From contig OZ024740.1 of the NCBI GenBank assembly GCA_964016885.1, forward strand, positions 173,166,001 through 173,230,000: a DNA stretch of 64,000 nucleotides, read 5' to 3'. Positions 1 through 64,000 of this stretch are shown here, one piece after another. The notes below the pieces were generated by a model that ran no database searches, was not told where the DNA came from, and saw only the letters and a list, made by a program, of their open reading frames with translations. The translations under genes and the position numbers were made by a program. Source of the stretch: Eledone cirrhosa (lineage: Eukaryota). Each line of letters begins with the position of its first letter. Position 1 is the stretch's first letter.

Positions 1-395
1 CGTTTTGGAGCACTTTTTTCATGGTACTCCCCGTTTGGGTTTTTAGAGGTTGGCAGGTACCATATATGGAGAGAGAGATTTATATTCCATTACATTTAAC
101 ACATTTTCACTGTATACAGAAACTAACTTTTTCCCATCGTTTCTGTTTTAATATTCCACCTCAGAATTCCCTTTCCAATTTAATAGAATCTTAAAATAGG
201 ACCATGTCGAATTTGCATTAAAACTTTAAAGATTATGTAGATATAAAGATTATTACACTTGCCGTACTTAGTAGTATAATTAGCAGTATTTAACTCTGGC
301 TACTGTTTTATCAAAATAAAGAAGTAATCAAAGTTTAATTACAAGATAAAACAGTAATACCTCATTATACACTTATTTTCAGAATCACATTCTGT

Positions 396-440
<45 letters not shown>

Positions 441-619
441 GTGTGTGTATGTATGCGCACACACACACACACACACATATATATATGAGTTAGGAAAAAC
501 ACTAAATTATAGGTGCACCAAGATATAGTAGTATCAGATTATCAGACAAAAGAGACATTATATATGGCAGATATGCAGGAGTACTTAGTATGTTGTACCA
601 GTGAAATAAAATCCAATTT

Positions 620-770
620 AAGGAATGCTTCATAGAAGTAGTTGATACCTTCTGTTACCTAGGTGAGCTAATAAGAAGTTGAGTAGTGTTCTCTGAAAAC
701 AGTAATCAGAATGATAACAAGGTGGAAAAGGTACTACTCCTGTTAGCAAGGAGGGGATTTTTGGTAACAA
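620..770 (+). mobile_element. Degenerate RTE-clade LINE fragment
   Basis: Translates IEVVDTFCYLGELI, typical of the RTE reverse-transcriptase C-terminal part. Confidence 0.6.
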
Positions 771-837
771 AAAGTTTCATTATTTCTCAACCCCTAAATG
801 ATGAAAATTAAAGTTGACCTGAGCAAGATTTGAACAA

Positions 838-1110
838 TCATCATCATCATCGTTTAAAGTCCATCTTCCACACTAGCATGGGTTTGGACGGGAATTTTCC
901 CACTTGAGGCAAGATTGGTTGTCTTGCTCGTATAGGACTGTCTGGCGGGTTTTCTACGGCTGGATGCCCTTCCTAACACCAACCACGTTTACAGTGTGGA
1001 CTGGGAGGTTTTTACCGTGTTACCTACACGGCCACATTACAGCGTGGACTGTGTTTTTTTGTTGTGACACCTACATGACCTCATTTATTTAGGACTGGAT
1101 GTTGTGGTAC
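838..1110 (-). mobile_element. Abundant non-autonomous RTE-tailed repeat with (GAT)n tail (other copies near 2250-2570, 8445-9240, 17680-17950, 23990-24480, 38000-38660)
   Basis: Recurring motifs GTGGTTGGTGTTAGGAAGGGCATCCAGCCGTAGAAA and CATGGAAAA..GGACGTTAAA(TGA)n in many copies. Confidence 0.6.
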
Positions 1111-1674
1111 CAACATAACTTTACATCGAAAGGGGTGGTGTGGATGGGGTGGGGTAGTGAGGCGGGGGTGTATTTTGGTTAAGAGGTGCCTAGCGATTGT
1201 AGGTTTCGCTTTGTACTTAGACAAGGCGGGTCTTCTGTATTACTGTGTAGCGCCAAACATCTCGGTCCAGTGACATTGTCTTGGAGAGGTGTAAATGTGT
1301 GAGGTCGGAATTTATTACAATGTCAGTATAAATACCACAAAGCATTTTATTCAACACTTTAATAACTCTACCAAGTAGCCAACTAGTTTTATAAGGAGTT
1401 CTAATTCTTCTAGCTTTATTTTGATCCCTCCCCCCTTCCTGGCAGACTCCACCCTTCTCTAGATCTAACCACAGTTGATGCCTTCAAGTTGAGTTCAGTG
1501 AAATTTCAATGCAGAGTACTGGAACGATTACAACTCTACCAATCCACACTTTCTTAACCAACTATTATTGTAAGGAATTCTAAAGATATTCCACTAGAAA
1601 AAAATTCATGTAGTGTCAACTTTTTTTCCCTTCTACATTACTGTCACTCTACATTCCTTGCACTTGACTGCATG

Positions 1675-1875
1675 CAGGGCTGGATTATATTCAGTAGAAG
1701 CCATAAGCACTTAAAAGCTTATGGTGTGCCCCAATACATAAAGTCTACAAAGAAAAAGAAAGAAAAAAGAAATTTGTTTTGTAATGACAAATACATCTAA
1801 TTTGAATAAAATGATGCTCTTTTTCCATTGATGTTATAAGCATGTTTATTTTGCTTAATGGTTAATCCAGCCCTG
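1675..1875. mobile_element. hAT-type MITE
   Basis: TIR CAGGGCTGGATTA / TAATCCAGCCCTG; perfect 8-bp TSD ACTGCATG (1667-1674, 1876-1883). Confidence 0.9.
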
Positions 1876-3029
1876 ACTGCATGCATAACTTTCTTACTTA
1901 TCCAACTACATGGTTTCAAATGTTCAAGAATTCACAAACTCACCATACTAATCCCTGAAAGAATCTTTCTAGAATATTGTTACTTCTTGTATGTTTTTTT
2001 GTTTGTGTTTTATTAATATCATTGTATCCTGGAGAGTTTCTGTGGCTGAGTGGATAACATGTTTGGCTATGGAGAGAAATGTTCCAGAGATGATTTTAAA
2101 AGTATTTATCTATAAGGAAAATGAAAAGAGTAACTATAAACCACTTTTGATGGAAGACTTTACAGAAGATAGCTCTAAGAACAAGTTAGTTTCAGTTTAA
2201 ATACTCAGGGTTGGGAGGACTCTTCAGCTGCTCGAAGATGGTGATTTACATGATAAATGTACTCAATACACTCTGTAAAGTGGTTGATGATAGGAAAGCC
2301 ACCCAGCCATGGAAAACCTGCCAAACAAAGGTTTGGGATGACTCTTCCACTATGTCAAAGATACAGTAGAGCATATGATCATATGTAAGTGAGTTGTAGG
2401 CTATCAGCCCATCTGAGCACTCTGTTAAGTGCAGGAACATCAGTAAGCAAGATGCAGGCCCCCAGCCCATACAAGCGATTAGTAGCTCTGTTTGACTACC
2501 AGCCTAGTCTGTTGATGACCTGTCCAATTCTTGCTAGTGGAGAAAGTAGACATTAAACAATGATGATAAAATATAAAACATATAATTGAGATAAAAAGAG
2601 TTTAATATAATAAAATGAAACTTTGTGGTGATCTACACAGACCAGACAGAGATGGTAACAGGTAGACTAGTTGACATGGACCTACAATTTTGACCTACTC
2701 TTTTCAATTCTCGTTCTTTTAGGCTGTTCTGTTATTTGTGAGTACATCATGTACACTACATAAATCCACATCTGTATATATATACAGTATACAAGTAACC
2801 AAGACTGAGTTAATTTTGTTATATATTGTGTGCGATGCAGCAATACATTTATATCTGTATATTAAAAGGGCTGGTGTTAGGAAAGTAAAACATTTCTCAA
2901 AACATCCCATCGAACCCATGCCAGCATGGAAATAGAGACATAAAAGTAATGATGATAATAATGTACAGTATACAGGCAACCAAGACTGTAGTATAGAGGT
3001 AACCCAGTCTTGGCTACCTCTACACTGTA

Positions 3030-3375
3030 TATAGGTAATGGGTAAAGACCCCATTTGGTCTCGAATGTCTATGGGATTTGTACCTAGAAAGTTCCCCTCT
3101 GAGACACAAGTTCAGGCAAGGTTATTTATAGAAGACCAGCTGTCACCCATGCATACCAGCCTCCCCTCTTCACACCACCGATGTTGTCGAAGGGAAGGGC
3201 AATGGCCAATACAGCTTGACACCAGTGACGTCGCAACTCATTTCTACAGCTGAGTAAACTGGAGCAATGTGAAATAAAGTGTCTTTCTCAATGACACAAC
3301 GCATCACCTGGTCTGAGAATCAAACTCACAACCTCCCAAGCCCAATGCTCTAACACCTAAGCTATGTTGCTTCAC
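3030..3375 (-). mobile_element. tRNA-derived CORE-type SINE (related copies about 7480, 12340, 16570, 33215, 36840, 38830, 47730, 53830)
   Basis: Shared core CACTTTATTTCACATTGCTCCAGTTTACTCAGCTGTAGAAATGAGTTGCGACGTCAC with a tRNA-like head; nearly identical core at 47826-47885 (+). Confidence 0.65.
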
Positions 3376-4189
3376 ACAAAATAAACATGCTTATACATAG
3401 ATATAAATTCATTGTATACTTCAGTTGCTTAGCACACAACTTAATATATATATAAATAATAACTCAGTCTGAGTTACATTTATACTGTATATATACAGAT
3501 ATAAATTTATCATATACTTTGGCTGCTTAGCACACACCTTAAATTACTACATAATATATATTTAACACTTGGTTGCTGAAGTACAATTTGAATAGTTTGA
3601 AATGTGGGAAGGCTACATTTCACATTGAACACAGAATGCAAGTAGTCAGGATCAATACTACAAGGCATTTTGTTCAATGCTCTAACAATTTTGCCAATTC
3701 AGCAAGTATTGTACAAAAACCCAATACACCATAATAACAATGATTCCATTTTATCATGCACACGACTAAATCTCAGAGGTAAAGGACATAATCAATTGAA
3801 TCGACTCCAGCATATTACTGATATTTCCTTTATAAAAGTAAGTTCTTGTCAATTAATAAATAGATAAAATAAATACTGTAAAGCTTAAGGCATTCTTTTT
3901 GGTTTTAAATTATACAATAATTTATATCCACTATATCACTTCCAGTAATATGATGATGGTAATAATAATAATAATGGTTTCTTATTTAGGCACAAGGCCA
4001 GCAATTTTTTGGAGGGTGGAATGTCGATTAAATCCACCCCAGTACGTTACTGGTACTTTATCTTATTGACCTCATAAGGATGAAAGGCAAAGTTACGTAA
4101 AGGGGCATAATTATATGCCACAAAGCATATTGTCTGCCACCCTAATAATAATAATAATATCTGCCTTGACCACCTTAACACCATCTGAA

Positions 4190-4850
4190 TACAAAAACAG
4201 ATATGGTAGAATCGAGTAGTACATCTACTGGAAAATATGTAAATTCTATGGTAAAGAAACAACAAAAAACTTGTATCAACATCACCCAGATCCAGTAAGA
4301 GAAACTGGTACTGTTATAATACTGTGGGATACAGGACAATTACAGTCAATAGACCAGATATAATAATGGCTTTTAATACAAGCACAAGGCCAGCAATTTT
4401 AGGGAGGAGAAAGTTGATTAAATCGACGCCAGCGTGTGACTGCTACTTTATTTTATTGACACGTAAGGATGAAAGGCAAAGCTAATCTCGGTGGGATTTG
4501 AACTCAGAACGTAAAAGGCCATAACTCTATGCCGCGAAGCATGTTGTCCGATGCTCTACCAATACTGCCAATCCACCCCCACCCCCTACCAGATATAATA
4601 ATAATAAAAGATAAAAATAGAAAAATGTACTTCATGATAGACCTGGTAATACCTACTGATTACAATGTGCCGTTTTAGATATTTGAAAAAATTTCAAAGT
4701 ACAGGAGATTGATATAGAGATTCAAATAATGTGTGGTATGAAAGCCATCACTATCCCAGTTTTAGTTGGAACTCTTTATAAAAGAAATTCAGAAAATCAT
4801 GCTCACTAATACTGTTCACATTTGTGAAAAGTATTGTCAATGTAATTTTG
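4190..4850 (+). mobile_element. Decayed R2/R4(Dong)-type non-LTR retrotransposon 3' fragment (restriction-like endonuclease), split by a SINE
   Basis: Pieces translate ILWD.., NRPDII, MIDLVIP..., EKISKY, TIPVLVGT (RLE PD..D motif). Confidence 0.6.
4368..4587 (-). mobile_element. tRNA-derived SINE (long variant) with 15-bp TSD
   Basis: TSD ACCAGATATAATAAT at 4353-4367 and 4588-4602; B box GAGTTCAAATC; core GCCTTTCATCCTTAC. Confidence 0.85.
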
Positions 4851-6980
4851 GGAAAGAAAACCACACTATCTAGTATGTGATACATCCATGGACCATAGGT
4901 TGTACTTTATCCATTATATTTTGTATTCAATTCTGGTTTTAAATGTGCACATATTTATAAAAGGAATGCATAATGTGTAACTACTGTAATTGGTTTTACT
5001 GTCTATATGTATATGTAAATATTTGTATAGACCTTTTGAATCTATGAATATCCTCTGTGTGTGTATGTATAGGATGCATTGTTAGCTGCTTTCTTAAACT
5101 CTCAACAAAATACCATCAGTTATCTATGGTAATTAGGAAAAGTGCATCATAACAAACCATCACCCATCCCAGGCTCCTAGTTGAGACCCAGTATGATCTA
5201 TGTGAATTTTCAGATACCTCAGGAAATAATAATAATAATAATAATGATTTCTTTATTAGCCACACAGAGCTTAAATTAATAGGATGATAAAGATGGTACA
5301 ATGGGAGGGGGTCTGAAAGAAAGGTTTATAACAAAAACTAAAAAAATAAACATTTAAAAAACAAAACAACAAAATGCCCCAAAAGTGTGGTTACCTCTGA
5401 GGGTTACAAAAAAAAAACACCACAGTTATCTTGATAACTAGGGCAGGTGCTCTTTCAGCTGTTCTCCAATTTACAGGCACATACTCAGTAATAATAATAT
5501 ATTTTGTCAACTAGTACAGCACATGTATTGAGAAAAGCACTATCACTGATAAAGATAATCATCTATGTAATTTGTTTATTTAACTTTATTAGATTATACT
5601 CCATGATTATGTAAGTTGTAAATAATATAATTGAATACCATTCTGTTGTAAATAGGATTCTAAACAGATAATGTGCACATGTATAAAGCAAATGATATAC
5701 TTGTAACTGTGTAAAGTGCATGACGTGAACAATCTGATGTGTTTATTGTGAAGTTTATCAATGTATGTAATGAGTTTCTCTGCCCTGGGTATCAGGAAGA
5801 CACTCAGTAAGAAATGGAAATGAAACTGAAGGAAGAGGAAAAACACAAAAATAATAATAATAATAATTTCTTTGGCTGATTCATTAAAGGATAGGACCAA
5901 ATGCCTTACCATATTTTCTTTATCTCTCTATGCTCTAAACTGCAATACTGCTGAGGTCAACTTTACCTTTCATCCTTCCAGTCCAGTGTGATGTGATGGT
6001 GAATTGTAAGAGCTCAGACAAAATGCTTCAAAGAATTTGTTCTAGCTCTTTGAAGTCTGGATACTGAAGTGGTAGACCTAATCTGTCACCTAAACACCAG
6101 CACTTCGTTGTTGCTTACCTTTAGTGGAGTTCATTCTGTTGCAAGCATTTAGATTAAGTAAGTTTCCACTTAGAAGATATCTTCCCACTTCCTCCCACAC
6201 ATCTCAGAGGCCCTAATTAAACAGTAAAAAAAAATAGTGATACTGTTACTTGAAGGAATGTGAGATGAAGTTAAAACATCATGTGGGATTTGCACTAGTG
6301 CATTTCTATTTCTACCATTCCATAATTACTTTACATTTAAGACAATGGATTGGCTGAATCATTAGAACATTAGAATGTTTTGCAGTATTTCTTTCAACTC
6401 ATTACATTCTGACTTCACAGGTGTTAAGCAGTATCACCTGTTGCCTTTCCCTTGGACAATGTTGGTGGTATGAAGGAAAGAGACTTGCTGCCTAAGCAAT
6501 ATTGGTTTCCTATAGGAGAATAAACTTGCCCAAACCTGCACCATGGAGAGGATTTTACCAGGTACAGATACATGGTCAACTCTAATGTAGGCCTTGAAAT
6601 ACTTTACATTACAATAGAGCTTCAGGCATATACTGAAGGTGATATGATATTTCAACCAGGTGTAGTGAAATGGCTAAATCAGAAGTCAAAAGTTGATCCC
6701 AAACTCAATTCACCATGGACTTAGTCTCTATATGTTCACATGTATGCACATGTTACCTACACACATAAAGATGAAAAGTAGCAAGGATCTTGGATATTTT
6801 GAAATCTGAATGTTGTCAAACAAAATTATATATGGCAAAGCATTTTCTCTATCACTCTATTATTTTTACTAACTCGACACACTAATGTATCAAATATGAT
6901 ATAAGCCAACAAGGGAGGCCTTATGTGGTTACTCAACTTACTAGAAAAGCAGTCACATCTTTAAATCAAACCCTCTAGTC

Positions 6981-7287
6981 TAGGGGTGTGTAACATATTC
7001 CATTGGCAGGCCACTTTTGAACATTGGATCAACTATTAGGGCCATTAATATTTATTAAGTACTATTCCAAAGATTCACCACAACTTCTTTCTATAACATG
7101 GAACTGGGAAATAACCCTATCAGGGAAGCCCTTTTGTATAGATCAACTAACAGAAAATTGTATTACAGTTACAGAAAAATTTCTAAATAAGCCTACAAGG
7201 TAAAAATTAAAAACGGTCATCACGGGCCACTCTGACTGGTCTGGTGGGCCAGATTGTGGCCCGTGAGCTACCTGTTGCATGCCCCTG
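6981..7287. mobile_element. hAT-Charlie-type MITE
   Basis: Imperfect TIRs TAGGGGTGTGTAAC / GTTGCATGCCCCTG, subterminal GGGCC motifs, perfect 8-bp TSD CTCTAGTC (6973-6980, 7288-7295). Confidence 0.88.
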
Positions 7288-7874
7288 CTCTAGTCTTTCA
7301 TTTTAAAAACAGAGTAAGGATTTCATGCATATTATAGTTTGAAATAAACTATGAAAAGATGTGATGGTTGTCGTTGGAATATCTTTAATCAAATTTCTGC
7401 TTGAGCAGATCTGCTGTGGGGTTAACAACAACAAAAATCAAATATTATATAATGTATTATGCACAATATTAACAAATATAGTTAAGACGTTCACTCTACA
7501 ATCATGAGGTCCCAGTTTTGATCCCACTGCATAGCATCTTTGACAAGAGAGTATTTTACCATAGCCTCAGACTGAGTGAAACTGGGTAGATAGAAGCTCG
7601 CTGGAGAGATTGTGTCTGTAATTTATAGATCCAGCTTTGCCACATTGTGTTACTCTAATTCTACCTGAGAATTATGTTAAATGTACCCATATCTGTAGAA
7701 TGCTCAGTCACATGTTAATTTAAAGAATAGAATGTTAGCTTTGCCTTTCATCCTTATGGGTTCGATGAAATAAAGCACCAGTAATGCAATAGGGTCGATT
7801 TAATTGACTTTCCCCTCTGCTAAAATTGTTGGCTTTGTGACTCAATCTGAAACCATTATATTTAATTGGTAGGT

Positions 7875-8225
7875 CTGGAGGAAGGAGCAGTGCTTATGGA
7901 TTTCAGAGGCCCTAAATAACCTGAAAGCTTCACTTTAAACTGTTGTAGATCCATTTCTTTTAAGAAAGACATGGGCTGGAAGAGAGTTCCAGAAGGCTGA
8001 TGTTCTGGACAGAAAGAACTGGATACATTAATTAGTGTGAGGCTTGGGATGGACACAACATGGATGATGAAGAGGAAAGATGAGTGAATTAGAGGTGCAT
8101 GAGACAATTGTAGTAATGAAAGAAGCAGAGAGATGAGACAAAATGTCTGTATCTTGAGGCTGGAGAGTGTCAATGAATGACTTAAAACTGATTAGCCAAG
8201 TGGCTTTTTTCACCATCAAAACCAA
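7875..8225 (-). mobile_element. Decayed CR1/L2-type LINE 3' fragment
   Basis: Minus strand reads ...TCTTTCTGTCCAGAACATCAGCCTTCTGGAACTCTCTTCCA...DLQQFK, i.e. a frameshifted SF.PRT..LWNSLP...FK end. Confidence 0.55.
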
Positions 8226-9733
8226 TGTTCAGATCCATCATATGTAAACATGTCATTTTAATTAAGAAAAAATTTGGAAATTTCCAATGAGAATTCAATT
8301 ATATATTAGCTGAATTTTGTAAATCTGAAATTATTAACTGAAAACAAAAATTAAAATCACCATCTGTGATTAACACTGCTTATATTCTATGTTAACTGGT
8401 TTTTCTCTACAGTCAATGAAATTACACTTTGAGATTGTCCTCATCCACATCATCATCATCACCATCATCATTTTACTTCAGTTCCATGCCAACATGGGTA
8501 AGACAGATCGTTCTGCTCTGAGTCAAGTCTTAGTCTGAGTTATTGTCCTTCTAGATGGGTTATAATACCATGTCTCACTCCTACATTCTAATTTTGGTAT
8601 AATTTATATGGCTGGATGCTATTTCTAACACCAACAACTTTACAGACTAGTGGATGTATTATATCATGACACCACCTCTAAAGAGATTATTATGTCAATG
8701 ACTTGACTGAAGAGTTCCCTTTTGTCTTTCTAATATATTTAATGATGCTTAAGTACCCTTCTCCAAATAAACCTAGAGAAAAAGTCCTGATACACACTAT
8801 GATGTGGTAAGCTTCAAACAGTAGCATTGTAGGGTTGAGAAGACTCTTCAGTCACATAAAGAATAATGCAACATCTTGAGTGCTGGTGCCATGGTATAAT
8901 GTACCCAGTACATTCTGCAATGTGGTTGGCATTAGGAAAAAAATCTAGTTGTAGAAACCATGCCAAAAAAGGTATATAGGACTCAAGGACAAGACAACTT
9001 TTCTAGTTCTGGTGTCACAATAAAATCCACCTGGTGTACTCTGTAAAGTGAATGGCAATAGTAAGGTAATCTAACCATAGAAACCAAGTTAAAATGGAAT
9101 GTATCTGGGTGGGATGAGACCACATCATCAGTCTAGGAGGCTAGTAATTCCAGTTAAGTATTGCCTTGGTCTGTAACAACCTATCCAATACATGTGAGTG
9201 TGGAAAAATGGATATAAAATAGTGATGATGTTGATTATGATGGTGGAACAGCTGCGTTTATCATGCTAATCTGCAGGTATCATTAATGCAAATAGATTGT
9301 ATGGTTGGGTTTAGTTATCAGCAAGTTAAATCTGCAGTTGAAGTTCCTGGTTTTATAACTGCTTACAAAAAAGAAAAAAAAAATTGACACACACTTTTAG
9401 CAGAAGAATCTTCATTTCAATTTCAATTATTAGTTAGAATCATGATACCCACAGGAAAATAAAATATGAAGATGGAAATTTTCCTTTTTTTCTTCAATAA
9501 ATATTAATCTTCATACAATAAGTATATCTCATTTGTTTTTTCCTATTGCCATCAACAAGGCAGCAAATTGGCAGAATCATTAGAATGTTAGATAAATTGC
9601 TTTGCTCTATTGGTTCCAGCTCTCTGTGTTCAAAACCCACTGTGATCAACTTTGCTTTTCATTCTTTTGAGGTTGATAAAAATATACCAGTCCAGTACTG
9701 AGCTGATTTTTCTCCCATCTCTATCTCTCTATC

Positions 9734-9776
<43 letters not shown>

Positions 9777-10645
9777 GAAAGAAATTTACTATGTTCACAC
9801 ATGGAAAGGAGGTGGAGTTCACTATATTTTTAAATGCTTAAGATATGCCAGATGTTATAGCACCCCTATGTCTCCATCAGGAGTTATGGGTCAATATATA
9901 CTTTATCATCAAAATCAGCAATATTTCTGAATTTAGGTGTATGCTAAACAAGCTCCAATTTAAAGTTTCATGATCTGCAGGGGTTTCAAAATAATTAAAA
10001 GTCATATTATTTTCAATTTTTGTTTGTCTTTCTGGTGTATTTTTCAATAAGGATCCTTCAAGCTTTATATTTCTAAAAAAATACCCTTTATTTCAAATTA
10101 ATTAATGAAGGATCTAGAGGAATATACTAAAATTGATAACTTTCTCATTATTAAGATGGCATTTGTATCAAGAGGGTCTTATATAATATTTATTTTGGAA
10201 GTGTTAATTTAAACAGGAACTTTTTAAAATAGATGGGTTTTTTTTATAGTATAAAACTACAGGCAGTTTTGGGTGGGTTGGTATCACCTAGTTTTTATCA
10301 TTGTTATGATTATTATGTGCCTCTTCATAAGTGATCAGGTCTTCCATATAAATAAACAGTTGTTGACAATCACCATTGTCCTCTTTAAGCATTTCAGATT
10401 CCAAACTCCAATTAACCATAAGAAGTAAGATGTTTTCTGACCCTATACTGATTTCTTTCATAGTTTTAACAACTTGACAGCTACTCTTGATTCATGTGCT
10501 TGACATACCTTTTTCTATTTTGGTAGGATATCCAGCAAAGAGTGAATTTACCCACACATGGGGTAAAATGTTCATCAATAACAATTTGTAGTGCATCTCA
10601 GAGTAGAACCAAGATCTTGTTCACACTATTCGTTTGTATGAAGCA

Positions 10646-35159
<24,514 letters not shown>

Positions 35160-35357
35160 CAACAACACTATCAGAAAAGCATGTCTGTAATATTTCAATG
35201 ACCGTCACCAAACAATTCCCATCTTTAACATTGCAGTCAAGAGAAGTCTTAGATTGTCATTTTACTTGCTCAAATACACCTCAGCAAATTCCTACACTCC
35301 TGAAATAGGGACCATATGTTTTTTTTACTCCTAAATCTTAGGAAAGCATGTCACTAC

Positions 35358-35363
35358 AATAAA
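35358..35363 (+). terminator. Candidate polyadenylation signal AATAAA for ANKS3
   Basis: First AATAAA about 200 nt after the stop; the true 3' end is unknown. Confidence 0.35.
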
Positions 35364-38300
35364 AACAAGATAGCCATAACTGGAAATGGAAAACAAATCC
35401 TTTGCTTCATCAAATACCTCAGGATTTTAATTTGATCAAACAGAATTGAACAGAGCTACCCAACAATATCAATAATTCAAGTAAAAGAGTATAAGCCTTC
35501 TACATGAGTTACTTAACCTGTTAGAAATAACAGCCAAATCTTCCAATGTTACATCCTATCCTCTTAAAAGGGAAGAAAGATGACATGTACCCAAGATAAT
35601 GTTGACTGGGATACAAATTGGGTCATGGCTTGAATACCTTTAAGTCCACTCTGTTACAAGCATTTAGGTCAGTTCTCTTGTTTGAAGATATCTTCCTTCC
35701 TTTATCCCACCAGTTTCAGGGGGCCTAAAAAATATCATGTATACCCCACTCTTCCCTATTAAGAGATAAATTTAAAAAAAGATAGAATTTCATTAAGTTC
35801 ATATCCCTAGAATTAATCTGACATTATATTTATTGGTTTTGTTTGGAAAAGGGACTGTACTCATGATTTATGCAAGTACTCCAAAATTAGTGAGACCAAT
35901 GTAGTTCATTTCCTTCTGGAATAGTTGCAAGTCAATAACTGCAGGAAAAGCATGTGTAGGAGATGAATTCCAAAGGGTCAATATTCTGGGAAAGAAAGAT
36001 TGAGTGTACAGTCATTAACACCACTGCAACAACATTATCTTTAGTTGGGCTAATGCACTTATCAATACCACCATCACCAATACTATCACAATATCAGTCC
36101 GTTATAAGAGTTGTTCACAGTAGTTTAGTGACTAATAACAAGTCACTGCTATTATGAGTTAATGAGGGAGTATCTTCGTAGTTACTTATATTGCTAGAAG
36201 TAGCAGCCATATTTCCCTCAAATCACACACCCTACCATTATAGAAAAAGACATGCTGGATAATGTGATCTTGAGTTCTTTGCACATAGGTACAAGACAAG
36301 ATGGTCACAGACGGATGCATTTGATCAAAGATCTTCTCAATGAGAGCTGAACTGGAGCTAAACAACAATAACAGCAATTCCAGCAATCAAGAGCCACTCA
36401 ACCTCTATGTGGTCACTCAAATTGTTCAAAATAGCTGCCAAACCTTTCTCAAATCACACATTTCAGAAAGAACACATTGGATAATCTAGTCCTAGATGCA
36501 CTACATCTTTATTTAAAAGATGAGATAGAATGCCTTTGACAATAAGTCTGCTCAATCAGAGCTAACCTAAAGCTAAACAACAACCATTCCTACTACTTCC
36601 ATACCCTAATAATAAAAATACTCATATCATTTTCATATGCCAGCCTCAGTTTTCACTTGAGCTGTTCAGTAAACAGATCATACCATAAGATCTCCATTGG
36701 GTGGCCTCCTATTTTTATCCTTGTTAATTAATCAGATGTTCATCCAGACTGAGAAGACTTTTGATCAAAGACATTCCACCCATGACTATCCCATCTTTTA
36801 AATTCAGAAATAATGTATCTAGAACCGAATGTGTGCTGTGGTTGGCATTGAGTGATTAAAAAGTTTGCTTTGTAATCATGAAGTTCTGAGTTCAATTGCA
36901 CTGTGGCATCTTGGGCAAATATCTTTTACTGTAGCCTCAGGTTGATCCAGGCCTGTGAATGAAATTGGCTAGTTGGAAACTGTGTAGAAGCTTGTCAGAT
37001 GGATTCTACCTATAATTGCAAGGCTCAGCCATATGACATATAGTATCATGCTGATCCTGCATGAGAATTATGTTAACCCTTTAGCATTTACATTGCTCTC
37101 ATCATCATCATCAGGTTTAGCGTCCGTGTTCCACGCTTGCATGGGTTTGGATGCTCTATATATACTATTGTATTTCCCTGGTAAGGGCTTTACCTCACAT
37201 AATTATCTTACATAATATTGAACCTATGAGATTTTGATGTTATTTATTTTGAGAACAATACCTTAACATTGGTATAAGTGGCCAGTTAGCCAGTTTGAAC
37301 GGAAAGAGGGGAGAGAATTCTGGCTGGATACAGCCAGTTTAAATACTAAAGAGTTAAGGGTACATATGTCTGTGAAATATTCAGCCATATACACATTAAT
37401 TTAATGAGTAGATAGTTAATTTAATGATCAGATACTGTTGATCAAATAACTGAATGCTCATCACCATAACTGATAGAGGATCATTCTTCTAATGCCTCCT
37501 TTGTTGTGGTAGGGTGTGATATGAGGGAGATTTGGCTTTCTATTTCTTATGTTCTTTCTTTATGTTAAAATTGTATGTATGTATGTGTATTTACTCTATT
37601 TTCCCTATCATATATATTACATATTTTCTACTTATTTATCTATTTATCAGTTAATCATTGTTAGTATACCAACCTATTTATCCTTGTATCATTCCGTCAA
37701 TATCCTTTATTCATTCATTTATATCCCCTCATCCCCATTTCTATCCTGTAACCTATTTATCTATATGTATCTATTAATCAATCACTGGCTATTGATTGGT
37801 TCTAACTATCTATCTATTTGTTTATCTACCTCTCTATCTATCTTTCTATATTCCTCTATCTACCTCTTTACTTCATTTCAGTCTGTCTCTATAGGTGTGT
37901 TGATGCACACAGGTGTGGTGCTCTCTCTCTCCCATCATTCTTCCTCATCTCTCTCATATTGTGTATATATATATATATATATATCATCATCATCATCATC
38001 ATCACACCATTTAGTGTCCATTTTCCATGCTTGCATGGGTTAGACAGGTCATCCACATCAGGAAACAAGTCTGGCCAGAATTGGTCATGCCATACCTTGC
38101 TCTGATAGGACTGTAAGTTTGGCTGAGGATTTTACAGATGGATGTCTTTCCTAACACCAACCACATATACAGTGTGGGACTGGATGGAACCGCTATGAGA
38201 AGGGACAGGCCAGATTTCCATGCTGAACCCATCTGTTATTTTAATAAATATATACATATATATATATATCATCATCATCATCGTCACCATCATCATCACC

Positions 38301-41300
38301 ATCATGGAAAAACATGTAAAATGGTGATGATATATATATATGTATATATATATCATCATCATCACCATTTAAAGTCCATTTTCCATGCTAGCATGGACGA
38401 GCTGTCCCATTGTGAGGTAAACCAAGTTAGATGATTGTGTCTTGCTCATACAGAACTTTGGCTTGGTTTCTATAGCAGGATGCCCTTCCTAATGCCAACC
38501 ACATTTACAGTGTGTACTCGGTGCTTTTTGATTGATACCTACATGACCACTTTACAATGTAGACAGGTACTTTTTATTGTGACCCATACACGGCCACTTT
38601 ACAGTGTGGACTGGGTGCTTTTTGTTGTGACACCTACGTGACCACTTTACAGTGTAGACTGGGGAGTTCGGTAGGAGAGGTAAATCTAGGGGCATGGGTG
38701 AGGGATGGGATGATAGGACATGGGTAAAGTGTTATGATGTGGGTGGGGGTGTTAGGATATGTGGTGTATGGAGGGGGTGATGGAGAAGATTAAGATGCTA
38801 ATACCTTTCGTATATTGGACATTAGCATGACTGAATGGTTATGAAATTTGGTTCATAATCCTGTAGTTCTGGGTTTAATCCCACTGCATGATATCTTAAG
38901 CAAGTGTCTTTTAGAATAACTTCAGATTAAGCCGGGCCTGTAAGTGTAATTGAGTAAATGTAAACTGTGAAAACATGGACATATTGTATCATATTGACTC
39001 AGCTTGGGAATTATATTAAAGGTACACATTCCTGTGGAATACTCAATTATTTACAAATTAATTTAATGCATAGGATGCTCAGATGATCAAACAAATGAAC
39101 GCTTATTGTTAAAATTAACAGAGGATCCATCATCTTTCATACAGAAATAAAAGTCCTGGTTTTGCAATCAGAAATCAGGCAAATAAAAACACTGTAAACA
39201 AGGCCAATAGTTTAGATATCTCAAATTACTATTGTCATTATCACCATTATCATCAGTAGCATTGTTATCAAAACTGTGTAGATTTATAACTTACAATCTA
39301 AAATGGTTTGTTTTTTGATTGGTACAAGGACTAACACTTATAAGAAAGCTAATATTTATAAAGGAAAGTATCTCCTTATATGGAAAAAAGGAGCATCACT
39401 AACAAATGTTTAAGGCCGTTTTCCCTGATAAAGCATGGGTTAGTCTTGTAGACCCCGTGGCAGTCTTCATACAGATAATGGGGTTCTTTTTGAGACAATG
39501 TTTTAAAGCTAGCTGCCCTTCATGACACCAATTTTTTTAATCGCCTCTTACAATACACTATAATATGCTATACCTGTGTTTCTTTGATTTTTGTATGAAA
39601 AACAAATTAAATTAACAAATGAAAATATTTCATGAAACCTAAATCTGTCTTCCGAGCATTTTAGAGATGGTGATATTACATCCAATGTTATAATTATAAA
39701 CAAAATAACACAAATTGATATTTAAGATGAAACTATATAATTTAAAAACAGTTGGACCTAGAAATGTATATCTACTGTTATATTTCCATAAGATTAGAAT
39801 TGTATGCTGGAAAAAAAATAATTAACATAGACTAAATGTCAAACAAAATTCATATTGAATACTTTTGACTTTCATATCTCTGGGATCAATAAACCAGTAC
39901 CAGTAATACACTGTAGTAAAAATCAAATGACAATACCTCACTTCTGTAAAAATAATTTGCCATGTCATGATGTAAAAAATAAATACATACATGAATAAAT
40001 AAATGAAATAAATTCAAATATTATTGAAAAAGATTTCGACCAAACCAAAGATGATAATTGTGCTATCATATAAAGAGACTTAAAATATTACTAGCAAATC
40101 TGTGGCAGTTGAAACAAGTCGATCATAGGATATAGCACATTTGTATGCTTGATTCAACAAAAAGAGATTAATAAAGTAAGTACTGAGGTTGATATGATTG
40201 GCTAAAACCCCTTCAAGGTAGTGCCCCAGCGTGGCTGCAGCTAATGACTGAAACCAGTAAAAGAATAAAAGATATTTAACCAATTTTAGAGTTGTCATTA
40301 ACATCTATGTGGCATCATTGATTTTGTCAAAGATTTGACATTAAACAAGTCCTCCAGAAAACTATACAAAATTATTTTGCATGTCTTCATATAATTGTTT
40401 GCTTTGTTGTTGTTGTTGTTGTTGTTTTCTTTATATTTCTTCAGTTTTTTATCCTACTTTCTCCTTCTTATTATTTGTTATTGTTATATATTTTGTTATC
40501 TTGATTATTACCATAAAAACATCATCAACATCGTCGTCATAGGTGTTCATCATTTATAGTTGTTACAACTGTGATAACAATAACCATTATCCCTCTTAAC
40601 ACTTAACAAACTGTCATAAACTGGCCCTGGTTCTTTATTACAAAAATGCTTGTTCTAAAGTCCTTCTGTGAACTTATGTTCCAAATACCAACTTGATAAT
40701 AACAAAATCCCTCCAAATTCTTGAATATTTTCAAAATTATTTTAAAATTTTAGACAGTGGTTTTCATTATAATATGATAACAAAAGGGTTAATGTGTCTT
40801 TTAAAACTTTATTGAAATAATCTTCAAAATGCTAATGGTTATTATTGCTAATATTCTTAAGATTGTCAAGAACAATTGGAGTGGTAGTAATTATGGAATG
40901 GAAGGCAATCCATCGGTTATGTTGATGAGTGTTCCAGTTGATCCAATCAACAGAACAGCCTGCTCATGTAACTAACATGCAAGTGGTTGAGCATTCCACA
41001 AACATGCGTACCCTTAACGTAGTTCTCAGGGAGATTCAGCATGACACAGAATGTGAGCCAAATTCCCTAACCACAAAGCCACAGGCCTTCACTAATAATT
41101 ATATAGTGTTCACTAAATGTGTTCTGACTTTGCTAAGATTTGTAAATATATTGCTGCATAAATGTATCGTAGGCTTCATTCAGTTGACTCAACAAATGTC
41201 TATCATACAAACTTTTGCTTTGGGATCAGTGTAAGAAATTATCATTACCATCATTAGGGTGGTGGATTCGGAGTATTAGTTGAACATCAAACATGCTTTG

Positions 41301-42243
41301 TGACATATAGTTACAACCCCTTTCATTCTGAGTTCTAATCCTGCTGAGGTAGGCTTTGCTTTTCATTCTTATGGAGTCAATAAAATAAAATCCTAGTAAC
41401 ATACTGGGGTCGATTTAATCGACTTTCCCTTCCCTTCAAAATGCTGGCCTGGTGCCAAAAGTAGTAACAATCATTTTTAGAGCAGTAGATTGGCAGTATC
41501 AGTAGAGCGTCAGACAACATGCTTTGCAGCATTTAGTTATGTCACTTTACATTCTGAGTTCAAATCTTACCAAGTTTAAAATAAAGTAATGCACTGGGAT
41601 CAATTTAATGGACTTTCCATAGGTAAGGGTTGGCGTGAATATTAAATTGAAGATTGCGAGTTTGGCTTTTACACCTACGTCTCTTCTTCTGATGACTAGA
41701 TGCTGAAAGTGGCATAAAATTGCGCTAGATCCTGCAATTCTTGCACTTAATTCAGCCTCCTGCTTTCATCATTCGTGAATTGTTAGTGTTAGGTTAGATG
41801 CCATATGGTGTTCATTCTGGCTCTTTGTGTTCTGAGTTCTAGGGTGGTAAATTTAATCTATTGACTGGTTTAACACTACAATGTGGTCCTTGGGGTCTTT
41901 GAATTGACAATAACTTCCTTCTTCCCCTCCCCCAGTCTCAGGCTCCCAAAAAATAGAGGGTTATGGTTACTCCCCTTCCCTCCTTAACTAAGCAATAAAA
42001 TAACAAGGTTATGGTAGCTCAATACCAATTATAGTTATATGGTCAGAGTTAAATAGCTTTGTTAGGGACAGAGTCAAGATATATTTATGACATGTGCACT
42101 GTTAACCCTTTCATTAGCATATTTCTAATGAAATACACTGCTTATGATTTTCAAATAATTTTGAAAATAATCAAGAATTTGGAGAGCTTTAGTAATATAA
42201 CTAACTTTCTTAGTATTAAGTTGGTATTTGCAACATAACTTAA

Positions 42244-42457
42244 CCCTTTAATGTTCAAACCGGCCAAAACCGGCCAGAATTCTCTACCTGTTGAAACTGA
42301 CTGTAACTGGCCACTCATACTGATGTTAAGGTATTGTTCTCAAAATAAATATTTTCAAAATCTCATAGATTCGATATTATGTGAGATAATTATGCGAAGT
42401 AAAGCCTTTACCAAGAAAATATAATTGTATATATAGAGTAATGTGAATGCTAAAGGG
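42244..42457. mobile_element. TTAA MITE family B nested in a family A MITE
   Basis: Reverse complement of 21403-21612, with TTAA at 42240-42243 and 42458-42461. Confidence 0.85.
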
Positions 42458-43649
42458 TTAAAGGTTCTTACATAGAATTAGGATGAAGTTTTTTTTTAGA
42501 TAAATATAAACACTTTAAAACAAACAGTTTGGTATCAACTAAGTTAATGTTTTGGATAGTTAGTCAGAATCCTGTCAACCTGGCCAGCTGTGAATTTTCT
42601 GACATTGTTATTTATAAGTTAGTTTATCTGTTTATGGTTTAGGATGGTTAAATGAAACCAATAATTATTTTCATTTTGATTAGATTGCTACATCTGTTGT
42701 CAATTTTTAAATCCCCACTTTTAAATTCCAACTTTATTTTAAAGTGTTTATATTTATCTGGAAAAACTTTCCATCATAATTTTATCTAAGAACCTTTGTT
42801 AAATTATGCTCCAAATGCCAACTTAATAATGAGAATGTTAGTTTTATTACTAAATCTCTCCAAATTCTTCATTATTTTCAAAATACATCAGCAGCCCGTC
42901 TGAGGAGGGAGTCTCATGAGGTGGGGTGGCTGTTGCAGCGGTGTCACTGACCATTTTCCGCAGGAATGCCTTTGTGGTCTTGTCCGCAGGGCACAGCCCC
43001 AATACCACCATGCCCTAGGACTAGAGCCCACCCGCCTCCCCCTCCCATTCTTCTTTGACTCTAGAGCCCTTGCTTTTCCCTTTCTTTTTCATTTTCATAA
43101 CCACAAAAAACACTTGCACTTCTGCTTTTCAAAATTATTTGAAAATCATTGGCAGTGTATTTTATTAAAAATAAGATTAAGTTTGAAAAGTAAGTTAAAA
43201 TGAGGAAATGCAATTCTTTGTTCAAAATTGAGACTAAGGTTGCAATCTTAACAAAAGTTGTATGGTTTTTAAGATCAAAAATACATATATAAGGTAAGTG
43301 AAAATAGATTCTCTGAAACTAATATTAAGAAATGTTAATAGCTTTGGTGAGGAGTGGGGAGGACTAAAGCAGCAAAGATCTTAAAAGAGTTTTTTTTTAA
43401 ATTATAGACACAGCTTATAAGCACCAAAAATCCACGTATGCACATGCCTGTCCTGCTTGCTAGCAAGGTGTTGGATGGGCCTTCACAGACTGAGTCAGTA
43501 CTCAAGTAGAACTATTGAAGTATGAGATGGGACAGAGGCCTGCATCTTGCTTACATAAGTTCCTGCAGTCTATTGAGGACATTTTAATGTGGCACCAGCA
43601 TTAAGGAGGTAAGATGCCTTTGACACAGCCGCAGAGTCCCACTGACCTG

Positions 43650-44060
43650 TTGTTTGGCAGGTTTCTATCATCATCTATTTTATGCACTAGTCAACATCAA
43701 GGCCTCAGGCATACTTGGACCCTATACTGCTGAGCTCCTCTGCCAGATCGGAGCGTCGGTGGCCCATCTGAGGAGGGAGCCCCGTGGGGAAGGGTGGCTG
43801 TTGCAGCGGGTGTCACTGGTCATCATCCGTAGGAATACTTTTGCCGTCTTGTCTGCGGGGCGCAGCACTTCTGCCCTAGGCCCCCTCACCTCTCCCCTCT
43901 CTTCTGCAACACCAGGGCTCTTGCCATCCCATCCCCCTACCGTTCTTTTTCTTCTTTCTTTCTCTATTTTTTCTCTATTTTTCCTTATTTTTCTTTCCTC
44001 TTGTTTCCCTTCTTTTTTATTTAATTATTGCCGTTATTATAGTTGTCATTATTATTATTA
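43650..44060 (+). mobile_element. CRE/SLACS-clade non-LTR retrotransposon 3' fragment (shorter copy at 42893-43085)
   Basis: GPYTAELLCQIG...REPRGEGWLLQRVSLVIIRRN matches the CRE-type endonuclease C-terminus (W/F-L-x-QR-x-S...RGN); pyrimidine-rich 3' UTR. Confidence 0.7.
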
Positions 44061-44160
44061 TAAAATAAAGTGCCAGTAATACACTGGGATAATTGCTGGC
44101 CTTGTGCCAAAAGTAGAAACAATTATTATTATTATTATTATTATTATTGTTACTGTAAAA

Positions 44161-44380
44161 AGGGCAGTGGATTGGCAGTATCGGTAGAGGGTCGGATGCC
44201 TTGCTTTGCAGCAAAGAGTTACGGCTCTTTATGATCTGAGTTCAAATCCCGCCGAGGTTAACTTTGCCTTTCATCCTTACGGGGTCGATAAATAAAGTAC
44301 CAGTCATGCACTGGGGTCGATTTAATCGACTTTCCCCTCTTCCAAAATTGCTGGCCTTGTGCCTATATAAGAAACCATTT
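44161..44380 (+). mobile_element. Full-length tRNA-derived SINE (long variant) with 13-bp TSD
   Basis: A box TGGCAGTATCGG, B box GAGTTCAAATCC, central GCCTTTCATCCTTACGGGGTCGATAAA; TSD TTGTTACTGTAAA 44147-44159 / 44381-44393. Confidence 0.9.
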
Positions 44381-44780
44381 TTGTTACTGTAAATAATATC
44401 ACGTTTATACAATTTTACAAAATGTACTTGGTGCATTTATCATATAGATCACCAACACTCAGGAGGTTGTCATGTCTTTGATGCAACTGAAAAGTCCTGA
44501 TCTTTTGTTGGCAAGCTTTCTACCAGAAGATGGTCTTCCTACCACCAACCACTTTACAAAGTATGCAGGGTTCTTATATATGTGCACAAGCATGTACATA
44601 CATACACACATATACATTACCCTACACATAACTCCAGTACTATATGTTTTTGAATATTTTTCATATCATTTATCAGGTTATGTGCAATATGATACATTTG
44701 TGTGTGTGTGTGGTGTGTATGTGTACATATGTATGTATACATATATATAATTATGTATATTTATATATGTATGTGTGTGT

Positions 44781-45080
44781 GTTGAACAAAGAAAACAAAA
44801 AGTAAAGTTTAGTGCTTAATCAGTTCATTGTTTTACGATCGTTTCAGAAGGTTGATTAACCATGATAAACCGATAGTACTTGTGCAACTCCATATTGTTA
44901 GTCTTCATACAATAGATCCCTCTCACCATCTTCAGTAGAAACATTGTTTCCAATCTATTGTATTGAGATTAATAATATGGAGTTGCTAATATCGATTTTT
45001 CACGGTCAATCAACCTTCTGAAACGATCGTAAAATTAACTAATTAAGCACAAAACTTCACCTTTTGATTTCATTGTTCAA
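44781..45080. repeat. Imperfect inverted repeat (about 135-bp arms) between (TG)n and (CA)n, with decayed HHR on the minus strand
   Basis: TTTTACGATCGTTTCAGAAGGTTGATT mirrored by AATCAACCTTCTGAAACGATCGTAAAA; GCAACTCCATATT mirrored by AATATGGAGTTGC. Confidence 0.88.
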
Positions 45081-45081
45081 C

Positions 45082-45171
<90 letters not shown>

Positions 45172-45202
45172 CGGACGTAAAATGATTTTATATATATATA
45201 TA

Positions 45203-46659
45203 CTAGCAGTGGTACCCGGCGTTGCACGGGATAAGGTTTTTTTGGAACGCGAGCTGCCAACAGACCTAATCGTGGAAAAACTGCATGCGTGGACAATATG
45301 TAAAGAAAATAAACCGAATACTTTGATGGCTGGATAATCTTTAAGATTTTCTTCGATGAAGCAGGAAAAGTGCAGGTGTTCACCTAATGAGGGCCCTAGG
45401 AGATCAAGAAAATGAATTTTTTTATGTGCATAATATGCCTTGAAATCTCGGGAAAATCGGCTAGACGTAACGCCTCAAAAAAGCCCTAAAAAGCTGAAAA
45501 ATGAACTTTTTCACCTAATGCGGGCCCTAGACCATAAAAAAGTTGAATTTTCATTGCCCACGATATGAAGAAGAGACTGACTAATACATAGTTACAATTT
45601 CAAGGAAATAAGTCTGACGTAATGACTCAAAAAACCCCCTAAAAACCTGAAAGAAACGAAGTTTTTCAACTAATGCGGACCCTAGGGGATCAAAAAGTTG
45701 AATTTTATGTGCATAACATTCCCTGAAACATAAGTAATACATATGTAAAGTTTGAAAAAAGTCGGTTGGATACTTCTCAAGTTTTAGGGATTCAAACTCA
45801 CAGGCACACACACACAGACAGACATCCTCAGGGAAGTGACGTAATGCAGACATCAGACATACAGACAGATATTATAAGGGCGCGACATTATATGTATGTA
45901 TCTATCTAAAAAGAGAAAGACTAAGAATTATAGAGAGAGATCGCTAAATCGCCTAATGCGGTCCCTATGGCATCGAAAATTTGAAATGTTTTTTGCTCAG
46001 AACACTCCCTGAAACATAAGTATTACATGTGTAAAGTTTGAAAACAGTAGGTTGGGTGGTTCTCGAGTTTTAGGGATTCAAACTCACACACACACAGACA
46101 TCCTCAGTTTTATATATACAGACTAGCAGAAAACCACCCGGTGGGCGGTTTTCTGCTAGCAAATCTAGTGTATATACTGATATTGTTGAGATTTGGATGA
46201 GAAATGTTTTCGGCACCACATGTTCACCGTCTCTCGGTGTGTCTTTTATGCATGTATAAATATATATGTTATCTATACGGTGAAATCTTTGAAATAAATA
46301 TATGTTAAAACGAAAAAGGAGAAAAAGAGATTAGTGACGGAAATATAAACGTTATGATACATAAACGTTATGATATAACGATGGAAATATATCTTCAAAT
46401 GGTCCTTGACATGGTGTCAAGTCAGAACCGCCTCGAACTGGTTACTTCTGGCTTGTGCAAGGTGTCTCTATAGCAACCAGCGATTCCCTCGGCCTCAGTG
46501 ACCAAAGTCAGTGGAAAGAGGAAGGTAATGTTTCTATAGCGACAGTGTTTCTCTTGGTAGTACCAAAGTGGAGAAAGGAAGGGGAAGGTAATATTTCTGT
46601 AGCACCTACATTTGAGTTTTAGGGAAGGACAGACAGACAAACAGAGAAATGCCCATATA

Positions 46660-46752
<93 letters not shown>

Positions 46753-47499
46753 CACACACAGAAATGTATATATATTTCTGTGTGTATATATATATATATT
46801 ACACACACAGAAATGTATATATATTTCTGTGTGTATATATATATATTTCTGTGTGTGTGTATATATATATATATTACACACACAGAAATGTATATATATT
46901 TCTTAGAACAAAATTAATGTTTTGCTGTTCATAACAATTGGAATTGAAAAATTACTTTTGAAATTATTAGTTATTTTACTAATGCTTAGATATGTAAAAA
47001 TGAAGCAATGTTTCTAATAATTGTTTCTACTTTTGGCACAAGGCCAGCAATTAACCAGTACATTACTGGTACTTTATTTTATCGACCCCGTGAGGATGAA
47101 AGGCAAAGTTAACCTCGGCGGTATTTGAACTCAGACCGTAAAGGGACGTAACTCCATGCTATGAAGCATGGTGTCCGACTCTCTACAGATTCTGCCAATC
47201 CACCGCCCTAATGTCTGTACGTAATGAGGGAGTGAGAGGGGAGAGAAAGAAAGGCAGAGGTGAAGTGACGAAGTGACTCTCTCCTCCTTCTCCTCCTCCA
47301 TCTCCCCATTCGTCACAGCGATAGAGGGGAGGAATATTAGTGTGTTACAAAGAGAAAGAGTGAGAGTGAGAGAAACAGACAGACTAAAAGAGAGGGATAG
47401 CTGGAGAGAGGGAGAGAGAGAGATAGCAACCACGCGCGGACGTGTTTCCACTGTCGGACAGACAGACAGAGAAATTGCTGGTTATATATTATAAGGAGA
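45203..47499 (-). mobile_element. Composite/tandem non-autonomous Helitrons
   Basis: Minus strand: A|TCTCCTTATAATA start at 47499; CTAG|TC junction at 46123/46122; 3' hairpin CCCGTGCAACGCCGGG then CTAG|T at 45203; (GTCT)n near the 5' ends; four about 150-bp subrepeats (CCTAATGCGG.CCCTAG). Confidence 0.7.
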
Positions 47500-47658
47500 T
47501 ATGTGGACGTAAAATGATGATGTCATATATGTAACATACATATGACTCGATAGTTCGTTTGAATGTTCGACGAAATCTAATATGATAATAGCCTATTACA
47601 AAAACCTCTGATCATCTGATCTCGTTGGAATTTTTACATTCGTGTTCGACGGGTAGAT

Positions 47659-47722
<64 letters not shown>

Positions 47723-48558
47723 GTCTGTGAATGTGCATGACTTAGTGGTTAGAACATTGGACTTGCAATCATGAGGTTGTGATTTAGATTCTCGGACCAG
47801 GTGGTACGTTATGTCCTTGAGCAAGATATTTTATTTCACATTGATGCAGTTTACTCAGTTGTAGAAATGAGTTGCGACGTCACAGTTGCCAAGCTGTATC
47901 GGTCATTGCCTTTCTCTTGGACGAGACGACACGATAATTATTTAAGTGAATTTATAATATAGAATTCGGTTTAAGTGCATTTCGTATTAATCATTACTAA
48001 ACATCTAATCTGAGATATTGAATATTAGCTTAAATAATTATCATGTCGTCTTGAGTTCGTTATGAGTCTCTTTTTTATAAAAGGATGCCACAGAGTGTAC
48101 GATAGATAATGATTACAATATTTTTGAGCAACAACTCTAGTCCCACACTTTTGAAGGTTTATTATAACATTCTGTGGCTCTTTTGAGCTTGCGCATTTTT
48201 CAGGTCTAGTATATTATGACTGGGTGTATAACCGTTGTTCCCTAATATTCACATAGGTAGTTGAGTCGATCGTGTATGGTACTGACAATTTTTTCAACGA
48301 TACCACGTTCTTCAAATACGTCGGTAAATTAAATAATACAACGCTGGCCAATCACGTCGTTTAGAAGCTAAACTATTTAAATGTAGAACATGACATCAAA
48401 TGGGAATTTTTAGAAAGAAACGAGTCTTATACTAGCAGGATCAAGAAATGTTGGGGTTTTTTTTATTCAGTAGACAAAATACATATATTGATAAAATTGA
48501 AAAATTCTGCTCACTATTTAAACATTAGGACTCATATCTTCAATATATGTCCACACTT

Positions 48559-48663
<105 letters not shown>

Positions 48664-48711
48664 AAGATGAATAATAAATGAAAGTGCTTTTATAAAGGAA
48701 TTTATTAGGTA

Positions 48712-50364
48712 CTAGCAGTAAAGCCCGGCGTTGCTCGGGGTCGCTCAGTAGCTGTGTTAAAGTTACAATGTTAAGTTTCTTTTTTGGCTTAAAAACTGTA
48801 GTGTCTACTGTGCAGACTTGCATGTGGTGTTTTTGATTAATATTCCCTCAACCAACAATATGCCTTATGAAGTTAAGAAAACATAACGATAACCCGAATG
48901 TTATAACAAAAGAGGAAATATTTGCTTGTTTTACGTAGTCTTTAAATAGACTTGTTTTCAAGTAAAAATATTGTTTTAAAAGGCTTTTAAATGGAAATGA
49001 AGCAAAACGGAAGCTTAGTGTTCGAACTGATGAATTTTGCAGGTCAAAATTTTGCTGGCTCGACAACTGTTCGTGTATTGTGTTAATGTCATTTTAAACG
49101 CTGAGAAAGCCAGCGTAATTTTTTTTATTTTTGCACGCAGAAAATGTAAACAGAACGTAAGACGCTCAATGTAAACAGAACAAAGGGAAATAACTCGTCA
49201 CTTACGCTCAAAAATCGATACATTAGATTCGATTTCGTCACATAGGGTGGGTCAATTTGAAATATTTTTTTCCGATGTCTTCGCTAGGGCTCAATGTACA
49301 AGTATAGCAATTTCGGTGCAATTCCGTCAGAGATTCTAAGAGGAGATGTGTGCCAAAACTTGATAGACAGACAGACAACCACAGCTTTATATATATAGAT
49401 AAGAACAAAGGGAAATAACTCGTCACTTACACTCAAAAATCGATACATTAGATTCGATTTCGTCACATAGGGTGGGTCAATTTGAAATATTTTTTTTCCG
49501 ATGTCTTCGCTAGGGCTCAATATACAAGTATAGCAATTTCGGTGCAATTCCGTCAGAGATTCTAAGAGGAGATGTGTGCCAAAAATCGATAGACAGACAG
49601 ACAACCACAGCTTTATATATATAGAGGACATAATCAAAAACAAGAACTTATTTGAAAATTTATTTGACCGATGGTTCTGCCGGACCTTCATCTATAAGTG
49701 TAGCAATTTCACCGAAATTTGAACGTACGGTTTAAGAGGAGATGTGTGCCGAAGGTTTTAGTAGACAGACAGACAACCTCAGTTTTATATATATAGATAA
49801 GAACAAAGGGAAATAACTCGTCACTTACGCTCAAAAATCGATACATTAGATTCGATTTCGTCACATAGGGTGGGTCAATTTGAAATATTTTTTTTCCGAT
49901 GTCTTCGCTAGGGCTCAATGTACAAGTATAGCAATTTCGGTGCAATTCCGTCAGAGATTCTAAGAGGAGATGTGTGCCAAAAATCGATAGACAGACAGAC
50001 AACCACAGCTTTATATATATAGATGACATAATTAAAAACAAGAACTTATTTGAAAATTTATTTGACCGATGGTTCCGCCGGACCTTCATCTATAAGTGTA
50101 GCAATTTCACCGAAATTTGAACGTACGGTTTAGGAGATGTGAGCCGAAGGTTTTAGTAGACAGACAGACAACCTCAGTTTTATATATATAGATGACATAA
50201 TCAAAAACAAGAACTTATTTGAAAATTTATTTGACCGATGGTTCCACCGGACCTTCATCTATAAGTGTAGCAATTTCACCGAAATTTGAACGTACGGTTT
50301 AAGAGGAGATGTGAGCCGAAGGTTTTAGTAGACAGACAGACAACCTCAGTTTTATATATATAGA
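48712..50364 (-). mobile_element. Non-autonomous Helitron with six tandem 5' termini
   Basis: A|TCTATATATATAAAACTGAGG start, CCCGAGCAACGCCGGG hairpin plus CTAG|T end, no TSD; internal about 220-bp and 170-bp units in order A A B A B B. Confidence 0.88.
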
Positions 50365-50400
50365 TTGACATATGTTTCTGTAAATTCAGAATTTATCCAA

Positions 50401-50518
50401 TATCTCTGAAGAAGTGACAACTGATTATACATTTGCTATCGAATACTTGCTAACATTATATGATTACGCAAGCAGCGATACATAGGTATTCCGTCTGTTA
50501 CAGAAACATATGTCAATA
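50401..50518 (+). ncRNA. Type I hammerhead ribozyme-like motif (long stem II, weak stem I)
   Basis: CTGAAGA 50406-50412; GTGACA/TGTTAC stem II; GAAA-CATAT-GTC with palindromic stem III ACATATGT. Confidence 0.55.
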
Positions 50519-51159
50519 CCTAATAAATTCCTTTATAAAAGCACTTTCATTTTATATTCATCTTTTCTACATTTTCTCCGGAATATAATTTATACTCGTT
50601 GAGCAAACCTACACGTACGCTGTTCATCTCTAACGTGACGAAATATTATCACTACATTATTGATAACTTGAAATTTTTATATATATATATATATCGACCT
50701 TCAGACTGACACTGCTTTGACTGATACACTCCCTTCCCTGTATATATCACTCGCATGTATGTGGTTGCGCGTGTGTGTGTGTTTATACGCGTGCTTTCAT
50801 ACTTGTGTGTGTATATATTTCAATCCTTAATACCTGAGTCTGGATGTACGTTAACTCTATTATCTTACAATTTCTTTTTCAACATATATTATCTACGTAT
50901 TTGTGGTCACACATACACTGATATGATTGCCCTCATATATGTACTTACACACACATTTTTTCACTATACACATGCATTTGTACATACATACATATGTACA
51001 TATGTGAGTGAATATACACACATTTATACACATACCCTAACTATATTTCCTTATTTTATTTTTATATATCTCTTGCATTACTTTTACTTATATATTTCTT
51101 TTGCCCGTTAAACTTTTGCCTTTCTTGAGGAGATTGTTCAAATATTTCACTATGTTTTA

Positions 51160-51237
51160 AATTGCCTTGTCCGACGAACGAGTGAGGACGTTTCTTGTAT
51201 TCGTCTTATTCGGGAAACCTCTGGTAATGAGGTAATT
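51160..51237 (+). ncRNA. Type I hammerhead ribozyme motif with U4C core change
   Basis: Stem I AATTGCCTTGT/ATGAGGTAATT; CCGACGA; stem II CGAGTGAGGACG/CGTCTTATTCG; GAAA-CC-TCT-G-GTA. Confidence 0.65.
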
Positions 51238-51336
51238 ATATTGTATTGTTTATTATACATTAAATTTAGCTCTGGTACTTACTTAGAGCATTCTTCACTC
51301 CTATGACTTTTTCAATTTTCAACGGAAACTTCAATG

Positions 51337-51441
<105 letters not shown>

Positions 51442-51903
51442 CTACCTACACGAGGCTAGTCCATAGCCTAATGAACACTTGGTATCTTTCATACGCACCT
51501 GTAACGCTTTTCGTGACTGGACGGGTTTTCTCAAAACTTTGCTTATTGACAATCACATTTACATAATCTGACATAGACAAATTCTCATAAATTAGTTATT
51601 TTGTTACTTCACGCTATCTAGATAGACTTTCAGAAAATTCTAATAAGAATCATATAGACACACACATCGTTCACATACATTTATGATTTATAATTATATA
51701 GTTTATGAATTAACACTGATGCATCATAATACATTGGTCTTTAACAAAAAATTATTATTCACATAAATTAAAGACATAATACAAAAATTATAAAGTGAGT
51801 TATGCATTTGCATCATATACACGTGATATTACCTTCACTCACACGAGAACCACTATATTCAATTATATCTGAAGATTGGATTTCCACGTGTTTAAACTAC
51901 CTG

Positions 51904-51945
<42 letters not shown>

Positions 51946-51974
51946 GTTTAACGCTTGGTATAGTAGGAAAAGTA

Positions 51975-52008
51975 CCTCCGCGTTTCGGACGTTAGCCCTT
52001 CATCAAAA
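51975..52008 (-). ncRNA. Decayed hammerhead remnant
   Basis: Minus strand TTGATGA-A-GGGC-TAAC-GTCC-GAAACGCG; C3 mutated, cleavage triplet and stem I lost. Confidence 0.45.
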
Positions 52009-52989
52009 ATGTCAACTCTCCTCGTCAGATGGGGAAATCTCTTTGGGGTGGGTGAGAGATGTCTTCTCTTGTGAAAATGGGTATAGCTTTCATTATGTAA
52101 AATCTCCCCATTTTACCTCATTTCTCCCCGTTTTGGGGCACATTTTTTCATGGTACTCCCCGTTTGAGTTTTTAGAGGCTGGAAGGTCTGCTTCATAGAA
52201 GATAGAAGCAAGTAACGGAAATATATATATACAGAGAGTAGAAGAAAGATCGAATTTGATTCTTGTATGAATGAAAAAAAATGAATACCTGTTTCGTAGT
52301 TTCTGATATAGGCTGGTGTTTACCTTTATATATTTGCATACCGCCGAGAAATAACATGTTTAAGTTTTAAGTTGAATACTCCACATTGTATATTGTAGTT
52401 GTATCATTACCACGCTAATTATGTTTATCTCCTATCTGCAGTCCTTTTTAAATATAAATGATATTATCATCTGCCATGATCAACGTTGCCTTTTATCCTT
52501 CCGGAATCGATGAAATAAAGTACAAGTCAAGTACTGGGGTTGATTTAATCCAATGTGCTCCCCCCCCCCCCACACACACACACACAAAAATAAATCTGCT
52601 GGTTTTATACCTGGATTAGAAATGAATATTGTATAGAATGGTTTAATATATGCGATATTATTGTTTTGTAAACAAGACACTAGAAACGTATGACTAGTTG
52701 CAAAAAATAAATAAAATAAAATAAAATATAATAAAATATAATAAAAAATAAATAAAGACGTATATGTGCGGAAAATAAACCAACTTCATGTTGTCCAAGT
52801 TTTTTTTTTTATTTTATTTTTATGCAATCTTTCTTTTATGTATTGTATGTTTCTCACTGGTGGTGATTACCAGTTGATGTATATCTTTAACAACGAAAAT
52901 TCTAGCAATTTACTCTATTTCTTGAACATCATCTTCTTCGCTCACTTATTCCTGAGAGGGTCGTGGGGTGGGGGGTGATGAAGAGTCCT

Positions 52990-53178
52990 CAAACACTCCT
53001 TCTAGCAGGTCCATCTCCAAGCGTGACCAGCCAAGCTCATGGATGTTATCCAACCATCTAGCTCAGAGTCTATCCCTGGGTCTCCTGCCGATTCGTTTTG
53101 TACGTAAAATCTGTCCAGCGATTCTTTCCTGAGTCATTTTAACCATATGCCCATAGTATCGGAGCTGTGATCTTCAAC
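52990..53178 (-). mobile_element. RTE-clade LINE 3' fragment
   Basis: Minus strand RSQLRYYGHMVKMTQERIAGQIL...GRRPR....RWLDNI. Confidence 0.7.
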
Positions 53179-54751
53179 ATGTGCATGGAAAAGAAACATT
53201 CTTCCTCTCTTTTAATTTTTTTAATAAAATATAACTAGAACTTTGCTTTATAAAATAAATCGCACAGCCTACTTCGGTTATACTATATTAATATCAAGGC
53301 ATGGATTAATGGGAGTTGTTACATTCAGAACTTTACGAGAGTATTAGTGGCGTACGAGAAACAGCTGCAATCGAGAAAGAGACCTAGATCACCTGTAGCC
53401 CATCTCTCATAATCCTGTCGATCCTATAGTTTTCTTAGTTTCCATTCCGTGCATATCGGTCTGTTTTTTTGACAGTTTTAATAGCATATCAGTTTTTCTA
53501 TGAGAAGGGATAGCTAACCCCTCACTCAACCTTTCTCAATTTCTGGGGAAAGGATCACCGTGTCTGTACGACCCTTCTCACGGTGTAACGTAACAGATTC
53601 GAAGAGAGAGAGAATTGACTTTAGTACTTTATTTATTGAGGATGAAAGTTAATCTCAGTGGGATTTAAATTCAGAACGCAGACCACAAGACATTCTACCA
53701 TATGTTCCAACGCCAGTCCTCCGCCGTCTGTTTTATACTAATGCATCATCATTTTAAAACCAATATTTCATCTGTACTTCCTTTTTTTAAAACAGTAGTG
53801 TGCGATTTGAAGGAAATGCGACTGCTATTTCTATTAGGTCGTGTATCACGTTGAATTTCTTCCGTCGGTTTCGACAATGAGTGTTCTAATTGTTCGATTA
53901 ACAGAACAGTCTCCTCGAGAAATTAACGTACAAGAAGCTAAACATTTCATAGACAGTATACCCTTAACGTAATTCTCAGAGATAGTTAGCGTGACACAGT
54001 GTGCGACAAGGCTCCCCTTTGAATAACAGTTACAGTCCACCCGATGGGTTTCTAAACACCTTCCATCAACCCAATTTCACTCATAAGACTTGGGATTTTT
54101 TTTTTTTTTTTTTTACTTTAATTGAATCTATTTTTATTTTTTCCGTTCTTCGATAAATCAAAATCATTCTCTCTTATATACACCTATATACACCAGGTCC
54201 GAACACTAAAGCGCCAAACTCTCACTGTCTTTCCCGCTCTCCCCATCTCTTACTATTGTGAGCAAATTTAGACCCACGCGCTAGTCGCTCCATGACCCCG
54301 GGCGATAGAATAGCGTAGCGAGGGTTATGATAAATTACATTTGTCCTACATTTATGCAAGTAATGCCTTTATGAAAGGCAGGAACATCTCACATACTCAT
54401 TCCCGTTTATTATGAAACAATTATGAAATAATTGTTTCTACTTTTGGCACAAGGCCAGCAATTATCCAGTGTATTACTGGTACTTTATTTTATCGACCCC
54501 GTAAGGATGAAAGGCAAAGTTAACCTCGGCGGGATTTGAACTCAGAATGGCAAGAGTCGTAACTCTATGCGCCAAAGCATGGCGTCAGACCCTCTACCGA
54601 TACTGCCAATTCACCGCCCAAACAATTATGAAATAATTGTTTCTACTTTAGGCACAAGGCCAGCAATTACCCAGTGCATTACTGGTACTTTATGAAATAA
54701 TATATTCAATTAAGCAATCAAGTAAAAGTAGGTTTGTTCACACACATACGC

Positions 54752-54866
<115 letters not shown>

Positions 54867-55052
54867 TCCACGTGTAGTGAAGGAGATTTCTTGTTTAGGT
54901 GCCAAATTCTGGTAAGATAATATTTGTTGAAATTTTGAGTAAATCTTTTGAAATATTGACTCCAAAATTAGTCAAAGGAATTGAATCACTGGAGGCGGCA
55001 GCACAATAACAGCAGCAGGAGCAGCAGCAAGAAGAAGAAGAAGAAGAAGAAG

Positions 55053-55083
<31 letters not shown>

Positions 55084-55745
55084 CAAATAGCGGCAAGCAA
55101 GGATATCGCAATAAGTTTAAGATAAAAATCAACAGAGAAAGCAATTCACCTGAGAAATTTTGAAGCGTGGGATCAAGTTGGGGTGAGTTGTATCAAAGGA
55201 TTTGAATCTACTATCTTATAGTGTTGAATGATGATGATGATGATGATGACGATGTGGTAGGTAGTGGTATTACTGGTGTTGGCGGTAGCAGCAGCAGTGG
55301 TGATAATCATTGTTTTGAACTTTGATAGAATAAACCCTAGTCAAATTTATTTAAAATTGCTATATTATTGTTATAATTACCACTTAATCAAAGACAGGGC
55401 ATGGGCAGCGACCTGACCGTACATTTTTCTCAGAGGCTTCGAGATTAGTGGAAGGAAAGGGAGGAAACTATCTTCGGATCAAAGACATAGTCGGAATTCT
55501 TGCAACAGAATGAATTTCTCATGAAGCAAACGAGGACCTAGCGATGGTCTCTCTCTCTCTCTCTCGCTCCCTCCCTCTCTCTGAGACAACGGGGCATAAT
55601 AACAATATGCTGGTACGATCGTCTCTGGGTGAAAAACATAAACGCACTTTTTTCTTCTCTGTTTTATTTTTCTCTGCTTTTTTCCTTAAAGCCTCTTGAA
55701 ATGTGTTTACCATCATTCCTTTGGTATACATCTATTATGCAATTT

Positions 55746-55803
55746 ACACCTGAAGATGTCACCGTGTTCTTACGCAACCTGGCCACTGAAATATGCATAG
55801 TGT
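55746..55803 (+). ncRNA. Type I hammerhead ribozyme-like motif
   Basis: ACAC-CTGAAGA-(imperfect stem II)-GAAA-TATGC-ATA-GTGT; palindromic stem III TATGCATA; AATAAA just downstream. Confidence 0.6.
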
Positions 55804-56083
55804 TTGTAGAAATAAATAATTAAGGAAATTCAACCTATTGAGCCTCCTGTCATTTTACTTTATCTATATATATATGTGTATATATATGTGTGTGTGTATA
55901 CATGAGTGCGTGAGTCTGTGTGTATGCACACATGTAGCCATAAATACTCACACAAACACACGCATCTACTGTCACACAAAGCAAAACTTAATGGTTCAAC
56001 AAATATACATCGATGAAATAAGTACTGCTTCATATTCGATACAGTCCAATGAGTGAAACCAGTAATAGAATTATTTACATTAC

Positions 56084-56173
<90 letters not shown>

Positions 56174-57172
56174 CACACACACACACACACACATGCATAC
56201 ACATATATATATATATTTATACATATACTTACGGTAAATGGGGTTGCGTATGCAACTCACCAATCAGTAAATAATTGTTTCTACATTTGGCACAAGGCCA
56301 ACAATTACCCAGCACATGATGCAATTTGATTCAAGCACTCAATGTCATGTCTTTTTTTTTAATTCCAAAGTTGTTTGCATATAGTATATGTTTGTCTTGA
56401 CACAAACCTACCCCCAACAAAATGTACCAAGACTAAACTAACCAAAAATACGCCTCACAAAATACAATTTCACAGTTAGATAAAAACAATATCAGAAAAA
56501 CCGTTAGTGCAAGAGATCCTTCAACGGGTATCTTAATCCACACAGTGTCAGAGACATGACACAATATATATTTTTTCTTATACAAACCTCCCCACCATCT
56601 AAATACAACAACCCTAAACAAGTCAAAAGCACACCACACAAAATACAATTACCTATAAAATTAAAATTAAAATATATCCACTATACATGTACTGGGAGAA
56701 CGAATTTCATCAGACTACAATTACCTTCATATCTAACATTTGTCGAGTTGTGATTGTGAATTGTGGTTACAATTTGCTTACAAACCAAACATTTAAGAGT
56801 TCAAGGCATTTAATTACTGGCAATTCTTTCTTCCCACGGTGATATACCACAGATAGCAAATCATTTTATTTAACGATTTGCCATTAGTGAACATAGACTG
56901 TGGGTGTCATCAGAGTTTAATAAAAATACTAATACAAGTCACTGGGGGAAAACGAACAGATAATATATACATATATCACTCATCAAAGTATCAAGATAAA
57001 AAAATTACAATTACAAATATAGTTAAAAAAAAACATCGTAGTCAAAAAAATATAGTGTCAGTTGTGTTAAAGGTTGTGTTTTCTAGAATGAATTGGAATT
57101 TATATTATTTTAAATTTGCGCTCTGGGCAGACTGCTGGTAGTTTGTATAGTTTTATATATAATATATATATA

Positions 57173-57552
57173 TATCAAAATGAAAATCCGAAGGCAAAGT
57201 AAAATTCAAATCATTTAATCACGACACATGTTTCAATAAGAGATAGATCGATTGTGAAACCATGATCGATTATCACTGATCTCATCAGGTGAAAATGAAA
57301 TGTCTTCAAATTCTTGATATGAGGGAGAAAAATAACGATGTTCTCTCACAGAATTCATTCCCTCATATGAATTCTGTGAGAGAACATCGTTATTTTTCTC
57401 CCTCATATCAAAAATTTGAAGACATTTCATTTTCACCTGATGAGATCAGTGATAATCGATCATGGCTTCACAATCGATCTATCTCTTATTGAAACATGTG
57501 TCGTGATTAAATGATTGGAATTTTACCTTGCTTTCGGATTTTCATTTTGATA
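57173..57552. repeat. Near-perfect palindrome, 186-bp arms, 8-nt spacer
   Basis: Arms 57173-57358 and 57367-57552; 5 mismatches counted by eye; explains the mirrored ORFs 57233-57436(-) and 57289-57492(+). Confidence 0.97.
57434..57505 (+). ncRNA. Type I hammerhead ribozyme motif (mirror copy 57220-57291 on minus strand)
   Basis: CAC-CTGATGA-(extended stem II GATCAGTGATAATCGAT / ATCGATCTATCTCTTATT)-GAAA-C-ATGT-GTC-GTG; predicted cleavage after 57502. Confidence 0.72.
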
Positions 57553-57736
57553 CTTCTACTCCGTTTTACATCATCTAGCTGTTCCCTTGAATGGAATTGG
57601 AGATATACAAAAGCGTGGAGAACTTAATATTGCTAACATAAAGTTATTGGACCATTTTACACATTTAATATATATATAAGTTGAAAAAAATGAAAACGAA
57701 ATTTCATTTCTCACTCTTAGTATGGCACTTACTTAA

Positions 57737-57793
57737 ATGTAAGTATGTATGTATACGTACATACATATATGTATACAGACGTACAGTAGCATG

Positions 57794-57859
<66 letters not shown>

Positions 57860-58340
57860 CATACAGGTACACATACATATATGCACGCATCAGTTTAGCG
57901 GACGCTTATTATAACGCCGCTTTGTTCGTTTGTAAACAAACTGAACAGCCTGAATTTATGCCATACGGTGTTAAGGCAACCACGTCACCTTTTTGTTCAA
58001 CACTGACACAGGAACGATGTACTAGTTACAAGCTTGTTAGCTATCATCAGCACCGTATACCCATCTGCCAGATAGTTGAACGTTAATTTTCATAAGGAAA
58101 GTATATACTTTCAGACGTTCAACCATCTGGCAGGAAGGTATACGATGCTGACGATAGCTAATAAGCTTGAAACTAGTACATCGTTCCTGTGTCAGTGTTG
58201 AACAAAAAGGTGACGTGGTTGCCTTAACACCGTATGGCATAAATTCAGGCTGTTCGGTTTGTTTACAAACGAACAAAGCGGCGTTATAATAAGCGTCCGC
58301 TAAACTGATGCGTGCATATATGTATGTGTACCTGTATGTA

Positions 58341-58392
<52 letters not shown>

Positions 58393-58444
58393 CATGCTAC
58401 TGTACGTCTGTATACATATATGTATGTACGTATACATACATACT

Positions 58445-58449
<5 letters not shown>
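57737..58449. repeat. Near-perfect inverted repeat, about 340-bp arms including (TA)n, 31-nt spacer
   Basis: Arms 57737-58083 and 58115-58449; spacer holds its own palindrome GAAAGTATATACTTTC. Confidence 0.96.
58143..58183 (+). ncRNA. Minimal type I hammerhead ribozyme motif (mirror copy 58015-58055 on minus strand has GAAA>GTAA)
   Basis: CGATG-CTGACGA-TAGCTAATAAGCTT-GAAA-CTA-GTA-CATCG; palindromic stem III ACTAGT; predicted cleavage after 58178. Confidence 0.75.
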
Positions 58450-58501
<52 letters not shown>

Positions 58502-60859
58502 TATATATATATGTAAGTATGCACACGTACACACATACACATATACATATGTACGTATGGGTTATATCGAACATTAATAATAATGTTCGATTCGTTTGTA
58601 AACAAACGACCCGATTTGAAGTTGTGCCATGTCGGTGTGTACGTGTGCATACTTATATTTATGTATCAGCTGTGCCAGGACGAGAAATAAAATTTTAATT
58701 TTATTATTAATATTCGGCAAGGCCAGCCGTAACTCGCTCGTTATGAAGAGATAGAGCGCGGGATGAGTACAAACATACCAAAGCTATTTGATAAGTATAC
58801 GTGTGTATGTGTTTAAATGTTTCCTTTCTTTCTTTTTTTTTTTTGTTGGTGTCACAAATAATTGTTTCTACGTTAGGCACAAGGCCAGCAATTACCCAAT
58901 GCATTACTGGTACTTTATGTTATCGACCCCGTAAGGATGAAAGGCAAAGTCAACCTCGGCGGGATTTGAACTCAGATCGTAAAGGGACGTAACTATGCTG
59001 GAAAGCATGGCGTCCGACCCTCTACTGATACTGCCAATCTGGTGTGACAAATAATTGTTTCTACTTTAGGCACAAGGCCAGCAATTACCCAGTGCATTAC
59101 TGGTACTTTATTTTATCGACCCCGTAAGGATGAAAGGCAAAGTCAACCTCGGCGGGATTTGAACTCAGATCGTAAAGGGACGTAACTATACTGGAAAGCA
59201 TGGCGTCCGATCCTCTACCGATCCTGCCAATCCACCAACTGGTGTGACAAATAATAATCAATAAATTGATATATGATCCAGTAAGGTTTTCTTATTTATG
59301 CTATTGAGAAATACAATATCTGTGTAATTGTGTCAATAAATATTTGTTCCAAATATAAACGTTGCTACTAAAATTTCAACAGCTGTACACTTAAATCCTA
59401 CAATAACATTTCAGGAACAAGTCATTCAACCTGCTAGAAATAACAACCAAATCCCTCTCAAATCACACCCTACTATCTTATATATATATGGGGTCGGGAA
59501 CACGCAGCTTCGATGCTGCATGTAACTCTATTGCTGACCTTCCAACCTCTAAAAACCCGAATGGGGAGCACCATGAAAAAAAGTGCCTTAAAACGGGGAG
59601 ATTTTACGTAATGAAATCTATACCCATTTTCACAAGAGAATATATCTTTCACCCACCCCAAATTGGGTGGGAGATCTCCCCGTTCGACAGGGAGAGTTGA
59701 CCTATCTTGATATGACTCTTGAACGTGCTGAAATTTACTGTTTTTATTTATTTGTATTAAAATAAAAGCCACGACTTAAAACTTGGATATTGAAGCCAAA
59801 TATTACATTGAGTAAAAAGAAAAACGATAGCTAAATTCACGTTGTCGTATATTATTTTGTTTATAATAAATTATACGGCTCCGATAATCCCAATTTTTCT
59901 TTTTTTTTATAAGGTAAAAATGGCTCTTGAGATAGAAAAATGTTCCCACTTCCTGTTATGTAAGAACAGGACACACTAATTAATGTAGTCCTATATATTT
60001 TTTATAAGATGGCCTCTGCTCGAATGCCGACTCGATTAGTGTTGAATTATGAATAAACAACAACTTTTCGAGGGAGCCTCTTTATGGTTGCTTGTCCTCC
60101 TAGAAATAGAGACCAAATCCACCCTTCAACCTCAAATAATACGCTATCAGCTTAAGACTTGAAGAACACATTGTTACGACTGGAATGCCTTTGATTGCAG
60201 TTTTGCGCAGTCATGTTGTAAACAACAGTATAGTTTCAGCTAGACGGATATGATTCATTTGAGAGGTGTTTCCTTACATAGCTTTTACGTTCAACTCCTA
60301 TCTGGTAATATAGTTTAGAGGTCGATGAGATCCGTCGATCAAAATTCATCTAAATATACTATATGAAGAAGACCTTATGAGTAACTCTACGGCTCAATAG
60401 GCAATGGATCTTAATGCTATAAGTACCATGGCCAACAATTGTTGAAGCTAGTTGGGTTAGTAGCTAAGCATTCTACTCAGTGTTACATACAATAGCTAAG
60501 TAGGAGAATTCACACCCGACTGTACACAACTTGTAGGGTTTTAGTATACAACCAAAGTGAACAACCAAACAATTAGCCAAATATCCGTGTCCCACCACTG
60601 GCATTGTTCTGTGTTCAAGGTCAAGCATCTATCAACGCACAGGCGTTAATAGAAATGTATTATGAACAGTAGGTTAGGAACATTGCTGTACACAATGGGA
60701 ATACTGTTTTATTAACGAGTTATTTCATTGATCGGGGGCGGTGGAATAGGGGACAGGGGGTAGACATGCCCCCCCCCCCCCATTCAATAATTATATTTTT
60801 ATCCCCAAACTACCAAAACATATCAATTTGTATATGCGTTACAATTTATGTACATGTTA

Positions 60860-61985
60860 TATAGAGATAGATGGAAGAGATAGATATAGATATAGAAAGA
60901 GGGAGGGTTTGGTGGTAATTAATATAGAGAGCAAGGTTGGGAGAGAGTGTTGCATATTAGATATTTTTTGTTGTTAATTGATATGTTGTTAATTGATGTG
61001 GAAGAGAGTTCCGTGTAGTAGATATAGAGAGGGGGATTGGAAAAGAGTTCCGTGTAGTAGATATAGCGAGAGGGAGAGTTTGGTGATAATTGATATGGAG
61101 AGGGGAATTGGAAGAGAGTTCCGTGTAGTAGATATAGAGAGGGGGAGAGTTTGGTGTTAATGAATAGAGTGAGAGGATAGATAGAGATAGATATTGAATG
61201 ATATAGAAAGGGGAGTAGTTTGGTAGGAGAGGGAATGAAAGAGAGTGTTGTATGGTAGATATAGAGAGGGGGATAGTTTGGTGATAATTGATATAGAGAG
61301 AGGGGGTTGGGAGAGAGTTCCGTGTAGTAGATATAGAGAGGGGGAGAGTTTGGTGTTAATTGATATAGAAGAGTATTGGAAGAGAGTTCTTTGTAGTAGA
61401 TAGAGAGAGGGGGAGTTTGGTGCTAATGGATATAGAGAGGGGGGTTGTAAGAGTGTTCCGTGTAGTAGATATAGAGAGGGGGAGAATTTAGTGTTAATTT
61501 ATATAGAGAAGGGGTTTGGGAGAGAGTATTGCATGGTTGATGTAGAGAGAGGGAGAATTTGGTGGTAGGATTGATAGAGATAGGTACTGTTAGATATAGA
61601 GAGGGGGAGAGTTTGGTGGTAATTGATATAGAGAGGGGGATTGGGAGAGAGAGTGTCGTGAGGTAGATATAGATAGAGAGGGGTAGATCTCAATGTTTGT
61701 AGATATAATTAAAGGGTTGGGAGAGATAAATATTGCTAAATATATAGAGGAGGACTGGGTGAGGCGTTGTCGTATAAGATATAGAGGGGGTACTTTGTGA
61801 TGGATAGAGAGAGAAATATTACGACAGAGTGTGATAGAGATGGTGATGGGGAAAGTTTGGAGATGATTAATATAAAGAGGGAGATTGGGAGTGTGATTGG
61901 TATGTTAGATATAGAGAGGGGCAGAGTTCAGGGGTGATTGATATAGAGAAGGGGAGAGTTTGGTTGTAGTAGATACATAGAGATG
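60860..61985. repeat. Purine-rich minisatellite, alternating about 35-40-bp subunits
   Basis: Repeating GGAAGAGAGTTCCGTGTAGTAGATATAGAGAGGGGGAGAGTTTGGTG.TAATTGATATAGAG. Confidence 0.9.
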
Positions 61986-62182
61986 AGGAGTCCCAAAAGT
62001 CAATACCGAAGTAGAGTTTGAATATTCATTTATTATGGCTAAGTGATGAGCCTTGTTACTCTGGAGTCTCACCTGGATACTGGATACATCAGACAAGACT
62101 GGTGTTCCTGTGAGTGCGCAGGTGAAACTTTAGAGTAACAAATCTCACGAATAGCCATAAGAAATGAATATATATAAATATA

Positions 62183-62976
62183 AAATATAAATATTTACAC
62201 ATACACCAATTAAACAGTTACAGGTATATATGTGTTTTTTGCAACTTTTCACGTTGCGGCTCAATTATCAAATAATTCTCTGGACATGCTTTACTCTAGT
62301 ATTCCGCTCTGATTAATTTATTAATTCTCCATTGATCCACAACGTGAAAAGTTTCAAAAACACATAAATACCTGTAACTGTTTAATTGGTGTAAATATTT
62401 ATATTTAATAATCTCCCATAAGGTTGAGATAAAAATCTGGGCGATATTGGGCTGCGCTTTCTAGCAACCAACCCAATCGCCGTAAGCAACCAATCACACC
62501 CTTCCTGACTTGACCACTGCCACGTCACAGTTCTCAACCATTTTGAATTCGTGTTTGGCGGGGGTCACTTCGGAAAATAATATATCTAGCGAGTTTACCC
62601 CCTGAAGAGCTCTAAACTCGAGTATGAACCTTAAATAAGGTATCTCAAAAGAGAGCGAAACCCATGGGTCGGGATTTAGTGATTTAATCCTGGTATGTAT
62701 ATAAGCATTTCTAACATTAATTTTTACCTAATTATGTATGGTTGACCGTGTATTTAATTAATTTCCACATGCTGTCGAAACGTTGGGTAGATGCTCTATA
62801 GCAGTTGCACGCGAAGACGCCGCGATGGTGTATCTATTTACTGTTTCTTCATAGATGCCTTTAATTCTTATAGCCTGGTCTAATTGATTTTTTGTGTAGT
62901 TAATTGTGCTGATTAGGAGTAGAGATGATGTATATATATTATCAAATAATTCTCTGGACATGCTTTACTCTAGTAT
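62183..62976 (+). mobile_element. Non-coding Penelope-like/retrozyme element: 5' inverted segment plus 674-bp monomer with 39-bp terminal redundancy and a central HHR
   Basis: Inverted arms 62183-62265 / 62331-62406; direct repeat ATTATCAAATAATTCTCTGGACATGCTTTACTCTAGTAT at 62264-62302 and 62938-62976; TA-rich flanks. Confidence 0.7.
62599..62673 (+). ncRNA. Canonical type I hammerhead ribozyme
   Basis: CCC-CTGAAGA-GCTCT...AGAGC-GAAA-CCCATGG-GTC-GGG; all core nucleotides intact; predicted cleavage after C62670. Confidence 0.9.
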
Positions 62977-63341
62977 ATATAAATATATATATATTTCCTC
63001 GCTAACATTCGCACGGCCAAGATGTGTCTTTGCCTTCTCGTCAATATTCGCACGTTTTTATGTTCAAAATGAATCATTGACTTGATTTTTCTCATTTTTT
63101 CCTCTCTTTACGTTGCCTCACCATTCGTATTTATTTACCTGTCTCTCTTTTTCCACCCAACTCTTTTTATCCCAATAACTTAATTTAGTTATTGTATTGC
63201 CCTAGCCGGAGGTATATGGTCTGTAATGCGAAGAAATACCTATGATGGCTAGTAGACCACTGATGATGGATAGTCCTGGCTTCTATTTCTAATTCTTTAT
63301 TATATATATCATATTTGCGACAACACAGCTCGCCATTTTTC

Positions 63342-63409
<68 letters not shown>

Positions 63410-64000
63410 GAGGAAATAGGAAGAAATTGGGTATAATACCAGTTTATTACCAATATATTAACCCCTTAAGAAAGGCTACAGTGCCCAATTTTTTAAAATT
63501 ATATATATGTATACATACAGTGGCCGTGGAACTGGGACCCCCCCCCCCCCCCCCGCCGTAATAATAATATTTTTCTCTCTAAACTACCAAAACACACATC
63601 TATTTGGATATGTGCTACAATATATACACATGTTATCATTATCGCATATCAAAGCTTTCTGACCATTTTAGAATGCAAAGAGCTAACCTAATCACTACAA
63701 CGAAACCAAATTGATTAAGCTATAAAAATTAAAGAAAGTTATTTGATATATAGTTTTGCCCGGCTAGAGATACATGTTATATATATTGTTGATCCCACGT
63801 TCGTGATTTAATGAAGGTGTAGTTATTGGATAGCTCCGATGAAGTTTGTAATCTCTAAACCAGGATGTTATTTAATTAAGCCTATATCAGCCCTGATAGA
63901 GCTGACCTATAACCGAGTACATTTCAGCTAATAGTCTTCCTAGTACTGGCGCAATGCATTATCGAATGTCTAAACATTTCGAGCCTCCAATCTATAGGCA

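What the first reader, a model, noticed from the sequence alone, without database searches (positions are those of the whole stretch)
57173..57552. 380-bp hairpin with an HHR on each strand and a template-switch scar in the loop
Seen: 186-bp arms, about 97% identical, so a transcript from either strand holds one sense HHR and its antisense. The spacer plus adjacent bases (TCCCTCATAT) duplicate a 10-mer inside the right arm (CTCCCTCATATC, about 57398). Inference: the palindrome arose by fold-back or template switching during reverse transcription. Full hairpin folding would sequester the ribozyme and create long dsRNA, a possible ADAR/Dicer substrate in a lineage known for heavy A-to-I editing.
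Basis: partly seen in the sequence, partly recalled or inferred. Interest (0 to 1): 0.7.

Follow-up and report, generated by a model that had tools for sequence, protein, structure and literature searches.

The report
Head-to-head hammerhead retroelement stump, octopod
This 380-base hairpin in an octopus-like genome is two short, mirror-facing pieces of a highly repeated element that carry a hammerhead ribozyme motif, likely the leftover ends of a Penelope-like jumping gene joined during insertion, an arrangement already known from other animals.

Summary
The palindrome is real: 186-bp arms with 5 mismatches, an 8-nt loop, and a complete type I hammerhead (HHR) core on each strand. It is the core of a larger insertion (57173-57665), since the right copy runs 111 nt past the arm and an identical TA-rich 13-mer flanks both ends. 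Public reads show a highly repeated family with other head-to-head joints at other positions. The 10-mer match is non-random, but family depth carries the loop on from the left arm, mostly without the return arm. The loop is therefore probably native family sequence, not a jump scar, and the join sits on a 5-nt microhomology. Head-to-head inverted ends, unequal 3' ends, a dimer-type HHR and a TA target are published features of Penelope-like elements (PLEs). No RT-GIY-YIG gene was found, so membership rests on architecture. Best mechanism (inferred): both target strands primed reverse transcription and the two cDNAs annealed. Read-through RNA would bury the HHR, but there is no evidence of transcription, cleavage or editing. 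A second HHR palindrome starts 180 bp away, and this scan noted similar PLE palindromes in shark and fungal DNA. Ordinary for PLEs.

The parts
57160..57172 (.). Left copy of a candidate 13-bp target-site duplication, TA-rich
   Evidence: Identical to 57666-57678 and abuts the left arm. Low complexity: the 13-mer occurs 8 times in the window on both strands.
57173..57371 (-). Left copy of the element (sense on -): longer at its 5' end (includes the loop), ends 50 nt past the predicted cleavage site
   Evidence: An X1 contig aligns 57246-57371 and an X9 joint (2 reads) leaves the window sequence at 57371.
57211..57301 (-). Type I hammerhead motif of the left copy (core from 57288, predicted cleavage after 57223)
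   Evidence: Descriptor scans; constrained fold -16.9 against free fold -19.2 kcal/mol.
57354..57371 (+). Junction: 5-nt microhomology TTCAT / ATGAA around the 8-nt loop 57359-57366
   Evidence: Sequence; DNA hairpin only -1.3 kcal/mol; family depth runs from the left arm into the loop.
57367..57665 (+). Right copy of the element (sense on +): 5'-truncated 70 nt before the HHR core, ends about 161 nt past the predicted cleavage site
   Evidence: Family depth 45,000-62,000 over 57560-57649 in X1; an X5 contig aligns 57436-57642 with 3 other letters; 13 X1 contigs leave the window sequence at 57663.
57399..57408 (+). 10-mer matching loop plus 2 nt; its mirror 57317-57326 pairs with 57359-57368 as a native hairpin of the left copy
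57424..57514 (+). Type I hammerhead motif of the right copy: helix I 4 bp plus extension, 47-nt helix II closed by G-U, 2-bp helix III with self-complementary ACAUGUGU, predicted cleavage after C57502
   Evidence: Among the 40 of 194 variant rows shown, the only core position that varies is N7 (57441); loop II varies; 57472 A>G restores a helix II pair.
57553..57665 (+). 3' extension present only on the right copy (tail-like, 111-113 nt)
   Evidence: Family depth and loose ends. A 42-aa stop-free frame here found only unrelated repeat proteins.
57666..57678 (.). Right copy of the candidate 13-bp target-site duplication
   Evidence: 2 nt from the end of the family match.
57734..58452 (.). Neighbouring palindrome of a different family with the same head-to-head HHR layout (intact core at 58148 on +, mutated core on -, 31-nt spacer holding a 16-bp palindrome)
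   Evidence: no blastn similarity to the first palindrome.

Best explanation
The hairpin is two short copies of one highly repeated hammerhead-bearing element lying head to head in a TA-rich site, likely the terminal repeat (pLTR) of a Penelope-like retrotransposon, and likely made in one insertion event in which both cut target strands primed reverse transcription. Shown: arms, HHR cores, unequal ends, flanking 13-mer, family abundance, other joints in the family. Inferred: the element's endonuclease cut both strands of the TA-rich target. Each 3' end primed cDNA at a different internal site of the element RNA (equivalent to 57552 and about 57665). Both cDNAs stopped 70-83 nt upstream of the HHR core, annealed through the 5-nt TTCAT/ATGAA overlap and were filled in, leaving 8 nt of native sequence as the loop. 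The copy is now inert and has about 1.3% divergence per arm. RNA that crosses both arms is predicted to zip into dsRNA and bury the ribozyme, which is of the dimer-dependent type and predicted to fold poorly alone.
For: Unequal ends in opposite senses: the loop belongs to the left copy and the 111-nt extension to the right copy, so neither arm can be a simple DNA copy of the other. One X1 contig and one X9 joint both leave the window sequence at 57371, the end of the 5-nt overlap. Other antisense-to-sense joints exist in the family: 57311>57460, 57365>57426 and a 57303-57422 piece with 20 gap letters (1 X1 contig each), and 57371>57557 (2 X9 reads). Both arms share a letter rare in the family (57425 T: family A in 14,950 of 15,587 X1 depth; mirror 57300 A: family T in 77,206 of 77,257), which points to one source. 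Candidate 13-bp duplication. PMC11167929 (parts 1-2 of 4): a PLE protein cleaves and extends both target strands, prefers AT-rich DNA and starts at two internal RNA sites downstream of the HHR. PMC3846280 and PMC8557442: head-to-head inverted 5'-truncated copies with a tail on one side. PMC4209133: PLE HHRs with long helix II, short helix I, palindromic helix III, and pairs 100-700 bp apart on opposite strands.
Against: No RT or GIY-YIG gene: 0 of 50 ORFs from 44-64 kb matched either, and the 42-aa frame gave 4 unrelated hits. The extension is 111 nt, not the usual 30-40 nt tail. Helix II opens with G-U rather than the conserved G10.1-C11.1, and Rfam misses the motif. The loop-is-native inference rests on binned, summed contig depth, 1 contig and 2 reads; hairpin fragments may be under-sequenced, and only 40 of 194 variant rows and 22 of 254 loose-end rows were shown. 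The locus itself was not bridged: X1 depth is 0 at 57110-57169, and organism A may be another species. The 13-mer is low complexity. Self-priming on an antisense RNA fits the same asymmetry.
Confidence: 0.5

Rival explanations
1. Same element, but the mirror image came from self-priming: an antisense RNA or free cDNA ending at 57371 folded back on the 5-bp hairpin, was extended into the right copy, and only part of the template arm was integrated.
For: The 5-bp stem with an 8-nt loop sits exactly at the centre. It is the model proposed in PMC3846280 (Discussion read). It also explains the rare letter shared by both arms and allows a longer right copy.
Against: The hairpin is weak (-1.3 kcal/mol as DNA). 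Three other family joints leave about 45-190 nt of unpaired native sequence between the arms (read off), which is less natural for tight fold-back. A first strand primed on the left target and folding back cannot yield a longer right arm.
Confidence: 0.25
2. One reading: one cDNA primed from the right end stopped at 57367, slipped back about 40 nt to recopy 8 nt, then folded back and copied itself for 186 nt. The loop is a templated scar.
For: The 10-mer match is non-random (27 of 20,000). The copy arm being shorter than the template arm fits. One template explains the shared rare letter.
Against: Family depth has the loop without the return arm (bound of about 5,000-8,000 against 291 at 57392). 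Two runs show the loop plus 5 nt followed by non-arm letters. The fold-back step would have no microhomology. An older scar fixed in the family's source copy is not excluded.
Confidence: 0.13
3. A non-PLE repeat: a palindromic MITE, or a non-LTR retrozyme monomer inverted later by DNA repair.
For: TA-rich flank; no coding partner found; canonical type I HHRs occur in 150-450 bp retrozyme repeats of molluscs (PMC7229834, passages).
Against: Family sequence runs past the right arm and joints differ among copies, unlike fixed terminal inverted repeats. No tandem array here. A preprint argues that animal retrozymes derive from PLE pLTRs anyway (10.64898/2026.07.22.740005, part 1 of 5).
Confidence: 0.09
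4. Fold-back assembly chimera.
For: No read or contig bridged this locus with its left flank.
Against: Five arm mismatches, with the family letter on the left arm at one site (57193/57532) and on the right arm at another (57259/57466). The inversion stops at 186 bp with different flanks. A candidate duplication brackets the unit. Older, more diverged palindromes lie in the same window.
Confidence: 0.03

Closest known systems
Inverted pLTR insertions of endonuclease-bearing Penelope-like elements (Adineta vaga Pen2/Pen2a, PMC3846280; general scheme in PMC8557442 Fig. 2 legend)
   Same: Head-to-head inverted 5'-truncated copies of about 200 bp, unequal 3' ends, short palindrome at the junction, target duplication, AT-rich target.
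   Different: No ORF between or beside the repeats; one-sided extension of 111 nt instead of 30-40; candidate duplication of 13 bp instead of 8-10.
Minimal and palindromic-helix-III hammerheads of metazoan PLEs (PMC4209133)
   Same: Type I topology, complete core, short helix I, long helix II, tiny self-complementary helix III suited to dimers; pairs on opposite strands a few hundred bases apart were already reported in Schistosoma.
   Different: Helix II is much longer (47 nt), opens with G-U instead of G-C, and has no unpaired base after A9.
Poseidon of Anolis carolinensis (PMC11167929)
   Same: Copy ends lie at internal points downstream of the HHR; insertion in AT-rich DNA.
   Different: No protein or ORF start identified here; the two ends are 111 nt apart.
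Non-LTR retrozymes of animals (PMC7229834; preprint 10.64898/2026.07.22.740005)
   Same: Short non-coding repeat with a type I HHR and 2-bp helix III, high copy number.
   Different: Inverted pair rather than head-to-tail tandem; no circular RNA evidence.
Palindromic Harbinger repeat of Xenopus as a hyper-editing substrate (PMC5625713)
   Same: Self-contained near-perfect hairpin of a few hundred bases that would be an ADAR substrate if transcribed.
   Different: Retroelement-derived, and neither transcription nor editing is shown here.

Membership tests
Type I hammerhead ribozyme | Conserved core CUGANGA, GAAA, UH | tested here: met
   All core letters present on both strands.
Type I hammerhead ribozyme | Three helices around the core | tested here: inconclusive
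   Helices can be drawn (constrained -15.0 and -16.9 kcal/mol) but are 2-3 kcal/mol above the free folds; z about 0; helix I probability 0.002-0.11 in one-arm RNAs. Family variation falls on N7 and loop II in the rows shown.
Type I hammerhead ribozyme | G10.1-C11.1 closing pair of helix II | tested here: not met
   G-U at 57444/57490 in both copies; no variant there among the 40 of 194 rows shown.
Type I hammerhead ribozyme | Rfam hammerhead model score | tested here: not met
   The second and third HHR motifs of the window are missed too, so the test looks insensitive for this type.
Type I hammerhead ribozyme | Self-cleavage | not testable with these tools
   Needs an in vitro assay, probably as a dimer.
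Penelope-like element | RT plus GIY-YIG ORF bounded by the repeat | tested here: inconclusive
   None near this copy (0 of 50 ORFs from 44-64 kb). Long family copies could not be searched because no genome is held.
Penelope-like element | HHR with small palindromic helix III inside the terminal repeat | tested here: met
   ACAUGUGU self-duplex -6.0 kcal/mol; a 2-nt shorter variant in 14 of 690 X9 reads.
Penelope-like element | Inverted 5'-truncated copy adjacent at the 5' end (head to head), variable among copies | tested here: met
   (4 further joint forms, each in 1 contig or 2 reads).
Penelope-like element | One-sided 3' tail of 30-40 bp | tested here: inconclusive
   A one-sided extension is present but 111-113 nt long.
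Penelope-like element | AT-rich or microsatellite target with duplication | tested here: inconclusive
   Target is TA-rich; 13-mer on both sides but low complexity, and no empty site seen.
Non-LTR retrozyme | Head-to-tail tandem repeats each with an HHR | tested here: not met
   No tandem array at this locus; other loci not tested.
MITE | Fixed terminal inverted repeats shared by family copies | tested here: not met
   Family runs past the right arm and joints vary.

The most novel reading that the evidence does not exclude
Opposite asymmetry at the loop and at the tail records two-ended target-primed reverse transcription in vivo, and octopod PLE families mass-produce short perfect hairpins this way. 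Such hairpins could be a main source of the unusually abundant long dsRNA behind octopus hyper-editing, while silencing their own ribozyme in read-through RNA.
Probability: 0.2. Interest if true: 0.55.

Novelty: new member of a known kind. Interest (0 to 1): 0.22.

Why it matters
As a single locus it matters little: it is an inert repeat stump of a described architecture. Its use is as a test case. Junction and end polarity across thousands of copies can separate two-ended priming from antisense self-priming, which the PLE papers read here leave open. A census of these hairpins against octopod editing maps would show whether PLE insertions feed ADAR substrates.

Tried and rejected
Whole-genome copy search: no genome held. 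Rfam: nothing relevant; miRNA hits are generic hairpin or TA-repeat matches below threshold. Run search: no RNA holder listed; this says nothing about expression. Apparent common ends in the RAD-seq run X9: rejected, since 5 of the 6 shown (of 9) fall on AATT sites and the sixth lies beside a family variant that creates one, so they are likely library cuts. Run X6 (20 contigs, mostly under 90% alike) was not used. Summed contig depth was not converted into a copy number. Two of 8 X1 pieces shown stop at 57552, hinting at a recurrent end, but clipping at the variant letters 57554-57556 could explain it. ORF remnant: 50 of 150 complex ORFs of 65 aa or more (those from 44 kb on) plus 6 others were scanned against Pfam; the only RT belongs to an AP-endonuclease LINE at 18-21 kb. 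The 42-aa frame at 57551 hit 4 cadherin or TPR repeat proteins, taken as chance. The five arm mismatches are mixed and show no A-to-G pattern. Scan notes by sequence and by place: none. One search fetched an unrelated paper and was not used.

Full report
Observation. The inverted repeat is as described: arms 57173-57358 and 57367-57552, 5 mismatches of 186, loop of 8 nt. It folds as one hairpin at -298 kcal/mol, beyond all 100 shuffles. Each arm holds a complete type I hammerhead core, on + from 57437 with the predicted cut after C57502 and on - from 57288. Both motifs point away from the centre, so the copies are head to head. A relaxed descriptor, tuned after I saw the motifs, finds 4 sites in the window against a mean of 0.2 in 40 shuffles. 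Rfam finds none of them. The loop-plus-2 10-mer recurs at 57399; 27 of 20,000 shuffles do as well.

Setting. An ANKS3-like gene on + has its coding exons at 10646-35156. Its best relatives are from Octopus bimaculoides (78%) and Argonauta (70%), so the genome is likely an octopod. The palindrome lies 22 kb beyond the last coding exon. None of the 50 ORFs scanned from 44-64 kb reached a Pfam cut-off (50 of 150 complex ORFs). No whole genome is held, so family evidence comes from one read-laying run on 56900-57790 with four coded runs, which shows only part of its rows (40 of 194 variants, 22 of 254 loose ends, 24 of 1,994 pieces).

Extent. The sequence is highly repeated in organism A: summed depth is 10,000-87,000 over most of the arms in X1, against 6-17 for the single contigs listed. 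This is not a copy number. Depth stays at 45,000-62,000 over 57560-57649, an X5 contig aligns 57436-57642 with 3 differences, and 13 X1 contigs part from the window at 57663. The right copy is thus about 111 nt longer than the arm. An identical 13-mer lies at 57160-57172 and 57666-57678; it is TA-rich and occurs 8 times in the window, so it is a candidate duplication only. The unit is about 57173-57665.

The loop. X1 depth is 20,791 at 57353 and 17,558 at 57356, averages 10,330 over 57350-57379, and falls to 291 at 57392. One X1 contig aligns 57246-57371, and 2 X9 reads leave the window at 57371 and resume in sense sequence near 57557 after 30 other letters. The loop and the next 5 nt therefore look like the family's own continuation of the left copy. 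The join itself falls on a 5-nt overlap, TTCAT/ATGAA. Against this reading: the depth is binned and summed, hairpin fragments may be under-sequenced, and the direct support is 1 contig and 2 reads. I put 'native' at about 75%. The native hairpin could itself be an older scar in the source copy.

Family behaviour. Other antisense-to-sense joints occur at 57311>57460, 57365>57426, within a 57303-57422 piece with 20 gap letters, and at 57371>57557, so the mirror image is rebuilt at different points. Both arms share a letter rare in the family (57425 and its mirror 57300), which points to one source. The right arm departs from the family at 57532 and the left at 57259 (a site that is polymorphic in the family), consistent with later mutation in both arms. 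Divergence is 1.3% per arm (0.4-3.1%), or roughly 4 (1-9) million years on the scale used for O. vulgaris in PMC13282606 (passages; calculation); conversion between arms would make this an underestimate. The sharp ends in X9 coincide with AATT sites and were set aside. The locus itself was not bridged: X1 has no depth at 57110-57169.

The ribozyme. Helix III has 2 bp and a self-complementary 8-mer (duplex -6.0 kcal/mol), the dimer type. Helix II is 47 nt and opens with G-U, which is atypical. In the variant rows shown, the core varies only at N7, loop II varies at four positions, and a common change at 57472 restores a helix II pair (344 of 678 X9 reads). The fold is 2-3 kcal/mol above the free minimum. 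Helix I forms with probability 0.00 in RNA crossing both arms and 0.002-0.11 in one-arm RNA. In either direction the antisense copy is transcribed first, so read-through RNA would bury the motif. Cleavage is untested; related PLE motifs cleave poorly alone (PMC4209133, parts 1-2 of 4) or need the element's protein (PMC11167929, parts 1-2 of 4).

Mechanism (inferred). The left copy has extra 5' sequence and the right copy extra 3' sequence. A first strand primed on the target and folding back cannot give this, because the arm that carries the native loop would be the template and could not be the shorter at its 3' end while still abutting the duplication. Two models remain. In the one I favour (0.5), both target strands primed cDNA at different internal sites, as a purified PLE protein does in vitro (PMC11167929), and the cDNA ends annealed over 5 nt. 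In the other (0.25), an antisense RNA or free cDNA self-primed on the weak 5-bp hairpin, as proposed in PMC3846280 (passages and Discussion).

Comparison. Head-to-head inverted 5'-truncated copies, one-sided tails and microsatellite targets are standard for PLEs (PMC3846280; PMC8557442, passages), and HHR pairs 100-700 bp apart on opposite strands were reported in PMC4209133. Penelope elements are annotated in O. vulgaris (PMC13282606, passages). The defining RT-GIY-YIG ORF was not found, so this works like a PLE end and is likely one, but membership is not proven. Retrozymes (PMC7229834, passages; preprint 10.64898/2026.07.22.740005, part 1 of 5) are tandem, and MITEs have fixed ends; neither fits. 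The window holds a second HHR palindrome of another family at 57734-58452 and a further HHR at 62602, so the layout is not rare here. Six paper searches listed no paper on octopod hammerhead palindromes by title or abstract start; the library lacks most subscription papers, one listed paper (PMC10886601) was not opened, and no supplements were read, where PLE consensus sequences for this family might stand. Earlier notes of this scan describe like palindromes in shark and fungal DNA; they are unchecked AI notes, seen after I had formed my reading.

dsRNA. Octopus has strong hyper-editing and many loci able to form long dsRNA, and a palindromic repeat is a major substrate in Xenopus (PMC5625713, passages).

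Verdict. Real, correctly measured, and best read as a small head-to-head insertion of a Penelope-type hammerhead repeat. New member of a known kind; interest 0.22.

Noticed in passing
window 57734-58452: Second HHR palindrome (about 350-bp arms including TA runs, 91-96% alike, 31-nt spacer with a perfect 16-bp palindrome). The right HHR at 58148 is intact with a U-U mismatch at the base of helix II; the left one has a core change. A 72% alike partial copy lies at 58528-58638.
   Followed up: partly
window 62602-62675: Third type I HHR motif on + with a 10-nt palindromic helix III and long helix II, about 190 bp downstream of a decayed inverted repeat at 62179-62410.
   Followed up: partly
window 44718-45153: Older palindrome (arms about 83% alike, 73% over the whole) between microsatellites, with a GAAA-palindrome-GTA half of an HHR-like core; the first half of the core is not recognisable.
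   Followed up: no
window 10646-35156: ANKS3-like gene on + (ankyrin repeats and SAM domain), about 11 coding exons by tblastn of an octopus homologue.
   Followed up: yes
window 18093-20761: Near-complete LINE remnant (AP endonuclease plus RT, in three frames or pieces) inside an intron of the ANKS3-like gene.
   Followed up: partly
window 57680-57739: End of a separate, very abundant repeat abutting the right flank (summed depth over 500,000 in X1, also present in X5 and X6).
   Followed up: no
window 58847-59232: Two tandem 193-bp units of a dispersed repeat with several copies elsewhere in the window; resembles octopus SINEs (recalled, not tested).
   Followed up: no
window 60999-61700: Strongly G/A-skewed degenerate tandem repeat (period about 69-71 bp).
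   Followed up: no
window 49177-50372: Nested tandem duplications (periods 226, 398 and 169 bp, 96-97% alike).
   Followed up: no

Follow-up and report, generated by a model that had tools for sequence, protein, structure and literature searches.

The window analysed here, a stretch of 64,000 nucleotides, contains a non-coding repeat with a hammerhead ribozyme (HHR) motif. The repeat ends in a copy of its own beginning, and a segment of it is attached in inverted orientation at its 5' side. The locus raises the question of how this structure was formed, in how many events, by which enzymes and from what kind of RNA. An earlier note described it as a retrozyme-like copy slightly longer than one unit, of the kind that reverse transcription of a circular or tandem RNA would leave.

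Boundaries of the element

The exact 39-bp direct repeat reported in the earlier note is present at 62264-62302 and 62938-62976, with a spacing of 674 bp. In 300 dinucleotide shuffles of 62000-63300 the longest exact repeat was 14 bp. The first copy is a short, pLTR-like partial tandem on the forward strand. The unit that begins with it (62264-62937, forward strand) is 674 bp long, non-coding and has a GC content of 37%. No second copy of this unit was found within the 64-kb window.

The element is inserted in a TA-run at the right end of a neighbouring repeat (62022-62171) and is flanked by a 14-bp TSD. The left copy, TATATATAAATATA, lies in this run at 62169-62182, and the same 14-mer is found at 62974-62987, both on the forward strand. 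This A/T-only word has two sites in the window, 62169 and 62974, when both strands are searched; the probability that two random A/T-only 14-mers from the window, pure repeats excluded, match each other is P=0.0013. The left TSD abuts the start of the inverted arm and the right TSD abuts the end of the second 39-bp copy. The TSD encloses the arm, the unit and the second repeat, and the element is therefore one 791-bp insertion, 62183-62973, made in a single event. Since the last three bases of the second copy, TAT, overlap the TSD, the 3' end of the element is at 62973-62976 and the terminal redundancy is 36-39 bp. The start at 62183 proposed in the earlier note is retained; its end at 62976 becomes 62973, its redundancy of 39 bp becomes 36-39 bp, and the TSD had been missed.

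The repeat family in sequencing runs

Four runs from one organism and one study were aligned to 62000-63330 at 80% likeness. Three are contig sets of unrecorded kind, two of which come from one sample, and the fourth is a RAD DNA run; the four share 13-28% of words. Matching records occur in all four (4437, 4155, 126 and 4052, counts that take in two neighbouring families), and the 674-bp unit is covered in each of them; its family is multi-copy. Thousands of contigs and reads match the stretch, mostly at less than 95% likeness. No listed piece spans 62000-63330, so the locus itself is not seen in these runs. Rows listed for the alignments are the best 24 of 973 loose ends, 40 of 284 substitutions and 15 of 17 joints.

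In the HHR bins coverage drops to roughly one tenth of that in adjacent bins, which suggests that many copies of the family are diverged or without the HHR. Upstream of 62390 the likeness of the main RAD subfamily is below 80%. The loose end seen at 62347 was considered as a terminus of the family and was rejected, since inspection by eye aligned it as part of a diverged subfamily. Read ends at 62549, 62730 and 62885 coincide with AATT-type words and are likely to be library cut sites. Pattern scans gave 0 matches in metagenome contigs and 0 in viral contigs. The family may already be present in the supplement lists of published work or in Repbase.

Both copies of the 39-bp repeat are covered by reads of the family, with a summed depth of 6410 in run X1 and 2893 in run X2 for the bin 62270-62314, and of 23102 in X1 for the bin 62945-62989. 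The 39 bp are therefore element sequence and not a TSD. A very short pLTR is probably a better reading of them than a classical PLE tail, which they match in size but which does not agree with the position of the inverted end. The earlier note had named two readings that would overturn its own, a DNA MITE and a 39-bp repeat that is simply a TSD, and an inverted repeat and a long direct repeat do exist at the locus. No terminal inverted repeats were found at the ends of the element, which are identical at 12/30 positions in AT-rich sequence, so it is not a MITE. The 39-bp TSD is refuted by the coverage in family reads and by the separate 14-bp TSD that encloses everything, and we consider either reading very improbable.

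Coding capacity and promoter-like motifs

The earlier note found no coding capacity in the element, and we agree. The longest stop-to-stop frame that overlaps it encodes 77 aa, 0/6 overlapping frames matched Pfam, and these frames contain no RT or GIY-YIG remnant. A GIY-YIG domain was found in 0/179 frames scanned in the window, none of which is an autonomous PLE ORF, and RT matches in the window are confined to one APE-type LINE. The element is without an ORF for a telomerase-like RT and GIY-YIG endonuclease, and is not an autonomous PLE.

Alternatively, the 674-bp "unit" might be what is left of an autonomous PLE that had lost its ORF in this copy or in a few copies, in which case it was never mobile as such. 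Solo pLTRs and internally deleted PLEs are common in the available text of PMC3846280, and no joint between the end and the start of the unit occurs among the best 15 of 17 joints, reads being clipped, and rows omitted, at 62968-63003. Against this, contigs from other copies in X4 are colinear from 62313 to 62888 (62313-62470, 62441-62529, 62505-62873 and 62739-62888), and an insertion is called at 62296 with a depth of 3169 in X1. The short arrangement therefore looks like a trait of the family. This, together with the lack of an RT or GIY-YIG remnant, makes a deleted PLE unlikely.

Just 3' of the HHR motif, pattern matching finds a splice-donor-like CTGGTATGT at 62690 and an acceptor-like TTTCTTCATAG ending at 62855, followed by ATG (62690-62858). 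Introns in the 5'-UTR occur in PLEs. A candidate internal Pol II promoter was picked out by eye on the forward strand at 62446-62562, with CACGTCA at 62521 and TTTGGCGGG at 62554. What we take to be CCAAT-like boxes are located at 62446-62450 (reverse), 62473 and 62490. Internal promoters are present in PLE pLTRs according to the available text of PMC8557442. A sigma-70 promoter scan, which is irrelevant for animal DNA, scored below background and was set aside.

The hammerhead ribozyme motif

The type I HHR motif is located at 62597-62675 on the forward strand. Its core is canonical and consists of CUGAAGA (62602-62608) and GAAA (62657-62660), and the GUC cut is predicted after 62670 (62670/62671). 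Helix II comprises 5 bp and a long extension, and helix III (62660-62669) is palindromic with a 2-nt loop. A descriptor that required the core, helix II, a palindromic helix III and a 3-bp helix I gave 2 matches in the window, against a mean of 0.01 and a maximum of 1 in 100 shuffled windows. Rfam has no match to this HHR at gathering level, and below it only a weak match to Hammerhead_HH9 (18.6 bits, E 0.93).

The earlier note called the ribozyme perfect, which is true of the core only and not of helix I. In this copy helix I has 3 bp, then a C-A mismatch (62598/62674), then 1 bp. Among the rows listed, family reads have T at 62598 in 28/28 reads of X5 and in all depth of X1, X2 and X4. Since this T pairs with A62674, helix I of the family has 5 bp and that of the present copy is weakened.

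Folded alone, the HHR forms helix II with a probability of 0.58, helix I with 0.0 and helix III with at most 0.04. Two copies are predicted to pair through the palindrome, with a duplex energy of -17.8 kcal/mol and a cofold energy of -49.6 vs 2 x -18.4 kcal/mol. A small palindromic helix III is given as a feature of PLE HHRs in the available text of PMC4209133, and the predicted fold fits the dimer-dependent metazoan HHRs described there. The earlier note had predicted a 674-nt cleaved, possibly circular RNA. Such an RNA is not supported for the locus itself, whose only HHR has damage in helix I and, with its palindromic helix III, is predicted to require a partner copy. One HHR cuts once, so no unit-length RNA would be released here, and a 674-nt monomer would need a tandem locus elsewhere as its source. 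Its lone HHR, weakened in helix I, would cleave no more than once, and the present copy is likely to be a dead end.

The inverted arm and its junctions

The inverted 5' copy of about 80 bp noted earlier is clearly recovered by alignment. The segment 62179-62265 aligns to the reverse of 62331-62410 with 75/80 identical columns and two indels of 1 nt and 6 nt (E 6e-26). Within the element the arm spans 62183-62265 on the reverse strand and is the reverse complement of unit positions 62331-62406. Over its first 18 nt it matches the reverse complement of 62389-62406 without a difference, and the AT at 62264-62265 is shared with the direct copy to which it is joined. The arms differ at 4/76 positions and the copies of the 39-bp repeat are identical. 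At the divergence of the arms, identity over 36-39 bp has a probability of 0.12-0.14, so a single age for arms and repeats stays compatible with the data. Among the rows listed, reads favour the left arm at 62336, 62354 and 62367 and the right arm at 62257, a split in line with decay of both arms once they had been inserted.

The outer end of the arm lies at a likely second priming site, 62400-62407 (forward strand), where the unit has its only complement to the final 8 nt of the TSD. Whether taken as 7 nt or as 8 nt, the complement to the end of the TSD has a single match in the 674-nt unit, at 62400. The arm starts at this site, at 62406, or at 62399 if a 7-nt duplication is discounted; the 7-mer AAATATA is doubled at the outer junction. 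The chance that a random start falls within 7 nt of 62400-62407 is about 2% (15/674, an estimate for one locus). At the right end 3 nt are common to the element and the TSD, with 2 further nt in some family contigs (the insertion behind 62296), and 2 nt are shared at the inner junction. In unit coordinates the outer end of the arm at 62406 is 104-107 nt from the end of the direct copy. In the canonical picture of PLE insertions both outer ends lie at the pLTR end, 0-40 nt apart, with an extension of 30-40 bp (PMC8557442, available text); the distance here exceeds this.

An arm that starts at an 8-nt site complementary to the TSD is as twin priming would predict. The L1 products in the available text of PMC2837659 likewise have a TSD around an inverted and a direct fragment, and the outer junction of their inverted fragment shows microhomology. 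The present element differs from them in having no poly(A) and, in unit coordinates, an inverted piece that repeats a segment of the direct one. With a linear RNA of about 1.95 units as template, the pieces would fit classical twin priming with an internal deletion (PMC2837659). Identical DNA would result if the first cDNA folded back and then annealed to the target, and self-priming, which is akin to this route, is argued in part of PMC3846280.

The same junctions would be expected of a SINE-like retrozyme mobilised by the APE-RT of a LINE through ordinary twin priming, without a PLE. The 8-nt complementarity of target and template and the 14-bp TSD are hallmarks of LINE twin priming (PMC2837659, available text), and a LINE remnant is present in the window. 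There is no poly(A) or simple-repeat tail between the TSDs, however, and features of PLEs (PMC8557442 and PMC4209133, available texts) are seen in the partial tandem, in the palindromic helix III of the HHR and in the head-to-head HHR pairs nearby. We rate a LINE origin as slightly less credible than a deleted PLE.

Mode of insertion and template

On balance we favour a single 791-bp insertion of a non-coding, HHR-bearing 674-bp repeat family, likely by PLE enzymes and probably from an uncleaved tandem RNA. In the available text of Craig et al. 2021 (PMC8557442), PLE insertions comprise a partial tandem, an adjacent inverted 5'-truncated copy and an extension of 30-40 bp; HHRs in the pLTR, a bias for microsatellites and non-autonomous forms are also reported. 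TSDs of 8-10 bp and action in trans are given in part of Arkhipova et al. 2013 (PMC3846280), and the curation guidance in PMC8969392 includes the same signature. The present element resembles PLE insertions in its type I HHR with a palindromic helix III, its partial tandem, its head-to-head inverted and truncated 5' copy, its TA-rich target with a 14-bp, A/T-only TSD and a redundancy of 36-39 bp, the size of a tail (PMC8557442, PMC3846280, PMC11167929 and PMC4209133, in the parts available). It differs in having no RT/GIY-YIG ORF and in an arm that starts 104-107 nt off, at a site complementary to the target. The combination of inversion, short extension and HHR is thus not unusual but a described PLE signature (PMC8557442, PMC3846280, PMC8969392), and the element fits a non-autonomous PLE derivative, a non-LTR retrozyme.

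The TSD, the TA-rich target, the partial tandem, the inverted arm, the HHR motif, the lack of an ORF and the multi-copy family are seen in the sequence or the reads. The insertion itself may have proceeded as follows. A PLE endonuclease would cut both strands of the TA-run with a stagger of 14 nt. The bottom-strand end would prime reverse transcription at unit positions 62299-62302 through a 3-nt match, and first-strand synthesis would span about 710 nt, through the HHR site, to 62264. The top-strand end would pair with 62400-62407 (8 nt) and give rise to the 76-nt inverted arm with a 7-nt slip. The two products would then be joined via 2 nt of microhomology.

The direct piece starts 36-39 nt before its endpoint in the unit and crosses the HHR cut site intact. 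Given the intact site and the overshoot, a once-cleaved linear monomer could not have served as the template, and the earlier note's proposal of a more-than-unit template is borne out to this extent. The direct piece extends beyond the unit across an intact HHR site, and a segment of it is present again in the inverted piece, so the template would be a circle, two RNA molecules or one uncleaved RNA about 1.95 units long. On the evidence of the DNA, a tandem template and a circular one look the same. Support for an uncleaved RNA comes from purified PLE protein, which cuts and extends both strands at AT-rich DNA, takes mostly unprocessed RNA as template and does not depend on HHR cleavage (Frangieh et al. 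2024, PMC11167929, available text). In the same text the Anolis PLE initiates internally and primes without homology to the target, whereas microhomology is found at both ends here, which counts against our preferred explanation. So do the distance of 104-107 nt at the outer end of the arm, the absence of an autonomous PLE among the 179 window frames, the lack of an end-to-start joint among the best 15 of 17 joints, and the abundance of invertebrate retrozymes, those of mussel included, as circles (Cervera 2020, PMC7229834, available text).

A rival reading keeps the element and the enzymes but has a different template, a circular RNA of 674 nt that arose from a tandem source locus through cleavage at two HHRs and ligation, and that was copied once round plus 36-39 nt. 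The overshoot past unit length is merely 36-39 nt, helix I has its 5 bp intact in family reads and two HHR copies are predicted to pair via the palindrome. Expression as circles is described for invertebrate retrozymes, and PMC7229834 and PMC4209133 propose such a route, in the parts available. On the other side, 674 nt is larger than the 170-400 nt of the circles reported in the available text of PMC7229834, and purified PLE protein took mostly unprocessed RNA (PMC11167929). The circularised unit has a predicted fold of -160.7 kcal/mol with 61% of positions paired and z -2.5 vs 40 shuffles, yet 6/15 control windows of similar GC fold better, so the predicted circular fold is unremarkable. We consider a circular template possible but rather doubtful. 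More speculatively still, such an HHR circle may have been copied by the PLE RT over one round and a further 36-39 nt, with the second target strand priming on that circle through 8-nt pairing. If true, the junctions would directly document twin priming as the way in which animal retrozyme circles are mobilised by PLE enzymes, and the 5' inversion of PLEs would start where target and RNA chance to pair and not at a fixed second site.

Among the titles listed by a literature search on twin priming and Penelope, none is about PLE inversions, which is weak evidence of absence. As an ORF-less HHR unit with a full PLE-type insertion signature and both junctions readable, the element provides a useful test case. 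Complementarity of target and template at inverted arms, taken across the family, would discriminate between twin priming, fixed-site priming and fold-back in PLE integration.

Relationship to known retrozymes

Non-LTR retrozymes are defined, and PLEs named as their likely helpers, in the available text of Cervera and de la Pena 2020 (PMC7229834). Part of Li et al. 2026 (10.64898/2026.07.22.740005) proposes animal retrozymes as non-autonomous PLE derivatives linked to pLTRs, with units of 51-972 bp. In these sources mobilisation by PLEs has so far been argued from shared HHRs, co-occurrence and the phylogeny of pLTRs. The element resembles the metazoan non-LTR retrozymes described there in being non-coding, with a GC content below 50%, one type I HHR per unit, a TSD of more than 4 bp and a high copy number. 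Solo monomers have been described, and 674 bp is within the range of 51-972 bp. It differs in being larger than the experimental circles of 170-400 nt, in the long extension of helix II and in the 5' inversion, and is known here from DNA alone.

One HHR copy is present at the locus and two consecutive units are not. With a single HHR the element is not "active" by the two-HHR rule of Li et al. 2026, in the available text of which 8/9 retrozyme dimers tested did not cleave. Plant LTR retrozymes are also non-coding HHR elements, of about 600-800 nt, but have a type III HHR in each of two LTRs and a 4-bp TSD, whereas the element has one type I HHR and a 14-bp TSD (10.64898/2026.07.22.740005 and PMC7229834, in part). 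Judged by features of the DNA, the element is best placed in a family of the non-LTR retrozyme type, as a solo copy a little longer than one unit. Such elements are known and common, and there is nothing surprising in this copy alone.

Neighbouring sequence

Three further head-to-head pairs, with an HHR motif in each arm, are located within 5 kb of the element and belong to different families. Since all three have it, the inverted-pair architecture is routine in this genome. The arms of the first pair (57173-57358 and 57367-57552) are identical at 181/186 positions, with HHR motifs at 57437 (forward) and 57288 (reverse). A 13-bp, TA-rich TSD candidate occurs at 57160 and 57666, and the one-sided extension or offset of this neighbour (57173-57665) is 113 nt. 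From its sequence, 57160-57678 would be a second PLE-type family.

The second pair (57734-58452) is identical at 328/338 positions, with minimal HHR motifs at 58148 (forward) and 58050 (reverse, GAAA box altered) and a (TA)n tract in both arms. The third pair (62022-62171) is decayed, with 44/53 positions identical and degenerate HHR cores. It is of high copy number in the reads, and loose read ends of its family among the rows listed have an intact CTGATGA box. A TSD was sought for the second and third pairs and none was resolved. Immediately to the right of the element is another high-copy repeat (63035-63300), with CTGATGA at 63260, in which no complete HHR was found.

Direct repeats of about 92 bp at 60769-60860 and 63543-63636, 80-83% alike and each preceded by a C-run, lie 2774 bp apart and enclose a minisatellite and the HHR cluster. 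The minisatellite (60881-61990) is purine-rich, with a period of about 71 bp and a strong GC skew. Two tandem 193-bp copies at 58847-59232 are 95% alike and SINE-like; we presume that they resemble cephalopod SINEs. The LINE remnant (18093-20761) contains APE endonuclease and RT domains, interrupted by one frameshift and one stop. Exons encoding ankyrin repeats and a SAM domain are present on the forward strand at 11133-11510 and 24946-26253, probably from one host gene, which we take to be ANKS3-like. The window as a whole is AT-rich, animal-type DNA with a GC content of about 31-45% per 2 kb and many microsatellites, and its repeats look cephalopod-like to us. Nested recent tandem duplications are found at 49177-50372, with periods of 226, 398 and 169 bp and 96-97% identity.
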